The notes under the pieces: generated by a model
Told to the model about the DNA's origin: nothing
The model's input: only the letters and a program-made list of their open reading frames with translations
Database searches by the model: none
Source of the DNA: an uncultured Gammaproteobacteria bacterium
Lineage (GTDB): Bacteria; Patescibacteriota; Microgenomatia; Levybacterales; UBA12049
Assembly: GCA_964490105.1 (NCBI GenBank)
Contig: CAZAZU010000001.1
Coordinates: 155,440 to 219,439, forward strand
Reading direction: 5' to 3'
Length of the DNA stretch: 64,000 nt
In this document: piece by piece, positions 1 through 64,000 of the stretch
How the letters are laid out: every line of letters starts with the position of its first letter
How positions within the stretch are numbered: the first letter of the stretch is position 1
Translations under genes and position numbers: made by a program

Positions 1-116
1 TCCTGCCATAATTTTACTGCATTATAAAGGGAAGGATGGAGGTTGCAATAAGTGAAAATGCAACAAGTCCTGTGATGATAATGAGTATTACTCTGTGTTT
101 TTTACTTAAATCCATA

Positions 117-1283
117 TTACTTTTTAATCACCTTAACCTTATTTCTCCCGACACTAATAATGTCTCCGGAGTTTGGTATTGCTTTTATGTCGTTTGGAAC
201 TTTCCCATTAATTTTTATTCCATTTTCTGAAAATTTTCTTTTAATTTCTGACATGCTGGAAAGAAGCTGGGTTTCTAAAATTATTTCTGAAAGACTTTTT
301 CCTTCTATGTTTACTTCTGTAATTTCCTCTTGCGCATTTCCTTCAAAAACATCCTGTGCGTTTTTTGCGTCCTGTTCGCTATTTAAATCTTTAGTAATCT
401 CATATGCTAATTTTTTCTTAAATTGAATTGGATTTTCACCTGCTTTAATTTTTTGGGAAATTTCATTTATCTCATTCGTTGAGACATTTGTCAGATATTC
501 AAATCCAGAAATAATCACGTCATCTCCTAGTCCCATAATTTTTCCAAATAAATCTGCTGGGGCATCTGTAAGCCCAATTACGTTTCCCTCTGTCTTTCCA
601 ATTTTTCTGCCGCTTGAATCTGCAAGAAGAGGCGTTGTCATTACAAATTTATCTTTTCCTTTCATTGATTTCATAAGACTTCTCCCAGCAAGCATATTGA
701 ATGTTTGGTCAGTTCCGCCAAGTTCTAAATCTACATCCATTGCTACAGAATCATAAGCTTGAAGAAGAGGATATAAAAACTCCCGAAGATTTATGGGTTG
801 GTTATTTTTTATTCTTTCTTGAAATAAATCTCTTTCTGACAATTGCTGCCATGTAAAATGTCCGGCAATTTCAAGAATATCTGAAAGTTTTAGGTCATTT
901 AGCCAATCGCCGTTGAATCTTATCTCTATTGGATTTTCTCCACCAAATCTAACAATTTTTCCGGCTTGTTTTACATAGTCAACTGCATTTGCTCTGAGTT
1001 CATCTCGGCTCAAGAATTTATCACGTCCAACAGTTTTTCCAGAAGGATCTCCTGCTTGTCCAGTTCCATCCCCTATTAAAAAAATTACGTGATGACCCAG
1101 ATCCTGCCATTGTCTTAATTTCTTAAATCCTACCATATGTCCTATGTGAAGTCTGGTTCCTGTGGGGTCAAAACCTTGATAGATTTTTAGCTTTTTTCCG
1201 CTCCTTAGTACTTTTTCAAGTTCTTCTGATGTAGGGTAAATCTTGTCAACTCCACGGGTAAGTAGCTCTGAAATTTTATCCAT
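117..1283 (-). CDS. tyrS: tyrosine--tRNA ligase
   Basis: 388 aa; class I HIGH motif (RLHIGH), KMSKS-like KSMKGK, C-terminal S4-like domain. Confidence 0.9.
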   Translation of the reverse strand: MDKISELLTRGVDKIYPTSEELEKVLRSGKKLKIYQGFDPTGTRLHIGHMVGFKKLRQWQDLGHHVIFLIGDGTGQAGDPSGKTVGRDKFLSRDELRANAVDYVKQAGKIVRFGGENPIEIRFNGDWLNDLKLSDILEIAGHFTWQQLSERDLFQERIKNNQPINLREFLYPLLQAYDSVAMDVDLELGGTDQTFNMLAGRSLMKSMKGKDKFVMTTPLLADSSGRKIGKTEGNVIGLTDAPADLFGKIMGLGDDVIISGFEYLTNVSTNEINEISQKIKAGENPIQFKKKLAYEITKDLNSEQDAKNAQDVFEGNAQEEITEVNIEGKSLSEIILETQLLSSMSEIKRKFSENGIKINGKVPNDIKAIPNSGDIISVGRNKVKVIKK

Positions 1284-1338
1284 ATAGCCTTGAGTATAGC
1301 ATACAATGCTTTGATTTTGGTATAATTATGGTATCAAA

Positions 1339-3594
1339 ATGGTCGATTATGGTACGCGTTCGAGAAGACGTAGAACAAGGCTAAGGACCCGAAGCGGACC
1401 GCGCCTTCCGAACAAAATTGTCCTCTATTCTAAGCTTTCCCGCTATGCTCTCATCGCACTAGTTGGGGGAATTATTCTTATGGTTTTAATGTTCTTCTGG
1501 TTCAGTCGTGATCTTCCTGAGCCGGGAAAACTAATCGAAGCTCAGGCTGAAAATTCCACAAGAATTTATGATAGGAATGATATCCCTCTTTATTCCGTAT
1601 ATGAAGATGTAAACAGAACATATGTTGAGCTGGATGAAATTCCAAAAGACCTACAGCAGGCAACAATCGCGATTGAGGATAAGAATTTCTATAAAAATAA
1701 AGGATTTTCTATTACGGGTTATTTCAGGGGACTTGTAATAGACCCGATTTTTAGACGCCGAGTTACAGGAGGCTCGACTATAACTCAGCAGCTTGTTAAA
1801 AATGTTTTGCTTACTTCAGAAAGATCACTTCCTAGAAAAGTAAAAGAATTAGTTCTTTCAATCCAGGTTGATAAAAGATATTCGAAAGAAGAAATTCTTG
1901 AAATGTATTTAAATGACGTTCCGTACGGAGGAACTGCCATAGGAGTTGAGGCAGCATCAGAAACTTATTTTGGTAAAAAGGTTACTGAGCTAAATCTTGC
2001 CCAGTCGGCACTTCTTGCCGGTCTTCCGCAAAGTCCTAGTGCTTACTCCCCTTTCTCAGGAAATGATTATTATATCGGGCGAAGTGAGCAAGTTCTAAAG
2101 AGCATGCGAGAACAGGGTTACATTAATAAAGATGAAGAAAAGAAGGCGTTAGCGGAAATTAAGAAGATGAAATTTACTCAAAGAGAATCAACATCCATGA
2201 AAGCTCCGCATTTTGTTATTTATGTAAAGCAAATCTTGGCTTCTCAGTTTGGCGAAGCAGCTGTTGAAACAGGCGGGCTTCAGGTAAAAACCACTCTTGA
2301 TTATGAGCTTCAGAAAAAATCAGAAGATATAGTTAAGGAAGAAATTGAAAAGCTTAAAGGATTTCGCGTTGGAAATGGAGCTGCGATGGTAAGTGACCCT
2401 AAAACTGGTGAGGTTCTAGCTATGGTAGGAAGTAAAGATTATTTTGACGAAAAAGGAGACGGAAATTTTAACGTTGCTTTAGCAAATAGACAGCCTGGAT
2501 CATCTTTAAAGCCTATTGTTTATGCTGCTGCTTTTGAAAAAGGGTATACGCCTTCAACCATGCTTATGGATGTAAAAACAGATTTTCCAAATGGAAGCGG
2601 CGGACTATACTCGCCTGTTAATTATGATGGAAAATTTAGAGGACCAGTTCAGGTAAGATTTGCTCTTGGAAATTCTCTTAATATTCCCGCTGTAAAAATG
2701 TTAGCGCGCGTAGGGCTTTCGGACGTTATGGAAAAAGGTTATGAAATGGGGCTTGATAACTGGGAGCCGACAGCCGCGAATATGCAAAACGTAGGGCTCT
2801 CTCTTGTTCTTGGAGGACGCGAAGTTTCTCTAATGGACGAAATAACGGCATATAGTGTATTTGCAAATAAAGGCGTAAAGCAAGAACCTCTAACGATTCT
2901 TGAGGTAAAAGATAATAAGGGAAAAGTTCTATATAAATATAAAGAGAAAAAAGGACAAAGAGTTCTATCTGAAGAAATCGCTTTCTTGATTTCCCACATT
3001 CTTCTTGATAATAATGCGCGGTCTGACGCTTTTGGAGCGAGTTCTGCACTGAACATTCCTGGGGTAGCTGTAAAAACAGGAACAACGGATGAGAAAAGAG
3101 ATAATTGGACAATTGGGTATACACCGACAGTTGTAGCAGGAGTTTGGGTTGGAAATAATGATAATAGTCCTATGAATCCTGCAATAGCATCAGGCGTAAC
3201 TGGAGCCTCACCTATTTGGAGAAGGATAATGCTTGAGGCAATTGAGGTAAAGAAAAAAGAAGAATTTGAAAAACCGGAAAATGTGATTGCAGTTCAAGTT
3301 GACACCGTAGGAGGAGGAATGCCTACTTCTGGAAAACCAACTAGATCTGAATATTTTGTAAAGGGCACTGAGCCAACTAGCGAATCATCAATTTATAGAA
3401 AGAAAGATGACAAGGTTTATATTTGGATTCGAGAATCAGATCCGGTATCAACTGACGGAAAAAATCTTTGGCAAGAAGGAATAGATAAATGGGTAGAAGA
3501 ATTTCATAAAGATGATTCGCTGTATCATCCTCCTTCTGAAGTAACAAATCAGGAAAGTAATAATCCCCAAAGTCCTACTCCTACTTCACAGTAG
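1339..3594 (+). CDS. class A penicillin-binding protein (transglycosylase/transpeptidase)
   Basis: N-terminal TM; GT51 motif EDKNFYKNKGF; transpeptidase SxxK (SSLKP) and KTG (KTGTT) motifs. Confidence 0.9.
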   Translation: MVDYGTRSRRRRTRLRTRSGPRLPNKIVLYSKLSRYALIALVGGIILMVLMFFWFSRDLPEPGKLIEAQAENSTRIYDRNDIPLYSVYEDVNRTYVELDEIPKDLQQATIAIEDKNFYKNKGFSITGYFRGLVIDPIFRRRVTGGSTITQQLVKNVLLTSERSLPRKVKELVLSIQVDKRYSKEEILEMYLNDVPYGGTAIGVEAASETYFGKKVTELNLAQSALLAGLPQSPSAYSPFSGNDYYIGRSEQVLKSMREQGYINKDEEKKALAEIKKMKFTQRESTSMKAPHFVIYVKQILASQFGEAAVETGGLQVKTTLDYELQKKSEDIVKEEIEKLKGFRVGNGAAMVSDPKTGEVLAMVGSKDYFDEKGDGNFNVALANRQPGSSLKPIVYAAAFEKGYTPSTMLMDVKTDFPNGSGGLYSPVNYDGKFRGPVQVRFALGNSLNIPAVKMLARVGLSDVMEKGYEMGLDNWEPTAANMQNVGLSLVLGGREVSLMDEITAYSVFANKGVKQEPLTILEVKDNKGKVLYKYKEKKGQRVLSEEIAFLISHILLDNNARSDAFGASSALNIPGVAVKTGTTDEKRDNWTIGYTPTVVAGVWVGNNDNSPMNPAIASGVTGASPIWRRIMLEAIEVKKKEEFEKPENVIAVQVDTVGGGMPTSGKPTRSEYFVKGTEPTSESSIYRKKDDKVYIWIRESDPVSTDGKNLWQEGIDKWVEEFHKDDSLYHPPSEVTNQESNNPQSPTPTSQ

Positions 3595-5518
3595 CTTTAA
3601 ATTTTCCTGAGATAGATTTTATTGTTTGATTTCTAATTTCACTTACCTCTTCATTTGTTAAGTTTTTGTCAGTTGCCTGGTAAATGATGTGAAATGTTTT
3701 GGCGTTTTCAAATTGATCTTTAAGAGTTACTTCAGTAATTAAAAAGCTTTGAAGCTTAATTTCCTCTATTACATCTTCTGTATTAATCTCTTCGCCCAGA
3801 ACAAAAGTAATATCTTCAACAATTGGAGGAAATTTCGCTAATTGTTTGTATGCCTTTTTAAAAGTAGCATGTTTCAGTAGAGTTTCGAAAGATAATTCAA
3901 AGTCTATAATATTAGAGTTAAGTATTTCTATGTATCCAAGTTCATCATTTCCAATGTTTATATTTGCTCCCCTAGCGTCCGATCTATTTTTAAATTTATA
4001 ATTTTTAATACCCAAGTCTTCAAAAAGATTTTCTAATATTCCTTTAACTTCATAAAAGGAAATATCTTTTCTCTTTAAAATTCCAGACAGCGTCAGTCTT
4101 TCTTCTGGTAGATCATTTGTTTTTCTATAGATATTTGATAATTCAAAAATTCGAATTGATTCCCTGGTTTTATTATTTTCTAAAACCTGTAAAAGACTAG
4201 GAACCAAACTGTTTCTTAAATATTCCATATCCGAAGATAAAGGATTCTTAAGTTTTACTGCTTTTTCAATTGGGCCATCAAATAACTCCTCGGAAATTAA
4301 AGAATAGCTATATACTTCAGTAAATCCCCAGTATTTGAATGCATTTTTTACTCTTTGTTCAAGATTAAATGTATTTAAATAAGGAGTATTTTTATTATTC
4401 AAAAATCCAGGAATTATGCTCGGAAGTTTATGATATCCGTATACTCTTGCGATTTCCTCTATAATATCTTCCTCAATTAAAACTTCTGAAGCGCGAATTG
4501 TCGGTACGGTTACTTCAAGTATATCTCCCGATTTTTTAACTTTAAAATCTAATTTTTCAAGAATCTCTACAGACTTTGCCGTAGGAATCTGGACACCAAT
4601 TATTTTATTAATTTTCTTAACTGAAACTTTTATATTATTAGTTTTTGATTTATTTGGATAAATATCTAAAGTTTTTGAAATAACTTTTCCTTTAGCAATT
4701 TTTTCGTATAGTTCCACTCCCCTATTAAATGCAATCGTCATTAATTCTGGGTCTATTCCTTTCTCATTTATAATTGCGGCTTCTGTTCTTATGCCAAGAT
4801 TCATGGAGGTGTTTCTAATTTTTTTAGGATTATTATTATCAAGAAAAAATAAAATTCTTTTTGTATTATTTTGAACAACAGAATTTTTTGTTCCCATTAC
4901 TCCTAAAAGATCAATTATTTCTCCACTGCCATTGTCAGCAACTATATCTCCTCCAAGAAGTCTGTATTTTTTTCCGTCCAGCGTTGTAAGTTCTTCTCCT
5001 TCTTTAGATTCTCTTATAATCATTTTTTTAGTATTTAATAAATCGTAATCAAAGACGTGGCAAGGATGTCCGATTTCTCTCATTACATAATTTGTTACAT
5101 CGATTAAATTATTAAGACTTCTTATTCCGGACTTTTCGAGTCTTTCTTTTATTTCATTTGGACTGTCTCCAATTTCTACTTCCATTACAACTGCCATGAT
5201 CCTGTTAACTAATTTGGGATCATTTACTATTTCAATCGGGAAAGAAATATTTGCTAAAGGCGCTTTAGGAATTTTTATATCCTTAAATTTAGCAAGCGGT
5301 TTTTCTATAACAGCTCCAGCTTCTCTAGCGATAGCACGTACAGACATCAGATCAGGTCTATTAGTTGTTACTTCTATGTCATAAACCTCATCATTATTTA
5401 TTTTTTCGATTCGCTCAACTGATACACTACTTAGAGAAAGTTCGCGCGCAATTTCTTTACTCGTCGCACTTGTTGCTAAAAATTCTCTTAACCAGCTGTC
5501 TACTATTTTTATATTCAT
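3581..5518 (-). CDS. pheT: phenylalanine--tRNA ligase beta subunit (reduced form)
   Basis: 645 aa; N-term MNIKIVDSWLREFL matches PheT start, B3/B4 and B5 core present, N-terminal OB tRNA-binding and C-terminal anticodon-binding domains absent. Confidence 0.85.
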   Translation of the reverse strand: MNIKIVDSWLREFLATSATSKEIARELSLSSVSVERIEKINNDEVYDIEVTTNRPDLMSVRAIAREAGAVIEKPLAKFKDIKIPKAPLANISFPIEIVNDPKLVNRIMAVVMEVEIGDSPNEIKERLEKSGIRSLNNLIDVTNYVMREIGHPCHVFDYDLLNTKKMIIRESKEGEELTTLDGKKYRLLGGDIVADNGSGEIIDLLGVMGTKNSVVQNNTKRILFFLDNNNPKKIRNTSMNLGIRTEAAIINEKGIDPELMTIAFNRGVELYEKIAKGKVISKTLDIYPNKSKTNNIKVSVKKINKIIGVQIPTAKSVEILEKLDFKVKKSGDILEVTVPTIRASEVLIEEDIIEEIARVYGYHKLPSIIPGFLNNKNTPYLNTFNLEQRVKNAFKYWGFTEVYSYSLISEELFDGPIEKAVKLKNPLSSDMEYLRNSLVPSLLQVLENNKTRESIRIFELSNIYRKTNDLPEERLTLSGILKRKDISFYEVKGILENLFEDLGIKNYKFKNRSDARGANINIGNDELGYIEILNSNIIDFELSFETLLKHATFKKAYKQLAKFPPIVEDITFVLGEEINTEDVIEEIKLQSFLITEVTLKDQFENAKTFHIIYQATDKNLTNEEVSEIRNQTIKSISGKFKATVK

Positions 5519-5519
5519 T

Positions 5520-6554
5520 TTAAAATTGCTCTAAAAATTCTAGTTTATTACTGTAAAGTAATCTAAGATCATCGATTTCAATTCCCTCTTTCATCATGAG
5601 AACTCTTTCAACTCCCCAACCAAAAGCGAAGCCATTAAATTCTTTAGGGTCTATTCCGCAATTAATTAATACATTTGGATGAACCATTCCTGCTCCTCCC
5701 ATTTCAAGCCACCCTTCTTTACACAACTTGCATCCTTTTCCCTCACATACTCCGCAGCTTACGTCTACCTCAAAAGAAGGTTCTGTAAATTCGAAATGGT
5801 AAGGTCTGATTCTCGCACTTCTTTTTTCTCCGAAATATGATTTTACGAAATAGTCTAAAACTCCTTTTAAATTTACGATTGATAAATCTTTGTCTATCGC
5901 AAGTCCCTCAAACTGATGAAACATAGGAGTGTGTGAGACATCGGATTGGCGCCTATAGCATTTAGCGATGTTTAGCATTTTTATCGGAGGTTTGCTTTCT
6001 TGCATTTCTCTAATTTGACCACTTGAAGTATGTGGAGTTAAAAGCATTGGGCCGTATTTTTTGCTCGTAGGTGCATCAATAAAAAAAGTTTCCCAATCGT
6101 CACGGGCTGGATGACCTTCTGGGAAATTTAGAGCACCAAATGCATGCCAATCCCACTCTACCTCTGGATACCTAACTCTACTAAAACCTATTCGATCAAA
6201 GATGTCTGTAATTTCTGAAATTGCCTGAGTTATAAGATGATGATGTCCTAGTGCGGGCCTAATACCTGGATTTGTAACATCTATTCGTTCAATTTTTGCG
6301 CGTGTTTCTGTGTGCTTTGCGCCCTTTGTTTTTTCTTTAAGAGTTTCTTCAATTGTATTTTTTACTTCGTTTGCTAAAACTCCGATTTCTTTTCTTCTCT
6401 CCGGGTCTATTTTAGGCAATTGTTTTAGAAGTAGCGTTAACTGACCGCTTCTACCTAAGAATTCTAATTTAATTTCTTCTAATTCCTTTGGATCCTCAGT
6501 GTCGAGGATTAAGCTCATGGCATTATTTTTAATGTTAATTAGTTCATTTTCCAT
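5520..6554 (-). CDS. pheS: phenylalanine--tRNA ligase alpha subunit
   Basis: 344 aa; class II aaRS core, FPEGHPARD motif; directly upstream of pheT. Confidence 0.9.
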   Translation of the reverse strand: MENELINIKNNAMSLILDTEDPKELEEIKLEFLGRSGQLTLLLKQLPKIDPERRKEIGVLANEVKNTIEETLKEKTKGAKHTETRAKIERIDVTNPGIRPALGHHHLITQAISEITDIFDRIGFSRVRYPEVEWDWHAFGALNFPEGHPARDDWETFFIDAPTSKKYGPMLLTPHTSSGQIREMQESKPPIKMLNIAKCYRRQSDVSHTPMFHQFEGLAIDKDLSIVNLKGVLDYFVKSYFGEKRSARIRPYHFEFTEPSFEVDVSCGVCEGKGCKLCKEGWLEMGGAGMVHPNVLINCGIDPKEFNGFAFGWGVERVLMMKEGIEIDDLRLLYSNKLEFLEQF

Positions 6555-6600
6555 CTAGCTTAAGTATATCGAATTTGAGGGCAAATTGGGAGAATGCGGT

Positions 6601-7146
6601 TTACCTGCCTCTACCTATGAATCTTGAGAAAATAGTTCTTCCTCTTCTAGCTTCTCTCTCTGCTTCGCCTCGAGCTTTACTAATAAGCTCAGCTGGAGAT
6701 TGATACCCAAACCTGTTTAAAAGAAGAGCTCTATTTGGTACATATATTGCTCTTGCGTGAATAACATCAATTCTGTGATCAGTTAGTCTGTAGTCTGTTC
6801 CGTCCGGTGTCGTAAGAAGAACTTTACCTGTATGAGGACCTGCGCCTAGTCTTATGGATGGTGAACCTTTATGCAACGCTTCAAGGGAAAGCGTCTCATT
6901 TGTTAATGTTCTGTAGGGAGCAGTAGCATGTGCTAAATTTTCCGCTACTCCTAGATTTGCATGCGCGCCTTCAACAGGATCTAGTACTCGTTCTCGAATA
7001 TTCCGGCCATTTGCTAATTGACCAGCTTCTATTAAGCCATCCATTCTAGCGAGTGATTGTTCTGCTGCAGTCCTAATTTCTGCAGTAGTAGGTCGATATC
7101 TGTCAGTCATGTGCGAGATATTACCATCAATTAGATTTTGTGTCAA
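6601..7146 (-). CDS. hypothetical protein, GC-shifted cassette I gene C (N-term MTxxxxDxxIxHxT shared with 12906..13271)
   Basis: 181 aa uninterrupted ORF in a locally GC-richer segment; start abuts stop of 7147..7413 (translational coupling). Confidence 0.5.
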   Translation of the reverse strand: MTQNLIDGNISHMTDRYRPTTAEIRTAAEQSLARMDGLIEAGQLANGRNIRERVLDPVEGAHANLGVAENLAHATAPYRTLTNETLSLEALHKGSPSIRLGAGPHTGKVLLTTPDGTDYRLTDHRIDVIHARAIYVPNRALLLNRFGYQSPAELISKARGEAEREARRGRTIFSRFIGRGR

Positions 7147-7413
7147 TTACGCTGCGATTTCTCTCTGAGCGGGCGATTCTCTTCTTGCTTCCATTTCAGC
7201 TCTTCTTTGATCCATCACTAATCCCTGCCATTCAGCCTCTTGTCTGTGCCTAATTATTCTTTGAGCTCTTCCTTTTTCTGCTTCAAAAAGTTTTAATGTC
7301 GACGGATTAGTAGACAAAACAACAAGTTTTCTTTCAGGTGCGATCCCAGCATGAGGATCTGCAATTGGCAGTGCAGAATAATCTAAATGTAATCCAGTAT
7401 TTCTTTCTGTCAT
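7147..7413 (-). CDS. hypothetical small protein, cassette I gene B
   Basis: 88 aa; strong SD AAGGGAGGTGA upstream of ATG; weak similarity to 13264..13497 (VVxxS...TL...EKxxAQ). Confidence 0.5.
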   Translation of the reverse strand: MTERNTGLHLDYSALPIADPHAGIAPERKLVVLSTNPSTLKLFEAEKGRAQRIIRHRQEAEWQGLVMDQRRAEMEARRESPAQREIAA

Positions 7414-7463
7414 AATTAATCACCTCCCTTCGACGTTTCTCAGGGTAAACTTTTTAAAACCAC

Positions 7464-7489
7464 AAAAAAACCTCCCATCTTGGGAGGCT
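7464..7489 (-). terminator. rho-independent terminator (minus strand), conserved copy 1
   Basis: minus-strand GCCTCCCA-AGA-TGGGAGG followed by TTTTTTT; near-identical copy at 13548..13572. Confidence 0.6.
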
Positions 7490-7619
7490 TATTGCCTTTT
7501 TATTTTTGGCAATACGTTACCTCCCGGAAGGGAAAGTAAAGTAAAACCCGAAATTTATAATCTTTATCATTTATTTATGTTAATAAATTATTTTCAATTA
7601 CGCAAATAACACTTCTATA

Positions 7620-8138
7620 TTAAGCTGATTCTTGTATAGGGCCTGCGGGTTGAGCAGTCTGTTCTGGTGAATTCGATCTTTTAAAATCATCAAGAGCTCT
7701 TCTTAAGCTCCCTATCCAAATTCCCCTAGCGTTAATGACTTCCATGTCGCTGGGAGTTTCTTCTCCAAGAACTGGAAGGCCTGCATGTTCCCCCGCAGCA
7801 TGAGTATATGTTCTAAGGATGCCATCAGTGGAAAGATATGTCCCAATCATATCTGACCGCAGAATATTTGCGGTTGTTTTCTCTCCATCAATAATTACCT
7901 CTTCTGTTGGAAATGCACCCATTTCACCAAGGCCTACAGCTACTTTCCTGAGTCTATCTCTAATCCGGCTCGCAGCATATGAGACGTCAGTTTCTACTAA
8001 TTCAGATGCGTTTTTTAATCCACTCTCTGCTCTATTTATGCCCTTTTTAAGTTGCTCAGGTGAAAGGGATGGTGCTGGACCGCCAAATTCCCATTCTCCC
8101 CATTGTTCTGGTTGTGCTTGTTCTCTTCCTCTAGTCAT
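7620..8138 (-). CDS. hypothetical protein, cassette I gene A
   Basis: 172 aa, GC-shifted, acidic/Gly-Pro-rich; C-terminal region loosely resembles 13711..14379 (MEV(I/L)...SL..AL..K.S). Confidence 0.5.
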   Translation of the reverse strand: MTRGREQAQPEQWGEWEFGGPAPSLSPEQLKKGINRAESGLKNASELVETDVSYAASRIRDRLRKVAVGLGEMGAFPTEEVIIDGEKTTANILRSDMIGTYLSTDGILRTYTHAAGEHAGLPVLGEETPSDMEVINARGIWIGSLRRALDDFKRSNSPEQTAQPAGPIQESA

Positions 8139-8171
8139 GGTTGGGATTTTAACAAAGAAGTGTGCTTATTG

Positions 8172-8453
8172 TCAATTTAGTCTTCTTAGTGTTACGGTGT
8201 GGCCGATTTGAACAACTTCGTTATTCTTTGGAGTGCTAATAACACGTCCCTCCGATATAAGATGCTTTAATTGTCTAATTTTTCTATCCAAATCGCTAAG
8301 TTCGAATCGCGCTCCTTTATAATACCCATTTTCAGAAAGGTCTCCCATGTTTCTTGCCTTGGTTAAGGTCGCCACAACCTGAGGACGTTTTTCTTCAGCT
8401 TCTCTTAAATCGGACTTTAACTTTTCAAATCCTTCTTTAGTGAAAAATGCCAT
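8172..8453 (-). CDS. greA: transcription elongation factor GreA, N-terminal coiled-coil domain only (3'-truncated)
   Basis: 93 aa; GDLSENGYY motif and alignment to GreA residues 1-95; ORF stops where the GreA C-terminal FKBP-like domain should start. Confidence 0.7.
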   Translation of the reverse strand: MAFFTKEGFEKLKSDLREAEEKRPQVVATLTKARNMGDLSENGYYKGARFELSDLDRKIRQLKHLISEGRVISTPKNNEVVQIGHTVTLRRLN

Positions 8454-8472
8454 AAAGATATTGTATCAGAGG

Positions 8473-8817
8473 TTATTTAACTGAGGAAACGATTTCTTTG
8501 AAAGTAGCTGGATCGGTTTGAACTAAATCATTTAAAATTTTTCTATCTAATTCGACTTTTTCAGCTTTAAGTTTGTTAATAAGAACTGAATATGAAATTC
8601 CTTCTTTTTTTGAAGCTTCTGAAATTCTAGTAATCCAGAGCGCTCTGTTATCTCTTTTTCTTAGTTTTCTTCCATGGTATGCATATTGACCAGCGTGAAG
8701 GTCTGCTTCATGAGCATCTTTTGTTAGCCTATTATTTGTGCCAATAAAGCCTTTGTTTCTTTCAAATAATTTATTGTGTTTTCTTTTAGAGACTACGCCT
8801 CTTTTTACTCTTGCCAT
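8473..8817 (-). CDS. rplT: 50S ribosomal protein L20
   Basis: MARVKRGVVSKRKHNK... canonical L20. Confidence 0.95.
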   Translation of the reverse strand: MARVKRGVVSKRKHNKLFERNKGFIGTNNRLTKDAHEADLHAGQYAYHGRKLRKRDNRALWITRISEASKKEGISYSVLINKLKAEKVELDRKILNDLVQTDPATFKEIVSSVK

Positions 8818-8821
8818 ATAT

Positions 8822-9025
8822 TTAAGCTACGTTAAGCATTGATTTAATTTTTTTACCAAACTTTTTATCTAAAACGCCTTCCACTCTTCCTCGTCTTATT
8901 GCTCGATTGCTTTTATTGGTTTTTAAGTGGCCGCTATTTTGGTGCGAGAACATAACTTTTCCGGTTTTAGTAACCTTAAAGCGTCTCGCCACTGATCTCT
9001 TTATCTTGTGCTTGTTCTTCGTCAT
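8822..9025 (-). CDS. rpmI: 50S ribosomal protein L35
   Basis: 67 aa basic protein MTKNKHKIKRSVARRFKVTKTGKV. Confidence 0.9.
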   Translation of the reverse strand: MTKNKHKIKRSVARRFKVTKTGKVMFSHQNSGHLKTNKSNRAIRRGRVEGVLDKKFGKKIKSMLNVA

Positions 9026-9572
9026 TTTTCTTTTTCCTTTCTGGAGAAAGCATTGTTATAAGCTGCCTTCCCTCGAAATGTGCCTCCTTATCTACTTTAG
9101 AAACGTCTGAAAGGCTGTCTATAGCTTTTCTTAAAACTTGATGTCCGAATTCCGGGTGTCCCATCTGGCGACCCTTAAATCTGACAACTAGTCTTACTTT
9201 ATCGTTTCCTTCTAGAAATTCTCTTGCACGTCTTACCATGGTATCTAAATCATGGTCGTCCATAAATGGACCGAGACGGATTTCCTTAGTTTCAGAATTT
9301 TTCGCTTTCTTTTTTTCTTCCCTTCTTTTCTTCTCTTCCTGGTAAAGAAACTTTTTAAAGTCGATTATTCTGGCAACTGGTGGCTTAGCAGTAGGGGCAA
9401 CTTCTACTAAATCCAATCCTTGTTCTCGTGCAATATCTAGTGCTTCAAACTTTTTTAAGACCCCTATTTGTTTGCCTTCAGAGTCTAATACTCTTAATTC
9501 GCTCGCAAATATTCGCTCGTTAGTTCTGTAAAACTTATTAACTGTCTTGTTTTTGTTATACCTTTTTATCAA
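8976..9572 (-). CDS. infC: translation initiation factor IF-3
   Basis: IF3 N- and C-domains; ORF as drawn overlaps rpmI by 50 nt; part of conserved thrS-infC-rpmI-rplT order. Confidence 0.85.
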   Translation of the reverse strand: MIKRYNKNKTVNKFYRTNERIFASELRVLDSEGKQIGVLKKFEALDIAREQGLDLVEVAPTAKPPVARIIDFKKFLYQEEKKRREEKKKAKNSETKEIRLGPFMDDHDLDTMVRRAREFLEGNDKVRLVVRFKGRQMGHPEFGHQVLRKAIDSLSDVSKVDKEAHFEGRQLITMLSPERKKKNDEEQAQDKEISGETL

Positions 9573-11346
9573 TTTCCTCTTCGATCTTTTGTAAAAAATG
9601 AGAAAGCTCTAGATTTCCCAGGTCTTCCCCATTTCTACCTCTAATTGAAACACTGTTATTTTCAATTTCTTTGTCCCCTATTATACCTAAGTATGGCGTT
9701 TTTTGCAAAGTTGCTTCTCGAATCTTGGCCTGAAGCCTCTCTGACCTAAAATCTACCTCTGCTCGAATACCACTAGAAATGAGCTCATCAGCCACTTTTT
9801 GAGAGTATTCATTATGCTTATCAGCGATTGGGAGAAGTTTAACCTGGATTGGACTAAGCCACACAGGAAATGCGCCGGCATAGTGTTCTGTAAGAATTCC
9901 CAGGAATCTTTCAAACGAGCCGTAGATAGCTCTATGTAGGACCACAGGGGTAATTTCATTACCTGTCTGATCGATGTATCCTAGCTTAAAGTTCTTTGGC
10001 TGCTGAAAGTCTAACTGAATAGTTCCTGTTTGCCATTCTCGTCCTAAGGAATCTTTCATGAGGATGTCCACTTTCGGTCCGTAAAATGCACCTTCCCCCT
10101 CTTCGGTTACGTATTCTTTTCCTGATTTATCTAAAACTACCTGCAGTGCTTTTTCCGCGGCATCCCAATCTGTACTTTCTCCCATAAAGTTATCTGGTCT
10201 TGTTCCAAAGCGAAGTCTATATGAAAGATTGAAAGCTTTATAAAGTTCTTCTATCATATCCATAATATTTTCAAACTCTTCTTCGACTTGACCTGTTGTT
10301 AAGAAAATATGAGCATCGTCCTGATGAAATTCGCGCGCTCTAAAGAGTCCGTTTAAAGTACCGCTTGGTTCAAATCTATGAAGTGCTGAAGTTTCAGAAA
10401 ATCTTAATGGGAGATTTTTATAGGATCTTAGAGTCATAGAAAAAACGTTCATAGCATTAGGGCAGTTCATAGGTTTTATTCCGAATACTTCTGTTCCAGT
10501 GAGTGGCTCGCTAGAGTCTTCTCTTAAGAAGGACATTGGGGACAAAAACATGTCGTCTCTGTAATGCGACCAGTGTCCAGAAATTTCATAAAGGGTTTTC
10601 TTATTTAGAATTGGTGTTGATATTTCTTTATATCCATATTTTCTGTGCACCGCTCTTGAGAAATTTAAAAGATTGTTGTAAAGAATAAAACCGTTTGGGA
10701 GGAAGTAAGGCATACCCGGTGACGTTTCATGGAACATGAATAATTCCAGATCAACACCAATTTTTTTATGATCTCTTTTCTTTGCTTCTTCAAGTATTTG
10801 AAGATACTCATCAAGCTCTTCTTTTGTAGAAAAACTTGTTCCATAGATTCTGGTCAGCATTTTATTTTTTTCGCTTCCCCGCCAATATGCACCAGCTAAA
10901 GAAAGAAGCTTAAATGCACCGATGTCCCGTGCAGGATTTTCGCTGTGTCCGCCACGACAGAGATCTTCAAAATTTCCCGCTTTATAAAATGAAATCTTCT
11001 CCCCTTTTTCTACTATTTCATCTACTAATTCTTGTTTGTATTTATTATTTTTATAAAATTCCTTCGCTTCTTCCGCAGTTACTTCTCGGTGAGAAAAAGA
11101 ATCCCAGGTTGGCAAAATTTCCGCCATTTTTTTTTCAATTTTTGGAAGATCTTCTTCAGAAATGGGATTTTTAAAATCCAAATCATAATAAAAACCAGTA
11201 TCAATCGAAGGGCCTATTGTTAAAAGAGTATCAGGATAGAGATCTAAAATAGCTGCAGCAAGAAGATGCGCAGTCGAGTGTCTTATATTTGAAAGGTGTG
11301 CTTCGTTCATCTTTGGGATTTTAGCAAGCGCCGGTCTTTTTAGCAA
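9556..11346 (-). CDS. thrS: threonine--tRNA ligase (short form lacking TGS domain)
   Basis: 596 aa; editing-domain HSTAHLLAAA motif, class II catalytic core and anticodon-binding domain. Confidence 0.9.
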   Translation of the reverse strand: MLKRPALAKIPKMNEAHLSNIRHSTAHLLAAAILDLYPDTLLTIGPSIDTGFYYDLDFKNPISEEDLPKIEKKMAEILPTWDSFSHREVTAEEAKEFYKNNKYKQELVDEIVEKGEKISFYKAGNFEDLCRGGHSENPARDIGAFKLLSLAGAYWRGSEKNKMLTRIYGTSFSTKEELDEYLQILEEAKKRDHKKIGVDLELFMFHETSPGMPYFLPNGFILYNNLLNFSRAVHRKYGYKEISTPILNKKTLYEISGHWSHYRDDMFLSPMSFLREDSSEPLTGTEVFGIKPMNCPNAMNVFSMTLRSYKNLPLRFSETSALHRFEPSGTLNGLFRAREFHQDDAHIFLTTGQVEEEFENIMDMIEELYKAFNLSYRLRFGTRPDNFMGESTDWDAAEKALQVVLDKSGKEYVTEEGEGAFYGPKVDILMKDSLGREWQTGTIQLDFQQPKNFKLGYIDQTGNEITPVVLHRAIYGSFERFLGILTEHYAGAFPVWLSPIQVKLLPIADKHNEYSQKVADELISSGIRAEVDFRSERLQAKIREATLQKTPYLGIIGDKEIENNSVSIRGRNGEDLGNLELSHFLQKIEEEIDKKV

Positions 11347-11426
11347 TCCTTATGCGTAATATTGATATGACCAAATAAAAGGCATTACTGGCGCAAGTAA
11401 AATTAGAAGAGTTAAAATTTTTTTTA

Positions 11427-11654
11427 TCATCTAGGTAGTTGATTGCTGCTAGTTAAGACATAGTTGAGTACTCCAGCTACAAATTCCCCCACAATTGGGA
11501 TGAAATCAATATGAGACGATATGAATGCTATAGCTGCAAGGAAAATGGATAATCCTATTGTGACTCCGATTCCCCAAGCGATTCCACCCAGAAAGTTATT
11601 TGTGATAATCTGCTTTCTGCTTCTATAGATATGTTCACTTTTAGATTCGCTCAT
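11427..11654 (-). CDS. small membrane protein, hypothetical
   Basis: 75 aa with two hydrophobic helices. Confidence 0.4.
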   Translation of the reverse strand: MSESKSEHIYRSRKQIITNNFLGGIAWGIGVTIGLSIFLAAIAFISSHIDFIPIVGEFVAGVLNYVLTSSNQLPR

Positions 11655-11685
11655 AATCTAGTTTAGGCAAAAATGTTAACACTTG

Positions 11686-12255
11686 TCAAAGATTTAAGTC
11701 TCCTGAGATTTTCTGCATAGAAGTTAGCGCAATTTTAACAAATTCAGGCAGGGGGATTTTAAGAGCTGTCTCGCAAGATTTCATTTGTTCCCTGTTGGCT
11801 CCCTTTGCAAAATTTGGCTCATTGAATCTTTTTAAAACAAAATCGACATCTACTTTTGCAAGTTTTTTATCTGGATGAATTAAAGTAGCCGCGATGATAA
11901 GTCCAGATAGTTCGTCACAAGCATAAATGCTCCAGTCCATAAGAGATTTTGGTGTGGCTCCTGTTTTCCCAAAATTATGAGCTTTTATGGCATAAACTAC
12001 ATCTGCGTCTAGTTTATCTTTTAATTTTTCTTCAGCCACGAGTCCATGTTTTTCCGGATTATCTTTTGTGAGTTCATAATCGACATCGTGTATAAGGCCT
12101 GTTACTCCCCATTTGTTTAATAAAATTTCATCTGCGTTTGGGTTAAGCTTTTTGCAAAGCTCAATCATGATAGCCTCACATGCAAGCATGTGCTTTATCA
12201 AGTTTTGATTCTTAACATAGCTATTTAATGTTTCAATCGCGTCAGCTCTAGTCAT
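11686..12255 (-). CDS. HD domain phosphohydrolase
   Basis: H..HD signature (HMLACEAIM ... LIHDVDY). Confidence 0.7.
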   Translation of the reverse strand: MTRADAIETLNSYVKNQNLIKHMLACEAIMIELCKKLNPNADEILLNKWGVTGLIHDVDYELTKDNPEKHGLVAEEKLKDKLDADVVYAIKAHNFGKTGATPKSLMDWSIYACDELSGLIIAATLIHPDKKLAKVDVDFVLKRFNEPNFAKGANREQMKSCETALKIPLPEFVKIALTSMQKISGDLNL

Positions 12256-12321
12256 AATTTAATTGTACCATAGGCTTAAGCGTTTGCTCCTCCAAGCTTA
12301 GTTTGTTAAAATAAGCGGATT

Positions 12322-12395
12322 GGAGTTGTAGCTCAGTTGGTTAGAGCGCAGCATTGACATTGCTGAGGTCACAGGTTCGAATCCTGTCAGCTCCA
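12322..12395 (+). tRNA. tRNA-Val(GAC)
   Basis: manual cloverleaf: acceptor GGAGUUG/CAGCUCC, D-arm GCUCAGUUGGUUAGAGC, anticodon loop UUGACAU, T-loop UUCGAAU. Confidence 0.85.
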
Positions 12396-12410
12396 CAAAC
12401 AATTTTTGGA

Positions 12411-12671
12411 TTATCTTACTTCTTCGAAAGTTCTCCATCCTTGATCGTTTCTGGCAACATCTTTTACCTGTACTCCAAAGTTACCTCCGTATGTGCGTCT
12501 ATAATAAGACGGTTTGTCTTTAGGAGCACCGGATTCTATTTGATCGTAACGTAGAGCACTAAAAACTAAAGGTGCGCCAGCTCTCTCAGTTCCTGTATGA
12601 GAAAATCTGCTTGGTATTCTAAAGCTTGCTTCTGCTCCCGTTATTTGTCCTTCTTTTATCATCATAATCAC
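12411..12671 (-). CDS. hypothetical protein (GC-shifted island II)
   Basis: 86 aa; strong SD AAGGGGGTGA. Confidence 0.4.
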   Translation of the reverse strand: MIMMIKEGQITGAEASFRIPSRFSHTGTERAGAPLVFSALRYDQIESGAPKDKPSYYRRTYGGNFGVQVKDVARNDQGWRTFEEVR

Positions 12672-12693
12672 CCCCTTTTTAATTTAAATATTT

Positions 12694-12903
12694 TTACCTG
12701 CCTCTCTGCCCGCTATTTCTAATTTTTCTATTTGATGTTCCCGGAACGGGCCCCCGGCTTCTTCTTTCCTGCCCTGGTTGAATCACTCTTCCATTTGGCC
12801 CAATCGTTAAATCTCCCACGAATCTTTGTTGCGGTCTGGGTCTGTCAAACCCTTGTCTGCTGCTAAAGCCTGGATCTTGACCAAATCTATTACTTCCTTC
12901 CAT
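12694..12903 (-). CDS. hypothetical Gly/Arg/Pro-rich low-complexity protein
   Basis: 69 aa; very strong SD GGAGGAGGTGA; composition low complexity so could be non-functional. Confidence 0.3.
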   Translation of the reverse strand: MEGSNRFGQDPGFSSRQGFDRPRPQQRFVGDLTIGPNGRVIQPGQERRSRGPVPGTSNRKIRNSGQRGR

Positions 12904-12905
12904 AT

Positions 12906-13271
12906 TTATTCACCTCCTCCAGCTGTTAGCTCTTCTAATAATGTTCCTGACGAAAAAACTACATGATTTGGAAAAACTTGTGCTCCCGATTGGGCAATTC
13001 CATATCGATCTTTGTCTCTCGCAACTTGTTCAGCAAGCCAGTCAACGGCAGCGACTTGATCCGGTGGGTTTCCTCTCTCAACCTTAAAGCTTAATCTAGG
13101 AGTTTCTTCTCCTTCTCTAAGCCAAACTTCTCGAGTTATAAATGTATCTCCAAGAAAACGGACTTCAAATTGGCCTCCTCTGTTAACCTTTCCATATAGT
13201 TTAAAAAGAGTTGGTTTGACTGGCTCTTTGGTCACATGATGTATTGATGAATCGTAGGCTTCGTTAGTCAT
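12906..13271 (-). CDS. hypothetical protein, cassette II gene C (paralog of 6601..7146 N-terminus)
   Basis: 121 aa; N-term MTNEAYDSSIHHVT vs MTQNLIDGNISHMT; start overlaps stop of upstream gene by 8 nt. Confidence 0.5.
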   Translation of the reverse strand: MTNEAYDSSIHHVTKEPVKPTLFKLYGKVNRGGQFEVRFLGDTFITREVWLREGEETPRLSFKVERGNPPDQVAAVDWLAEQVARDKDRYGIAQSGAQVFPNHVVFSSGTLLEELTAGGGE

Positions 13272-13497
13272 AATTTCCTTCTCCCATCGGCGAATAAACA
13301 GCAGACATCAGTTGAGCTTTTTCTCTTGGATGTACAGGCATTACTAATGTTTCGTTCCCATGTTGTGAATCAAATACCACATTTATTTCAGAAACCTTTC
13401 CTCCAAGAGTCGAATTTATTGTCCCGCTAGTACCTGCTACTTCCGTTGGAATCATAAATCCTAAATTTCTATAATTTTCTTTCGCCATTGAGTCCAT
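13264..13497 (-). CDS. hypothetical small protein, cassette II gene B
   Basis: 77 aa; SD AAAGGAAAA; same position relative to conserved terminator as 7147..7413. Confidence 0.5.
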   Translation of the reverse strand: MDSMAKENYRNLGFMIPTEVAGTSGTINSTLGGKVSEINVVFDSQHGNETLVMPVHPREKAQLMSAVYSPMGEGNYD

Positions 13498-13547
13498 AAT
13501 AATTTTCCTTTCAAAGTCGGAATCGCTTTGAATTCTGACTAAACCAC

Positions 13548-13572
13548 AAAAAAACCTCCCGTCTGGGAGGCT
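13548..13572 (-). terminator. rho-independent terminator (minus strand), conserved copy 2
   Basis: aaaccacaaaaaaaCCTCCCgtctGGGAGGct, near-identical to 7458..7489. Confidence 0.6.
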
Positions 13573-13710
13573 GTCCTGGTTGCGTATTTGTCTTACTTAC
13601 GCGTCAGACTTACCCCCCTTAAGGGATTTAAGAATGACGAGAATAAGATTTTTTATCGCTTGCATGAAAAGTATAATAGCAATTTAATATTTACTGTGTC
13701 AAGAGGAGTT

Positions 13711-14379
13711 TTATCCTGTTTGAGTAGCCGCGGTTCTTTCGTTAGAAAGAGTGAATGAGGTTCCGCCTTTTTTAGCCATAGCGCCGTATTGACGTGAAGC
13801 TTTTTTACTTCTTAAAGCATGGAACCAAGCTAAGGAATCTTCTACGTTCATTCGGGCATCTCTAATCCACTTTAGGACTTCTTCCATGAAGTTAAGATGA
13901 TAAACGCCAGGGTTTTCACCGATTTGTTCGATAGTTAAGACTTGTACTTTTTCTTTGAGTTCGCCTGAGCTATTGGCAAGCTGTTTTATCTCAATCAAGA
14001 TTTCCTGCACTTTAACCGCGATTTCTTGATTTTCTGAAGAGGCTCCTCTTTCTGAAGCATGAACTATATCTCTATGGTAACTATTTCCAGCCTCAACATG
14101 AGGTTTTGAGTGCTCTTTATTGCTTTCGCCGTGGTTTACTTCAACTTCTTCGCCTGCATGCATTTCCGTTTCCCCACCATGATGGTCATCATGAGACTTA
14201 TCAGCACCTAAAAATTGATCCCATGCATCAAAAACTAAGTCCTTTCCGGCATCGGTTTTTATTGATTTAACCACGTCATTACCCATACCCATTAAGGCTT
14301 CGAATGGATTTTCGTCTATATATTGTTTCGGCTCTTTTTTGCCGCCACTTTTTAGCTTTGGAAGTTGCATAACTCGCAC
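13711..14379 (-). CDS. hypothetical His/Glu-rich protein, cassette II gene A
   Basis: 222 aa, GC-shifted, acidic His-rich middle region. Confidence 0.5.
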   Translation of the reverse strand: MRVMQLPKLKSGGKKEPKQYIDENPFEALMGMGNDVVKSIKTDAGKDLVFDAWDQFLGADKSHDDHHGGETEMHAGEEVEVNHGESNKEHSKPHVEAGNSYHRDIVHASERGASSENQEIAVKVQEILIEIKQLANSSGELKEKVQVLTIEQIGENPGVYHLNFMEEVLKWIRDARMNVEDSLAWFHALRSKKASRQYGAMAKKGGTSFTLSNERTAATQTG

Positions 14380-14387
14380 CTAATCTA

Positions 14388-15284
14388 TCACAGGCCTTTT
14401 AAGAAATCAAGCGTTTTTTGCTGCCTGATAATTGAGGCTAAAAGATATTTATTTGCCCTAAGACTTTCCTTCTCTTGGGGAGGGGCATTTTCTATAGTTT
14501 TTTCAATATCAGCTTCTTCTGCTGTAATTTTTTCTGATTCAGCTATTTTCTGAAGTATAAATTCAAGCTTTAAGTCAGTGTTTGCTTTTACAGCTGATTC
14601 GGCTCTTAAATCTTCAGCTGTTTTTTTAGTTGAAGCCAGATATTGATCCAAATTCATACCTAATTTCTTAATTTCTTCAAGAGTCTGAGTTAAAAGCCTA
14701 TCTACTTCTCTTTCTACCAAAACCTGAGGTACCGTAACCTTTACGTTTTCCAGAAGAGATTTTACGATCTCGTCAAAGCGAGGCGCTTCTTGTTCTTTTC
14801 CAGGAACTACGATCTTGCTCTTAGCGGTAATTTTTTTAACTTCATCTTTATAGTTTCCAAGTTCAACTACTGGAGCCTCACAAGTTATAGCATGAAATTC
14901 CCAGTTTTTTCCTTCTTCTAAAGCTTCATCTACATGAATTCTAGGATCAATTATGGGCTTTACATTATTATCTTTAACAGCCTGTGCATATACAGCAGGA
15001 AGAAGATGTCTGACGACCTCATCTCTAATCTTTGCTTTATCAAGACTACCTTCAACTAGGTTTTTAGGAGCTTTTCCTTTCCTGAAGCCTGGAAGATTGG
15101 TATTTTTTGCCATCTCTTCTACGACAAGATCCCAAACTACCTTAGCTTTATCCCATGGAATAGTAAGTCTGAATTCTATGGTGCCATCTGAAGTTTTTAA
15201 GAATGGTTTTTTAACTGCTTCAGAATCTGCTGCTGCAACTGGTGTTTTAACTTTTGATTTAACTGTTTTAGTTTTTCCTGCCAT
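14388..15284 (-). CDS. tig: trigger factor-like chaperone (short, no PPIase domain)
   Basis: GFRKGKAP ribosome-binding signature; ORF-track N-terminal extension to 15368 overlaps a tRNA, so start moved to internal Met. Confidence 0.7.
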   Translation of the reverse strand: MAGKTKTVKSKVKTPVAAADSEAVKKPFLKTSDGTIEFRLTIPWDKAKVVWDLVVEEMAKNTNLPGFRKGKAPKNLVEGSLDKAKIRDEVVRHLLPAVYAQAVKDNNVKPIIDPRIHVDEALEEGKNWEFHAITCEAPVVELGNYKDEVKKITAKSKIVVPGKEQEAPRFDEIVKSLLENVKVTVPQVLVEREVDRLLTQTLEEIKKLGMNLDQYLASTKKTAEDLRAESAVKANTDLKLEFILQKIAESEKITAEEADIEKTIENAPPQEKESLRANKYLLASIIRQQKTLDFLKGL

Positions 15285-15301
15285 ATTTATTCCCCTTAGT
15301 G

Positions 15302-15382
15302 TGCGGATGAGAGGACTCGAACCCCCATGCCTTACGGCACATGGTCCTAAACCATGCGCGTCTACCATTCCGCCACATCCGC
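15302..15382 (-). tRNA. tRNA-Leu(TAG)
   Basis: type II tRNA with long variable arm; anticodon loop UUUAGGA; acceptor GCGGAUG/CAUCCGC. Confidence 0.85.
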
Positions 15383-15430
15383 GTCAGACCTTACGAGCAT
15401 TATAGCCTAATCTAAGGCTACAGACAAGCT

Positions 15431-15982
15431 TTATAGGGCTAGCGCAAGTGTAGACTTGGCATTCTTTAACCTATATTCTTCCATTCTATTCATAAAAAAT
15501 GTTACTCTTACAGCCCAAGTTGGAGATGATGCGTACGTAGGCCCGATTATATATGGATCAGAATACTGACCATCTTTAAGGTATCTTGTTCTAAGCCCAT
15601 GAGAGATTGTTTCAATACCTTCAGACCACGATTCAAACCTAATTACATTATCTCCATAAACTCCCCATCCCCATCCGTTATATGACTGATAAGGAATCCT
15701 TTTTCCAAAGGTAGACTCTAATCCTGCAATCGAGGCTACAAGTCTCCAGTCAAGATCGTATTGGTCAGCGTACTTAATAAAATCACCTGCGTAAGGCGCA
15801 AGGGGTGAATCATACTGAAGTAAGAATCCTTCAAGTATTCTAGCTCTGTCATCTACCACCAATGGAGATATTTCAGAAGCAAGTTTAGCCGATGAACCTG
15901 ATGCCTGGTTAGAGGCATAAGAGTTATCAGTGCTTATTAAAAGCAGTACTATTGTTGAAATTATTGCTAGAAGTTTTTTCAT
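15431..15982 (-). CDS. secreted peptidoglycan hydrolase-like protein (glucosaminidase-like), paralog 1
   Basis: signal peptide; SIAGLESTFGK and YNGWGWGVYG blocks shared with 16194..16766. Confidence 0.5.
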   Translation of the reverse strand: MKKLLAIISTIVLLLISTDNSYASNQASGSSAKLASEISPLVVDDRARILEGFLLQYDSPLAPYAGDFIKYADQYDLDWRLVASIAGLESTFGKRIPYQSYNGWGWGVYGDNVIRFESWSEGIETISHGLRTRYLKDGQYSDPYIIGPTYASSPTWAVRVTFFMNRMEEYRLKNAKSTLALAL

Positions 15983-16193
15983 ACTTTATTGGTTTACTAA
16001 ACTTTTGTGTTTAGATTTACTCCCCACTCTGCTTCTGCTTTGCGGGGTAAACCAATAAAAAATCCTAACGTGAGCATTTGGAAAGGCGCACCTTAGGATC
16101 TAGAACGAAGTGTATCATATAACTATAGGACTTGTCAAGATACCGCTATAGGTTTGTTTATTATTTTTGAGGCTAAATAAGGATTATCTGAGG

Positions 16194-16766
16194 TTATTTG
16201 AGCTCATTCATGAAGCTAGTTACGTTTTCTGCCCAGTTATTAGTATTACTTGGATTATACAGTCTTGCTATCTCAAAAGGAGTAACTAGTCCTCTGTCTC
16301 TATATTTTGTAGAAAGTGTTTTGGTGATGGTTTCAATTGCATGAGGATAGTTGCTGAATTTTGTTACTTTAGTGCCATAAATACCCCATCCCCAACAGTT
16401 ATAAGATTCTTTAATTATTCTTTTACAGGCGCCTGATTCCTGAACTGAAATAGCCGGAAGAAGTCTAAAGTCTATATCGTATCTTTCTGCAGCAGCTACG
16501 ATATCAGGTGCGTAAGGCTCTAACGGAGAATTTTTTTTAGCTAAATATTGTCTTACAATCTCGACTTTAGAGTCCTCTTCTATAATAGTATTTTCAATTG
16601 TGTTATCCGCAGGAGGAAGAGCTGCATATGCAATTCCCTGTGTGCTTTCAGAAAGGATTTGGCCTGAGCTTTTAAGAGCCGTAATATGTAATAAATAAGC
16701 TAGGGTTAAAAAGAGAAAAACTGGGGTTCCGAGAAAAAAACCCATTAGGACAGCGAGCTTTTTCAT
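16194..16766 (-). CDS. secreted peptidoglycan hydrolase-like protein, paralog 2
   Basis: signal/TM N-term; AISVQESG and YNCWGWGIYG blocks; paralog of 15431..15982. Confidence 0.5.
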   Translation of the reverse strand: MKKLAVLMGFFLGTPVFLFLTLAYLLHITALKSSGQILSESTQGIAYAALPPADNTIENTIIEEDSKVEIVRQYLAKKNSPLEPYAPDIVAAAERYDIDFRLLPAISVQESGACKRIIKESYNCWGWGIYGTKVTKFSNYPHAIETITKTLSTKYRDRGLVTPFEIARLYNPSNTNNWAENVTSFMNELK

Positions 16767-16871
16767 CAGATTATTTTGTCAATTTAGATTGATTTTGTCA
16801 ACTGAACCAAAGTAGTTCAAACTACTAAGAAGTTGAGTAACTGAGCTCGTTTTGATATACTCCCATTGTTC

Positions 16872-16943
16872 GCGGATGTAGTTCAGCGGTAGAATGTCTC
16901 GTTGCCAACGAGAAGGTCGCCGGTTCGATCCCGGTCATCCGCT
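16872..16943 (+). tRNA. tRNA-Gly(GCC)
   Basis: acceptor GCGGAUG/CAUCCGC; anticodon loop UUGCCAA; T-loop UUCGAUC. Confidence 0.85.
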
Positions 16944-16949
16944 CATTAG

Positions 16950-17765
16950 TTATTGAGAATATCCTCTAGATCTTGCAAGGCTTAAAGCTTTTTCGCTGTC
17001 TCCGCCATATGATTTAAGTCCCTGCTCTACTCCTCCGTGTTTGGAAATGTAATTTGCGGCTCCATGTATAGCATCGACTGCATTATTTATGTCCATATTT
17101 CCATCACCATTTCCATCTGCTCCGTACGCTGTCCATGTGCTAGGCATGAATTGAAGTGGACCTTGAGCGCCTGTTCCATAACCTGAAGAAATGGCTCCGT
17201 CGCGCCCGCCTGTTTCCATATGATGCAACCCATAAAGGATTTCCCAAGGAACACCGTATTTAGCTCCAGCCTCCTTATAAACATTATCGAATGAGCTTGG
17301 TGGACCCTGATTGACGGAAGATGTTTGGGTACCGATAACTTCTTGGGAAGGGTTGGCAGGCGTAGGAGTTGGTGATGGATCTGTAATTTCTTTATAAATT
17401 GCTGCAAGTTTTTCTGACGGATCTTCGACTGTTTCAGGTTTAATTTTCGAGATATTTAGTTCCCAGCCGCTTCTAATTAATCTCGGGTCTTCTATAAAAT
17501 CATTATCATTCCATAGATTTATCCAGAATTTTTGGTCACCATAGTATTCTTCTGCGATTGTATATAAAGTTTCCCCAGATTCAATTACATGATGTATCGG
17601 AGTTGGGGTTGGCGGGACTCTGGTGGGTGTAGGTGTAGCGGATTTAGAGGGAGTAGGTTGAGGTGTCGAGGTTTCATCCGGCGTGGGTGCCGAAATTGGC
17701 TTAAATACTGCCAAAAGAAAGATAGCTCCTGCGACTATGCCTCCCATAAAAACAAATACTAACAA
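16950..17765 (-). CDS. LysM domain lytic transglycosylase (MltB/SLT-like)
   Basis: TM; PT-rich linker; LysM (VIESGETLYTIAEEYYG); SLT motifs HMETG and GAQGPLQFMPSTW. Confidence 0.75.
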   Translation of the reverse strand: MLVFVFMGGIVAGAIFLLAVFKPISAPTPDETSTPQPTPSKSATPTPTRVPPTPTPIHHVIESGETLYTIAEEYYGDQKFWINLWNDNDFIEDPRLIRSGWELNISKIKPETVEDPSEKLAAIYKEITDPSPTPTPANPSQEVIGTQTSSVNQGPPSSFDNVYKEAGAKYGVPWEILYGLHHMETGGRDGAISSGYGTGAQGPLQFMPSTWTAYGADGNGDGNMDINNAVDAIHGAANYISKHGGVEQGLKSYGGDSEKALSLARSRGYSQ

Positions 17766-17802
17766 AGATAAAAGGGGGAGTCAATGTCCTCAAGTAATTT
17801 AA

Positions 17803-18492
17803 TTAAAGTATTCCTTGAGCTTGCATTTTTCGTGCGCATCCTGGGAACTGCGTGAAGATGCTAGATCTTGTTAATAGTTTTTGAACTGCGCCAATTTGGA
17901 CTTCAAGTGGTGCTAAATCTGCTCTTTCGTAACCTGTTCCCATAGCATTCCAAGTTCCAATTGAAAACTGAAAAGCTCCATAGTATCCATTTCCGCTATT
18001 TCTTGTGGCTGTCATTCCTGATTCACAATTTCCTAAAAAGTTGATTTGTGCGTCATTTAGCGGACCACCTAAGGTTGTTGTTGAGGAAACTTGAGATAAA
18101 GCCTGTGTTGAGGTTTGACCAACTACTGGTGTTTGAGTCGGAAAAGGTAAAACGGTAATTATTTTAGCTTGTGCTTCAAGCTTTTCTTTTAAATCTGAGC
18201 TAAGTGTAGCTACTGATGCAGGTTTATTTTCGCTTAGCTTTAATTTCCAGTCTTTTTCAATCAGATTCGGATTTTCGATCCATGGATTCTCTGCCCAGAT
18301 ATTTACCCAATAATCTTTAGATCCATATTCTTTTTCTGCGATTATAGATATAGTGTCACCCTCTTTTACATAGTAGTCCCTCATCTCTTCTTTTACGATT
18401 GTTTGAGATGTAAATTGGGTAGAGGTATTTCCCGATGGATTTAAGAGTACTAATGAAAGCGCTAATACTCCCGAAAGAATATTTTGTTCCAT
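17803..18492 (-). CDS. LysM-like + resuscitation-promoting factor (Rpf) transglycosylase domain protein
   Basis: N-term YYVKEGDTISIIAEKEYG; C-term Rpf-like CESGMTATRNSGNGYYGAFQFSIGTW ... FPGCARK. Confidence 0.7.
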   Translation of the reverse strand: MEQNILSGVLALSLVLLNPSGNTSTQFTSQTIVKEEMRDYYVKEGDTISIIAEKEYGSKDYWVNIWAENPWIENPNLIEKDWKLKLSENKPASVATLSSDLKEKLEAQAKIITVLPFPTQTPVVGQTSTQALSQVSSTTTLGGPLNDAQINFLGNCESGMTATRNSGNGYYGAFQFSIGTWNAMGTGYERADLAPLEVQIGAVQKLLTRSSIFTQFPGCARKMQAQGIL

Positions 18493-18583
18493 ATATTTTT
18501 AATGCCAACTATTACTAGTTGGCAAGAAGTGGCAATTCTACCAATAACAGGTCGTCAAGTCAAGCAATTCACGGCTTTAAAGG

Positions 18584-19198
18584 ATGTGTTATAATAGATT
18601 TTTAATGGAAAATCGAAAGATATTTTTTATACTAATTGCTTTTCTTGTAACTCTTTTCTCCGGATTGGTTTTTGTCGCTTCTCAGCAAATATTAAGACTT
18701 ACTGCAAACGATCCTCAGGTTCAAATAACTCAAGACATTTTAAATTCTTTGAGTCAGGGCGCAGATCCGAAACAGCTTTCACCTACTACAGTTGACATGA
18801 CAAAGGCCACAAACCCATTTGTGATAATTTATGATAATAACCAAAAAGCTGTTGGTACAACCGTTGAGCTTGATAAGAAAACTCCTGTTCCTCCAAAAGA
18901 AGCATTCGAAAAAACAAAGAATAATAATGAGAACAGGTTTACATGGGAGCCAAAAAAAGGATTAAGGCAGGCTACTATTATGGTTAAGTATAAAGACGGA
19001 TATGTTGTCGTAGGAAAGAGTCTAAGAGAAATTGATAACAGAATTAAAATGATGCTTCAGCTAGCTGGTGTTGCATGGGTCATGGGAATTGCTGCTACTT
19101 CTCTTGCATTTCTATTTACGAGAACAAAAAGTAAATCCGAAGTCCAGGAAGTAAAAGTTGCAGCTCCTAGAAAATCCGCAAGAAAAGCAAAGAAGTAA
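18584..19198 (+). CDS. membrane protein, hypothetical
   Basis: N- and C-terminal TM helices, Lys-rich tail; probable start at Met8 (18605). Confidence 0.5.
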   Translation: MCYNRFLMENRKIFFILIAFLVTLFSGLVFVASQQILRLTANDPQVQITQDILNSLSQGADPKQLSPTTVDMTKATNPFVIIYDNNQKAVGTTVELDKKTPVPPKEAFEKTKNNNENRFTWEPKKGLRQATIMVKYKDGYVVVGKSLREIDNRIKMMLQLAGVAWVMGIAATSLAFLFTRTKSKSEVQEVKVAAPRKSARKAKK

Positions 19199-19199
19199 A

Positions 19200-19565
19200 T
19201 TAAATTAGAGACCCGTATTTTAAGACAAAATCTGCTGTTTGATTTGAGAGTGAAAGTTTTTGAAGGTCTTTTAATGTAAAGAAGTCTAGCAGCTGATCTT
19301 CCGCCCTTTTTATTTGATTAACATTCTCATCAGTTAATCGCGCGTGATAATACGTATCAGATAAGCATTCGACTTCTTGAATTTTTATTCCCATCTCCTT
19401 CTCTACTCGTTTTACGAGAGTATTTTTAATAGGTTCTTTGCTTTGTTTGTCCCCTGCTATAAACGACCACGCATCTTTTATTTCATCAATTGGACTGGTT
19501 TTCTTATACATTAGAAGAGCTTTGCCTTTATACGTGAGGAGAATTAAGCCTGAAGTTTTATCCAC
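19200..19565 (-). CDS. Nudix-like protein (degenerate Nudix box)
   Basis: AGDKQSKEPIKNTLVKRVEKEMGIK resembles GX5EX7REUXEEXGU with catalytic Glu replaced. Confidence 0.4.
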   Translation of the reverse strand: MDKTSGLILLTYKGKALLMYKKTSPIDEIKDAWSFIAGDKQSKEPIKNTLVKRVEKEMGIKIQEVECLSDTYYHARLTDENVNQIKRAEDQLLDFFTLKDLQKLSLSNQTADFVLKYGSLI

Positions 19566-19626
19566 ATATCCATTATAGTCTTTTTTGAGGTGGAAAGGTT
19601 GAATAGAATTTTATGGATTTTTAAAT

Positions 19627-20292
19627 CTAGTTTTTTGTTAAATTTAACTCGGGTTTTATGAGCAGATACCCAATTATCCAGAATTCACCAATGGTAGCAA
19701 GCATAGGTAGTGTTTCTGTAACCGTTTTAAGGTTAGGAAGTAGAACCAATATAAACGTTGAGATAATATACCCGATTCCACCTAAAATTAAAATCCAACC
19801 TAACGATTTTGGCATCCCTGATTTATATGTAAGGTATCCCATCGGTATTAACCAAAGACCAAAAAATATTCCAGAAACCAGCCATATTGATTCGTGTAAG
19901 TTTAATAAATTATATGCTAAAACAGCTTGATTACCCGCTAAAGATGCATAGAGAGCGGACAGCCACATCGCTGAGGATATGAGTATAGCAATTGCATTTA
20001 TTATCCCAAAAACCGCGATAAGTCCTGAGGAAAAACCGTTAACTTTTTTAAATAGTTTATAAAACCAAACGGCAACTAATGCCTGAAAAATTACGAGAGC
20101 TAATTCTGTAGCTATACCCAAACGAGCCAGGCTTTCTTTTTCAAGTAAATTTGTACTTGTTGCGAGTGTGTTCCCGTCTACATAGATATTGCTTCTGGCA
20201 AACACAAAAACAAATAATCCAGTTAAAGCTAGGCCTAAATATAAAATTCCAGTTATTCTCGTGTCAGTAAAAAATTTAATAATGCTGGTCAC
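19627..20292 (-). CDS. DUF4386-family membrane protein
   Basis: 6 TM helices, FGLWLIPMGYL block typical of DUF4386. Confidence 0.6.
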   Translation of the reverse strand: MTSIIKFFTDTRITGILYLGLALTGLFVFVFARSNIYVDGNTLATSTNLLEKESLARLGIATELALVIFQALVAVWFYKLFKKVNGFSSGLIAVFGIINAIAILISSAMWLSALYASLAGNQAVLAYNLLNLHESIWLVSGIFFGLWLIPMGYLTYKSGMPKSLGWILILGGIGYIISTFILVLLPNLKTVTETLPMLATIGEFWIIGYLLIKPELNLTKN

Positions 20293-20342
20293 CGATCTAA
20301 TTATAGCAGTTCATGCAATTCTGTAGCTTTAGTGAAAGATTG

Positions 20343-20413
20343 CTGCGGGACATGGACTCGAACCATGGTAAACGGATCCAAAGTCCGTTGTCCTACCATT
20401 AGACGATCCCGCA
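20343..20413 (-). tRNA. tRNA-Gln(TTG)
   Basis: U1-A72 acceptor (UGCGGGA/UCCCGCA), anticodon loop CUUUGGA, discriminator G. Confidence 0.8.
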
Positions 20414-20460
20414 ATGGACTTAATTATACCTAAATCAGCCTCATTAAACAAGAAAACTAC

Positions 20461-20838
20461 TTGACTAAAGTATTAAAGGACAATAGTATGAGGTTTATGT
20501 TTTGGTCTGAATTTGCAGATATTCGTAGATGGGTTGGGAATGAACCACCGTCTAATTTACACGCCCGAGGAATAATTGAAGGTAAATTAATAGAGCCTTG
20601 GAATTATCCGATTACTGTTGAATATGATCCAAATGAACCTGCTGAACCTGTGCGCAGAGTTGTTACGAAGCAGGGCTTGGATGGAACAACCTCAAAACAT
20701 GCGTCAACGGGTGAATGTGGTAGGCTTGCGCCAGATGGTAGTACAACTATTATTGATTTTCATGGTGAACCTATGGCTGGAGATCCAGTCAGTCAAAATT
20801 TACGAGCTATTGATCATAGACAAGACCCAGGGCTGTAA
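20461..20838 (+). CDS. hypothetical protein, GC-shifted orphan between tRNA-Gln and tRNA-Leu
   Basis: 125 aa (TTG start; alternative ATG at codon 10 after AAAGGA); Pro/Glu/Gly-rich. Confidence 0.45.
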   Translation: MTKVLKDNSMRFMFWSEFADIRRWVGNEPPSNLHARGIIEGKLIEPWNYPITVEYDPNEPAEPVRRVVTKQGLDGTTSKHASTGECGRLAPDGSTTIIDFHGEPMAGDPVSQNLRAIDHRQDPGL

Positions 20839-20878
20839 GGTTTGTTTAGTGAATCCCCTTTTGTTAGAATATTCCCAA

Positions 20879-20961
20879 GCCGCGGTGGCGAAATGGTAGA
20901 CGCGCAGTGTTCAGAACGCTGTTCCTTCACAGGATTGGAAGTTCGAGTCTTCTCCGCGGTA
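20879..20961 (+). tRNA. tRNA-Leu(CAG)
   Basis: type II tRNA; anticodon loop UUCAGAA; long variable arm; G1-U72. Confidence 0.8.
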
Positions 20962-21120
20962 CTTCGTCATGATTACGACTCGTGTCTTCGTCCCGATTTT
21001 ACCAGGACTTCGACTTTTCGTCGATCATTCCTCTTCAAAATCCTGCGGATTTGAGAAATTGCTTCGCAATTTAGATCGAGGACTTTTTTTCCAGCCTTGG
21101 GAATGATAAAATGACTTTTG

Positions 21121-21205
21121 CGCGGATGTGGTGAAATGGCATACACGCAGCCTTGAGGTGGCTGTGCCCTAAAAAGCGTGGAGGTTCGACTCCTCTCATC
21201 CGCAC
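21121..21205 (+). tRNA. tRNA-Leu(GAG)
   Basis: acceptor GCGGAUG/CAUCCGC; 3-bp D stem; anticodon loop UUGAGGU; long variable arm; encoded CA. Confidence 0.8.
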
Positions 21206-21291
21206 AATTTACCTCTAATTATAATTTGCTTGCTTTGCAAAATTTAATACTGCATAATAACCCCAAGAAGTGCGGATAGGAGGTGATTAAT

Positions 21292-21765
21292 ATGGTTAAA
21301 AAAATATTTTATTCCACATTGGTATTAGCATTTGGGCTATCTATCATGTCAGTTACTCCTAGAAGTGCGTTTGCTACAAATTTTCCATCATGGCATTGGG
21401 AAAAACAAGCAATTAGTTCATATGTAACTATTGATATGCCAGTAGATGATAGATGCGATAATGCATCTCCAGCTTTTAGAGTCACAATTTTTGAAGGTGG
21501 AAATTATACAGGTGCTAGAGCAAGGCTATGTGGATATTGGGACGATTTGTCTCAACTCCCTCAATCTAAAGCAGCAAATGCACCCACTTTTAACAATAGT
21601 GTAAGTTCATATAAAGTTACTTATGTTCCAGGTGGATATGCTATTCAATTTAATTCACTTAAAGACCAGCAAGGAATAGCTTGGGTCAGAGGTGAAGGAA
21701 ATGTAAATGAAGCCGGTGGTGATGTAGACAATATTTTGTCCTCATTAAAAAGGATTAATCCTTAA
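21292..21765 (+). CDS. secreted hypothetical protein
   Basis: SD AGGAGGTGA 7 nt before ATG at 21292 (ORF track starts 21283); signal peptide. Confidence 0.6.
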   Translation: MVKKIFYSTLVLAFGLSIMSVTPRSAFATNFPSWHWEKQAISSYVTIDMPVDDRCDNASPAFRVTIFEGGNYTGARARLCGYWDDLSQLPQSKAANAPTFNNSVSSYKVTYVPGGYAIQFNSLKDQQGIAWVRGEGNVNEAGGDVDNILSSLKRINP

Positions 21766-21858
21766 AAGAGTTTAAAAGAGTGGTGTTTTTAAATTGAATA
21801 ATTTAAGACCCACTCTTTTAATTGATATTAGCTTCAGAATGAATTATAATTGGCTCAT

Positions 21859-21934
21859 TGGACGGTTAGCTCAGCTGGTAGAGCGTCGCATTTACACTGC
21901 GAATGTCGCGAGTTCGATCCTTGCACCGTCCACC
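21859..21934 (+). tRNA. tRNA-Val(TAC)
   Basis: GGACGGU/ACCGUCC acceptor, anticodon loop UUUACAC, encoded CCA. Confidence 0.85.
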
Positions 21935-21935
21935 A

Positions 21936-22008
21936 CGCTGAGGTAGCCAAGGTGGTCAAGGCACCTGTCTGAAGAACAGGCTATATGTGTTCGACTCACA
22001 TCCTCAGC
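21936..22008 (+). tRNA. tRNA-Phe(GAA)
   Basis: acceptor GCUGAGG/CCUCAGC, anticodon loop CUGAAGA, T-loop UUCGACU; starts 2 nt after tRNA-Val. Confidence 0.7.
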
Positions 22009-22056
22009 ACTGAAGAATTGTAAGTTTTTCTGCATAAGCATTTCATCCAAGCGTAA

Positions 22057-22073
22057 CCCCCCCCTTTTTTTTT
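22057..22073. repeat. homopolymer tract C8 T9
   Basis: aaCCCCCCCCTTTTTTTTTat read directly; about 40 nt upstream of the -35 of the surface-protein promoter. Confidence 0.9.
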
Positions 22074-22105
22074 ATATTATTAAAATTATCCCATAATATT
22101 ACCGC

Positions 22106-22134
22106 TTGACATATATTGATACTGTCTGTATAAT
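22106..22134 (+). promoter_or_regulatory. consensus sigma70-type promoter TTGACA-17-TATAAT
   Basis: TTGACAtatattgatactgtctgTATAAT about 40 nt upstream of ORF 22173. Confidence 0.55.
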
Positions 22135-22172
22135 TCCGATTCACTTATAGTAAATCGCTATAAGACTGACAA

Positions 22173-23027
22173 ATGACAGAAACAAAACAGCTTTTATCAA
22201 TATTTGCAGGAACTACACTGGTAGCTTTTACGGCTTTCCAAACTGCATCTATGACTAGTGTTTCAGCTACTTATGGTGGCGGAGATAACTGTAATCAGGA
22301 AACAACTTATACAGTAGATGAAGACGATGAGTCACATTTGTCATTTTCAGAAACAAGTAACCGAGTAGATGTAGATTTTAATGGTAATAATGATGATAGA
22401 AATCAAGCAATTATTACAGCAGGGTCTGGTTATCAAATAATTACCGTTAGATATGATAATGAAACGAGTAATACTAATTGGATTAATTTTTCAGTTTCAA
22501 ATCCCGTCACGACTATAAATTTAGCTGGAACATCTGATACAACAAGAATCGATAAGGTAGAGGTAAAAGTTAAGAAAGTTTGTGCTACTCCAACTGTCAC
22601 TCCAACTGTTACACCAAGGCCAACTACAGCACCTACTCAAGCGCCAACAGCTATACCGACAGCAGTTCCTACCGTAGTACCAACTACAGCACCTACAGCC
22701 GTTCCAACTGCAGTGCCAACAAGTATCCCATCTATATCACCAGTTCCCACGAATATAATTGAACAGGATGTAAATCCAACTATAACAACTGCTCCAACAG
22801 CTACGCTTACACCAACCGTAACTCCTACTGATACTCCAAGTCAGGGTGGAACATCAAATAATAACAGCTCTTCAAACAATAATTCATCTAATAATGAAGT
22901 AAAAGTTGCTGGAATCAGCGCTTTAGCTTCAACTGGTGGAATAATTGATAGCTTAATGAACTCAGTGTTTGTATCAGGTCTTCTTACCTTTGCGTTTGGT
23001 TTAAAACGTCATGGTAAAAAAAGCTAA
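22173..23027 (+). CDS. cell-surface protein with PT-rich repeats and C-terminal LAxTG-type sorting signal
   Basis: signal peptide; (PTxxPT)n linker; C-term LASTGG + hydrophobic segment + KRHGKKS tail. Confidence 0.7.
   Translation: MTETKQLLSIFAGTTLVAFTAFQTASMTSVSATYGGGDNCNQETTYTVDEDDESHLSFSETSNRVDVDFNGNNDDRNQAIITAGSGYQIITVRYDNETSNTNWINFSVSNPVTTINLAGTSDTTRIDKVEVKVKKVCATPTVTPTVTPRPTTAPTQAPTAIPTAVPTVVPTTAPTAVPTAVPTSIPSISPVPTNIIEQDVNPTITTAPTATLTPTVTPTDTPSQGGTSNNNSSSNNNSSNNEVKVAGISALASTGGIIDSLMNSVFVSGLLTFAFGLKRHGKKS
22590..22760 (+). repeat. in-frame Pro/Thr/Ala/Val tandem coding repeats
   Basis: ACNCCAAC-type codon repeats encoding PTVTPTVTPRPTTAPTQAPTAIPTAVPT... Confidence 0.6.
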
Positions 23028-23568
23028 GCCTAAGAAAGGCAAAAGTCTCCTTCTTCCCCGTCTCATAATTGTCCTAGGAATACTCCTGATGATTTTTTCA
23101 ATATTCTGGAAAATTGATCAAGGCAGTCTTGGATTTAAGAATCAACCGACTCCAATTAGGCAGTTAAATCATGACAGTAAAAAACCTTTAAGCCTTAAAA
23201 TTACAAATGCCAAAATAAGTCTAAATATCGAAGAGAGCGAAATAGTGAATGGCAACTGGGAAGTAAGCAGGCACGGAGTATCTCATTTAAACACTTCTTC
23301 CATACCTGGAAACAGAGGAAATATTGTTATTTACGGCCACAATAAATCAAATATATTGGGTTCATTAGATTCTGTAGAAATTGGCGATGAAATAATAATT
23401 ACAACCAGAAATAATGAAAATCATAAATATGTGGTTAGATCTATTGAAGTGGTCTCCCCTTCTAGGGTAGATGTGATTAATCCTACAGAAATAGAAGTTT
23501 TAACAATTTATACGTGTACAGGATTTTTAGACTCAAAAAGACTTGTAGTGAAAGCAGAACCAGTTTAA
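23011..23568 (+). CDS. sortase (class E/A-like)
   Basis: N-terminal TM, catalytic His (IYGHN), TLxTC motif (LTIYTCTG); overlaps upstream substrate gene by 17 nt. Confidence 0.8.
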   Translation: MVKKAKPKKGKSLLLPRLIIVLGILLMIFSIFWKIDQGSLGFKNQPTPIRQLNHDSKKPLSLKITNAKISLNIEESEIVNGNWEVSRHGVSHLNTSSIPGNRGNIVIYGHNKSNILGSLDSVEIGDEIIITTRNNENHKYVVRSIEVVSPSRVDVINPTEIEVLTIYTCTGFLDSKRLVVKAEPV

Positions 23569-23570
23569 CT

Positions 23571-24446
23571 ATGGTAGCGGATAGAGAAAAACCTCAGGAA
23601 TTAGATAGATTAATTAGCGCATATACTTCAAATGAAGGAGCTGGAATCACTAATGTTGAGCAGGGGCTGTGGGGGTCTCACCATGGTGAACTAGCAATCG
23701 CGGCAGTGGGATTAGCTAGAAGATTTAATGGATATGAATCACTCGATCCAGGACTCACTCGTGAAGTTTATGACGTTATTTCTGATCAGCCTATTTCTAG
23801 CGGTTATCCTCGTATTTATACTATGTTTCATGACTGCACGACATTAGAAGAAGTTAGGGCAAAGCTAGATGTTATGAAGAGACTTTCTCAGGGGCAACCA
23901 GTAAGACTTGAATCTGATGCATTTCCATTTAGAGCATTTGATTTTGGAGAAAGATATCCAGTTGATTTTAAGGAAGGAAGCTATGAGGCGCAGTGGGGTT
24001 TTGGAATTCAATTAAGTGATCGTAGCTATCCCTATGCAGGAAAAGAGCTTATGGCAGTAGAAGGAAGACTTCATACGCATACAAATGTTCTAAATATTCA
24101 AGGAGGCCGACATAAAGCTGATCTAGTCCAGGATTTTAAAGATAGATTTGGAATTCATCCAGCAAATTTACTGTTATTAATGTATTTAAGAATTGGGCAA
24201 ATTTTAGGACACGATAGAGTAGAGATTGCAGGTAAAACAGACAGAGAATATAACAGAAGAGAAGTTGAAAGCACCCTTTATGATATTCCTAGAAATTATT
24301 TTAGATTAAGAATTGATCCAGAGACAGGAAGATATCGATTTGACGGTGCTACTCGAGATAGAATTCTTGAAAAGTTTTTAGGGAAAGCGCCCTTTTTAGC
24401 GGAGGCTTTTGGAAAACTTGACGCTTATCTAGCTAGCTCTCGATGA
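23571..24446 (+). CDS. hypothetical protein (mildly GC-shifted)
   Basis: about 292 aa from ATG at 23571 immediately after sortase stop (ORF track extends to 23514); no recognisable motif. Confidence 0.5.
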   Translation: MVADREKPQELDRLISAYTSNEGAGITNVEQGLWGSHHGELAIAAVGLARRFNGYESLDPGLTREVYDVISDQPISSGYPRIYTMFHDCTTLEEVRAKLDVMKRLSQGQPVRLESDAFPFRAFDFGERYPVDFKEGSYEAQWGFGIQLSDRSYPYAGKELMAVEGRLHTHTNVLNIQGGRHKADLVQDFKDRFGIHPANLLLLMYLRIGQILGHDRVEIAGKTDREYNRREVESTLYDIPRNYFRLRIDPETGRYRFDGATRDRILEKFLGKAPFLAEAFGKLDAYLASSR

Positions 24447-25716
24447 GGTCTGATTTTGGTTTTTCTCTGCGTGCAAGATATATAAACGGAAGTGCAGCCC
24501 ACTGAAATACTGAAGAAGTTAAATAAGACGCCGGATATCCATTATTATCCGCTACTTTTCCTAGTGCAGGCTGAATGCCAACTGCTCCGCCGGAGCCAAG
24601 TAAGGAGTCAAATGAAAGAACTGTCGCTCTTTGTTCACTTGGGATTAAACCATTGAGATAAGCTTGGCGTATCGGGCCAATCGCCGCGAATAATAAACCC
24701 CAAATAAAAATAAGTCCTATTGCGCCGTAAAAATTATCAACTTGTGATACCAGAACTAAAATAAGTCCTGTCAGGAAGGTTCCTAAGAAAATTGCTGAGG
24801 TTCTCTTTTTAAACAATTTTCTGATTCTTGAGGCCAATATACCACCAGCTATTTGTGAAAGTCCAGTGAGCGCAGCAATTATTCCGGCAATAGCGTAAGC
24901 TGTCTCATCACCATAAAGTTCAAGTAGAAAAGGCTGAAGTGCATAGAAAACATAAAAACTAACCCCGGTGGCAAATGGGGCTGTAAGCATGATCCAGCGA
25001 ACTGGTGGATTTTTTATACCAAGATCAATTGATTTATTAAAAATCTTTTTCATTTCATGAATTGGATTTTTTGGTCTAGAAGGAGTAAAACCCAAATCCT
25101 GCATGAGAACAAATGCCATCGCAAAATTAATCATTAAAACTGCAGATCTTAAGATATATGGAACTCCTAAATTTGAATATTGAGCAATAAGTCCTCCAGC
25201 AATTGCTCCGGTCAGCATAGCAGCGCCACCTACCATTTGCCCTTTTGCGAAAACGCTTTCTAAGCTTCCTTTGAAATTTGTAGCTTTAAGTGCATCCACA
25301 AGCCAAGCCTCAGTTGCGCCAGAAAAAAAAGTATAACCAAGACCAAGTATCATAGATGAAAGTGCCCATCCCCAGAAAGGACCCTGAATCTGCCACATAT
25401 ATAGGTATAAGACTGTAGAAATGGCCAGTGTTAAGGCTCCTAAGAGGTAGCTTAGGCGCCTTCCGTAGGTGTCAGCTATAATGCCAGTCGGAACCTCAAA
25501 AATGACATATCCTACAGAGTAAAATGCATTTGCTAGAAAAGCCTGGAAATTTGAAAGCCCAGCATTGAGCAAGAATATTGTGTTTATTCCCCATATAAAA
25601 CTCGTAGCTAAGGTATTGCCTCCAACTAAATATAAATAAATTGTTTGGATATTTGTTGGTTTTTTAAGAAGTTTTAACACTACTTCTTTAATATAGATTT
25701 TTTTTCTTTGTGTCAA
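24433..25716 (-). CDS. MFS transporter
   Basis: about 12 TM helices, GRR motif between TM2 and TM3. Confidence 0.8.
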   Translation of the reverse strand: MTQRKKIYIKEVVLKLLKKPTNIQTIYLYLVGGNTLATSFIWGINTIFLLNAGLSNFQAFLANAFYSVGYVIFEVPTGIIADTYGRRLSYLLGALTLAISTVLYLYMWQIQGPFWGWALSSMILGLGYTFFSGATEAWLVDALKATNFKGSLESVFAKGQMVGGAAMLTGAIAGGLIAQYSNLGVPYILRSAVLMINFAMAFVLMQDLGFTPSRPKNPIHEMKKIFNKSIDLGIKNPPVRWIMLTAPFATGVSFYVFYALQPFLLELYGDETAYAIAGIIAALTGLSQIAGGILASRIRKLFKKRTSAIFLGTFLTGLILVLVSQVDNFYGAIGLIFIWGLLFAAIGPIRQAYLNGLIPSEQRATVLSFDSLLGSGGAVGIQPALGKVADNNGYPASYLTSSVFQWAALPFIYLARREKPKSDLIES

Positions 25717-25754
25717 CGAGCAATTGAAATCTAGTGATATAATAGGTTTTCCAA

Positions 25755-26879
25755 ATGATTAATCCTGTAAGATCGGCGTTTGGTAAAAAATATTATCCTC
25801 TTAATGAAATAGAGATCTCCAAAACCGCGCTCCTTTATAACTATAAATACTTAAAAAAACTTTCCAAAGTACCAGTTGCTCCAGTTTTAAAAAGTAACGC
25901 ATATGGACATGGGATAGAAATAGTTGGAAAAATTTTAGATGCAGTTGCTCCCCCTCTAATTTGCGTTGACAGCATTTATGAAGCCTATCAGTTACTAAAT
26001 GCGAAAGTTAAAACCAAAGTTCTTGTAATGGGATATGTAGGCAGTGAAAATTTAAGTGTTAAAAAGCTCCCTTTTTCCTTCGCGGTTTACACTTATGAAA
26101 TGTTAGAGAATATTAAAAATTTTCAACCGAATGCGCCTGTGCATATTTTTGTAGACAGCGGAATGCACAGAGAGGGAGTGCCTATGGATGAGCTTTCAAA
26201 TTTTTTAAAGAAAGCAAAAAGTTTGAATTTAAATATGGAAGGAATCATGTCTCATTTTGCAAAACCGCAGTCCCCCTCAAATGTTAAGACTAAGAATCAA
26301 GTTGATAATTTCGAGAAAGCAATTGAGCTGGGAAAAACTTTCGGAATTAACTTTAAATTCATTCATTTATTTGCATCAAATGGCATAAGAAATATTGAAA
26401 ATTATAAAAGAGTTGATAATTTAACTAGGAGCGGAAAGGCGCTTTATGGAATTGACGTTGAGATAAACAGCAAAAAATTAAAACCCGTTCTAACTCTTAA
26501 CTCTACGATAGTACAAATTAAAAAACTAAATAAGGGAGAAGCGGTTGGCTATGATTTTATTTTTAAGGCACCTCGCGATATGATAACTGCTATTCTTCCG
26601 ATTGGATATAACGATGGAGTGAACAGGAGGCTTTCGAATAAAGGTTTTGTAAAAGTAAACGGAAAGTTCGCACAAATAATTGGAAGAGTTAGTATGAATA
26701 TTACTGTAATTGATGTGACAGATATTAAAGATGTTAGGGTTGGACAAAAAGTAAATATTTACTCAAATGATCCCATGGATAGAAATTGTGTTTATAATGT
26801 AGCAGAAATAACCGAAACTATCCCCTATGAAATTTTAACTCACTTAAATCCCTCGACAAAAAGGATCACAATTACTTAA
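25755..26879 (+). CDS. alr: alanine racemase
   Basis: PLP motif VLKSNAYGHGI; FVDSGMHREG; GRVSMN. Confidence 0.9.
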   Translation: MINPVRSAFGKKYYPLNEIEISKTALLYNYKYLKKLSKVPVAPVLKSNAYGHGIEIVGKILDAVAPPLICVDSIYEAYQLLNAKVKTKVLVMGYVGSENLSVKKLPFSFAVYTYEMLENIKNFQPNAPVHIFVDSGMHREGVPMDELSNFLKKAKSLNLNMEGIMSHFAKPQSPSNVKTKNQVDNFEKAIELGKTFGINFKFIHLFASNGIRNIENYKRVDNLTRSGKALYGIDVEINSKKLKPVLTLNSTIVQIKKLNKGEAVGYDFIFKAPRDMITAILPIGYNDGVNRRLSNKGFVKVNGKFAQIIGRVSMNITVIDVTDIKDVRVGQKVNIYSNDPMDRNCVYNVAEITETIPYEILTHLNPSTKRITIT

Positions 26880-27597
26880 CGGCATTTTTTAGTTGTTCTA
26901 TTTCATTTGGAGTTAGCGCTCTATAGTCTCCTTCCTTAAGACTCCCTATTTTTATCGGACCAAATTGTATGCGTTTGAGATCCGTCAATTCTAAAAAAAT
27001 AGCTTGGCACATTCTTCTAATTTGGCGATATCTGCCTTCAAAAATTTCCATTTCAAGATATGTAATTCTCTCTCTTTGTTTTACGAGTTTTACTTTTGCA
27101 GGCTGAGTAATTCCGTCAGTTAGAATTATTCCATTTCTTAGTTTATTCATTTTTTCTTCGCTCACATTCCCATTTATTGTAAGTAAATATTTTTTAGGAA
27201 CATGAAATTTAGGATGTGTTGATTTGTGAGTTAATTCTCCATCGTTTGTTAGAAGGATTAATCCATGAGTATCTTTATCAAGACGTCCAACAGGATAAAT
27301 TCTATGAGGAGTGTCGATTAGATCTGTAACATTTGTTCTGTCATATTCATCTGAGGAAGTTGAAATAATTCCTTTTGGTTTGTTAAGTAGAAAATAAACA
27401 GAGGAAGCTTTTTTAATTTTCTTATTATTAATTCTTACATCGTCGTAGTCTACGTCAATTCTGGTTCCGGATTCTCTAACTCTTTTTCCATTAACTGTAA
27501 CGTTTTCATTTTTTAGGAATTGTTTAATACCCCGACGTGATGCAATACCGTTATTTGCTAAAAACTTATCAAGTCTTTGTGTAATGTTTTCTTCCAC
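26872..27597 (-). CDS. pseudouridine synthase (RsuA/RluB family)
   Basis: S4 domain N-term; catalytic VGRLDKDTHGLILLTNDG. Confidence 0.85.
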   Translation of the reverse strand: MEENITQRLDKFLANNGIASRRGIKQFLKNENVTVNGKRVRESGTRIDVDYDDVRINNKKIKKASSVYFLLNKPKGIISTSSDEYDRTNVTDLIDTPHRIYPVGRLDKDTHGLILLTNDGELTHKSTHPKFHVPKKYLLTINGNVSEEKMNKLRNGIILTDGITQPAKVKLVKQRERITYLEMEIFEGRYRQIRRMCQAIFLELTDLKRIQFGPIKIGSLKEGDYRALTPNEIEQLKNAVK

Positions 27598-28563
27598 TTA
27601 ATTTCCTCCAGCAAATTTTTTAATAACTTCTTTAAGTTTTTCAATTGAATCCTCATCATAAATAGAAACTTCTAGAATCTCTAGTCTCTTTTTTGAAAAT
27701 ATTTTTTTGTTTTCCTTAAGCTTTTCCCGGGTTGCTAAATCTTTTTTTGTAAAAATTATTATTTCAGGTTTTTCTAAAAGTTCTGGGTTATATTTCTGAA
27801 ATTCTCCTCTTACGATTTCATAAGCTTTTTTTGGATCGGTTTCAGTAGAGTCAATGCAGTGAAGGATAATTTTAGTTTTTTCAATATGTTTTAAGAATCG
27901 TATTCCTAATCCTTTTCCAGTAGAAGCGCCTTCAATAAGTCCTGGAATGTCCGCAAGAGTAATGCTATCTAGCATTCCAATATTTGGCTCAAGAGTTGTA
28001 AATGGATAATTACCTATTCTTGGCGTTGCGTTTGTTAAGACAGCTAAGAGACTACTCTTTCCTGCATTTGGAAGTCCAGCAAGTCCGCCGTCGGCAATTA
28101 TTTTTAGTTCAAAAATTAAATCTTTTTCTTCCCCCTCGCCTCCCGGCTCAGCGAATTTTGGTGTTTGACGGGTAGCGCTTTTAAATTCATTATTTCCGCG
28201 TCCCCCCACTCCTCCTCTAGCAATAAGAATAGGTTTGTCGTCCCGTATTTCAAAAGTTTGATTAGATTTAGCGTCAGTTACTTGAGTTCCAATTGGGAGA
28301 AGGATGGTTATATGTTCTGCGTTTTTTCCGTAGAGATTATTTCGTCCACCAGGGACTCCGTCGATTCCTCTAATTTTTTTCTTAAATCTAAATTCCTTAA
28401 GGTCATTAATATTTGTGGATCCCTGAAGAAAAACATTTCCGCCGTTTCCCCCATTTCCGCCATCGGGGCCGCCTTTTGAGGTTTGGCCATTTCTAATAAA
28501 GGAGACTGCACCGTTTCCCCCATTTCCTGCTTTTAAATTTACTTTTACGTAGTCAACTAACAT
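27598..28563 (-). CDS. obg: GTPase Obg (short, no C-terminal domain)
   Basis: Gly-rich Obg fold N-domain; G1 GLPNAGKSSLL. Confidence 0.9.
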   Translation of the reverse strand: MLVDYVKVNLKAGNGGNGAVSFIRNGQTSKGGPDGGNGGNGGNVFLQGSTNINDLKEFRFKKKIRGIDGVPGGRNNLYGKNAEHITILLPIGTQVTDAKSNQTFEIRDDKPILIARGGVGGRGNNEFKSATRQTPKFAEPGGEGEEKDLIFELKIIADGGLAGLPNAGKSSLLAVLTNATPRIGNYPFTTLEPNIGMLDSITLADIPGLIEGASTGKGLGIRFLKHIEKTKIILHCIDSTETDPKKAYEIVRGEFQKYNPELLEKPEIIIFTKKDLATREKLKENKKIFSKKRLEILEVSIYDEDSIEKLKEVIKKFAGGN

Positions 28564-28570
28564 ATCTTAA

Positions 28571-29782
28571 TTATTCCACAAAAGTTAACGCAATTCCTCT
28601 TTTTCCAGCTCTTCCAGTTCTTCCAATTCTGTGAACATAATCTTCATATGAAGCAGGTTCATCGTAATTTATAACGTGACTTACGTCTTCAATGTCTAGT
28701 CCGCGAGATGCTACATCTGTTGCAAGTAATATGTGAATGTCCCCATTTTTAAATCCGTCTAATGCTCTTTGGCGTTGTCCTTGTGATTTATTTCCATGAA
28801 TTGAAGCAGCTCTAAAACCTCTCATGATTAAAGCTTTAGAAAGTTTTTCTATTCCCCATTTAGTTCTGCCAAAAATTAAAACTTTACTAAATTCTTCTGT
28901 TGCTAATAGATCATGGAGCATGTCCAATTTTCTATTTTTATCAGTTACCCTGATGATGTCTTGTTCGATAGTCCCTGCAGTTTCTTGAGTTTTTACAGAA
29001 ACAGTGACCGGATCAGTCACAAAATTCTGTAGAATTTCTTTCGTCTTTCCATCCACTGTTGCTGAGAAAAATAAAGATTGTCTTTTTTGAGGAAGCTGGG
29101 AAATAAGATACTTAATGTCATGAATAAATCCTATATCGACCATTCTGTCTGTTTCGTCCAGAACTATATTTTGAAACATCATAAGATTTAATTTTTTACG
29201 TTGGACTAGATCTTTAAGTCTTCCTGGAGTCCCGATTACAAAATGAGGGTTATGTCTTAAGTTAGATTCTTGTCTGTGTAGGTTTGCTCCGCCGATGCAA
29301 ATTAAGGCTTCCAAATCTGTTCCTTTTGCAAAAAATTTGAATTCATCTTTTATTTGCATAGCGAGCTCTCGGGTTGGCGCCATAATTAAAACTCTTTCAT
29401 ATTTATTTAGATAAGATTTATTTATAAGTGGGATAAGAAATGACGCAGTTTTACCAGTTCCTGTGTTTGCAATACCAATTACGTCCCTGCCATTTATAAT
29501 TGCGGGAATTACTTGATCTTGAATAGGAGTGGGTTTTTTATAACCGTGTTCTAAAATATTTCTTTTAATTTTTTCATCAATTTGGAAAGTCTCAAAACTA
29601 TTAATCGGCTGAAATGTTTCTTCCTGAACTTGTGTAATTGCTTTATTAACATAAATATTCGGATTAAGTTTTTTTACCTGGTGTCTTCCTCCGCCAAAGG
29701 ATCTGGCGTTTCTGTTTGGTCTTCCTGAGTAATTATTTCTTCCACTTTTGAAGGAATTTCTGTTGGAGTTTTGGTGGTACAT
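28571..29782 (-). CDS. DEAD-box ATP-dependent RNA helicase
   Basis: Q motif, PTRELA, DETD (DEAD variant), SAT, HRIGRTGRAG; R/G-rich N-terminus. Confidence 0.9.
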   Translation of the reverse strand: MYHQNSNRNSFKSGRNNYSGRPNRNARSFGGGRHQVKKLNPNIYVNKAITQVQEETFQPINSFETFQIDEKIKRNILEHGYKKPTPIQDQVIPAIINGRDVIGIANTGTGKTASFLIPLINKSYLNKYERVLIMAPTRELAMQIKDEFKFFAKGTDLEALICIGGANLHRQESNLRHNPHFVIGTPGRLKDLVQRKKLNLMMFQNIVLDETDRMVDIGFIHDIKYLISQLPQKRQSLFFSATVDGKTKEILQNFVTDPVTVSVKTQETAGTIEQDIIRVTDKNRKLDMLHDLLATEEFSKVLIFGRTKWGIEKLSKALIMRGFRAASIHGNKSQGQRQRALDGFKNGDIHILLATDVASRGLDIEDVSHVINYDEPASYEDYVHRIGRTGRAGKRGIALTFVE

Positions 29783-29783
29783 A

Positions 29784-31592
29784 TTAGATTAATCCAAGGG
29801 ATCTTTTTCTTCTTTCCTCTATTTCGTCAAGAATAATTTTTCTAATTCTTATGTTTTTTGGAGTTACTTCTACTAATTCATCATCTGAAATATATTCCAG
29901 TGCGTCTTCTAAGTCCATAGTTTTTGGAGTTCTAAGATAAACAGAAACTCCTTCTCCCTTTGATCTGTGATTTGTTAGCTGCTTAGTCTTACAAACATTA
30001 ATTCTTATGTCTTCACTTCTTGAATTTTGTCCTATAACCTGTCCTTTATAAACTTGAGTTTCAGGGCCAAGAAAAAGCACACCTCTGTCTTGAAAACCTG
30101 TTAAAGAATAGGTATTAGTGACACCTGATTCGTGGGAAACGAGTGAACCTTGCTCACGCTTTAGGGCAAATCCTGAATCCGGTGCATATTCAAAGAAAAG
30201 TGTGTTCATGATTCCAAGTCCTTTAGTGTCTGTTACGAATTCACTTCTGTAGCCGAATAAATTCTTTGTAGAAATTACAAATTCCATAAAACAAATCCCA
30301 TTTTCAGTTCTCATGTCTTTCATTTCGCCTCGTCTGCCCCCCATTTTTTGAATTACAGTTCCGCTAAATTCCTCAGGACACTCTAGATAAACTTTTTCAT
30401 AAGGAGTTAAGGTTTTTCCGTCAATCACTTTATCAATTACATGAGGACGTCCTACTTGGAACTCATAACCTTCTCTTCTCATTCTTTCAATTAGAATCGC
30501 AAGATGTAGTTCTCCACGACCTGAGACTATCCATTCATTTCCGCTGTCCTCTACTCGAAGCGCCATGTCAGTTTCTAGTTCTTTATAGAGTCTGTCTCTA
30601 ATCTGGCGCGAAGTTTTAAATTCTCCCTCCCTGCCTGCAAAAGGAGAACTATTTACTGAAAAAGTAGCTCTAATAGTAGGTTCTTCAATTGAAAGAACAG
30701 GAAGAGCTATGGGGTTAATTGGGTCTGAAATAGTCTCTCCGATCACTGGTTCCGGAATTCCTGAAATTGCAACTATGTCTCCAGCTTCCGCTTTTTCAAT
30801 TTCCACTTTACCAAGGCCTTCAAAAGTTACCAAAGATGTTATTCTGTGTTTTAAAACTTCACCGGTTCTTTTTATCTGAGAAATTTCCTGACTTTTATTA
30901 ATTGTGCCATTATAAATTCTTCCGATCGCAATTCTTCCTTTATGAGAGTCTCTTGATAAAGTTGTGATAAGAATTTGAAGTGGAAGTGCAGGGTCGCCTG
31001 ATGGAGCGGGAATTTCTTTATGAATCATTTCAAAAATTGGATTAATATTTGTCATTTCCTCGAGTTTGTCAGATGTTCCTGCAAGTCCGTTTTTTGCTGA
31101 TGCATAAATTATAGGGAAATCAGCAGAATCATCATCTGCTCCAAGATCTAAAAATAGATCCAGTGTTTTATCTAAAACATGATGGATTCTAGCGTCAGAC
31201 TTATCGATCTTGTTAACTACTACGATAATTTTTAGCTTCATTTCGAGTGCTTTTTTAAGAACAAATCTTGTTTGAGGCATTGGACCCTCTTTAGCGTCCA
31301 CCAAAAGAAGACATCCATCTGCCATTTTTAGAACTCTTTCTACTTCTCCGCCAAAATCAGCGTGTCCAGGAGTGTCGATGATGTTTATCTTCGTACCATT
31401 CCACATGACTGATGCATTTTTAGAGAAAATTGTGATTCCTCTTTCCTGCTCGAGCTCATTACTGTCCATGATGAGAGACTGTGCAGTGTCCTTATGCATT
31501 TCAGTCTTTGACTGTTTTAAAAGCGCGTCAACTAAAGTCGTTTTTCCGTGATCGACGTGAGCGATTATTGCGATGTTTCTTATATCTTTCAT
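29784..31592 (-). CDS. typA: translational GTPase TypA/BipA
   Basis: NIAIIAHVDHGKTTL; EF-G-like domain order; 602 aa. Confidence 0.9.
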   Translation of the reverse strand: MKDIRNIAIIAHVDHGKTTLVDALLKQSKTEMHKDTAQSLIMDSNELEQERGITIFSKNASVMWNGTKINIIDTPGHADFGGEVERVLKMADGCLLLVDAKEGPMPQTRFVLKKALEMKLKIIVVVNKIDKSDARIHHVLDKTLDLFLDLGADDDSADFPIIYASAKNGLAGTSDKLEEMTNINPIFEMIHKEIPAPSGDPALPLQILITTLSRDSHKGRIAIGRIYNGTINKSQEISQIKRTGEVLKHRITSLVTFEGLGKVEIEKAEAGDIVAISGIPEPVIGETISDPINPIALPVLSIEEPTIRATFSVNSSPFAGREGEFKTSRQIRDRLYKELETDMALRVEDSGNEWIVSGRGELHLAILIERMRREGYEFQVGRPHVIDKVIDGKTLTPYEKVYLECPEEFSGTVIQKMGGRRGEMKDMRTENGICFMEFVISTKNLFGYRSEFVTDTKGLGIMNTLFFEYAPDSGFALKREQGSLVSHESGVTNTYSLTGFQDRGVLFLGPETQVYKGQVIGQNSRSEDIRINVCKTKQLTNHRSKGEGVSVYLRTPKTMDLEDALEYISDDELVEVTPKNIRIRKIILDEIEERRKRSLGLI

Positions 31593-31820
31593 AATAAAAA
31601 TCCTCTCTATTGCTTCTGCTTTTTTGGTTTAATTCGAATTTGGCTCGAAGAAAAAAAGAGGGATCAAGTTGTATTTAAACAACTCGTTAATTATAGCAGA
31701 AATAAAGCTAAATTGCTTGTCCTATAGTTTTGATCTTACTGTCTTCTTACTCCTGTGATATCGTTATCCCTTGTCTATATTGTTAAATACAGGCTCTACT
31801 AAAAGAGAGGAGGTGAAAAA

Positions 31821-32567
31821 ATGATAAATAATAAGAAAAAACTAACTACAGCGATTGTACTAGGGTTATTTGTTTTTGCTTTTACAGCAAACACATCGCT
31901 AGCAGCTTTTAATGTACGAATAAATGGAAACGGATCTGATTCTGAAAACAGAGTCAGAATAAATAGCGATTACAAGTTAAATGTGTCTCAGTCTAACAGA
32001 GCAGACTTTAATAACAAAATTAATGTAAGTTCTAATACAGGCGGAAACGACGCAAATAGAAATAATCGAGGAGATGTTTCCATTCATACTGGAAATTCTA
32101 ATACTTCAGTTGAGGTTTCAAATCAAGCCAACTTAAATCATATATATCTTAGTCATTCAAATGACGGGAGTGGTAATGGCGGAAATGGAGACAATGGACA
32201 CAAGGAATATAAAAAGTTTCATGTATCCATGAATGGAGCACAAGAAGTACCAGGACCAGGAGATCCAAATGGATGGGGTATGGCTAAAGTAGCTGTAATT
32301 CCTTCCATGGGAAAACTTTGTATAGCTATGCATGTCGGTAATATTGAGCCTGCAACGGCAGCTCATATCCATGAAGCACCAGTTGGTGTTTCTGGACCAG
32401 TGGTAATCAACTTGCCTACACCAGATAGCAATGGTCACGCGAAGGGATGTGTGGATGCTGACTCGAACAAGTTAACAGAAATTAAGAATAATCCTTCTAA
32501 TTTCTATGTGAACGTTCATAACGGTCCATATCCTAATGGAGCTGTACGAGGTCAATTAAGTAATTAA
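31821..32567 (+). CDS. secreted CHRD-domain protein with Asn-rich N-terminal region
   Basis: SD GAGAGGAGGTGA; signal peptide; CHRD signature GAQEVP ... AAHIHEAPVGVSGPVV ... FYVNVHNGPYPNGAVRGQL. Confidence 0.7.
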   Translation: MINNKKKLTTAIVLGLFVFAFTANTSLAAFNVRINGNGSDSENRVRINSDYKLNVSQSNRADFNNKINVSSNTGGNDANRNNRGDVSIHTGNSNTSVEVSNQANLNHIYLSHSNDGSGNGGNGDNGHKEYKKFHVSMNGAQEVPGPGDPNGWGMAKVAVIPSMGKLCIAMHVGNIEPATAAHIHEAPVGVSGPVVINLPTPDSNGHAKGCVDADSNKLTEIKNNPSNFYVNVHNGPYPNGAVRGQLSN

Positions 32568-32613
32568 AACTTAACTGATAGTTCTTTCTAAAACCTGCCC
32601 AAAGCGGCAGGTT

Positions 32614-33030
32614 TTAGTTTGTGGTAAATGTCATACCGAGTTTACTTGCTTCATTAATTATTTTTCTAAGTAAGTTGGTATCTATGTCTTCCATCTTTTT
32701 AAACCTGATACAGCTCCTGCCTATGGATGCCTTAGGAAGTTTATCTTTATATTTTTCAGCAACATATTGTTTTCCGTCTGCAGCGCAAATATAAAGAGAA
32801 ATATAGTTTTTTCGACTGGCAAGAGCAATAAGCGGCCAATCGCCTACTCTTCCTGACTTAGATTTATAATGTTCACTTCTAAAACCAATCATCCCAGAAA
32901 TAATATATGGTTTGTCTTTAGGCATTTCATCTTTAATTAACTCGAAAACTTTTTTTGTTTCAGTTTTCTCTGGTTCGGGGAGCATTTCTAAGTATTCATC
33001 GGGAGTCTTTGCTGCAGTTGGCTTAAACAT
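32614..33030 (-). CDS. DUF1801-like protein
   Basis: start moved to Met24 to avoid overlap with carB; similarity judged from memory only. Confidence 0.4.
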   Translation of the reverse strand: MFKPTAAKTPDEYLEMLPEPEKTETKKVFELIKDEMPKDKPYIISGMIGFRSEHYKSKSGRVGDWPLIALASRKNYISLYICAADGKQYVAEKYKDKLPKASIGRSCIRFKKMEDIDTNLLRKIINEASKLGMTFTTN

Positions 33031-33043
33031 GTTCATAGGCCAA

Positions 33044-36000
33044 TTATACAATATACTCATTCCACGACTTAATCTGAAGTTCTTCAACTGGGATTTCACT
33101 AACTGCTTTTATGAATAATTCTGCTTTCTTTAGATTTGTAAAAAGAGTGATATTATGGTCCACAGCAGAACGTCTAATAGAGTAATCATCATTAATATGT
33201 TTTTTCATATAAATATCATTAATATTTATTGCGAGATCAATTACTCCTTTTTGGAAATATTCTAAAATATTTGGAGATTTACCTTCGTAAATCTTGTGAA
33301 GAATATTCACTTTCACTCCGTGCTGAGTCAGAAAATTTGATGTTTTTTCAGTTGCATAAATTGGGATATTTAATTTATTAAGATACGGCACCATATCTAA
33401 AAACTTAATTTTATTTTCATCTCCCCCAAGACTTACGAAAATTCCTTTTTTTGGTATTTTTTCTCCAACTGAAAGTTCTGCTTTTAAAAATGCTTCTTCG
33501 ACTGTATTTCCAAAGCAGGCTACTTCTCCTGTTGAGGTCATCTCTACGTCTAGTACAGGATCTGCTCCTGTTAATCTAGAAAAAGAGAACTGTGCAACCT
33601 TTACTGCTACAAAATTATATTTAGTAAAATCAATTATTTTTTCCTTTTTACATTTTCCAAAAAAAGCATCTACTGACTGTTCCATAAAGTCTACTCCGCT
33701 AACTTTTGAAATGAAAGGAAATGTTCGCGAGCTTCTAACATTTATTTCAATTACTGAAATTTCATTATCTTTCGCAAGACACTGAATATTAAATGGCCCT
33801 GTGATAGATAGGTTTTTTACTAAAGATTCAGCTATTAATCTTAACTTCTTAAATGTTTCTATGTAAATTTTTTGAGCCGGAAAAACAATTGACGCATCTC
33901 CTGAATGCACGCCGGCATTTTCTATGTGTTCTGATACTGCAATTGCTTTAATTATTCCATCTTGAGCAACTCCGTCGATTTCAATCTCCTTAGCATCCGT
34001 TACGAATTTCGAAATTGTCACTGGATATTCCCTTGAGATAATTGACATTTTTTTAAGGAAAGATGATAACTCATCTTCTGAAAAGATGACTTTCATGTTG
34101 CTGCCGGAAAGCACAAACGAAGGTCTAACTAAAACTGGGAATCCTTCTTTTTTCGCAAATTTTGAAGCTTCTTCTAATGTATTAAATTTATTCCATGCGG
34201 GCTGTTTAATTTCAAGCCTATCAAGTAACGCTGAGAATCGCGTTCTATCTTCGGCCATCTCTATATTTGAAGGATCCGTTCCGAGAATGTGAAATCCATA
34301 TTCTTTTAATGATTTCGCCCTGTTATTTGGTGTTTGTCCGCCCACAGAAACAACCACTCCAAAAGGATTTTCAAACTCATAAATATCTGCAATTCTTTCA
34401 AAAGTCAGTTCTTCAAAATAAAGTTTATTTGAAACATCATAGTCAGTTGAAACTGTTTCCGGATTACAATTAATCACTATAGTTTTCTTTTTGTGTTTTT
34501 CTAAAGCTCTTATCGCAGCTACACTTGTCCAGTCAAACTCTACAGAAGACCCAATTCTATAAGGACCGGATCCAAGAACTATAACCCCATCTTTTTTAGA
34601 AGGTGAAATATCATTATGGGACCCGTTGTAGGTAAGATAAAGATAATTTGTTTGAGCCGGGAATTCTCCTGCCAAGGTGTCAATCTGAAAAATTGAGGGA
34701 ATGACATTAAGTTTTTTTCTTATTTTTCTAACTTCAAGTCCCTTTTTATTTACGAGTTCTCCGATTCTTTTATCGGAAAATCCTAATTGTTTAAATTCCA
34801 GTAATTCATTTCTATCTAAGATGAGTTTTTTATTAGATTTTAATTTTTTCTCGTGGTTTGTTATGTTTTGAATTCTAAAAAGAAACCATGGATCAATTCC
34901 CGTAAGAAGCCTTATTTCTTCAGTGGTAAAACCTCTTTTATAAGCCTCTGAAATTGCAAACATTCTGTTTGGTGTGGGTTTACTCAGCGCATTCTTTAGT
35001 TCAAGTTCAGATGCATCGCTAAATAATTTATCATTAACTATTCCTTCAAAATCTAAGTCAAGCATTCTTATTGCTTTTTGAAATGCCTCACCAAAAGTAC
35101 GCCCAATTCCCATGACTTCTCCAACCGACTTCATACTGCTTCCGATTGTTTGATCTGCATTTTTAAATTTATTTATGTCCCAGCGGGGCATTTTTATGGT
35201 CACGTAATCCAGCGCTGGTTCAAAGCAAAATTGAGTAGCTTTTGTTACTCTATTTGTGAGCTCAGTAAGATTTTTACCAAGCGCTAATTTGGCTGCTACA
35301 TATGCTAAAGGGTATCCAGTCGCCTTACTTGCAAGAGCCGAGCTTCTGGAAAGGCGGGCATTAAGTTCAATTACATAATATTCCAGTTCTCCGTTTTTAG
35401 GATTTGGGTTAAGCGCAAACTGAACATTACATTCTCCTACTATTCCAAGGCTTCTGACAATTTTTATCGAGACACTTCTTAGTTTATGGTATTCATTATT
35501 TGTTAAAGTCTGACTAGGGGCAATAACTATTGACTCACCGGTGTGAATCCCTAAAGGATCCATGTTTTCCATATTACAAACAGTTACGCAGTTGTCGAAA
35601 GAATCTCTAACTACTTCGTATTCGATTTCTTTATAGTGATGAAGATATTTTTCGACCAGTACTTGTTTTACGAAAGAGAAAGCAACTTCTAAAATTTTCC
35701 TAAGCTCTTTTTCATCCGCCGCAATTCCAGATCCCTGCCCGCCCAATGCAAATCCCGCTCTTACCATAACGGGATACTTTATCTCTTTTGCAATTTTTAC
35801 TGCGGTTTCAACATCTGTTGCTGATTTACTGACTGGAGTAAAAACTCCTAGCTTTTTAAGATGCTGTGCAAATTTTTTTCTGTCTTCTGAAATCTCAACT
35901 GCTGAAATTGGTGAACCCAGAATTTTAACTTTATATTTTTTAAGTGTTCCGCTTTCGTCTAGGGCTAATCCGCAATTTAACGCAGTTTGTCCGCCGAATG

Positions 36001-36253
36001 AAACAAGAATTGCATCGGGTTTTTCTTTTTTTATAATTTTTTCTACAAAAAAAGGCGTCACAGGGAGAAAATATACGATATCCGCTAAGAGTTTGGAAGT
36101 TTGAATTGTAGCTATATTTGGATTAACCAAAACAGTTTTTAATCCCTCTTCCTTAAGAGCTTTAATAGCCTGAGAACCGGAATAATCGAATTCTCCAGCT
36201 TCACCGATTTTTAATGCTCCTGAACCCAGGATTAATACCTTTTTTACTTTCAT
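33044..36253 (-). CDS. carB: carbamoyl-phosphate synthase large subunit
   Basis: 1069 aa, duplicated ATP-grasp halves; canonical N-term KVLILGSGALKIGEAGEFDYSGSQA. Confidence 0.95.
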   Translation of the reverse strand: MKVKKVLILGSGALKIGEAGEFDYSGSQAIKALKEEGLKTVLVNPNIATIQTSKLLADIVYFLPVTPFFVEKIIKKEKPDAILVSFGGQTALNCGLALDESGTLKKYKVKILGSPISAVEISEDRKKFAQHLKKLGVFTPVSKSATDVETAVKIAKEIKYPVMVRAGFALGGQGSGIAADEKELRKILEVAFSFVKQVLVEKYLHHYKEIEYEVVRDSFDNCVTVCNMENMDPLGIHTGESIVIAPSQTLTNNEYHKLRSVSIKIVRSLGIVGECNVQFALNPNPKNGELEYYVIELNARLSRSSALASKATGYPLAYVAAKLALGKNLTELTNRVTKATQFCFEPALDYVTIKMPRWDINKFKNADQTIGSSMKSVGEVMGIGRTFGEAFQKAIRMLDLDFEGIVNDKLFSDASELELKNALSKPTPNRMFAISEAYKRGFTTEEIRLLTGIDPWFLFRIQNITNHEKKLKSNKKLILDRNELLEFKQLGFSDKRIGELVNKKGLEVRKIRKKLNVIPSIFQIDTLAGEFPAQTNYLYLTYNGSHNDISPSKKDGVIVLGSGPYRIGSSVEFDWTSVAAIRALEKHKKKTIVINCNPETVSTDYDVSNKLYFEELTFERIADIYEFENPFGVVVSVGGQTPNNRAKSLKEYGFHILGTDPSNIEMAEDRTRFSALLDRLEIKQPAWNKFNTLEEASKFAKKEGFPVLVRPSFVLSGSNMKVIFSEDELSSFLKKMSIISREYPVTISKFVTDAKEIEIDGVAQDGIIKAIAVSEHIENAGVHSGDASIVFPAQKIYIETFKKLRLIAESLVKNLSITGPFNIQCLAKDNEISVIEINVRSSRTFPFISKVSGVDFMEQSVDAFFGKCKKEKIIDFTKYNFVAVKVAQFSFSRLTGADPVLDVEMTSTGEVACFGNTVEEAFLKAELSVGEKIPKKGIFVSLGGDENKIKFLDMVPYLNKLNIPIYATEKTSNFLTQHGVKVNILHKIYEGKSPNILEYFQKGVIDLAININDIYMKKHINDDYSIRRSAVDHNITLFTNLKKAELFIKAVSEIPVEELQIKSWNEYIV

Positions 36254-37290
36254 ATTTTTTCTAAGAAATAATCAAAAATCCATTCTGTGTCTTCCGGACC
36301 CGGAGTTGCTTCAGGGTGAAATTGGACAGACATTATCGGGCGTGTTTTATGAATAATGCCCTCATTTGAGCCGTCGTTAGCATTAATAAACCATGGCTTA
36401 AAATCTTTGGGGATTCTCTTTACCTCAAACCCATGATTTTGTGTTGTTATATAGCACCTATTAGTTCCTACCATTGTGCAGGGTTGATTCTGACTTCTAT
36501 GTCCATATTTTAATTTTCCAGTGTCGCCTCCTGCAGCAAGCGTTAGAAGTTGATTACCTAGACACACGCCCAGAATCGGTAATTTCAATTTAAAAAGTTT
36601 TCTTATATTCTCAATCGTTTCGGTTACGAATTTTGGATTTCCCGGGCCGTTCGAAATTACCACTCCATTAATCTTATCCATAAATTTGCTTGCCGTTAGA
36701 TCGAAGTCCCATGGAACTGTAATCACATTTACCCCTCTTTTGCTTAGCGCCCTTTGAATATTCTTCTTTGCACCGCAATCAATTAATAAAATATTTTTTG
36801 CATCCTTTGAAATCTCCTTAGTTGTTACTTTGGAGGTTGAAACTTTTTTAACAAGATTTTCATTATCAGGGTCATAAAAATTTATATCTTTTCCATTAAC
36901 TATTTTTCCAAGCACTGTTCCTTTTTCTCGAATTGTTTGAGTCAGAAGTCTTGTGTCTTTTATTTCGAGTGCCGGTATTCCCTCTTCTTTTAGCCACTGC
37001 CCAAGCGTCTTTCTGCTTTGAAAATGATACGGAGTATTTATATATGTAGACACAATTAACCCTGAAATCATAATTTTATCCGCTTCCCAGAATTTTTTAT
37101 CAGGAATTCCGTAATTTCCGACCAAGGGATATGTGAGAATTAATATCTGGCCTTTATAGGAAGGATCTGTTAAGGATTCAGGGTAGCCCATCATGCCGGT
37201 TGAGAAAACTACCTCCCCTGCTGATGGACTTTCCGCACCGAAGCTTTTTCCGGTAAAGCTTAATCCGTTTTTAAGTACTAACTTATTCAT
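36250..37290 (-). CDS. carA: carbamoyl-phosphate synthase small subunit (glutamine amidotransferase)
   Basis: class I GATase triad region GVCLGNQ; 4-nt overlap with carB. Confidence 0.9.
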   Translation of the reverse strand: MNKLVLKNGLSFTGKSFGAESPSAGEVVFSTGMMGYPESLTDPSYKGQILILTYPLVGNYGIPDKKFWEADKIMISGLIVSTYINTPYHFQSRKTLGQWLKEEGIPALEIKDTRLLTQTIREKGTVLGKIVNGKDINFYDPDNENLVKKVSTSKVTTKEISKDAKNILLIDCGAKKNIQRALSKRGVNVITVPWDFDLTASKFMDKINGVVISNGPGNPKFVTETIENIRKLFKLKLPILGVCLGNQLLTLAAGGDTGKLKYGHRSQNQPCTMVGTNRCYITTQNHGFEVKRIPKDFKPWFINANDGSNEGIIHKTRPIMSVQFHPEATPGPEDTEWIFDYFLEKI

Positions 37291-38261
37291 GCTTTACCCA
37301 GAATTAAACTTAATAGGGCCATTCTTATGTACATTCCATTCCTAACTTCTGATCTAAGATACTGAGCACGCGGATCCTGATCAACATCAAGAGTTATTTC
37401 TCCAATTCTGGGAAGCGGATGCATAAAAATTGTATTTTTTCCAGCGAGCTCATTTATAAGATTAGTATCTAAGATGAATTTATTTTTTACTTTTTCGTAT
37501 TCTTTTGTGTTTTTAAATCGTTCTTTTTGTACTCTAGTCCAATACCAAAAATCTGCATTTTTTGGCATGTCTTTTTCTGAATCTATTTCGATTAATTTTA
37601 TGTTGGCATTTTTAAAATTTAAGTGATCATTTTTTGAGAGCCTTAATTCTTTTGGAGACAACAGATAAAGAGTATTATTTTTAAATTTAGAAAGTCCCCG
37701 AATTAAAGAATGAACAGTACGGCCATTTAACATGTCGCCAGCCATTACTCCCGTTAACCCATCGAGTTTTTTTGTATGCTCGAAAATAGTCATCAAATCT
37801 AGAAGTGCTTGGGTTGGATGTTCTCCGATTCCGTCACCTGCGTTAACAACTGGTACAAGCTCTGCGGTCTCAGCAGCTTTTAATGCAGTTCCAGCAACTG
37901 GGTGTCTTATTACTATTGCATCACAGTAAGATTCAAAAACTCTAATTGTATCTTCTAAGGTTTCACCTTTTGAGACTGAAGAAAATACCTGAGGGTTAAG
38001 AATCTCAACCGTTGCGCCCCCGAGTTGTTTAATTGAAGCTCCAAATGAGCCGAAAGTTCTTGAAGATGGTTCATAAAAAATAAGGGTAACGATGTTACCC
38101 TTAAGAATATCCGATGGCCTTGCATTTTTTGCAATGCTGCGCATCTTAGAGGCTTGCTTAAATAGAATACTAATGTCTTTAGGAGTGAACTGATCTAAAG
38201 AGATGATGTCTTTGCCCTTAAAGTCTCCGTCTATGGGGTCAATTGTTATTTTTTTAACCAT
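37287..38261 (-). CDS. pyrB: aspartate carbamoyltransferase catalytic subunit
   Basis: SSRTF and HPLP (HPxQ-region) motifs; heads pyrB-carA-carB operon. Confidence 0.9.
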   Translation of the reverse strand: MVKKITIDPIDGDFKGKDIISLDQFTPKDISILFKQASKMRSIAKNARPSDILKGNIVTLIFYEPSSRTFGSFGASIKQLGGATVEILNPQVFSSVSKGETLEDTIRVFESYCDAIVIRHPVAGTALKAAETAELVPVVNAGDGIGEHPTQALLDLMTIFEHTKKLDGLTGVMAGDMLNGRTVHSLIRGLSKFKNNTLYLLSPKELRLSKNDHLNFKNANIKLIEIDSEKDMPKNADFWYWTRVQKERFKNTKEYEKVKNKFILDTNLINELAGKNTIFMHPLPRIGEITLDVDQDPRAQYLRSEVRNGMYIRMALLSLILGKA

Positions 38262-38373
38262 AAAAAAATCCTTCGCTAACGCTCAGGATGGACCAGAATC
38301 GTTAGTTAGATTGCCAACGCGTTCTGGAATTAAAGTTTAACAAAGTGTACTTAACTAGTCAACAAGAAAACTC

Positions 38374-38410
38374 TTGACAACTATTAGCACTCGTGCTATT
38401 CTATTGCTAA
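38374..38410 (+). promoter_or_regulatory. promoter (TTGACA-17-TATTCT) overlapped by CIRCE-like inverted repeat
   Basis: TTAGCACTC-N9-TATTGCTAA versus CIRCE consensus TTAGCACTC-N9-GAGTGCTAA; immediately upstream of hsp20. Confidence 0.45.
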
Positions 38411-38420
38411 TTGAGAGGAG

Positions 38421-38855
38421 GTGAGTAAAATGTCTGATGATTTAGTACCAAAATCTTTCTGGAGTTTTCCTTCCTTTAGGTTCCCTTCTTTTGGTGACCT
38501 AGATAGAGATGATGATTGGCTGACGATTCCAGGTTTTTCAAATGGTCTTAGTGTATCTGAAGATGAAAATAAGGTTTATGTTTCAGCAGCACTGCCAGGG
38601 GTAAAGCCGGATCAGATTGAAGTAACTTACGATAAAGGCTATCTCTGGGTAAAAGGCGAAGTTAAAGAGGAAGAGGGAGATAATAAGAAATATTATAGAA
38701 AAGCATCCAGCTCCTTTTCCTATAGAGTAGCAGTTCCAGGAGAATTGGATCAAAACAAGGAACCAGAAGCTACATATAAAAATGGAATTATGACTGTGGA
38801 GTTCGCGAAAGTACCTAAAGCACCACCTAAGAAAATAAATATTAAAAGCACTTAA
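38421..38855 (+). CDS. small heat-shock protein (Hsp20/alpha-crystallin family)
   Basis: alpha-crystallin domain, GIMTVEFAKVPK C-terminal motif; probable ATG at 38430 after GAGGAGGTGA. Confidence 0.85.
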   Translation: MSKMSDDLVPKSFWSFPSFRFPSFGDLDRDDDWLTIPGFSNGLSVSEDENKVYVSAALPGVKPDQIEVTYDKGYLWVKGEVKEEEGDNKKYYRKASSSFSYRVAVPGELDQNKEPEATYKNGIMTVEFAKVPKAPPKKINIKST

Positions 38856-38862
38856 GCTTTTA

Positions 38863-38887
38863 ACCCCGCTTGTGCGGGGTTTTTTAT
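38863..38887 (+). terminator. rho-independent terminator of hsp20
   Basis: AACCCCGC-TTGT-GCGGGGTT followed by TTTTTATTATTTT. Confidence 0.7.
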
Positions 38888-38901
38888 TATTTTAAAATAT
38901 A

Positions 38902-39858
38902 TTGATGAAGCGGACGATTTGTGCATTTTTTTGTCTTTTAATAGTTTTTCTTGGCGGGACTGGGTTATATTTTCACCACGAGAGAGCCAATGCGAAAAAT
39001 ATAGATTCTCCTCTTCCGGAAGATTTAAGTAAAAACAATAACTCAGAAATAACGAGTCTGGATTTTTGGCTTCCAAGCCTTTTTGGCTTATTTGATTCTA
39101 ATGAAGTGCCTCAGCTTTCAGCTAAATCAGCCTTAGTTTATGATCTTACAGATGAAGTGACTGTTTACGAAAAAAATTCAGAGGAGCGTCTTCCTATGGC
39201 ATCTATTACAAAGCTAATGACTGCAGTTGTTGCAATTGATCATAAAAGGCCCGATGACAGGTATGTTGTATACGAGGAAGCCCTTGTTGGAGAAAATACG
39301 ATAGGTCTCTCAGCGGGTGAAGTAATGACACTTGAAGAACTCTTGTACGGAGTTTTTATGTATTCAGCTAATGATGCAGCTGAAACCCTAGCAATTAACA
39401 CTATGGATCGAAGTGAATTTATAAATACTATGAATAAAAAAGCAAAAGCCATAGGGTTATCTAATACTAATTTTACAAATCCCACCGGGCTTCAAGGGGA
39501 CGGAGATCAATACACAACTGCATATGACTTATTAGTGCTAGCTCGTTATATAGTTGCAAATTATCCTCAAATTATAAAAGCCTCGTCAACTGAAGAAATT
39601 GTTCTTGAGGAATCCAGCGACCATTATGAATACCATTTGTATAATCAGCTAAATCTTATTACAAGTTACCCTGGAGTTAAGGGTTTGAAAGATGGATATA
39701 CTCCTGAAGCAGGACTTTGCTTGGTCACTTATCTTGATTATAAAGGGCATCAGATGATAGGGATTATTCTTGGAAGCGAGAACAGAAGACAGGAGATGAA
39801 AGATTTGCTGGACTATTCACTCACTAAGCAAGGTGTTAAGCCACCGGCCCATGATTAA
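38902..39858 (+). CDS. D-alanyl-D-alanine carboxypeptidase (PBP5/6, S11 family)
   Basis: N-terminal TM; SxxK (ASITK), SxN (YSANDAAE), KxG (LKDG) motifs. Confidence 0.8.
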   Translation: MMKRTICAFFCLLIVFLGGTGLYFHHERANAKNIDSPLPEDLSKNNNSEITSLDFWLPSLFGLFDSNEVPQLSAKSALVYDLTDEVTVYEKNSEERLPMASITKLMTAVVAIDHKRPDDRYVVYEEALVGENTIGLSAGEVMTLEELLYGVFMYSANDAAETLAINTMDRSEFINTMNKKAKAIGLSNTNFTNPTGLQGDGDQYTTAYDLLVLARYIVANYPQIIKASSTEEIVLEESSDHYEYHLYNQLNLITSYPGVKGLKDGYTPEAGLCLVTYLDYKGHQMIGIILGSENRRQEMKDLLDYSLTKQGVKPPAHD

Positions 39859-39912
39859 GTTTTAGAATTTCGTTTGCCTTGAATACTTATGGTTTAGTAT
39901 AATACTTCTTGC

Positions 39913-39995
39913 GCCGCGGTGGTGGAATGGTAGACACGAAGGCCTTAAGAGCCTTTTCCCTTTCGGGAGTGGAGGTTCGAGTCCTCTTCGCGGTA
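39913..39995 (+). tRNA. tRNA-Leu(TAA)
   Basis: type II tRNA, anticodon loop CUUAAGA, long variable arm, T-loop UUCGAGU. Confidence 0.8.
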
Positions 39996-40010
39996 CATAG
40001 AGATATTTTT

Positions 40011-40083
40011 CGGGGTTTAGCTCAGTTGGTAGAGCGCGCGGTTTGGGACCGTGAGGTCGGAGGTTCGAGCCCTCTAACCCCGA
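40011..40083 (+). tRNA. tRNA-Pro(TGG)
   Basis: acceptor CGGGGUU/AACCCCG, anticodon loop UUUGGGA. Confidence 0.8.
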
Positions 40084-40089
40084 CTTATT

Positions 40090-40779
40090 ATGCCAGAACA
40101 AGGAGAACCTAGACCGCCAATTTCCAGGGTTGAACCAGCTGAAGTATCAAGGAATATTAGAGATTTAGCTGTTGATTATGCTGGATATTTTGGAGTCTAT
40201 GTTGCAGGCAGAGGAGAATATGATAGGGCGTCAGACAGGGTTGGGCCTCTGGAGGGGATAGTTGAAAGATTTCCCGCTCAAGCAGATAGAATAAAATTAT
40301 TAGATGCACATTTAGAAAGAGCGTATGAACTGAAAAAAGGATTTTTTACCGCTCGGGTGCCATCCTACGATAGAGATCCAGAAATAGATTTAGGTAGTCG
40401 TTTAACTTCTTTTTTCGGCAAGCCTCAGCCGAGAGTATCAGTTTCAGGAACACCCCCCGATTATACCTTTGCATCAGTTAGACACCCAGTGGCTCGGCCG
40501 TTGTTGGATTTGATTAATATCGCTATCGCAGTAGATGATGATGTTATGGATAATCCAAACGAGCGCGCGAATAGACTGAAGTCAAATGGTGACAAAATGG
40601 TTCAGGATTTAGTTGGAAAGGACAGAGACCCAAAGAAACTTCTTAGAATCACAGACGTAGCAGTATTAGAGGCTGTATTTGATGGAAGATTAAGATTACC
40701 TGCTTCTCCTGGTAAGCCTTTATATCCAGATCAAGAAATTCGCGTTGGTTCCAGCGAATTACCAGACGAAAGTGCGTGA
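40090..40779 (+). CDS. hypothetical protein, GC-shifted orphan abutting tRNA-Pro
   Basis: 229 aa; ATG a few nt after tRNA 3' end with no SD; N-term GEPRPPIS resembles 49804..50163 (GEERPPIG). Confidence 0.5.
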   Translation: MPEQGEPRPPISRVEPAEVSRNIRDLAVDYAGYFGVYVAGRGEYDRASDRVGPLEGIVERFPAQADRIKLLDAHLERAYELKKGFFTARVPSYDRDPEIDLGSRLTSFFGKPQPRVSVSGTPPDYTFASVRHPVARPLLDLINIAIAVDDDVMDNPNERANRLKSNGDKMVQDLVGKDRDPKKLLRITDVAVLEAVFDGRLRLPASPGKPLYPDQEIRVGSSELPDESA

Positions 40780-40782
40780 TCT

Positions 40783-41373
40783 TTAGTTTTCAAGTTGCGC
40801 ATAAGCAACAGTCCTTTCCGAGTAGTTTTTTGTAGCTTTATCGAATTCGCCCTCACAGGTTATAAGATTTAAATATTTTCCAGATGTATCTGCGAAAACT
40901 TCCTGAAGCGGAAATTTATCAAAAGGATATGTTTCGATCCTGGTAACTATGAAAACTAACTCTTTTCCGTTTTTATCAGTTACTTTTATCTCATCTCCCT
41001 TTTGAAGTTTTTTAAGATCCCAGAAAACTGCAGGGGCACCTTTTGGATCGTCCAAATGTCCTGCCATGACAGCGCTTCCGATCTCCCCTGGTTTCGCTCC
41101 CAAGTTATACCAGCCGACATTCTTAGCATCTTTTGGAACATCCATATTTTTCTTTTCATCTAATCCTACGTATTCCACATTGGAAGTGATACTAATACTC
41201 GGAATTTCAAGCTTAACTGGAAGTCCTATGTCTTTTTGGTCTTCAGGGTTTTGATGCGCGATTTTACCTGAAGTTGTGGTTCTGGTTGAAGATTCAGTAG
41301 CGGACAAATTTCTATAAAGAAAGCCCGCTAAAATCACACCTATGAATAGAATAAGAAATGATAGTTTCTTCAT
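40783..41373 (-). CDS. sortase family protein (second copy)
   Basis: signal/TM; LEIPSISI, catalytic His (VMAGHLDD), Cys (LNLITCEG), Arg (ERTVAY). Confidence 0.75.
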   Translation of the reverse strand: MKKLSFLILFIGVILAGFLYRNLSATESSTRTTTSGKIAHQNPEDQKDIGLPVKLEIPSISITSNVEYVGLDEKKNMDVPKDAKNVGWYNLGAKPGEIGSAVMAGHLDDPKGAPAVFWDLKKLQKGDEIKVTDKNGKELVFIVTRIETYPFDKFPLQEVFADTSGKYLNLITCEGEFDKATKNYSERTVAYAQLEN

Positions 41374-41412
41374 TAATAAATACAGACACCTTAAATTAAG
41401 GTGTCTTTCACG

Positions 41413-41562
41413 TTATCTTCCAAATCCCGTGGATGGTGCTCCTGCGGGAACGGTAGCGCTTGTTGGTGCGGGAGTCACAGTTGGGGTCGCAGTTTGAGCC
41501 TGCGCTAATCCGACTACTCCTGCAAACATAAGCGTAAGTGCTAGTATTGTTGCTTTTAACAT
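41413..41562 (-). CDS. unannotated small secreted peptide (49 aa) upstream of sortase
   Basis: not in ORF track (<60 aa); SD GGGGGTGA 5 nt before ATG; MLKATILALTLMFAGVVGLAQA signal then TATPTVTPAPTSATVPAGAPSTGFGR; hairpin AGACACCTTAA-ATT-TAAGGTGTCT before sortase start. Confidence 0.4.
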   Translation of the reverse strand: MLKATILALTLMFAGVVGLAQAQTATPTVTPAPTSATVPAGAPSTGFGR

Positions 41563-41676
41563 TTCATCACCCCCTTCAAGCAATTAGTGTCTAATATTGA
41601 TGTGAAAGTCTAGCAAATCAGGAGTAAGAGAAGCATAAGAAAGAACTGGAAATTTGGTGCTTGGGGAAAACAACTG

Positions 41677-41747
41677 GAGCGGGTGAAGGGAATCGAACCC
41701 TCGTATCAACTTTGGAAAAGTTGTGTTCTACCATTGAACTACACCCG
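41677..41747 (-). tRNA. tRNA-Gly(TCC)
   Basis: acceptor GCGGGUG/CACCCGC; anticodon loop UUUCCAA; T-loop UUCGAUU. Confidence 0.8.
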
Positions 41748-41877
41748 CTAAATGGGACAAGCCTCGCGATTTTTCCCAACGATTTCCCTTTAAGGATCAT
41801 AAAATCGATACTTTTAGGCCACCGATTTTATGTTTTTAATTCTACCAAAATTGTGGGCTTAGTTCAATTTATTGAAT

Positions 41878-42642
41878 TTAAGGAGTCGGAGTAGTTTCTT
41901 CTGAAAGGCCGAGTTCGCTCCCTACAATTACCAATACTTCCCCATCTTCACCAGTTGCAAATTTCTTAACTTTTCCAACTGGCCCTCTTTTCTCTAGAAC
42001 TTTTGTTAGAGCTTCGATATATGAATCTGGTACATCTTCATTAACTGTGATTATTGTATCTGTATAGCTTGATTTATCAGCATTTCCTATATCTCCTACT
42101 TTAAATCCATCTTCTTCAAGCATTTCTCCGACACTTGCTCCCTCCCCTGCAATTCCGCTTCCATTCTGAACTTCTATGATATATGCCTCTTTATCAAGTG
42201 GTTCTTCTGTTGGAGTTGGAGAAGCTTCTGGGATTTCAAGTTTTTTCTCAGGTTCTTTCCTAAGCTTACTGGTATCGAAATTATCGCTGAAATATAAGAA
42301 ACCTCCAAATGCTAAAAATCCGATAGGAACAACGATAAGAATCGTTAAGAGTAATTTTTTAAATCCAAATCTGCTTCTAGAATTATCGTCCCCAATATTT
42401 ACAGGCATTTCCTCTGAATTTTCTTTTGTTTCAGTCTCCTCTATTTCTTCGGATTCTTTTTCTTCAGTTTCGTTAGATTCCTGCGATTTAATCTCTTCTT
42501 CGGCTGATTCAGCTTTTTCTGCCGGTGTAACTAGTTCTTCAATTTTAGGAGTGTTATCTTCAGTCTCTTCTACTTCTATCGTTACCTTAGCGCTTGGGAT
42601 TTCTGTGACTTTTTTAAATGTTTTCGGTTTTTTAATTGCCAT
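41878..42642 (-). CDS. membrane-anchored acidic protein with LytR_C domain
   Basis: Glu-rich N-term, one TM, C-terminal IIEVQNGSGIAGEGASVGEMLEEDGFKVGDIGNA typical of LytR/CpsA/Psr C-terminal domain. Confidence 0.65.
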   Translation of the reverse strand: MAIKKPKTFKKVTEIPSAKVTIEVEETEDNTPKIEELVTPAEKAESAEEEIKSQESNETEEKESEEIEETETKENSEEMPVNIGDDNSRSRFGFKKLLLTILIVVPIGFLAFGGFLYFSDNFDTSKLRKEPEKKLEIPEASPTPTEEPLDKEAYIIEVQNGSGIAGEGASVGEMLEEDGFKVGDIGNADKSSYTDTIITVNEDVPDSYIEALTKVLEKRGPVGKVKKFATGEDGEVLVIVGSELGLSEETTPTP

Positions 42643-42680
42643 TAAGTCTAGTTTAGGAAAGATTGGTTACTAAGTCAAAT

Positions 42681-43661
42681 TTAGCGGAGAGCTCTAAAAA
42701 TTATTATTGCAGCAGAAACAAATGGAATAGAAAGAAGTGCCCCAGCTACCCCCATAAGATTTCCTCCGACTAAAATCGCGATAATTATAATTACCGGATT
42801 AAGACCTACAGCTTTTTGCATTATTTTTGGAACTAGGAAATTGTTTTCAGCCAGCTGAATTCCTATATAGACTCCAATTACAGAGATTGCCATAACTGGT
42901 GAAATTGCGAGAGCGACGATTGTCGCTGGAATTGCAGCTATGATAGGTCCAAGTGTCGGTATAATCTCTAAAAAGCCTGCTAGGATAGCTAGAGGAAGCG
43001 CAAAGGGTATTCCAAGAATTGTTAGAGCCACCCAAGTAATAACTCCAATTGCTAAGGATAGTATAACTTGTCCTCTTAGCCATGCACCAAGTTTTTCTTC
43101 TACTAAGTGAATTGTCAGAATCCCCTTTTCCTTAAATTCTTCGGGTAAAAGACCGGGCACCGATCTTCCAATTCTATTTCTATCTATTAGCATGTAGAAG
43201 CTTAAGATGAACAAGGTAATTACAGAGAAAATTCCACCGAATACTTTAGATGTAACTGAAAACGCATTCTGCCCTACTGAGCTCGCAATAGGTGAAATAA
43301 CAGAATTAATCTGATCTTTATTTACTTGAATGCCCAATGCCTGGCTAGCAGTGTCTACATATGACGGGATAGCTTTAAGAAGTGACTGAATTTGAGAGAT
43401 AAAGAACGGAAGAATAGGAATGACTAAAAGTACTATAAATGCGATTACTATCGAATAAACAAATACTATTGCTGCGATTTTAGGCACTCTGTGGTGCATA
43501 AGCTGTCTTACGAATGGGTTTAATGCAGCCATGATGATGTAGGAAAGAAAAACAGTTACCAAAATATTTCTTATTTCAAAAAGAAATAAAGCGAGCGCTA
43601 CAATAAGAACTGTAGCTAAAACATGGTTATCTAGGGCGTATTTGACTATAGGATTTTTCAC
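42681..43661 (-). CDS. AI-2E family transporter (PerM/UPF0118)
   Basis: 8 TM topology and conserved C-terminal block of PF01594-like proteins. Confidence 0.8.
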   Translation of the reverse strand: MKNPIVKYALDNHVLATVLIVALALFLFEIRNILVTVFLSYIIMAALNPFVRQLMHHRVPKIAAIVFVYSIVIAFIVLLVIPILPFFISQIQSLLKAIPSYVDTASQALGIQVNKDQINSVISPIASSVGQNAFSVTSKVFGGIFSVITLFILSFYMLIDRNRIGRSVPGLLPEEFKEKGILTIHLVEEKLGAWLRGQVILSLAIGVITWVALTILGIPFALPLAILAGFLEIIPTLGPIIAAIPATIVALAISPVMAISVIGVYIGIQLAENNFLVPKIMQKAVGLNPVIIIIAILVGGNLMGVAGALLSIPFVSAAIIIFRALR

Positions 43662-43735
43662 TATCTTAATTATAGCATAACTTGTTTGATTTTAGGTTCA
43701 AAAGAATGATAAAATACGTCTAGCTAGTCGTGTTC

Positions 43736-43808
43736 GGCCCCGTAGCTCAACGGATAGAGCACATCGGTTCTAACGATTAGGTTGGGGGTTCGATTCCCTC
43801 CGGGGTCG
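43736..43808 (+). tRNA. tRNA-Arg(TCT)
   Basis: acceptor GGCCCCG/CGGGGUC, D-arm GCUCAACGGAUAGAGC, anticodon loop GUUCUAA (one 27-43 mismatch), T-loop UUCGAUU. Confidence 0.65.
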
Positions 43809-43812
43809 CAAA

Positions 43813-44286
43813 TTATTTAGTTTCGTCAAAAGGAGGAAGCTCTCTTTTTTCAGCTGCACCCTCAATTTTACTATTTACTTTGTTTTCTGTTTGAAAAACT
43901 ACTTTAAAGATTTTATTTTTCTTTCTCCAAAATTTAGAAGCATCTTTTAGAGTATCTAGGAATATATCTAAATCCTTTTCTAGGAGTGATTCTGAGTTTA
44001 TTATGAATAGAATGTATCCTTTTTCACTTTTTATCCAATAAAGATCGGAAATGCATTCATCAAAAGCATTCCAATTGTTACCAAAATAGTACGGAAACTG
44101 TAGTGCGCTAGAAAATTCTTTAAAAAGTTCTTTTGAGTTTGTACAGTTTTCGCCGCGTATAAGTTTTGAAACTACTCCATTTTTTTCTGAGTCGTTTGAA
44201 AATATATTAATATCCCTAGGCCTTGTCTTTACCAAAAAAAATGATGAACTGCCTGAGGTCAATAATTCATTCCAGTTTAAATTCAT
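43813..44286 (-). CDS. barstar-like ribonuclease inhibitor family protein
   Basis: LQFPYYFGNNWNAFDECISDL matches barstar core; no barnase-like gene adjacent. Confidence 0.6.
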   Translation of the reverse strand: MNLNWNELLTSGSSSFFLVKTRPRDINIFSNDSEKNGVVSKLIRGENCTNSKELFKEFSSALQFPYYFGNNWNAFDECISDLYWIKSEKGYILFIINSESLLEKDLDIFLDTLKDASKFWRKKNKIFKVVFQTENKVNSKIEGAAEKRELPPFDETK

Positions 44287-45146
44287 TGTGCAGAAGAAAG
44301 ATGCTCCACTGTTCCCTCGTCGAATTTGGCCGAGGTTTTAATAATGTTTGTATCGTTCTCAATTTCTTTAATTCCTACATAAATAAATTTAGATTTATGT
44401 CCGTGTTTGATAAGATACTTGTGCATTTCAAGATCTCCCGGGCTATCGCCAAAAGTTTCAAATTCTTCTGGTTCTCCCCTCCCCTTTATTAAAGATAAAA
44501 ATCTTTCCACTCCTAAATCTTTTCCTACATGCGGGTTTTGAATGTCGGTCGCAATTATGCTTGGTTCAATCACGAGATTTGAGAGCCCTAAATGCTCCAG
44601 GATTTTTTTCATTTCTTCTACAAGACTTTCTTGTTCTTCATGAAATTTATTTAAATCTTTTCCCTTAATAAATTCTGTAGAGATCATAGTTCTCTTGGTT
44701 TCGTCAAAAAACATCGTGTCAGAGTATTTAAATGAAATTAGATCTCGAATTTTCTGTGTTAATTCATCTGGAATTGATATTTGAGGATCCACTATATTTT
44801 CAATTTTTCCATTTTTATAATCTCCCCATGTTCCGCCTTTTTCTCCTACGAAAAATACATTATAAAGGAGGTCTTTATTTATTAACGTCGACTCCAGTGG
44901 TTTGAGTACTTCTTCAATTACAAATTCTAAAGCTCTTCCTGTGTTAAAACCTAAAATCTCACCTCTTTCTAATATTTCAGAAAGTTTTTTAATAATCTGG
45001 GGATTTGCCTTTTTAAATTCCGGATTTGTGATAACTCCGTCTACATCAAATAACCATGCTTTCATAATCATATTATACAAGTTTGTGTCTAAGATGATAT
45101 ACTTTTCCCATGAAAATAGCTGTTCTTGGGGGTCGGTTTGATCCAA
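44283..45146 (-). CDS. HAD-superfamily hydrolase
   Basis: motif I LFDVDGVIT, motif IV FGDSPGDLEM; likely start at internal Met (about 45065-45071). Confidence 0.7.
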   Translation of the reverse strand: MDQTDPQEQLFSWEKYIILDTNLYNMIMKAWLFDVDGVITNPEFKKANPQIIKKLSEILERGEILGFNTGRALEFVIEEVLKPLESTLINKDLLYNVFFVGEKGGTWGDYKNGKIENIVDPQISIPDELTQKIRDLISFKYSDTMFFDETKRTMISTEFIKGKDLNKFHEEQESLVEEMKKILEHLGLSNLVIEPSIIATDIQNPHVGKDLGVERFLSLIKGRGEPEEFETFGDSPGDLEMHKYLIKHGHKSKFIYVGIKEIENDTNIIKTSAKFDEGTVEHLSSAQ

Positions 45147-45676
45147 TTCACGTAGGACATCTTCTTATTGCCCGTCAAGTATTAGAATTTGATTCTACAA
45201 TTGACAAGGTTTTATTTGTTCCAGCTTATGAGCACCACTGGAAACCCATACAGGCAAGTCCGGAGGACAGAGTCGAAATGATTAAGTTGGTTCTTGAGGA
45301 AAGAATGGAAGTCTCAGATATTGAAATAAAAAGAAAAGGCGTAAGTTATTCGATTGATACCATTAGAGCTTTAAAATCTGAAACCGGCGCTGAAATTGTT
45401 TGGGTAGTCGGGTCGGACATTGTAAGAGAGTTTGATAAATGGAAGGATGCAGACCAGTTAGTCAAAGAAGCGACTTTTTTAGTTTTTCCAAGAGATCCTT
45501 ATAAATTGCCAAAAGATTTACCACAAGGATTTAAGTTAGTTGAGTCCTCTACTCTTCAGGTCGCAAACTTCTCATCAACTGTAATTAGAGAAAGAATAAA
45601 AGCAGGAAAAACGATAAAATATCTGGTATCAGAAAAAGTAGAAGAATATATTAAAGAAAATAATTTATATGTTTAA
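45110..45676 (+). CDS. nadD: nicotinate-nucleotide adenylyltransferase
   Basis: GGRFDPIHVGHL (H/TxGH) nucleotidyltransferase motif; 188 aa. Confidence 0.85.
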   Translation: MKIAVLGGRFDPIHVGHLLIARQVLEFDSTIDKVLFVPAYEHHWKPIQASPEDRVEMIKLVLEERMEVSDIEIKRKGVSYSIDTIRALKSETGAEIVWVVGSDIVREFDKWKDADQLVKEATFLVFPRDPYKLPKDLPQGFKLVESSTLQVANFSSTVIRERIKAGKTIKYLVSEKVEEYIKENNLYV

Positions 45677-46427
45677 CAACTTGCTTGAGATAGATCCAGC
45701 GCAGGAAGAAAAAAAGATTTTAGAGTTTTTAAAAAAGACTTTTAGTGAGCAGAAAATCGAAAAAGCAGTAATTGGAATTTCAGGAGGAGTAGATTCGGCG
45801 ACCAGTCTTTATTTACTATCTAAATTAATTAGTCCGGAAAACATAATCGCCATACACCTTCCCTACTTTAATGAAATAGATCCTGACGTAAAAATTATCG
45901 AAGAAGAGCTTGGAATTAGGACTACTAAGATTTCCATAAATAAACTAGCTGATGAAATGTTCTCCTGGCTAGAAATACCTAAAGACGATATCGTCCGGCG
46001 CGGAAATATTATGGCGCGCGTAAGAATGATTACACTTTTTGATTTTGCTAAAAAGAATAACGCTATGGTGGTAGGTACTGAAAACAGATCCGAATATCAG
46101 CTGGGATATTTTACAAGGTTTGGCGACGAAGCCTCAGACATAGAGCCTTTGCAGCATCTTTATAAAACTCAAATTTATAAACTTGCCAAGCATTTAGGAG
46201 TTCCGGATTCAATTCTTACAAAAGCGCCATCTGCAAATCTTTGGAAGGCGCAAACAGATGAGGGTGAATTTGGTTTTAGCTATGAAGAGGCTGATCCAGT
46301 ACTTTATTTATATTTTGATAAGAAAAATCCTGTATGGACAATTGAATCAATGCATCAGGGAGCAAAAAAAATTATAGAATTTGCAGAAAAATTTACCTTT
46401 AAGCACCGCGTGCCATATCACTTGTAA
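45669..46427 (+). CDS. nadE: NH3-dependent NAD+ synthetase
   Basis: PP-loop IGISGGVDSA; overlaps nadD by 8 nt. Confidence 0.85.
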   Translation: MFNNLLEIDPAQEEKKILEFLKKTFSEQKIEKAVIGISGGVDSATSLYLLSKLISPENIIAIHLPYFNEIDPDVKIIEEELGIRTTKISINKLADEMFSWLEIPKDDIVRRGNIMARVRMITLFDFAKKNNAMVVGTENRSEYQLGYFTRFGDEASDIEPLQHLYKTQIYKLAKHLGVPDSILTKAPSANLWKAQTDEGEFGFSYEEADPVLYLYFDKKNPVWTIESMHQGAKKIIEFAEKFTFKHRVPYHL

Positions 46428-47097
46428 ATATAGGAATTGAATTTACCCAGCCACTTGTTACCTCAGCAACTCTTGGCAAAACCTCATTCACGAATTTCTC
46501 ATTTGGCATTCTGTCAGCCTGATCGCCTGTAAAATTTAATGCGGCAAATCTATCGTTAAGATCTGGATCAGGAATTGCTATTTTTCTGCCATCTTTAAAT
46601 CTGTGCTGCGCATCTTTCATTAATCCCTCTACCTCTACAAGGGTATGCGGTACTGGCACTATTCCGCCTCTCGATTTTATAAAAATATTCCATGCTCCCC
46701 ACCAGCCAGGAGAACCCTCTTCGAATTTAGATGCAATGGATTCTTTTATCGGAAACGCTTGTTGTCCCTTTCTTGCAATTTCCACACCTAATGCTATCTG
46801 ATGTTTCGGATCTGCTGAAGGCTGGTCCCAATCTCCTCTGGTATGCCTAACTGAAGTGTAATCTAGCGAATGAAAACCATATTGCGCGGCAACAATCCCA
46901 ACTAGTCCTAGGAGCTGAAAATACGCTGGATCTAAATCTTGGTGATCTTGGGCATACCACTTGACGTCTCTTGGCCACTGAGCACTATAAAAATGAGAAC
47001 GTTCAAATGCGGTATATGAAGAAACAGAATCTGTACCCCTAACTATTCTTTTCTGATCTTCTATTGTTTCTACATTTGCAGGAATTTCTCTAGACAT
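46399..47097 (-). CDS. hypothetical protein (GC-shifted), convergent with nadE with 29-nt overlap
   Basis: 232 aa Trp/Asp-rich protein with no recognisable motif. Confidence 0.45.
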   Translation of the reverse strand: MSREIPANVETIEDQKRIVRGTDSVSSYTAFERSHFYSAQWPRDVKWYAQDHQDLDPAYFQLLGLVGIVAAQYGFHSLDYTSVRHTRGDWDQPSADPKHQIALGVEIARKGQQAFPIKESIASKFEEGSPGWWGAWNIFIKSRGGIVPVPHTLVEVEGLMKDAQHRFKDGRKIAIPDPDLNDRFAALNFTGDQADRMPNEKFVNEVLPRVAEVTSGWVNSIPIFTSDMARGA

Positions 47098-47142
47098 AAG
47101 GAGGAATTATATCAATTATTTTGTAATATTTTACGTTTGATA

Positions 47143-47454
47143 CTATGAATATTTTTGTGCAAATTTTGAAATCTCATTTATTACAGGAATAATTGCTCTA
47201 CCCTTTTCAGTGAGAGCATAAACCACAGATACTTTATCAAGCGTTTCTTCTTTTCTATTAACTAATCCGTCTTTTTCGAGCTTTTTAAGCCGATCTGAAA
47301 GTGTTGCAGGATTAAGACCTTTAATAGAGCGCTGAATTTCAACAAATCTCAATTCCTTTTCAGAAAGGTGGTTGATAATGCACAGCATGTGAGCTTCAGC
47401 GATTGTTGTTATCGCATGATCTATTTCGTTGGGCTTAACTTTACTAGTTGACAT
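47143..47454 (-). CDS. HxlR-family transcriptional regulator
   Basis: winged HTH with RFVEIQRSIKGLNPATLSDRLKKLEKDGLV. Confidence 0.75.
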   Translation of the reverse strand: MSTSKVKPNEIDHAITTIAEAHMLCIINHLSEKELRFVEIQRSIKGLNPATLSDRLKKLEKDGLVNRKEETLDKVSVVYALTEKGRAIIPVINEISKFAQKYS

Positions 47455-47520
47455 ACTTAATTTTCTGTAGTACTATAAATTTTATAGCGCTATAGAATAT
47501 ATAGCAATTATAACATAAAT

Positions 47521-48165
47521 ATGATTTCCGCTCAAACAAATAATAATAAGAATTTTAATGAATTAGCTGATAATTCTAAGGTTTTAAAAACAGTAGAATC
47601 TCTTAAAGAAAATGGATTCTTACCTATTCTGGTAAATTCAAAGGAAGAAGCATTCGAAAAAATTCAGGAATTAATTCCAGATGACGCGTCAGTAATGAAT
47701 GGAACATCAGCAACTCTTCGAGAAATTGGATATATAGAATATCTAAAACAAGGCGGGCATAAGTGGAATAATCTCCACGAAAAAGTTTTAGCTGAGCTTG
47801 ATCCTGAAAAACAAGCAAAACTAAGAAAAACATCAGTAATTTCTGATTTTTATTTAGGAAGTGCTCATGCGGTTACCCAGAATGGAGAAATTCTTATAGC
47901 TTCTAATACAGGTAGTCAGCTCCCCCATTTAGTTTATACATCTCAAAATATAATATTTGTGGTTGGTGCGCAGAAAATTGTTGAAAATTTAGATGAGGCT
48001 TTTCAAAGACTTGATGAACATGTAATCCCTCTTGAAAATGAAAGAATGATGGGAGTTTATGGAGTCGGTACTACCCATGCAAAGACACTAATTCTACATA
48101 AGGAAAATCCAATGATGGGTAGACAAATCTATGTAATTTTGGTTAATGAGAAGCTTGGTTTTTAA
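47521..48165 (+). CDS. LUD (lactate utilisation, DUF162) domain protein
   Basis: GSAHAVTQNGEILIASNTGSQL block typical of LutC/LUD domain. Confidence 0.6.
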   Translation: MISAQTNNNKNFNELADNSKVLKTVESLKENGFLPILVNSKEEAFEKIQELIPDDASVMNGTSATLREIGYIEYLKQGGHKWNNLHEKVLAELDPEKQAKLRKTSVISDFYLGSAHAVTQNGEILIASNTGSQLPHLVYTSQNIIFVVGAQKIVENLDEAFQRLDEHVIPLENERMMGVYGVGTTHAKTLILHKENPMMGRQIYVILVNEKLGF

Positions 48166-48704
48166 ACCTGAAGACGCCAGTTCTTTGATACGTAAGGCTC
48201 AGAACATAAGTTACGATTAAAACAGCAAGGTCTTCGCATTCCCTTATTTAATTTATCCAGCATCACTTCCAGATGTTTTTTTCGTGTCTCCTCTGTCTTT
48301 ACCGCACGAATCCAGCGGATCCAGTCCCATCTTGCAAGAGGTGTAATGTCCTCCCATAGCGCTTGCGCTTTCGTAGAACCAGAGAGTGTTTTCTTTACAT
48401 CTTCAGACACATCGGGATCTACCCAATCTTTCGTAGGTTCTATTGAAATTTTTACTGTATCTCCTGCATTAGCCTTTGCATCTTTCAGTAATTTATCGCT
48501 TGGTCTAAACCAATGACTAGGTCTAAGACCTGGACCGTATTTACCATCGGGTTCAAGTAGGGTTTTAAAGGGAACGCCATTTAGACTCCCCTTAATCATA
48601 GTCATTCCCCGTGTTGGAAGTTTCGCACTAGCATCCTCAGGGAGAAGGAGAATAGTCCAGTCTTTAATTTTAAAAAGCTCAGCTTCAAAATTGATCAATG
48701 GCAT
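48162..48704 (-). CDS. DUF1905 + YdeI/OmpD-associated family protein
   Basis: N-terminal DUF1905-like beta domain, C-terminal WDWIRWIRAVKTEETRKKHL bacteriocin-protection-like helix. Confidence 0.55.
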   Translation of the reverse strand: MPLINFEAELFKIKDWTILLLPEDASAKLPTRGMTMIKGSLNGVPFKTLLEPDGKYGPGLRPSHWFRPSDKLLKDAKANAGDTVKISIEPTKDWVDPDVSEDVKKTLSGSTKAQALWEDITPLARWDWIRWIRAVKTEETRKKHLEVMLDKLNKGMRRPCCFNRNLCSEPYVSKNWRLQV

Positions 48705-48758
48705 AGTTTAAATTTTACCAAAATTCTATTCTAATAACTTGTTATAATTTTCAGAAGT

Positions 48759-49292
48759 ATGGACGCTTTATTAGAAAGTCTTTATCAGTTTTGCCTAGAA
48801 CATCGAAAAAAACACTCTTGCGGAGCTGTTCCCTACCAGAATGGTAAATTTCTCATAGACCTTGTCTCTTCAATTAAGGCCAAAAAAATTCTAGAGGTAG
48901 GTACCGGAGTTGGATATTCAACTGTTTGTATGTGTTTAGGAAATAATGAAGCAACTGTTGAGACTATAGATAAAGATGCAATCCACATTTCTTTAGCAAA
49001 AGAAAACTGTGATAAATTAGGCTTGAGCGAAAGGGTCCTTTTCCATGAATCCAGTGCAGAGGATATCTTCCCCAAGCTTACGGGACCGTATGATTTGATT
49101 TTCTACGATGGAAATACTCCTCAAAAAAAATTTGTTGCACAGTTCGAGAGATTATTGAAAAAAGGAGGAATAGCGCTTAGCGCAAATTTATTTTTAAGTG
49201 ATCCTTCTGGAGGAGGATATCTGAAATTATTGCAAGACGGTAGGTGGGATACAAAAATTGAAGGCGACACTGCGATTTCAGTTAAATTATAA
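48759..49292 (+). CDS. class I SAM-dependent O-methyltransferase (family 3)
   Basis: SAM motif ILEVGTGVGYST; acidic DKD; length 177 aa. Confidence 0.75.
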   Translation: MDALLESLYQFCLEHRKKHSCGAVPYQNGKFLIDLVSSIKAKKILEVGTGVGYSTVCMCLGNNEATVETIDKDAIHISLAKENCDKLGLSERVLFHESSAEDIFPKLTGPYDLIFYDGNTPQKKFVAQFERLLKKGGIALSANLFLSDPSGGGYLKLLQDGRWDTKIEGDTAISVKL

Positions 49293-49321
49293 AAAGGTAA
49301 TTACGTCTTGAGCTAGTCGAA

Positions 49322-49396
49322 TGGGTGGATGACGGGGATCGGACCCGCGACCTTCTGGACCACAACCAGACGCTCTACCACTGAGCTACAACCACC
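49322..49396 (-). tRNA. tRNA-His(GTG) with G-1, atypical features
   Basis: G-1 + GUGGUUG ... anticodon loop UUGUGGU, C73, encoded CCA; U5-U68 mismatch and T-loop UCCGAUC (C at position 55) are unusual. Confidence 0.7.
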
Positions 49397-49400
49397 ATGT

Positions 49401-49643
49401 CTACTTACTAATTAACCATTTAATATATTTCTTACTTTTATACGATTTTAACTTTTTTTCTCTTAATCTTGCTTCTTCTAAAGTGCTAAATTGCTCTTTG
49501 TAAACTAATCGATATGTTTCTAGAATTCTCGTTGTTCGAGTGTAACCCTTAAGGTGTTGCTTTAGCCTTCTTTCAAGATCGTTAGTAGAACCTATATAAA
49601 ACCTATCTGTTTCGGGATTATGTAATATATACATCCAAAACAT
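49401..49643 (-). CDS. small GIY-YIG nuclease (YhbQ/UPF0213-like)
   Basis: WMYILHNPETDRFYIGSTNDLERRLKQH matches GIY-(10-11)-YIG ... R ... H core; stop 4 nt before tRNA-His 5' end. Confidence 0.75.
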   Translation of the reverse strand: MFWMYILHNPETDRFYIGSTNDLERRLKQHLKGYTRTTRILETYRLVYKEQFSTLEEARLREKKLKSYKSKKYIKWLISK

Positions 49644-49656
49644 ATTTGTTTTACAA

Positions 49657-49705
49657 GACGCTCTACCACTGACCCCGATTTAATCGGGGCTGAGCTACAA
49701 CCACC
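49657..49705 (-). pseudogene. duplicated 5' fragment of tRNA-His (acceptor 5' strand, D-arm, start of anticodon stem) interrupted by 17-nt palindrome
   Basis: GGUGGUUGUAGCUCAG[CCCCGAUUAAAUCGGGG UCA]GUGGUAGAGCGUCU identical to tRNA-His positions -1..31 apart from the insertion. Confidence 0.7.
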
Positions 49706-49803
49706 ATGCTTTAATTATACCAGAGCACTCCTCTAGCCACAATACAGAGCCCTATAGTTTGGTCATTGATCTTACGCTTGATTTGAGCTAAACTCCCTTC
49801 GTT

Positions 49804-50163
49804 ATGTCAAAACCAAGATTTGAAGGAGAAGAAAGACCGCCAATCGGGCCCAATACTTATCTAGGACAAAGTGAACCATTAAATTTGGTTCAAAGACTTG
49901 CTCATGTTTATGATAGTCCGGTTGTTCCTGGAAGGCCTACGGTTTTAACTGATGGAGATGGCCATGTAATACCAGGAAAAGGCGGAACAGTTAGGCCAGT
50001 ATCGCCTAGAGAAATTAGAGGCGTTTTAGATCAAGGTGCATTTGGTGCAGAAATGAACCCAATGGATAGGGATTGGGCTGACCAAAGAGCTTTAAGAGAG
50101 GCTAGAAGAGATGCAGCAAAAGAAATGAGAAGAGGAACGAGAGATTCTAGAAACAGTCGCTAA
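49804..50163 (+). CDS. hypothetical Arg/Pro/Gly-rich protein, GC-shifted orphan
   Basis: 119 aa; N-term GEERPPIGPN resembles 40090..40779. Confidence 0.45.
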   Translation: MSKPRFEGEERPPIGPNTYLGQSEPLNLVQRLAHVYDSPVVPGRPTVLTDGDGHVIPGKGGTVRPVSPREIRGVLDQGAFGAEMNPMDRDWADQRALREARRDAAKEMRRGTRDSRNSR

Positions 50164-50537
50164 TTTGGAAAAATAAATTTGAGAACGTGAGGAGTAAAAA
50201 CTAAAAATCCTACAGCAATGCTTCCAGTTGCTACAATTAAGACCATTCCTGCAGATACATCTTTAGCGTATTTGGCCTCTTCTTTATAATCTTTAGTAAC
50301 TAAATCCACGATTTCCTCTATGGCTGTATTTATCATTTCAGCGGAAATCACCAGAAGAATAATCATGCAGATAATAGCCTTCTCGAATTGGTTTAGCCCG
50401 AAGATGAATGTGGCAATAACTACTAAAACTGCTATTACTATATGAATACGAATATTTCTGTTATATCTTATCGCTACTTTTATGCCTTCTATGGCATATC
50501 CTACTGATTCAATGAATGTGGGTTTATCGCCTTTCAT
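50160..50537 (-). CDS. dgkA: diacylglycerol kinase / undecaprenol kinase family (DgkA)
   Basis: 3 TM; NTAIEEIVD motif (xSAIE-type). Confidence 0.7.
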   Translation of the reverse strand: MKGDKPTFIESVGYAIEGIKVAIRYNRNIRIHIVIAVLVVIATFIFGLNQFEKAIICMIILLVISAEMINTAIEEIVDLVTKDYKEEAKYAKDVSAGMVLIVATGSIAVGFLVFTPHVLKFIFPN

Positions 50538-51283
50538 TTCTTTGAAGATTTATATAACCTTTTAAATATAATAGTCTTCTCAAAAAGAATAGCAGATGTG
50601 AACCATAGAAATCCAGCGATGAATCCTCCGATTACATCGCTTGGATAATGCACGCCTAAATAGATCCTGCTTATTCCAATTAGGCCAATTAACGTAGCGG
50701 AGATTAAAGATATAACTATAGTGAGTTGTTTATTTTTCGTTTCTCTGAAGATGAAATATGAGAGAGCAGCAAAGAAAAGAAAGCTGTTCATGGCGTGAGC
50801 TGAAGGAAAGCTAAGGCTATTTTCATGAATCAGCGGTAGGTTATCTGGGCGAGGGCGCATATATAGGAATTTTAAAAGTATATTTACGAGAATTCCCGAG
50901 TAAAGAATTCCTAAATAAATCCCTACATCTTTCTTTCGAACATTTCCAATATAAAGAATCATTATGAGGGAAAGTAGAATGAGGGAAATTCCGCTTGCTA
51001 ATGAGGTAAAAAGCAGCATTATAGAATCAAGGGTGGGATTGCGAAATTCTAATATGAAATTTGTTATAGTGAGATCGATAAGTAGAATATCGTTTTCAAT
51101 AATCTCGTGCCCAATTTTTAAAAATAAATACATTGAGGCAAGACTTACTATTATTCCGATTATTATTTCAGCAAATAAAACTAAAGAGAGGTGCGAGTTT
51201 TTTAGAAAATTTATAAATCCTTTGATGTTTTTCATGAATCTTATTCTAGTATAGCAACGAATTAGGAATTTTTTTTGGTACAC
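50534..51283 (-). CDS. PAP2-family phosphatase
   Basis: KX6RP-like, SFPSAHA (PSGH) and YLGVHYPSDV (SRX5HX3D) motifs; 6 TM. Confidence 0.8.
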   Translation of the reverse strand: MYQKKFLIRCYTRIRFMKNIKGFINFLKNSHLSLVLFAEIIIGIIVSLASMYLFLKIGHEIIENDILLIDLTITNFILEFRNPTLDSIMLLFTSLASGISLILLSLIMILYIGNVRKKDVGIYLGILYSGILVNILLKFLYMRPRPDNLPLIHENSLSFPSAHAMNSFLFFAALSYFIFRETKNKQLTIVISLISATLIGLIGISRIYLGVHYPSDVIGGFIAGFLWFTSAILFEKTIIFKRLYKSSKK

Positions 51284-51290
51284 TTAGTAC

Positions 51291-52217
51291 GTGAGAAAAA
51301 AGAAATCTAAAATTTTTATATTAGGGTTTCTAACCCTTTCTCTTATATTAGTTATGATTTTACTTAATTTTTTAGGTTCCAAGAAGCAATCAATTGAGCT
51401 TGGAGGTAGTACTCGAGAATATTTACTCCACTTGTCTCGTTCTCATGATTCTTCTGAAAATTTACCTCTGGTTATTGCTCTCCATGGTTACACCGATAAC
51501 CCAAGACTAATGGAATTTTATAGTGGATTAAGTAGAAAGTCTGATCGTGAAGGGTTTGTAGTTGTCTATCCATATGGAACGAAAAATGATACTGATAAAA
51601 ATTTATCTTGGAATGGGGGCTCATGCTGCGGGAATGGAGTTTTAAGCAATGTAGAAGACGTCCAGTTTATAAATTCTCTGACCGACGAACTGATTGAGAA
51701 ATACAAAATTGATCCCGAGAGAATTTATATTGCAGGTTTTTCAAATGGCGGACTTTTAGCGCATAGGATCGCCTCGGAAACGCCTGAAAGATATAAGGCA
51801 ATAGCTGTAGTATCAGGGGCAATTGGCGGAAAAGTTTATAAAAAATTACCTCCTTATATTATTCCTAATCCTAAAAAGCCGGTCTCCATGCTTTTAATGC
51901 ATGGAATGAAGGATAGCCGTATTCCTTACAAGGGCGGGCTAAATAATAGTAAAGACGGCGAATTTAAATCATTTAAAGAATCGAGTGAGCTATGGATTCA
52001 AAATAATAACTGCAAAGGTAGCCTAAAGACAGAAAATAAAGTATCAATTAATGAGTCGTTTGAAAATTGCGAGAATGAGACTCGAGTCGAACTATATTCT
52101 GTTAAAGAAAGTGGGCATATGTGGTTTGGTGGAATTGGAGAATTATTTAAAAACCTAAAAGGCGAAAGTATATCTGCGACAAGTATTATCTGGTCATTTT
52201 TTAAAACTGCAAAATAA
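51291..52217 (+). CDS. secreted alpha/beta-hydrolase esterase (PHB-depolymerase/LpqC-like)
   Basis: signal/TM; nucleophile elbow GFSNGG; HG oxyanion-hole motif (LHGYT). Confidence 0.6.
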   Translation: MRKKKSKIFILGFLTLSLILVMILLNFLGSKKQSIELGGSTREYLLHLSRSHDSSENLPLVIALHGYTDNPRLMEFYSGLSRKSDREGFVVVYPYGTKNDTDKNLSWNGGSCCGNGVLSNVEDVQFINSLTDELIEKYKIDPERIYIAGFSNGGLLAHRIASETPERYKAIAVVSGAIGGKVYKKLPPYIIPNPKKPVSMLLMHGMKDSRIPYKGGLNNSKDGEFKSFKESSELWIQNNNCKGSLKTENKVSINESFENCENETRVELYSVKESGHMWFGGIGELFKNLKGESISATSIIWSFFKTAK

Positions 52218-52242
52218 AATTCAGATTTGCTATACTGATATT

Positions 52243-52476
52243 ATGTTTCTTCTTACTCTTCCAATGAAAATCTTTGGACTTACTGGCACTCTAGTTTTAG
52301 CAGTAGTTTTATATTGGCTATTTATAGGTACTGGAATGAATTTAGATAGAAGCGGAAAATGCGACTCTGGAGTGGCAGTAAGCGCTAAAAATCCTGTTTC
52401 AGGTGTTCACAGGACTTTTTCTAACGAATGTAAAATTCCAGTGGGCTGGCAAAAAGGTGCAGTTGTAGCTCTTTAA
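52243..52476 (+). CDS. small membrane-anchored hypothetical protein
   Basis: 77 aa, N-terminal TM; stop codon forms first base of direct repeat. Confidence 0.3.
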   Translation: MFLLTLPMKIFGLTGTLVLAVVLYWLFIGTGMNLDRSGKCDSGVAVSAKNPVSGVHRTFSNECKIPVGWQKGAVVAL

Positions 52477-52507
52477 TTCTTTTCTACGGATTGTAGAATC
52501 AAAATAC
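52473..52507 (+). repeat. 35-bp direct repeat copy L (with short hairpin TTCTAC-GGATT-GTAGAA)
   Basis: ttaattcttttctacggattgtagaatcaaaatac; about 29/35 identical to 56365..56399. Confidence 0.6.
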
Positions 52508-52599
52508 CCTCCTAATTCTCTTTTTACTCCATATACTATTTATTATTTAATTAACAATTAACACTGTGTTCTTACATTTCTCTAATCTTTTTAGATGAA

Positions 52600-54780
52600 T
52601 TGCTTAGCTATTATGAAATCATGAATGGTATTTCTGTGGTAATCCCAACATATAATGAAAAAGGGACAATTGGTGATTTGATCAAAAGGATAGTAGCTCC
52701 ACTTGAAAAGGAAGAAATTAGCTATGAATTAATATTTATTGATGATAATTCTACGGATGGAACTCAGCAGGAGATTTTAAAACATGATCGAAAAAAACCC
52801 GTAATTTTTGAACTAAAAAAGGGAGAGCAAGGAAAAGCCTACTCTTTACTGCAGGGATTTAAACTAGCAAAGTATGATGCTATAGCCATGATTGACGCTG
52901 ATCTGCAATATCCGCCCGAAGTAATTCCAAGTATGTATGAAAAACTGGATCAATTTGATATCGTAGTGGCAGAACGAAGAATAAGAAAAACCAGTTTTCT
53001 AAGAAGTTTGTTGAGTCATGGATTTATTAGATTTTTTGGAAAAACACTTCATCACCTAGAAACTGACGTGCAATCGGGCCTAAAGATATTTAAAAAAGAA
53101 ATTTTTGAAAAAGTTGAACTTAACCCCACTCCTTGGACATTCGATTTAGAATTTTTGGTTAGATCTAGAGAGCAAGGTTATAAAATTACAGGACATCCAA
53201 TTACGTTCGAAGAGAGAAAATATGGAAAATCAAAAGTATCCATTTTCAAAACGATTTTTGAGATCGGGATATCTGCAGTAAAGCTTAAGTTTAGCAATCA
53301 AGCAATTGTAACTCAGTCATCGGGTTTAAATAAATTAAATAGTCATCAGTTTTTTCATAAAGGAAATAAATATGTAACATTTAATCAGTTTAGGCATGGC
53401 GAGAGTGCATTTTCCAGTATAAATGCAAGACAAAAAAATATTTTAATAATGATTGCTGTTCTATTTTTAGTTGGATTGGTTATAGATTGGCATTTAACCA
53501 TAATTTTGGGAATTGCTTTCTTAACTATTGTTTACTTAGCTGACATAGTGTTTTATTTATATCTAACAATTAAGAGTTTAGCTACAACTCCTGAAATTCT
53601 ATTTAAACCCGAAGAGCTTCAGAGTATTCCGGAAAACGAATTACCCACATACACAATATTATGCCCGCTATATAAGGAGTGGCATGTTTTACCGCAGTTC
53701 GTGAAAGCTATAAACGATTTAGATTATCCTAAGGAAAAACTTCAAGTGCTACTTTTACTTGAAGAGGATGACGAAGAAAGTATAAATAGAATTAATTCAA
53801 TGAATTTACCTTTTTATTTTCAAAAACTCGTAGTCCCGCATTCTATGCCAAAAACTAAACCAAAAGCATGTAACTATGGATTACATTATGCTACCGGAAA
53901 ATATTCTGTTATTTTTGATGCGGAAGATATACCGGAAAAGGAGCAGTTAAGAAAGGCTGTGGTAGCGTTTAACAAGTTACCTGGATCAACAATTTGTCTT
54001 CAGGCAAAGTTAAATTTCTATAATCCAAAGCAAAATTTACTAACACATTTGTTTACATCGGAATATTCACTTTGGTTTGATTTAATTTTACCAGGGCTTC
54101 AATCAGTTAACGCTCCGATACCTCTTGGTGGAACCTCAAATCATTTTAGAACAGCAGATCTTCGAAGTATGAATGGCTGGGACGCATTCAACGTGACAGA
54201 GGACGCAGATTTAGGAGTTAGGCTAGCATCTAGAGGACTTAAAACAGCAATTATTGATTCTACTACCTATGAGGAAGCAAATAGTCTAACGAGAAATTGG
54301 TTGGGTCAAAGATCAAGATGGATTAAGGGATATATTCAAACATTCTTAGTACATACAAGAAAAAAGAATTCTAATCGCGGGATTAAAGATTCATTATTGT
54401 TTCAATTTGTTATCGGAGGAAAAATATTTCTGTTGTTCATTAATCCCGTTATGTGGATCATAATTCTCTTATATTTTGGATTAAGGCCAATATCCGGACC
54501 TTTTATAGAATCTTTTTTCCCTACTCCGGTGCTGTATATGGGAGTAGCGTCTCTTTTGATAGGTAACTTCGTTTATCTTTATTCGTATATGATTGGCTGT
54601 GCTAAAAGAGAAAAATATGAACTCATTAAATATGCATATCTCGTACCTATATATTGGCTGATGATGAGTTTGGCGGCCTGGGTTGCACTGTATCAGCTTA
54701 TAAGACAGCCTCATTATTGGTTCAAAACTCTTCATGGGCTACATTTAACACCAGAAAATAAATCTGCTTTAGCTTCATAA
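52600..54780 (+). CDS. fused dual family-2 glycosyltransferase (Dpm1-like GT2 + membrane + cellulose-synthase-like GT2)
   Basis: N-term VVIPTYNE ... DDNSTDGT, DAD; central TMs; second module YTILCPLYKEW, DAEDIP, QRSRW (QxxRW) processive motif; C-terminal TMs. Confidence 0.75.
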   Translation: MLSYYEIMNGISVVIPTYNEKGTIGDLIKRIVAPLEKEEISYELIFIDDNSTDGTQQEILKHDRKKPVIFELKKGEQGKAYSLLQGFKLAKYDAIAMIDADLQYPPEVIPSMYEKLDQFDIVVAERRIRKTSFLRSLLSHGFIRFFGKTLHHLETDVQSGLKIFKKEIFEKVELNPTPWTFDLEFLVRSREQGYKITGHPITFEERKYGKSKVSIFKTIFEIGISAVKLKFSNQAIVTQSSGLNKLNSHQFFHKGNKYVTFNQFRHGESAFSSINARQKNILIMIAVLFLVGLVIDWHLTIILGIAFLTIVYLADIVFYLYLTIKSLATTPEILFKPEELQSIPENELPTYTILCPLYKEWHVLPQFVKAINDLDYPKEKLQVLLLLEEDDEESINRINSMNLPFYFQKLVVPHSMPKTKPKACNYGLHYATGKYSVIFDAEDIPEKEQLRKAVVAFNKLPGSTICLQAKLNFYNPKQNLLTHLFTSEYSLWFDLILPGLQSVNAPIPLGGTSNHFRTADLRSMNGWDAFNVTEDADLGVRLASRGLKTAIIDSTTYEEANSLTRNWLGQRSRWIKGYIQTFLVHTRKKNSNRGIKDSLLFQFVIGGKIFLLFINPVMWIIILLYFGLRPISGPFIESFFPTPVLYMGVASLLIGNFVYLYSYMIGCAKREKYELIKYAYLVPIYWLMMSLAAWVALYQLIRQPHYWFKTLHGLHLTPENKSALAS

Positions 54781-54784
54781 GAAC

Positions 54785-56368
54785 ATGATTAATAAATTTC
54801 ATTCTAAGATAAATTATTTGTTGGATAAGCATCCCAATCTAATTATTTTTATTGTTGCTGGTGTTTTAAGTTCTATTTCCACAATTTATTTTTTTACCCA
54901 AGGGCAAATAACTGCTTACGGAGACTCTGAGTCACATTTAAATATTGCAAAAAGGGTTGTAGCCAGTCCTACCCCAGGATTTGCACAGCTTGGAGGAATA
55001 TGGCTCCCGTTGCCGCATTTATTGATGACACCTTTCGTCTCGATCGATCAATTATGGAGAACTGGGCTAGCTGGTTCAATTGTATCCGGTATCGCTTATG
55101 CTATCTCGAGTTTATTTATTTATAAATTAATTTACTTGCTGACTAAAAATAAAGTAGCCTCTGTTTTTGGTTTTTTAGTTTTTGCACTAAATGCAAATAT
55201 TTTATACATGCAATCCACACCGATGACCGAGGTTTTGTTAATTGCTTTCTTCATTCTCTCTATGTACTTTTTTATAAAATTTATATTAAATCATAATGAT
55301 AATATCTCCCTCATTGCCGCAGCTTTTTTTGGTTTTTGTGCAACTTTAACAAGATATGATGGGTGGCTGCTTGTTGGAATAGAAGCTTTAATTATACTGG
55401 CTATCTTTGTAAAAAATAGATTTAGCGTATTCTATCAAGGTCTTTTTTTCTTATTCTCCACACTAGGTTTTGTCGGAGTTTTAATTTGGTTAGCCTGGGA
55501 TTTTTTAATTTTAGGAGACGCCTTGTATTTTACAAATAGTCCTTTTTCCGCTAAATCTCAGCAGCAGGGATGGTTAGCGCGTGGTGAATTGCCAACATAT
55601 CATGATATTGTTCAGTCCTTTTTATATTATTCAGTAACCTCGCTCCATAATATTGGATTTTTAATATCAATATTAGCTGTCCTATCTTTGATTATTTTAA
55701 TTCTGGATAAAAGCATAAGACAGAGAATATTTATAATTCTATTATTATTTGTACCTTTTATTTTTTATGTATTAACTTTGTTTATGGGACAATCAGTTAT
55801 CTTTATTCCTGATTTAACTCCAAAAAGTTTTGAATGGAATTTGTTTAACGTAAGATATGGAATTATGATGGTGCCAGCCGCCGCAATTCTATTAGGATAT
55901 TTGTTTTCAAAAAGATTCCTTGCTCTAAAGTTATTTATAGTAATTGTACTATTCGCTCAATCTTTATTGTTTTTTAGTGGAATCCAAAAAACTATTACCC
56001 TTGAAGACGGAACAGTAGGCTTATCTTCTTCAAAGAAAGTAGATGCAGAGAAATTTTTAACGAAGAATTATAAGGATGGATATGTATTAATGGATGACTA
56101 TGCAAGATCAGTGAGTATTTTAAGAACAACTATACCAATGCAAAATGTTATCTACATAGGAAATAAACCTTATTGGGAAGAGAGCTTAGAGACTCCTGAA
56201 AAATATGCAGAGTGGATTGTTCTTCAGAAGGATGACACTTTATGGAAAAATTTTATGGAAAATAAACGTAAAGAAGAAAGACTGTATAAATATTTTAAGA
56301 AAACATATACTTCTAATGAAATTTTAGTATTTCAGAGGTCAGATGTAGAAGTAAGTAGAGGAAATTAA
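54785..56368 (+). CDS. polytopic membrane protein, putative GT-C type glycosyltransferase
   Basis: about 12 TM; periplasmic-loop acidic motif YGDSESH near TM1 as in GT-C enzymes; co-transcribed with GT2 gene. Confidence 0.45.
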   Translation: MINKFHSKINYLLDKHPNLIIFIVAGVLSSISTIYFFTQGQITAYGDSESHLNIAKRVVASPTPGFAQLGGIWLPLPHLLMTPFVSIDQLWRTGLAGSIVSGIAYAISSLFIYKLIYLLTKNKVASVFGFLVFALNANILYMQSTPMTEVLLIAFFILSMYFFIKFILNHNDNISLIAAAFFGFCATLTRYDGWLLVGIEALIILAIFVKNRFSVFYQGLFFLFSTLGFVGVLIWLAWDFLILGDALYFTNSPFSAKSQQQGWLARGELPTYHDIVQSFLYYSVTSLHNIGFLISILAVLSLIILILDKSIRQRIFIILLLFVPFIFYVLTLFMGQSVIFIPDLTPKSFEWNLFNVRYGIMMVPAAAILLGYLFSKRFLALKLFIVIVLFAQSLLFFSGIQKTITLEDGTVGLSSSKKVDAEKFLTKNYKDGYVLMDDYARSVSILRTTIPMQNVIYIGNKPYWEESLETPEKYAEWIVLQKDDTLWKNFMENKRKEERLYKYFKKTYTSNEILVFQRSDVEVSRGN

Positions 56369-56399
56369 TTTTTTTCTACGGATTGTAAAATCAGTACAC
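56365..56399 (+). repeat. 35-bp direct repeat copy R
   Basis: ttaatttttttctacggattgtaaaatcagtacac. Confidence 0.6.
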
Positions 56400-56922
56400 T
56401 TCCTTCTCTCCAGCTATCTGTATTTCCATCGTCAAGTTTTATATCAGTTCCTTCCAGGTCAACTCCCATTAGTGTTCCAAGTTCTTCTTTATTCATGATT
56501 CTTACCCTTCCTTTCAAGTGTACGCTAACAGTCTCCCCTAGTCCGAGCTCTGTTCCGGTGGTGTCTTTAGGGAGTTTAAAATTATCTCTTCCTACAACAA
56601 TTAGTCTTTTTCCTCCGCTCGAGAGAAATCCTCCGCTCGATCCTACTGTGAATACTCTTTTAGTTACCCAGTCAACAACTCTTGATTCTACTTCAACCTC
56701 TAAGCCATCATAGACTAGCGGATCAGTTACTATATCATTTACTGAAATGATTTCTTTTTTAACCTCGACACCTGGAGTTAGTTTGGCTGTAGTATTCGTA
56801 GTGTTTCTTGTATTTCGATTTGTATTAGTATTTGGGGTGATTCTACTTAAAATGAAAAGTACAACAAAGACTACAATGAACAAGATTACTCCTATCGTAA
56901 TAATTATTTCTCTTTTTCCCAT
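56365..56922 (-). CDS. membrane-anchored hypothetical protein (Asn/Thr-rich linker)
   Basis: N-terminal TM, NTNTNRNTRNTTNTT low-complexity stretch. Confidence 0.4.
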   Translation of the reverse strand: MGKREIIITIGVILFIVVFVVLFILSRITPNTNTNRNTRNTTNTTAKLTPGVEVKKEIISVNDIVTDPLVYDGLEVEVESRVVDWVTKRVFTVGSSGGFLSSGGKRLIVVGRDNFKLPKDTTGTELGLGETVSVHLKGRVRIMNKEELGTLMGVDLEGTDIKLDDGNTDSWREGSVLILQSVEKN

Positions 56923-57001
56923 TTTAAAATTAGAACCTATTCATATAATAATATAACAACCAAAGTTGAGCAAGCGGGTGAATTACAGGAGAGACTGTAG
57001 T

Positions 57002-58171
57002 TTAAATCCTCCTTTTTATAAAAGAAGTTATCTTCTTAACCTTTTCAGTTTTGCTTTTTGCGTTTTCTGGGATTTCAAATTCATCGTGAATTTCCCCAAC
57101 TAAACTTTCAACAAGATCTTCTAGGGTAACAATTCCACTAGTTTTATTATTTTCGTCTTTGACTATTGCCATATGAACTCTTTTTTCCCGTAATAAAATC
57201 ATTGCATCATCAATTTTTTTATTCTCCGAAATTTTTGGAACTTCTCTTATTATTCCCATTTTTGATAATTTTCTTTCTCTGTTTTTAAATAAAAAATTTA
57301 AATACACTTCCCTAAAGCTCTCAAATTTATTTTGAGAAAATAGATTTTTATAAACGTCTTTTACGTGTATAAATCCTAAAATATGATCAATATTGTCTTG
57401 ATATATGGGAAATCTGCTGTGAGGATTTTTTTGAAAAATTTTAATCATGTGTTTTAGCGATGTATCTTTTTCAAAAGCTATGACTTTGCTTCTTGGAATC
57501 ATAACTTTTCTAACCGGAGTATCTCCCAACTTTAGGACGCTATAAACCATTTCAGCCTCCTTTTTTTCAATCGCTCCCTCTTCTGCGCTTTGGGCTAAAA
57601 TCATTTTTATTTCTTCTTCTGAGTGGACTAATTGGTGACCAGTTGGCGCTTTAAATCCAATAGCCTTTAAAACTAAAATTCCAGCGCCGTTTAATACATA
57701 AATAAATGGTTTGAAAATTGTAGTGAAAAGAAGAAGCGGTCTTATAATCCAAAGAGAAGTTTTTTCTGCTTTTTGTAAAGCAATTGACTTGGGTGCAAGC
57801 TCACCTAAAACAATGTGGAGAAAAGTAATAATTGAAAAAGCAATTGAAAAAGCTAGACCATGGCTAGAGATAACTGCTAAATTAGCTGGTAAATATTCAT
57901 CAAGAAATGGTTCAAAAAAATGTGCTAAGAATGGTTCCCCTACCCACCCCAGAGCAAGGCTCGCAAGGGTAATTCCTAATTGAGTTGCAGAAATATAGGT
58001 ATCTAAATGATTTAGTGCATTTTGGACAAGTTTTGCTGATTTATTATCCTTTTTAGCAAGTTCTTCAATTCTGGTTTTCCTAACTCCAACTAATGCAAAT
58101 TCAGAAGCGACAAAGAATCCGTTAAGCAAAACGAGAAAAATTATGAGGGCTAACTGAGGAATGATCTCCAT
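57002..58171 (-). CDS. CNNM/HlyC-CorC family transporter (DUF21 + CBS pair)
   Basis: N-term DUF21 TM domain (GFFVASEFALV), tandem CBS domains. Confidence 0.8.
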   Translation of the reverse strand: MEIIPQLALIIFLVLLNGFFVASEFALVGVRKTRIEELAKKDNKSAKLVQNALNHLDTYISATQLGITLASLALGWVGEPFLAHFFEPFLDEYLPANLAVISSHGLAFSIAFSIITFLHIVLGELAPKSIALQKAEKTSLWIIRPLLLFTTIFKPFIYVLNGAGILVLKAIGFKAPTGHQLVHSEEEIKMILAQSAEEGAIEKKEAEMVYSVLKLGDTPVRKVMIPRSKVIAFEKDTSLKHMIKIFQKNPHSRFPIYQDNIDHILGFIHVKDVYKNLFSQNKFESFREVYLNFLFKNRERKLSKMGIIREVPKISENKKIDDAMILLREKRVHMAIVKDENNKTSGIVTLEDLVESLVGEIHDEFEIPENAKSKTEKVKKITSFIKRRI

Positions 58172-58270
58172 TAAAAAAAGAGTATAGCATACTCATGCCA
58201 GTATTAATTATTTCTACTATCTACTGCGGTAATCCTCTTTTAGTACGCTTATAATTACGGTAATTATAAA

Positions 58271-58747
58271 TTAGAAGGTTCTGCCTTGGAATTCGACATT
58301 GCATAAAATATCTTCTATTTCCGGAAGATTTGCTCCAACTGATATTTTAGTAACTTCAATTCCGCAAAATCTTAATCCACGCACTAACGCTAAGCTTGGA
58401 AAATCATCCACGGGAACGTCTCGTTTTTCGCCGGGATTAAGTCCGTAAGTATATCTTTCGACTAATGCTTTGTAGGTCGCCTCATGGATTATTGCTCCAT
58501 GTACTGCTTGATCGGGGCCCACATGGTCTACGAAGGATCTTAGAAGAGCCTGACCTATTCCCAATCCCTTTGCTCCGTCATCTACCATTACATTTTCTAT
58601 ATTCCATCCACCGGTATCGTAGTTACGTACATATTGCAGATAACCTACTCTTTCGTTATTTACGAAAGCTTTTAGACTGCTGGAATGTTTATATGGATCC
58701 TCATATTTATGAATTACTTGAGGAATCGGTCTTTCGGAAATTGCCAT
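58271..58747 (-). CDS. GNAT-like acetyltransferase fold protein (GC-shifted)
   Basis: GAKGLGIGQALL resembles GNAT motif A. Confidence 0.4.
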   Translation of the reverse strand: MAISERPIPQVIHKYEDPYKHSSSLKAFVNNERVGYLQYVRNYDTGGWNIENVMVDDGAKGLGIGQALLRSFVDHVGPDQAVHGAIIHEATYKALVERYTYGLNPGEKRDVPVDDFPSLALVRGLRFCGIEVTKISVGANLPEIEDILCNVEFQGRTF

Positions 58748-58909
58748 GTGGGTATTCTACATAAAATTTGCTCCCAAATCAAACTATAGGTCTTAAAATA
58801 TTTAGCCTTGTAAGGTCTTGCCCCACGAGGTCAGTTGCGACAATTACCCCATGCTGATTGAGTGTTTTGCTTGAATTAATCGATTATTTACTGATATAAT
58901 CCGAAGCTT

Positions 58910-59323
58910 ATGAGTGAAATAAAGATGTCTAGAAGAATGGGAGCCGTAGGAGTTGTAGGAATGACAGCAGTCCTTGTTGCAGGTTGCGGAAATGAAGCGC
59001 CAAAACCTACCCAAGCTGTGGACGCGACATTAAAACCGACGGAACTATATGATCATAGGGTTGCAGTTCAGAGAGAGGAAAATCTAATTGTTTGTTTTAC
59101 AGATGAAGAGCCAATTAGAGATGGAGTTAAATGGGCTTTTGTAGCAGATGTGGCATATTGTCCAGATACTGAAGCAAACTTAATTTTTCTTGGACAGAAA
59201 GGTCCAGTGATATCTCCATTCAGGCTAGATATTAAAAGAGGACAGGATTATTTTGAACATGCAGACCAGGAAGCTCTTAGAGAAAAAGGCAAAGACATTC
59301 CTCCGCCTTTTATGGGTCAGTGA
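58910..59323 (+). CDS. lipoprotein, hypothetical (GC-shifted)
   Basis: lipobox LVAGC after hydrophobic signal; probable start at Met6. Confidence 0.5.
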   Translation: MSEIKMSRRMGAVGVVGMTAVLVAGCGNEAPKPTQAVDATLKPTELYDHRVAVQREENLIVCFTDEEPIRDGVKWAFVADVAYCPDTEANLIFLGQKGPVISPFRLDIKRGQDYFEHADQEALREKGKDIPPPFMGQ

Positions 59324-60505
59324 TTATTTCCTAACAAATAAGATGGCATTTGGAATTGCTCTTCCCGGACCTACTCGATAACCCCCGCTCCATAGAGCTG
59401 TTGAGCCGCCGCTATCAAGGTTCAGTGCATTTTGAATTCCCATTGTATGCAAAACTCTTGCCATTTGTGCAGCATTTACTCCGTGAACGACTCCGATATA
59501 AACGGTTGAACCAGTGCTACCAACAAAACTTCTGCTTCCTGCTCCTGCTCTTTTAACTTCATCATCTCCTCCGAAAACCACATTTCCGCCTGAGACTAAT
59601 AATGGTTGGTTTGCAATAACTCCGTCTACTCCCGTATCTCTTCCCCACCCGGAACTTGCCCCGATAAATCTAGCAGAATTTCCAGAAAAAATTACCACTG
59701 GAACATTAGAGTAAACATTATTATCTGAGTTAAAATATTTTTTATTTTTATTCATAAGAAGTGTGTCGAATGAATTTGTTTTTCCTGCGCAAGATGGGTA
59801 ACTTGCCGGACAAAAATAGGAGCCGTTAATTCCAGCAAATGCGCCACTTCTTGCAACATAATCTCCCAGAGATAGCACCGGGCAATTATCTCTGCAGTCT
59901 CCATCTGAGGCAGTATCTACAATTACTCGAGTTGAGTTCATGTCTGCCGCGACGATATCAACTATAAATTCACCAAAATCAGTCTTTACTTTCTGTCTGC
60001 TAAAGCCAGAGCCTGGAGCTGTATTATTAATTGCCACATTTGCCGTATTTCCTACTGCGCTTGATGCTACTGTTTTAGGAGCGTCTTGATCTATTTTAGC
60101 GTTAAGCTTCGTAAACTGGGCTCCAGCTGAAGCATAATCCCTTTTTGATAGTAAGTTTAAGTTTTCCGCAAAAGTTTTTTCATACTCAGCTACATTTCTT
60201 TTAGCATCCCTGGCATCAATTATTTTTTCATATAGAGTTACTGCTTGAGAATACGTTTTTTCAATGCTCTGAATCGTCGACTCAAGTTCTTTATTTTTCT
60301 TAAATTGATCCTCGGATTTTAATTTGGTAAGTTCTGCCTGAACCCTTTCGTTAGTAGCTTTAAGTTCTTTATTTAAGTCTGTTGATTGTTTGTAGAATGT
60401 AAAAAAGCCAATTGCTCCCAGAATTAAAACACCGCTTAATATTGGAATGATTTTCCGAGCGGTCAAACCTAACTTTGCAAAGCTTGATTTAAATTTGTTA
60501 ATCAC
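59324..60505 (-). CDS. membrane-anchored phosphodiester glycosidase-family (NAGPA/DUF2233-like) protein
   Basis: TM + coiled coil, C-terminal GSRSFVG ... NALNLDSGGST. Confidence 0.5.
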   Translation of the reverse strand: MINKFKSSFAKLGLTARKIIPILSGVLILGAIGFFTFYKQSTDLNKELKATNERVQAELTKLKSEDQFKKNKELESTIQSIEKTYSQAVTLYEKIIDARDAKRNVAEYEKTFAENLNLLSKRDYASAGAQFTKLNAKIDQDAPKTVASSAVGNTANVAINNTAPGSGFSRQKVKTDFGEFIVDIVAADMNSTRVIVDTASDGDCRDNCPVLSLGDYVARSGAFAGINGSYFCPASYPSCAGKTNSFDTLLMNKNKKYFNSDNNVYSNVPVVIFSGNSARFIGASSGWGRDTGVDGVIANQPLLVSGGNVVFGGDDEVKRAGAGSRSFVGSTGSTVYIGVVHGVNAAQMARVLHTMGIQNALNLDSGGSTALWSGGYRVGPGRAIPNAILFVRK

Positions 60506-60840
60506 TTTTTTGAAGATTTCTTGTGAGATTCCTCTATATCCTTGTGAAGTTCTTTTTTAAGATCATCCGCAGTTTTTTTAATCTTATCTTCAATATGATC
60601 TACCCTATCAATGAGAAGTTTCCAGATTTTATCGTGATCATCATTCGCAAGAAGCACTAAAAATTCCTGTTTATCTTTATCTGAAAGTTCGGACAAAACA
60701 GAATCTAAAATTGCGTGATGCAAATTTTCCTGTGCGAGATCTATTAAATGTTTTCTCTCAGCCTGCGTTAGCTCCATTTCAGCCAAAGCAAGACTGATTG
60801 AGGAGGTTTCTATGACATGAGTGTAAAAATGTTTTTTCAT
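60502..60840 (-). CDS. coiled-coil hypothetical protein
   Basis: 112 aa charged helical repeats. Confidence 0.35.
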   Translation of the reverse strand: MKKHFYTHVIETSSISLALAEMELTQAERKHLIDLAQENLHHAILDSVLSELSDKDKQEFLVLLANDDHDKIWKLLIDRVDHIEDKIKKTADDLKKELHKDIEESHKKSSKK

Positions 60841-60844
60841 ATTA

Positions 60845-61720
60845 TTATTGTAAAGCCTTAACTGGTCCTAATGGAATAGCGTTATTAGGATCTTCTACGA
60901 AAAAATATAGAACCGGCCCTTTTGCAGCTCCATCAACGCGTTCCAGATGCTTCATGACCTCAGGGCTTCCTCCAAGATGTTTTCCTGTCCACTCAGCTGG
61001 TCCGGCATCTCCTATTACGGCGACTACTGCTTTTCCATTCTCAGGATTTACTACAAGCATTTTCCTGTATTTAAAAAAATCTCTATATTCCGCAACCCTA
61101 TTATTAAAATCTGGAGCCAGGAAAGTTTGGACTGCTATGTAGTATTTCTCACGCATTACGTCTTCTTCTGTCATTTGGGATTTAGATGTCGTGAAGTATC
61201 CCCAAGCCCCAAGTCCAGGTGCCATTCCAGATGAATGATATTTTTCAGCGTCTTCCTGATTCCCATCAAAATGTGTCGCCATATTGTCCCCAGGATATCT
61301 TGCTAGATGCTGTTCTGAACCGATAAGTCCGTAGCTTCTGTTAAGTCTTAAACCGTTAATTTCCGGAGCTACAGTCATCCCGAAGTTTTTAGAGAGAATC
61401 GCACTTACAGTCGCTTCCTCGCTTCCGGTAAGAGGTCTAACTAAATCTGGGAGAGCCTTAGAAAGATCAGTAATTAGAAATACATCAGTATTAATTTTTT
61501 GAGCTTCCTGAGTCGCTACTTTTACTTTGGAATTCATGGAGTCTTTTTGAATCGGAGACGTAAGAAGAACCAGGCTTCCTAAGGAGCCAACGGCTAGTTG
61601 TTTTGTGTTATCTGAAAGCCATTTAAATGAATCAGAATGTTTTTGGGCTATAGTTTCCTGGAGTTCTTTATGTCTTTTGGTCCACTTATCTTTAAGGAAT
61701 TGATAATTAGGAGACTGCAT
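60845..61720 (-). CDS. hypothetical protein
   Basis: start set to Met37 (MQSPNYQF) of ORF-track frame; no recognised motif. Confidence 0.4.
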   Translation of the reverse strand: MQSPNYQFLKDKWTKRHKELQETIAQKHSDSFKWLSDNTKQLAVGSLGSLVLLTSPIQKDSMNSKVKVATQEAQKINTDVFLITDLSKALPDLVRPLTGSEEATVSAILSKNFGMTVAPEINGLRLNRSYGLIGSEQHLARYPGDNMATHFDGNQEDAEKYHSSGMAPGLGAWGYFTTSKSQMTEEDVMREKYYIAVQTFLAPDFNNRVAEYRDFFKYRKMLVVNPENGKAVVAVIGDAGPAEWTGKHLGGSPEVMKHLERVDGAAKGPVLYFFVEDPNNAIPLGPVKALQ

Positions 61721-61727
61721 ATAAAAA

Positions 61728-61772
61728 TTGTAACAAAAAATAGTTGTTACAAGCAATTTTTTGGTGTTACAA
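61728..61772. promoter_or_regulatory. operator-like palindrome TTGTAACAA-N7-TTGTTACAA plus third half-site TGTTACAA
   Basis: perfect 9-bp inverted repeat in divergent intergenic region. Confidence 0.5.
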
Positions 61773-61779
61773 TAGCCAT

Positions 61780-61935
61780 ATGGCAAAAATATCTGAGGAA
61801 ATGCGAGAAAAAATGTTTGAAGTCGCACTATTTTTAGTTGGGCTAATTGGTCTTTTAATCCTTTTTACAGTACTTTATCAGGGGCCAAGATTTATTTTTA
61901 ATAAAGTTCTTGAATACTTCGGAATCTCTGTTTAG
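61780..61935 (+). CDS. small membrane peptide (51 aa), hypothetical
   Basis: ATG inside ORF-track TTG-initiated frame; single TM. Confidence 0.3.
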   Translation: MAKISEEMREKMFEVALFLVGLIGLLILFTVLYQGPRFIFNKVLEYFGISV

Positions 61936-62034
61936 TTTTGAATAAAATTATAACCTCACCCTTTCCGACTATATATATTCTACTAGCCGCCAAAAAGAGT
62001 GAGGTTAATAAATACTTTTCAGTAGTCGATTGGT

Positions 62035-62274
62035 TTACTTTTTCGACATTTTCATCCACCAATCGTAGAATAACCAAACACCAGCTACTCCTACTAATAC
62101 GTATACTAGCCATTCGACTTGTGGCCAAGCACCAAGAACCATATTAACTATGTTCCAGTTAGCGCCCATAAATCCACCGAGTCCAACGAGACCCCAGTTA
62201 ACAGCTCCAACTACCACTAAGAGTGTTGCAACTAATTCAACCCATTTCATTGTATCTTTGCTCATGTAATTCAC
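62035..62274 (-). CDS. DUF378-family small membrane protein
   Basis: GAVNWGLVGLGGF block characteristic of DUF378. Confidence 0.6.
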   Translation of the reverse strand: MNYMSKDTMKWVELVATLLVVVGAVNWGLVGLGGFMGANWNIVNMVLGAWPQVEWLVYVLVGVAGVWLFYDWWMKMSKK

Positions 62275-62500
62275 CTCCCCTCTATAATTTGTCTTTACAT
62301 ATTTAGTTAGACATATACTAAAAATTCTGTCAAGTGCTACTAAGATTGAGGGCGTTTGAATATTTATGTTCTAGTTTTGTTCTATTGTTTTGCGTAAATA
62401 ATTTCAGTATATTTATAATTATGTTTGACTTTCTGTCCAGGTTAAATCCCCTCCGAGCGTTTAAAAAAGTTCTTAAAATGTACGCCTTCTGGATACTATT

Positions 62501-63757
62501 ATGAAAGAAAAAGTAATTCTTCATATAGATTTCGATTCTTTTTTTGCTTCGTGTGAACAGCAGTTTGACCCCGCTCTCCGAGGAAAGCCAATAGGAGTAA
62601 CAGCCACCAATGGCAGAACTTGCATTATTGCAGCGAGTAGGGAGGCAAAAAAGTTTGGAGTTAAAAATGTAACTAGAGTTTGGGAGGCGCAAAAGCTGTG
62701 TCCTCAGATTTTTACAGTTCCGGCACATTTTCAGAAATATTGGGAAATCACTCAAATATTTTTAAATATCTGTAAAGATTACTCGCCATATGTCGAGCTT
62801 TTCTCACTTGATGAGGTGTTTATAGACATTACTTCGACAGAGCATCTATTTGGAGACAGATACAAAATAATTGAGGTTATTAAAAAGAGAATAAATGAAG
62901 AGATTGGAGAATACATAACTGTTTCAGTGGGACTTTCCTATAATAAGCTTCTTGCGAAGCTTGGTTCTGGTATGAACAAGCCGAACGGGTTTACGCAAAT
63001 TCTTCCAGAAGATGTAGAAAGCGTATATTCAAAAGTAGAATTGACTGATTTTTGCGGAATTGGCGAGAGAACCGCCATAAGACTTAGAAAAATAGGAATT
63101 AATACTCCCCTTCAGCTTCGCGCAGCATCTTTAGACTCGTTAATAGAAGAGTTTAAAGATGTTGAAGGACATTTTCTTAAAAACTTAGGGCAAGGTGTGG
63201 ACGTTTCTGAAGTGGTCCCTTACTATCTGCCTCAGGAAACAAAATCAGTCGGAAGAAATTACTGTATGCCAAAAAATGAATATGATCAGAGGGTAATTCT
63301 TCAAAATGTTTTTGAATTATCTGAAGAGATTGGAATTAAGTTAAGAAGACTTAGCAAAAAAGCTAGAACAATCGGTCTTTATTTAGGTGGAACTCAGACT
63401 TATCATGGGAGAAGAACCTTAAGCTATCATATAGATAAAGGGTCTGATATTTTTGGTCTTTGCAAAAACTTATATGATTCTTGGGGGTTAGGGAAAATGA
63501 ATAGAGAAGACGCCATGGTTAGGCAGATTTCTGTATGGGCAGGAAATCTTGAGGATTCAGTCAATCTCACTCTTTCTCTGTTTGACACAAAAGTTAAAAC
63601 TTCTAAAATTCAATCAACCATTGATTCTTTAAATGAACGTTTTGGAGACCACACTATTAGGAACGGATTTTTAACTGATGGTCCTAAGTTAAAAACAGTA
63701 CCAAATGGATTTATGGCAGATAAATTTGAGAGACAGAAATTAGTAGGAACAGTTTAG
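62501..63757 (+). CDS. dinB: DNA polymerase IV (Y-family)
   Basis: ILHIDFDSFFASCEQ catalytic Asp motif, SLDE, little-finger domain. Confidence 0.9.
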   Translation: MKEKVILHIDFDSFFASCEQQFDPALRGKPIGVTATNGRTCIIAASREAKKFGVKNVTRVWEAQKLCPQIFTVPAHFQKYWEITQIFLNICKDYSPYVELFSLDEVFIDITSTEHLFGDRYKIIEVIKKRINEEIGEYITVSVGLSYNKLLAKLGSGMNKPNGFTQILPEDVESVYSKVELTDFCGIGERTAIRLRKIGINTPLQLRAASLDSLIEEFKDVEGHFLKNLGQGVDVSEVVPYYLPQETKSVGRNYCMPKNEYDQRVILQNVFELSEEIGIKLRRLSKKARTIGLYLGGTQTYHGRRTLSYHIDKGSDIFGLCKNLYDSWGLGKMNREDAMVRQISVWAGNLEDSVNLTLSLFDTKVKTSKIQSTIDSLNERFGDHTIRNGFLTDGPKLKTVPNGFMADKFERQKLVGTV

Positions 63758-64000
63758 ATCATGCAGACTCTTTTGGCTTCGTCTAGAATTTCGTCTCTTT
63801 TGTTAAGAGGAATCGAAATTTGATTTATGATTTCAGGATTCTCACAAATACTTTTTACTAAAACTATATTTTTTGCGAGCAATTCCTGTTTTTGCGGCAT
63901 ACTTAAGAAAGATAATGAAGTAATAGGATAAAGCTTGTACTTTTCTACTTTTTCCCTAAGGCTCTCCCCTTCCGGATGTTCCCAGCTAAGAATTTTTACA

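Follow-up and report, generated by a model that had tools for sequence, protein, structure and literature searches.

A minimal GIY-YIG nuclease gene between a palindrome-split tRNA-His fragment and a complete tRNA-His, with counterparts at tRNA genes in several bacterial phyla

What a nuclease gene is doing between two copies of the same tRNA gene, one of them partial, is the question raised by a short locus in the window, as we call the whole 64-kb stretch of DNA analyzed here. A sequence-only reading of this DNA had described a 5' copy of tRNA-His, a GIY-YIG ORF and a complete tRNA-His on the minus strand, had taken the duplication as the footprint of a mobile insertion or homing event, and had considered it unclear which tRNA copy is functional.

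Results

Anatomy of the locus

The tRNA-His fragment, the ORF and the full tRNA-His are all present on the minus strand, preceded there by a promoter-like box (Table 1), and the two spacings that had been read, 12 nt from fragment to ORF and 4 nt from stop codon to G-1, are both correct. The locus is not an assembly artefact, because its DNA is identical in independent ENA and Logan assemblies and the identical protein is also found at NCBI. No other GIY-YIG gene or partial tRNA copy occurs elsewhere in the 64-kb window. The trinucleotide CAT precedes both the fragment and the full tRNA-His.

Table 1. Features of the tRNA-His locus, in minus-strand order (positions are those of the window).
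Feature	Coordinates	Strand	Remarks
Extended -10 promoter-like box TGgTATAAT	49714..49722	-	8 nt upstream of the fragment's G-1; direct reading
Fragment piece A: CAT, G-1 and tRNA-His positions 1-15	49690..49708	-	Exact match to full tRNA; 5' acceptor strand, positions 8-9, 5' D-stem strand and first two D-loop bases
TCAG at 3' end of piece A	49693..49690	-	
PAL, 17-nt perfect palindrome CCCCGATT-A-AATCGGGG	49673..49689	.	In the fragment's D-loop, between TCAG direct repeats (4 nt)
Fragment piece B: tRNA-His positions 12-28 (sequential numbering)	49656..49672	-	Exact 17-nt match; remaining D-arm, position 26 and first three anticodon-stem bases
Second TCAG, at 5' end of piece B	49672..49669	-	
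Spacer, 12 nt, A/T-rich (tgtaaaacaaat)	49644..49655	-	Between fragment and ORF
GIY-YIG nuclease gene, minimal, 80 aa, UPF0213 / bacterial Slx1-like type	49401..49643	-	Pfam
Spacer acat, 4 nt	49397..49400	-	ORF stop to G-1 of full tRNA
Full tRNA-His (GUG), encoded G-1	49323..49396	-	ARAGORN, Rfam; G-1 = 49396

The upstream copy aligns exactly with the 5' part of the full tRNA, as had been proposed, but it does so in two pieces (E=0.003 for A and 2e-4 for B, against the whole 64-kb window) and is not contiguous, and past piece B the homology runs 3 nt further with one mismatch. The pieces are 21 nt apart, and this interval, which the earlier reading had overlooked, consists of the 17-nt palindrome CCCCGATTAAATCGGGG (49689..49673) and the second TCAG, so that the copy is split in its D-loop with duplication of the TCAG at tRNA positions 12-15. 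The palindrome occurs once in the 64-kb window against 0.05 copies expected by chance, and it is 100% conserved between this locus and the syntenic locus L003; the 21-nt insertion is the most regular feature of the family.

Scoring as tRNAs separates the two copies clearly. The full tRNA-His has the anticodon GTG in ARAGORN and scores 61.8 bits (E=1.3e-12) with the Rfam tRNA model, and the fragment on its own has no tRNA match in an Rfam search even at E<=10. The U5-U68 mismatch and the T-loop UCCGAUC (C55) remarked on earlier are both real in the Rfam alignment of the full copy, and among the 13 tRNAs of the window tRNA-His alone carries GTCCGA in place of GTTCGA. Nevertheless, the doubt about the working copy does not survive: because the fragment lacks the 3' half, is split by the palindrome and has no tRNA score, and because the full copy has a normal tRNA score and is 100% identical in three species (this locus, L003 and L004) whose neighboring genes differ at 48-66% of synonymous sites, the full tRNA-His is the sole candidate for the functional copy. 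A split, permuted or intron-containing tRNA was ruled out, the downstream tRNA being contiguous at 61.8 bits and the fragment scoring nothing, and no intron family was found by Rfam within 48800-50200 at E<=10.

The TGnTATAAT box is conserved at the syntenic locus L003, and TATAAT boxes precede the fragment by 8-26 nt at L004, L006, L012, L015, L017, L022, L023 and L044. At our locus the box is probably the original tRNA-His promoter, and as positioned it would now drive fragment, ORF and tRNA as a single transcript. A consensus promoter scan did not report it because a -35 match is absent, so its designation as a promoter is based on reading the sequence directly and on its conservation. In the 12-nt spacer, AAAAC is predicted to pair with GUUUU directly past the AUG, a stem that is retained in L003 with a different loop sequence. 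Neither leader nor palindrome matched a known Rfam family in the window or in nine related loci.

The encoded nuclease

The assignment of the ORF to the GIY-YIG family passes both profile and fold searches. The 80-aa product matches Pfam GIY-YIG PF01541 over residues 1-73 with E=6.5e-14 and 52.4 bits (cut-off 22.6), and a search of PDB profiles returned 1zg2 at 6.6e-7 and 1ywl at 2e-6, with SLX1 next. Its AlphaFold2 model (pLDDT 94.6) has the element order E-E-H-H-E-H-H and the GIY-YIG fold, with a three-stranded sheet and helices on its flanks, and the top Foldseek matches of the model are 1zg2, Slx1, HIGLE, UvrC and I-TevI, only 1zg2 falling below E=0.001. Residues Y5, Y16, G18, R26, H30 and E62 are invariant in 29 homologs, and the conserved Tyr/Tyr, Arg and Glu presumably have the catalytic roles that we map onto them from I-TevI and UvrC. 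The same 29 homologs have no invariant Asn past E62. The protein consists of the GIY-YIG domain alone, with a conserved basic C-terminal helix (KKLKSYKSKKYIKWLI); Pfam, the alignment and the AlphaFold2 model give no separate DNA-binding domain that would confer long-site specificity. By its sequence the nuclease belongs to the bacterial Slx1-like / UPF0213 (YhbQ) branch, which comprises stand-alone minimal domains without the conserved C-terminal Asn (PMC1564403).

Other assignments of the gene were rejected. A group I intron endonuclease does not fit, with 26 bits for NCBIfam grpIintron_endo against a cut-off of 56, a contiguous tRNA and no intron, and an anti-phage defense system was set aside, PADLOC giving only a weak match to a generic 'HEase' motif. 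No homolog was found by tblastn in 50,697 phage or 72,556 plasmid records, and PHROGs gave matches to the N-terminal motif only.

Recurrence at tRNA genes

Far from being an isolated scar, the layout is repeated at many tRNA genes in several bacterial phyla. A same-strand tRNA starts no more than 30 nt from the stop codon in 33 of the 42 homolog loci/genomes, and the linked tRNAs have seven identities (His, Lys, Arg, Gly, Ile, Leu and Asn) that are interspersed over the protein tree, which points to target switching. Positions 1-12 of the cognate tRNA are found upstream of the ORF at 29/35 loci, compared with 6/916 non-cognate pairs, and as a rule this cognate fragment is interrupted by the palindrome seen here, again at positions 12-15; palindrome, tRNA position and 4-nt duplication all coincide at 25 of the 43 loci. 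The upstream tRNA repeat measures 20-50 nt and its inner end varies by locus (positions 24-50). Fragments without a palindrome occur at L028 and in the second unit of L007, and C-terminal tails such as GPVAQR show that some ORFs read into the tRNA.

A second protein clade, with members in Bacteroidetes, Omnitrophota and some candidate-phyla-radiation (CPR) bacteria, has another palindrome at the corresponding site in three phyla. Palindrome type tracks the protein clade and not the host phylum. L179 and L180 have the mirror arrangement, with the intact tRNA upstream and a palindrome-split 3' fragment downstream of the ORF, and tandem units are present at L007, L021 and L123. In addition, relatives of the nuclease (40-46% identity) occupy the 23S rRNA helix-25 site at L033, L034 and L039, where they are flanked by 19-21-nt inverted repeats. 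Carriers are widespread in CPR/Patescibacteria and extend to Bacteroidetes, among them a Catalinimonas sp. genome and the assembly of an uncultured Dokdonia sp., usually with one locus per genome. A full-text literature search found no published description of the nuclease/split-tRNA architecture or of either palindrome sequence.

Gain, loss and mobility

At one syntenic tRNA-His site L025 is empty, L026 has the fragment and palindrome without the ORF, and L024 has a decayed ORF, a presence/absence polymorphism at the same genomic site of the kind used as a criterion for homing genes. Together with the tandem units and the many tRNA targets, this series supports the proposed mobile, homing-like insertion. 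The duplication is, however, no plain target-site-duplication footprint: four loci (L008, L017, L023 and L042) carry a fragment from a tRNA other than the downstream one, and palindrome-free fragments exist as well. At L019 a tRNA-Ile with a different, foreign acceptor stem and T-arm adjoins the palindrome-disrupted native remnant.

The palindrome itself has moved. An exact 4-nt duplication flanks 21 of 28 copies, including TAAA where the tRNA itself has TAAA, and copies are found in both orientations as well as nested and in tandem. Among the metagenome and viral-contig matches listed, about 25 of 143 copies have the 4-nt duplication against 0.6 expected by chance, and solo palindromes with TCAA/TTGA duplications exist. 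The metagenome 17-mer lies beside a GIY-YIG gene at 7/134 loci among the matches listed. Most of the listed matches have neither duplication nor tRNA context (AAAA-palindrome-TTTT, for example, is terminator-like), and for that reason the 17-mer cannot serve as a specific marker; many of these matches are probably chance occurrences or terminators.

The nuclease gene is under strong purifying selection, with a dN/dS of 0.04-0.16. Fragment and palindrome are 100% identical over 55 nt to those of L003, with which the locus is syntenic, and the synonymous differences between the two reach 48% in the ORF and 66% in the neighboring dgk gene.

Discussion

On balance, and with little more than even confidence, we read the locus as a selfish, free-standing homing-type nuclease gene that colonizes tRNA units by partial duplication and is accompanied by a cognate mobile palindrome. 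The anatomy, its recurrence, the gain and loss of the element, the mobility of the palindrome and selection on the ORF are shown by the data; cleavage specificity, integration chemistry, co-transcription and the palindrome's role are inferred. On this reading the gene has lodged within the tRNA-His transcription unit, behind the tRNA promoter and ahead of the mature tRNA, and since no tRNA withstands an insertion, the element takes the form of displaced 5' part, ORF and complete tRNA. The tRNA sequence on either side of the ORF could supply the homology for break-dependent copying into an unoccupied allele, which would amount to homing without an intron. The ORF has neither a promoter nor conserved ends of its own, and it may be read from the tRNA promoter, with RNase P then freeing the tRNA. 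The 17-bp palindrome of the fragment would belong to the system; it is mobile in its own right, with a 4-bp target duplication, and lands at stem-loop junctions in hairpin-forming DNA (D-, anticodon or T-loop, or the loop of a further palindrome), and each nuclease clade has its own. As a member of a structure-specific Slx1-like branch, and probably as a dimer, the nuclease may recognize or cut the palindrome or a hairpin, and in an unoccupied allele its cut would be expected at or near tRNA-gene positions 12-15. The palindrome, for its part, might destroy the nuclease site in the dead copy, break a direct repeat that could otherwise delete the ORF, or act as an operator, and it may do one or more of these.

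Several features argue against homing. No homolog turned up in the phage or plasmid collections searched. The 80-aa core lacks the DNA-binding domain that characterized homing GIY-YIG enzymes have, and the intact tRNA retains the D-loop sequence of the fragment, so that self-immunity lacks an account. Immunity of the full tRNA through a fixed site that includes promoter or leader was considered and rejected, as the spacing between TATAAT and the start of the tRNA ranges from 8 to 26 nt, as was U55C as an immunity mutation, which is present in just 5 of about 35 linked tRNAs. To our knowledge, the chemistry of GIY-YIG enzymes accounts neither for the first duplication nor for the source of the inserted palindrome DNA. 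A more far-reaching reading, offered tentatively and with some doubt, is that nuclease and cognate 17-20-bp palindrome form an unrecognized mobile system, in which cutting at stem-loop junctions would drive both palindrome insertion with a 4-bp duplication and copying of the nuclease's own gene into stable-RNA genes, the tRNA being regenerated by partial duplication and not by splicing. The substrates cut would then be the hairpin-forming DNA of tRNA-gene arms, rRNA helix 25 and other palindromes.

A domesticated host gene would also fit the usual single copy per genome, the strong selection (dN/dS 0.04-0.16) and the same locus, in synteny, in a related species (L003). The nuclease would then be a Slx1/YhbQ-like housekeeping gene of DNA repair or RNA metabolism, co-transcribed with the tRNA and inherited vertically, with the tRNA-derived leader and its hairpin serving as operator or regulatory 5' UTR; the perfect conservation of leader and palindrome, the lack of copies in the phage and plasmid collections searched, and the proposal that the bacterial Slx1-like clade is ancestral and repair-related (PMC1564403) all agree with it. 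We nevertheless judge it unlikely; such a gene would not be expected to show the empty, remnant and decayed series at one site, tandem units, seven tRNA identities scattered over the protein tree, a foreign tRNA beside a destroyed native one (L019), relatives inserted at the 23S rRNA helix-25 site, or a palindrome that makes target duplications and nests in itself. Many homologs also sit on short contigs of some 1 kb, as is typical of repeats, which again speaks against a housekeeping gene. Quite improbable, in our estimate, is a Campbell-type integration, in which a small circle with the ORF and an attP that matches the tRNA 5' half exactly would recombine with the tRNA gene and leave the shared segment on either side of the ORF, the mirror image of integrative elements that duplicate tRNA 3' ends. 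Direct repeats of 20-50 nt matching the local tRNA do flank the ORF, recombination between them would restore an empty site such as L025, and a mirror-image 3' version exists, but the unit has no integrase or recombinase, its sole gene being that of a hydrolytic nuclease, the length and inner end of the repeat (positions 24-50) vary, unlike a fixed att core, and no circular or extrachromosomal form is known or was found in the phage or plasmid collections. A conventional tRNA-targeting integrative element was likewise rejected, there being no recombinase and the duplicated part being a 5' end of variable length. That the parts came together through unrelated events, namely an old duplication and decay of tRNA-His, a nuclease gene between the copies by chance and a later unrelated repeat, with no functional link, is already strongly disfavored and seems to us very improbable. 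Fragments without a palindrome (L028, second unit of L007) and the scarcity of GIY-YIG genes beside the metagenome 17-mers (7/134 among the matches listed) would agree with it, against which stand the same three-part layout in at least 25 independent loci at different tRNAs, the second clade with its different palindrome in the equivalent place in three phyla, and the position of the only palindrome copy of the 64-kb window exactly here.

The homing-type gene that we favor has its closest parallel in T4 SegB, a GIY-YIG nuclease encoded in a tRNA gene cluster that recognizes a conserved tRNA-gene motif (PMC2330249). As with SegB and the free-standing GIY-YIG genes of T-even phages ('intronless homing'), the gene lies between genes and beside tRNA genes, not in an intron, and SegB-type spread, through break repair with co-conversion of flanks, resembles what we propose here. 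SegB is, however, much larger, has a DNA-binding region, is phage-borne, recognizes the T-psi-C box and leaves behind neither a partial tRNA duplicate nor a palindrome, whereas the gene described here is an 80-aa Slx1-like core, chromosomal, within a tRNA unit and usually accompanied by a split pseudo-copy.

In Allomyces, a mobile mitochondrial endonuclease ORF at the end of atp6 reportedly carries a replacement for the terminal gene segment, the resident segment being left as a pseudo-fragment, a theme met again in other work on mitochondria. The fungal mitochondrial ORFs thus share the combination of a GIY-YIG ORF and a partial host-gene duplication in which one copy is functional and the other a remnant, and L019, with a foreign functional copy beside the native remnant, resembles them, although they concern organellar protein-coding genes, usually at the 3' end, and have no cognate palindrome. 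I-TevI is reported to bind an operator that resembles its homing site but lacks a cleavable site, as a means of autorepression (Edgell et al. 2004). Purely by analogy, our locus may have a target-like sequence between promoter and nuclease gene that is disabled at the presumed cleavage position.

GIY-YIG ORFs have been reported in non-intron insertion sequences of CPR rRNA genes by Tsurumaki et al. 2024 (PMC11270868), who regarded them as sparse and outside homing and made no mention of tRNA genes, duplications or palindromes. With these insertions, and with the intervening sequences of 23S helix 25, our loci share the colonization of a stable-RNA gene without splicing. The palindromes also resemble REP/RAYT systems and MITEs, both in being short palindromic repeats tied to one nuclease-type gene and in that the palindrome acts as a non-autonomous mobile unit with target duplication. 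RAYT is an HUH-Y1 transposase, REP insertion occurs without duplication, and MITEs measure 50-500 bp. Here, by comparison, the unit is 17-20 bp, with a duplication of 4 bp in the CPR type, and it is partnered by a hydrolytic GIY-YIG core. An IS200/IS605 or REP/RAYT element was rejected on these grounds, the sole ORF being GIY-YIG and not HUH-Y1 and 21/28 palindromes having a 4-nt duplication; as for a MITE, inverted-repeat symmetry and the 4-nt duplication are present, but 17 bp is far below MITE size.

If the reading as a homing-type gene is right, it would be a third route by which a selfish nuclease gene enters an essential RNA gene, in addition to introns and rRNA intervening sequences: it would duplicate part of the gene, rebuild an intact copy and ride the tRNA promoter. 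The element is widespread in CPR/Patescibacteria, which have the smallest known bacterial genomes, and since the genera Catalinimonas and Dokdonia have cultured members, experiments may be feasible. The 80-residue core has an apparently specific partner palindrome, and should that specificity prove real, the enzyme would rank with the smallest known nucleases of site or structure specificity. In practice, tRNA pseudo-fragments of this kind can mislead tRNA annotation, and, to judge from the many homologs found on contigs of some 1 kb, assemblies may break at the element.

The nuclease gene and the tRNA-His locus

The tRNA-His locus was read from the sequence alone as a nuclease ORF set between a partial copy of the tRNA and the complete gene, and this three-part layout is borne out on the minus strand of the window. 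The partial copy is present upstream as proposed, but it is not contiguous: a 21-nt interruption that had been overlooked, consisting of a palindrome and a 4-nt duplication of tRNA positions 12-15, splits it in the D-loop. The palindrome occurs once in the 64 kb of the window, within the fragment. The same DNA was recovered in independent ENA and Logan assemblies, and a protein of identical sequence is also present at NCBI. The names given to its closest homologs and the G+C content of 36.7% mark the organism as a Patescibacteria/CPR bacterium.

Features of the tRNA-His locus, in window coordinates
Feature	Position	Strand	Followed by
Extended -10-like box, TGgTATAAT	49722..49714	-	8-nt spacer
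Fragment piece A: CAT, G-1 and tRNA-His positions 1-15, with TCAG at the end	49708..49690	-	
Perfect 17-nt palindrome, CCCCGATT-A-AATCGGGG	49689..49673		
Fragment piece B: second TCAG, then tRNA positions 16-28	49672..49656	-	12-nt spacer
Nuclease ORF, 80 codons	49643..49401	-	4-nt spacer
Complete tRNA-His with G-1	49396..49323	-	

The GIY-YIG assignment passed a profile search (Pfam E=6.5e-14), and further tests agree: a PDB search with a profile of 29 homologs returned the UPF0213 proteins 1zg2 and 1ywl and next SLX1, and a confident AlphaFold2 model of the ORF product (pLDDT 94.6) has UPF0213, Slx1, HIGLE, UvrC and I-TevI as its closest solved folds. Ten pairwise comparisons of the ORF gave dN/dS values of 0.04-0.16. 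Compared with L003, which is syntenic and comes from a related species (DagK identity 93.6%), synonymous differences amount to 66% in dagK and 48% in the ORF, and all 55 nt of the fragment and palindrome are identical. Gene conversion from the adjacent tRNA could be the source of identity in the tRNA-derived bases of the fragment, but the palindrome has no second copy, so conversion cannot account for its identity, from which it follows that the palindrome is under constraint where it stands.

The full tRNA-His is the sole tRNA found here by ARAGORN and Rfam (61.8 bits), and Rfam did not report the fragment as a tRNA even at E<=10. L003 and L004 (another related locus) have exactly the same tRNA-His sequence as the window, and the U5.U68 mismatch and C55 are fixed features of a conserved tRNA-His gene; the earlier doubt over which copy works is largely settled in favor of the full one. 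The T-loop of this tRNA has the unusual reading GTCCGA (C55; window 49323-49395), that of the other 12 window tRNAs being GTTCGA; U55C recurs in two element-linked tRNAs, the tRNA-Ile of L019 and the tRNA-Arg of L021, and is absent from most linked tRNAs.

Several smaller features of the region were observed. An AAAAC/GUUUU hairpin surrounds the AUG of the ORF (window 49632-49651), with the stem kept and three loop bases changed in L003, and was not seen in more distant loci. An adjoining 119-aa ORF (window 49804-50163, +), which has no Pfam match, shows 41% identity in L003 compared with 93.6% for the adjacent diacylglycerol kinase gene. The window holds 13 tRNA genes in 64 kb, with a single base between tRNA-Val(UAC) and tRNA-Phe (window 21860-22010). 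Many close homologs of the nuclease are known solely from 0.5-2 kb contigs, and the element may be a frequent assembly breakpoint, as repeats are.

Recurrence at tRNA genes

A pattern scan with one genome per species yielded 42 loci encoding relatives of the protein, and in 33 of these a same-strand tRNA starts <=30 nt from the stop codon. Some ORFs extend into the tRNA, and this accounts for C-terminal tails (GPVAQR, for example) in the alignment of the proteins. The adjoining tRNAs are His, Lys-UUU, Lys-CUU, Arg-UCU, Arg-CCU, Gly, Ile-UAU, Leu and Asn, and the hosts include Microgenomates and also Bacteroidetes, Omnitrophota and Parcubacteria. Positions 1-12 of the downstream tRNA recur <=160 nt upstream of the ORF in 29/35 loci, compared with 6/916 non-cognate locus pairs. 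The upstream copy nearly always comes in two pieces, positions 1-15 and then 12 to about 25-31, parted by the same palindrome with the duplicated positions 12-15 at its sides. The single locus belongs to a widespread class of tRNA-embedded mini-nuclease elements, each accompanied by a cognate mobile palindrome, and is more interesting for that than on its own; the class is apparently undescribed.

A mobile palindrome tied to the protein clade

With a strict pattern, 28 17-mers of this type were found across 25/43 loci, 21 of them with an exact 4-nt duplication. The central base occurs in both orientations (TTAAA 14, TTTAA 7), and the stem carries compensatory C-G to T-A changes. The duplication is a true target duplication: in L021, TAAA stands on both sides of the palindrome and also at positions 12-15 of its unusual tRNA. 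Palindromes are nested or tandem in L004, L008, L013, L023, L031, L037 and L041; in L023 one lies within the loop of another, with a further TCAA and then a second one, and at the 3' junction of the D-loop in L013 there is a variant, CTCCGA-N5-TCGGAG, that has a TAGA duplication. The palindrome is itself mobile and prefers hairpin loops.

A second protein clade, 35-48% identical and found in Bacteroidetes, Omnitrophota, Staskawiczbacteria and one unclassified bacterium, carries a different palindrome, CCTGCCTGCCGGCAGGCAGG, in the D-loop region of the fragment and without duplication, so that the palindrome type tracks the clade of the protein, not the phylum of the host. The palindrome lies at the start of the anticodon loop in L179 and at the T-loop in L180.

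Solo palindromes with TCAA/TTGA duplications also occur away from tRNA contexts (L025 2728). Among the matches listed when metagenomes and viral contigs were scanned for exact copies, a 4-nt duplication accompanies about 25 of 143, against 0.6 expected by chance; the majority have neither a duplication nor a GIY-YIG neighbor and are probably chance occurrences or terminators. At several solo palindromes (L053 1963, L070 2643, L072 3892 and others) the TTGA duplication falls inside a -35-box-like TTGAC(A/T), and it restores that hexamer 3' of the palindrome.

Gain, loss and movement

The proposal of a homing-type mobile insertion is supported in outline by loci with empty, remnant and decayed sites, by tandem units and by a foreign tRNA. 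At a single tRNA-His, three syntenic loci from Levybacteria make up a series: the gene is bare in L025; the fragment, palindrome, a 31-nt spacer and the tRNA are present in L026 with the ORF absent; and in L024 the ORF is decayed, with just its C-terminal half left. L025 and L026 share the upstream flank, which runs into the full tRNA in L025 and into the fragment in L026, so the fragment holds the original position of the gene. Tandem double units are found in L007, L021 and L123. In L019 (1746-1905), a complete tRNA-Ile(UAU), its CCA encoded, comes after the ORF, and directly behind this tRNA lies a remnant (positions 7-18, palindrome, positions 31-73) whose T-arm is different and whose acceptor-stem difference is compensatory; since this remnant derives from a different tRNA-Ile allele, the ORF came along with a foreign tRNA, which looks to have taken the place of the native one.

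Mirror order is seen in L179 (1366-1880, an uncultured Dokdonia sp. assembly) and L180 (1377-1800, a Cytophagales genome), where an intact tRNA and terminator precede the ORF, and the ORF is followed by a 3' fragment of that tRNA into which the palindrome of the clade is inserted; in L179 the terminator is copied a second time after the fragment. The fragment and downstream tRNA differ in origin in L008, L017, L023 and L042, so fragment, palindrome and ORF can travel as a block, and fragments free of a palindrome (L028 and the second unit of L007) show that ORF insertion is separable from palindrome insertion. On a neighbor-joining protein tree, poorly resolved with its 80 residues, tRNA identities are interspersed, with His, for example, in two places.

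Relation to known systems

Group I introns, integrase-type islands, IS200/IS605 and REP/RAYT were each rejected by membership tests, and we rate the tRNA-embedded element as a variant within free-standing homing endonuclease genes. Its ends are not conserved, with 4-20 A/T-rich nt between the ORF and the tRNA-derived sequence on each side, as is typical when endonuclease genes spread through break repair and not through transposition. A similar logic of partial duplication is known from fungal mitochondria, where mobile endonuclease ORFs sit at the ends of genes, Allomyces atp6 being one case. In function, the nearest precedent is SegB of phage T4, a free-standing GIY-YIG enzyme from a tRNA cluster; it recognizes the T-psi-C motif in tRNA genes and drives the inheritance of the region to which it belongs (PMC2330249).

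Homologs with 40-46% identity lie on the same strand in 23S rRNA helix 25 (L033 1469-1751, L034 1469-1751, L039 1267-1557), with the ORF in the loop of a 19-21-nt inverted repeat at the intervening-sequence site, and L032, L038 and L040 have an ORF flanked likewise in non-rRNA contexts without any tRNA. The helix-25 relatives agree with the remark of Tsurumaki et al. that GIY-YIG ORF-bearing CPR rRNA insertions are not introns; tRNAs, duplications and palindromes are not mentioned there (PMC11270868). A 2006 superfamily survey described bacterial Slx1-like proteins as minimal stand-alone domains with a presumed repair function and reported no tRNA-gene adjacency (PMC1564403). No description of the architecture or of either palindrome sequence was found in the searchable full-text literature, which takes in a minority of subscription journals, so the architecture may already have been described.

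Proposed mechanism

The comparisons show a minimal nuclease gene inside tRNA transcription units, bordered by tRNA sequence at either end and tied to a clade-specific mobile palindrome; the gene has been gained and lost, and it has moved. The tRNA promoter would also serve the ORF, a TATAAT box lying 5' of the fragment in many loci, and the tRNA would be freed by normal processing. The nuclease may break an unoccupied tRNA gene, with the tRNA homology flanking the ORF templating repair such that the ORF is copied in. Because the nuclease belongs to the Slx1-like structure-specific branch and the insertion points of palindromes are stem-loop junctions (in the D, anticodon and T arms) and the loops of other palindromes, we favor as the recognition target hairpin or cruciform DNA, or the palindrome bound by a dimer, over a long linear site. 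In the dead copy, the palindrome may prevent renewed cutting, may break up a direct repeat that would otherwise delete the ORF, or may act as an operator, by analogy with I-TevI autorepression. That nuclease and palindrome jointly constitute a new type of structure-targeting mobile system is a tentative suggestion that we consider rather unlikely.

In L004 (1405-1500), the promoter-like string GGTATAATTAAAG lies between a truncated fragment, in which one palindrome is nested in another, and the ORF; in the window and L003 the same string is found upstream of the fragment instead. Another TATAAT is present upstream of the fragment in L004.

What the first reader, a model, noticed from the sequence alone, without database searches (positions are those of the whole stretch)
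52473..56399. Glycosyltransferase cassette flanked by 35-bp imperfect direct repeats that begin at stop codons
ttaattcttttctacggattgtagaatcaaaatac (52473) and ttaatttttttctacggattgtaaaatcagtacac (56365) are about 29/35 identical. Each starts with the TAA stop of the preceding gene and contains a TTCTAC-GGATT-GTAGAA hairpin. Together they bracket exactly the two-gene unit, dual GT2 plus putative GT-C. They could be att-like boundaries of an acquired glycan-synthesis cassette, or a duplicated terminator/regulatory element.
Basis: seen in the sequence. Interest (0 to 1): 0.5.

Follow-up and report, generated by a model that had tools for sequence, protein, structure and literature searches.

The report
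Insertion scar flanking acquired glycosyltransferase genes
A two-gene sugar-transferase module was inserted between two tail-to-tail genes of an uncultivated (probably Microgenomates/CPR) bacterium, and the "repeat" is the duplicated last 29 bases of one of those genes, which makes it an ordinary boundary scar of gene acquisition and not a terminator.

Summary
The repeat is real, but it is 29 nt long (52473-52501 and 56365-56393, 27/29 identical), not 35. It occurs only twice in the window, against about 0.02 copies expected by chance.

On the minus strand both copies read ...LILQSVEKN-stop. Copy 2 is the true 3' end of a 185-aa gene ("p185", 56365-56922, minus strand). Copy 1 is an orphan fragment of that same gene end.

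In five related lineages (p185 orthologs 71-92% identical) the ortholog lies directly tail-to-tail with the ortholog of the 77-aa gene ("s77"), with no glycosyltransferase genes between them. So 52502-56364 (3,863 bp: a dual-GT2 gene plus a GT-C-fold gene) is a derived insertion. The closest known relatives of its two genes are only 56-63% identical, while the flanking genes have relatives at 72-92%.

The shared TTAA supplies stop codons to s77, to the GT-C gene and, on the other strand, to p185.

The hairpin is weak, is not conserved in orthologs and is not terminator-like. I found no integrase, terminal inverted repeats, dif-like site, tRNA target or further copies of the core.

Best reading: an attL/attR-like insertion scar. 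The recombination mechanism itself is unresolved. This is a new example of a known kind, of modest interest.

The parts
52473..52501 (.). Repeat copy 1, the orphan copy of the last 29 nt of p185. On the minus strand it reads (G)ILILQSVEKN-stop, preceded by an in-frame stop. Its TTAA provides the TAA stop of the 77-aa gene (52474-52476).
56365..56393 (.). Repeat copy 2, the functional 3' end of p185 (minus strand, stop at 56365-56367). Its TTAA also provides the TAA stop of the GT-C gene (56366-56368).
52502..56364 (+). Inserted segment of 3,863 bp, absent from the syntenic site in five related lineages. Its GC is 0.326, the lowest of all equal-sized segments in the window.
52502..52620 (+). 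AT-rich non-coding leader of the cassette. It has no match in relatives or elsewhere in the window. It contains one weak sigma-70-like site (52551-52578), which is inference only.
52621..54780 (+). Dual GT2 glycosyltransferase of 719 aa from the ATG (the ORF is open from TTG at 52600). The N-terminal domain resembles polyprenyl-phosphate glycosyltransferases (ArnC, PgfS, AglJ, PpgS). The C-terminal domain resembles membrane synthases (CelA/PgaC-like).
54785..56368 (+). GT-C-fold glycosyltransferase of 527 aa. The protein itself has no Pfam hit, but its family has PMT_2 hits. The predicted fold matches ALG12, DPY19, STT3, ArnT, AglB and PMT.
52243..52476 (+). Resident 77-aa membrane protein gene (s77). 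It is the ortholog of the 67-74-aa gene that abuts p185 orthologs in relatives.
52456..52472 (+). The last 17 nt of s77 before the TTAA (tail GAVVAL). Relatives have no counterpart here (their tail is I-S/N-S/P-N). Unexplained: either lineage divergence or a by-product of the rearrangement.
56365..56922 (-). Resident 185-aa gene (p185). It encodes an N-terminal membrane anchor, an Asn/Thr-rich linker and a conserved C-terminal domain ending ...LILQSVEKN. The family is narrow, with 26 homologs found.

Best explanation
The 29-nt direct repeat is the scar of a recent insertion.

Ancestral state (shown). s77 (plus strand) and p185 (minus strand) lay tail-to-tail with overlapping stop codons.

The insertion (shown). 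A 3.86-kb module landed exactly at that junction, and the last 29 nt of p185, including the shared TTAA, ended up on both sides of it. The module carries its own leader, a dual-GT2 gene and a GT-C gene. It probably makes a polyprenyl-phosphate-linked sugar and transfers it to an acceptor outside the membrane. Copy 2 still completes p185 and lends its TAA to the incoming GT-C gene. Copy 1 is a non-coding orphan that keeps the s77 stop codon.

Mechanism (inferred, about 0.35-0.4). One reciprocal crossover between the chromosomal p185 3' end and the same short segment on a circular form of the module. This would be site-specific or short-homology Campbell-type integration, giving attL/attR-like repeats. 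The recombinase would act in trans or have been lost, as in cis-mobilizable elements.

The confidence of 0.8 below refers to the reading 'insertion scar that duplicates the target gene's 3' end', not to this specific mechanism.
For: (1) Minus-strand translation shows both copies encode ...LILQSVEKN-stop. Copy 2 ends an intact 185-aa ORF, and copy 1 follows an in-frame stop. The C-terminal motif is conserved across the family.
(2) Empty sites. In L002-L005, L006/L007, L008, L009 and L016 (p185 orthologs 71-92% identical) the ortholog overlaps the s77 ortholog by 4-8 nt with no GT genes between, and the surrounding synteny (CNNM, esterase, PAP2, DAGK) is otherwise conserved.
(3) Junction alignment. 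The left flank of copy 1 and the right flank of copy 2 match the empty sites, and only the core matches both junctions.
(4) Both copies share a lineage-specific +1 T, giving EKN-stop where relatives have ER(I/T)N-stop. They are 93% identical to each other, while the gene is only 82% identical to its nearest relative. The duplication is therefore recent and copies this lineage's own sequence.
(5) The cassette genes have no close relatives: GT-C at most 63% and GT2 at most 56%, against 72-92% for the flanking genes. The same gene pair occurs in unrelated contexts in other Microgenomates.
(6) The architecture matches documented integrative islands bounded by the target gene and a short direct repeat of its 3' end, many of which lack an integration module (PMC3146451; CIME definition in PMC5704250).
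Against: No integrase or recombinase lies in the insert or within about 10 kb, judged from precomputed Pfam on the called genes. No other element occupies this site in any relative. No extra core copies turned up in the window, the related loci, viral contigs or the rows returned by the metagenome scan. An element-borne core would have to match a lineage-specific variant of a gene that exists only in a narrow clade, which is awkward for a module whose genes look foreign. The 17 nt just left of copy 1 have no counterpart in relatives, and a clean site-specific event does not predict that. The compositional difference is small, and GC3 is like that of the neighbours.
Confidence: 0.8

Rival explanations
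1. Homology-facilitated illegitimate recombination. Linear DNA from a closely related donor, in which the cassette already lay next to p185, recombined homologously within p185 and joined illegitimately 29 nt inside the recipient's p185 3' end. The recipient's last 29 nt were left behind as the orphan.
For: This needs no recombinase, which fits. Both differences between the copies are synonymous in the p185 frame. They are derived in the functional copy when polarised by relatives (note). That pattern is expected if the two copies were two functional alleles; if copy 1 were neutral, the chance of both changes falling in copy 2 is roughly (6/31)^2, about 0.04. The mechanism is established in naturally transformable bacteria (PMC3240628).
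Against: The 3' part of p185 is not more divergent from relatives than the rest of the gene: window-specific changes are 20, 16 and 15 per third. The donor would have to share the lineage-specific +1 T, so it would be nearly conspecific, and how the cassette first reached p185 in that donor would still need explaining. No such donor arrangement was found.
Confidence: 0.2
2. Target duplication made during the insertion itself. Nicks staggered about 29 nt apart, or a replication template switch, captured a foreign fragment, and fill-in synthesis duplicated the target, like a very long target-site duplication.
For: Both copies derive from this lineage's own sequence, as shown by the shared +1 T. 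The cassette need not have carried any host-specific sequence. Because the resident genes overlap, only insertions that duplicate the TTAA region leave both intact, so selection would filter for such events (inference). The unexplained 17-nt tail next to copy 1 could be filler DNA.
Against: From my own knowledge, no known transposase or repair pathway routinely gives a 29-bp duplication; typical target-site duplications are 2-15 bp. There are no terminal inverted repeats and no transposase. The left edge of the duplication falls exactly on the stop codon, which would be a coincidence under random nicking.
Confidence: 0.2
3. The repeat is a functional RNA or DNA element, such as a bidirectional terminator, a 3' UTR hairpin or an operator, that was duplicated or retained because s77 needs it downstream of its stop codon.
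For: A perfect 6-bp stem is present in copy 1. Copy 1 shows no derived substitutions, whereas copy 2 has two (note). This is only a weak hint of constraint.
Against: The stem is AU-rich, about -5 kcal/mol with z -0.7, and 44 of 200 shuffles fold at least as well. There is no U-tract and the terminator scan does not call it. RNAalifold finds no conserved pairs across eight orthologous sites. There is no Rfam hit. Only two copies exist. Copy 2 is fully explained as conserved coding sequence.
Confidence: 0.07
4. The cassette is ancestral, and the relatives lost it by deletion between the two repeat copies.
For: Recombination between 29-nt direct repeats would regenerate exactly the observed empty site.
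Against: This needs several independent losses across five lineages spanning 71-92% identity. The two copies share a derived indel that all relatives lack. The cassette genes have no orthologs above 63% although the flanking genes do.
Confidence: 0.04

Closest known systems
Integrative genomic islands bounded by the target gene and a short direct repeat of its 3' end, for example the Dehalococcoides ssrA islands (20-bp repeat; PMC3146451)
   Same: The cargo lies between an intact target gene and an orphan direct repeat of that gene's 3' end. Synteny is interrupted relative to related strains. GC is lower than the surroundings. An element gene reads into the repeat for its stop codon. About half of those islands (15 of 31) have no integration module.
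   Different: The target here is a protein-coding gene of a narrow family, not a tmRNA or tRNA gene. There is a single occupant, with no tandem arrays, no family of related islands and no cognate integrase anywhere in the data examined. The insert is only 3.9 kb with two genes.
Cis-mobilizable elements (CIMEs): decayed ICE/IME that keep attL and attR but have lost their integration and transfer genes (PMC5704250)
   Same: The insert is flanked by att-like direct repeats, encodes no recombinase and carries only cargo genes.
   Different: A CIME is defined relative to a related functional ICE or IME that uses the same att site, and none was found. There are no remnants of integration or transfer genes. 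Mobility is untested.
Homology-facilitated illegitimate recombination products of natural transformation (PMC3240628)
   Same: Foreign DNA is inserted next to a homologous anchor gene without any mobile-element machinery.
   Different: From my own knowledge, such products usually delete recipient DNA, not leave a neat orphan repeat. No donor-like patch is seen in the anchor gene.
Polyprenyl-phosphate-sugar GT2 plus GT-C pairs that modify surface glycoconjugates or proteins (ArnC/ArnT, GtrB/GtrC of serotype-converting phages, PgfS/PgfM). This comparison rests on my own knowledge.
   Same: A GT2 domain resembling ArnC, PgfS, AglJ or PpgS is encoded next to a GT-C-fold enzyme. Such modules are typically accessory and horizontally acquired.
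   Different: The GT2 is fused to a second, synthase-like GT2 domain. There is no GtrA/ArnEF-type flippase gene in the cassette. The scores are far below the equivalog cut-offs of those families. The substrate is unknown.

Membership tests
att-flanked integrative island / CIME | Direct repeats at both ends that correspond to the 3' end of the target gene | tested here: met
   The 29-nt repeat, 27/29 identical, equals the last 9 codons plus stop of p185.
att-flanked integrative island / CIME | An intact empty site in related genomes (presence/absence polymorphism) | tested here: met
   Five lineages have s77 and p185 orthologs directly tail-to-tail.
att-flanked integrative island / CIME | An integrase in the element, or for a CIME a related integrase-bearing element using the same att site | tested here: not met
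   No recombinase Pfam family appears among the called genes within about 10 kb. No other occupant of the site was seen in relatives. No core copies were found in viral contigs or in the returned metagenome rows. The rest of the genome could not be searched.
att-flanked integrative island / CIME | Excision to a circular form, or a restored empty site within the population | not testable with these tools
   This needs the raw reads of the source sample.
Xer/dif-exploiting elements (IMEX, pdif modules) | Flanking ~28-bp dif-like sites (11-6-11 dyad); for IMEX, a location at the chromosomal dif/terminus | tested here: not met
   Similarity to the E. coli and B. subtilis dif sites (recalled from memory) is at shuffle level. 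The dyad symmetry is weak and is not in the same register in the two copies. There is no terminus-type skew switch.
Transposon / insertion sequence | Terminal inverted repeats, a transposase and a short (2-15 bp) target-site duplication | tested here: not met
   No inverted repeats pair the two ends of the insert. There is no transposase gene. The duplication is 29 bp.
Integron gene cassette | An attC imperfect palindrome at the cassette's 3' end, and IntI/attI nearby | tested here: not met
   The repeat folds no better than shuffled sequence. It is conserved coding sequence of p185. No integrase lies nearby.
Intrinsic (Rho-independent) terminator | A GC-rich stem-loop followed by a U-tract, conserved at orthologous sites | tested here: not met
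   Not called by the scan. Energy about -5 kcal/mol, z -0.7. Zero conserved pairs.
GT-C glycosyltransferase superfamily (527-aa protein) | The multi-pass GT-C membrane fold shared with polyprenyl-phosphate-sugar-dependent transferases | tested here: met
   The AF2 model has pLDDT 80.5 and pTM 0.84. All top Foldseek PDB hits are GT-C enzymes at probability 1.00, TM 0.5-0.58. PMT_2 is hit by 4 of 14 family members, but not by the window protein itself.
GT2 glycosyltransferase (719/726-aa protein) | GT-A-type GT2 catalytic domain(s) | tested here: met
   PF00535 is hit in two stretches (E 1e-37). PF13641 and PF13632 cover residues 349-628.
Three-component periplasmic glycosylation system (GtrA/B/C or ArnC/ArnT type) | A polyprenyl-P glycosyltransferase, a flippase and a GT-C transferase | tested here: inconclusive
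   The GT2 N-domain resembles ArnC, PgfS, AglJ and PpgS, but far below their cut-offs. The GT-C is present. No flippase gene is in the cassette.

The most novel reading that the evidence does not exclude
The 29-nt core is a working recombination site, and the recombinase-less two-gene glycosylation module moves in and out of the p185 3' end by a recombinase supplied in trans. That would make it a minimal cis-mobilizable cassette in a CPR bacterium, a group whose mobile elements are poorly known. The lack of decay in the orphan copy would then reflect selection on that site. The same data also do not exclude copy 1 being retained as a functional 3' element for s77.
Probability: 0.15. Interest if true: 0.55.

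Novelty: new member of a known kind. Interest (0 to 1): 0.3.

Why it matters
This is a clean case, resolved to the base pair, of how an accessory cell-surface glycosylation module entered a reduced CPR-type genome. It landed in the overlap of two convergent genes, and a 29-nt duplication kept all three reading frames intact. Such scars help separate recently acquired genes from inherited ones in uncultivated lineages. Surface glycans are also plausible determinants of host attachment or phage sensitivity in these bacteria. It does not reveal a new kind of element or a new mechanism.

Tried and rejected
- **Terminator or regulatory hairpin.** Rejected on folding energies, the terminator scan, RNAalifold across eight orthologous sites and Rfam.
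- **Longer duplication (35 nt or more, or extending left of TTAA).** Not significant. The left-flank similarity comes from the GT-C family's own YTSxxILIFKR motif.
- **Phage vehicle.** No GT-C relatives in IMG/VR. All 95 core-pattern hits there are chance, at most 22/29 with 16 positions forced by the pattern.
- **Extra core copies in metagenome contigs.** The best hits (L168/L137, 26/29) are internal to an unrelated ORF.
- **Core-like sequence beside cassette homologs in other genomes (L010-L015).** None found.
- **Xer/dif site or replication terminus.** No support.
- **Transposon ends.** No terminal inverted repeats.
- **tRNA or tmRNA target.** The nearest tRNA is His at 49323-49395, about 3 kb away.
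- **Donor-derived patch at the p185 3' end.** Not seen.
- **Template for the 17-nt s77 tail.** No other copy in the window.
- **Flanking repeats at other lineage-specific insertions in relatives.** None of comparable quality.
- **L017 and L018 as empty sites.** Dropped. Their downstream ORFs are not s77 homologs.
- **Sequence-profile search of the GT-C family against PDB.** No hits. The fold search was needed instead.


Full report
**Observation**

The two quoted 35-mers are present at 52473 and 56365. A gapped local alignment of the two neighbourhoods recovers a 29-nt core, 52473-52501 against 56365-56393, with 27/29 identities. It scores 48, where the best of 500 shuffles scores 32. To the right of the core the flanks are no more alike than shuffled sequence (p=0.89). 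To the left the similarity is marginal (p=0.046). A 21-nt core pattern with up to three mismatches occurs only at these two places in the 64-kb window, where 0.02 are expected, and a 29-mer scan agrees. So the repeat is real, but it is 29 nt long, not 35.

**What the repeat is**

Read on the minus strand, both copies encode the same peptide end. Copy 2 gives ...REGSVLILQSVEKN-stop, which is the true C-terminus of a 185-aa ORF (56365-56922, called p185 here). Copy 1 gives stop-EGILILQSVEKN-stop, an orphan fragment with no ORF attached.

p185 has 26 detectable homologs, and the motif ...(L/I)L.SVEK... is conserved at their C-termini.

Each copy begins with TTAA. At site 1 the TAA ends the 77-aa gene s77 (52243-52476). 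At site 2 it ends the 527-aa gene. On the other strand the TTA is the p185 stop.

**Surroundings**

The gene order is:
- esterase (51291-52217, +)
- s77 (+)
- copy 1
- a 119-nt AT-rich leader
- dual-GT2 gene (52621-54780, +)
- 527-aa gene (54785-56368, +)
- copy 2, which is the end of p185 (-)
- CNNM/CBS gene (57002-58171, -)

The 527-aa protein has no Pfam hit itself, but it belongs to a large family in Microgenomates-type bacteria (names such as Levybacteria and Roizmanbacteria; "GT39" in some sources). PMT_2 is hit by 4 of 14 aligned family members. An AlphaFold model (pLDDT 80.5, pTM 0.84) matches only GT-C-fold transferases in the PDB: ALG12, DPY19, STT3/AglB, ArnT, AftA and PMT, all at probability 1.00.

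The first GT2 domain resembles polyprenyl-phosphate glycosyltransferases (ArnC, PgfS, AglJ, PpgS). The second resembles membrane synthases (CelA, PgaC). All of these scores are far below the equivalog cut-offs. My inference is that the pair makes a lipid-linked sugar and transfers it to an acceptor outside the membrane.

**Comparison with relatives**

Contigs encoding p185 orthologs were fetched for five lineages: P0002 (92%, L016), P0003 (89%, L008), P0004 (85%, L002-L005), P0008 (84%, L006/L007) and P0010 (71%, L009).

In every one the ortholog lies tail-to-tail with a 67-74-aa gene, overlapping it by 4-8 nt. That small gene is the ortholog of s77, with 47-55 identical residues over 64-71 aligned. 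The surrounding genes (CNNM, esterase, PAP2, DAGK) are syntenic with the window at 72-91% identity. No glycosyltransferase genes lie between the two.

Nucleotide alignments of these empty sites with both window junctions show three things:
- The left flank of copy 1 matches the empty sites.
- The right flank of copy 2 matches the empty sites.
- Only the 29-nt core matches both junctions.

So 52502-56364 (3,863 bp) is an insertion into the junction, and the core is the duplicated target.

**Polarity and age**

Both window copies carry an extra T (TTCTTTTC against TTCTTTC). This makes p185 end EKN-stop, where the relatives end ER(I/T)N-stop or similar. The copies are 93% identical to each other, while p185 as a whole is only 82% identical in nucleotides to its nearest relative. 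The duplication therefore copied this lineage's own sequence, after it split from all sampled relatives. Repeated loss of an ancestral cassette is unparsimonious.

The cassette genes have no close relatives: GT-C at most 63% and GT2 at most 56%. The same gene pair is found in unrelated contexts in other Microgenomates.

The insert has the lowest GC of any equal-sized segment of the window (0.326, against 0.367 +/- 0.018). Its GC3 is like that of its neighbours, so composition is only weak evidence.

The arrangement is present in three independent assemblies. The ENA contig name (k139) suggests a k-mer far longer than a 29-nt repeat. Both points argue against a misassembly (the k-mer point is inference).

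**Terminator or regulatory reading**

- The stem TTCTAC/GTAGAA is perfect only in copy 1.
- The folds are about -5 to -9 kcal/mol, with z-scores of -0.7 to -1.3.
- There is no U-tract, and the terminator scan does not call either site.
- RNAalifold finds no conserved pair across eight orthologous sites.
- Rfam has no match.

Copy 2 is fully explained as conserved coding sequence.

**Mechanism**

The architecture is that of an integrative island: an intact target gene at one end and an orphan direct repeat of its 3' end at the other. Documented analogues are the Dehalococcoides ssrA islands. [quoted passage not shown] Another analogue is the cis-mobilizable element, which keeps attL and attR but has no integrase (PMC5704250).

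I therefore rank a single reciprocal crossover between a circular form of the module and the p185 3' end first, at about 0.35-0.4. Several membership features fail:
- No recombinase within about 10 kb.
- No other occupant of the site in relatives.
- No further core copies in the window, related loci, viral contigs or the returned metagenome rows.
- No tRNA or tmRNA target.
- No dif-like structure or terminus.
- No terminal inverted repeats.

Two rivals remain open. The first is one-sided homologous recombination from a near-conspecific donor (HFIR; PMC3240628). Against it, p185 shows no donor-like patch. The second is a long target duplication made during the insertion. Against it, no known pathway makes 29-bp duplications.

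Two small observations do not yet discriminate between these:
- Both differences between the copies are synonymous in the p185 frame. They appear derived in the functional copy. If the orphan were neutral, the chance of both falling there is roughly 0.04. This hints either at constraint on copy 1 or at two functional alleles.
- The 17 nt left of copy 1 (the s77 tail) have no counterpart in relatives and no template in the window.

**Verdict**

The "acquired cassette boundary" reading is supported and the terminator reading is not. An att-type mechanism is plausible but unproven. This is a new example of a known kind of feature and is of modest interest.

Noticed in passing
window 56923-57001; compare L003 8694-8936, L006 1915-2157, L008 3207-3449, L016 39-281: All relatives examined carry an 80-aa gene (Transgly_assoc in some) on the opposite strand between the CNNM gene and the p185 ortholog. 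The window has only a 79-nt spacer there. This is a second lineage-specific difference right next to the cassette, probably a deletion.
   Followed up: partly
window 56365-56922 (minus strand), residues ~28-50 of p185: p185 is a membrane-anchored protein with an Asn/Thr-rich linker (TPNTNTNRNTRNTTNTTAK). That is the kind of segment glycosylated by PMT-like GT-C enzymes, and it now sits directly beside a newly acquired GT-C gene. A substrate relationship is speculation.
   Followed up: no
window 52456-52472: The C-terminal tail of s77 (GAVVAL) and its 17 nt have no counterpart in the orthologs (tail I-S/N-S/P-N) and no other copy in the window. This could be relaxed constraint once the overlap with p185 was lost, or filler DNA from the rearrangement.
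   Followed up: partly
window 49401-49643 (minus strand), next to tRNA-His at 49323-49395; L006 5747-6217: A free-standing 80-aa GIY-YIG gene lies next to tRNA-His about 3 kb from the cassette. At the equivalent place relative L006 has an HNH_3 endonuclease gene plus extra small genes. These homing-endonuclease-like genes suggest the neighbourhood is a small hotspot of gene flux.
   Followed up: no
L002 5593-7279 and L003 3465-5142 (response regulator plus histidine kinase); L003 6102-7423: Relatives of the P0004 lineage carry a two-component system and two further genes between the NAGPA-side genes and CNNM. The window lacks them. No flanking direct repeats of comparable quality were found at these indels.
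   Followed up: partly
window 22620-22817: A run of 12-nt-periodic direct repeats (CCAACTACAGCACCTAC...) that would encode a Pro/Thr/Ala-rich low-complexity stretch. It lies just downstream of a tRNA cluster (20342-22010).
   Followed up: no
window 12322-49395: There are thirteen tRNA genes in the window, including four tRNA-Leu. Three of these (20879, 21122, 39913) account for the repeat finder family D2.
   Followed up: yes
L016 1222-1455 and L017 7811-8035: Small ORFs called next to the p185 orthologs in these contigs (77 aa and 74 aa) are not homologs of s77 and may be spurious calls. L017 should not be counted as an empty site.
   Followed up: yes
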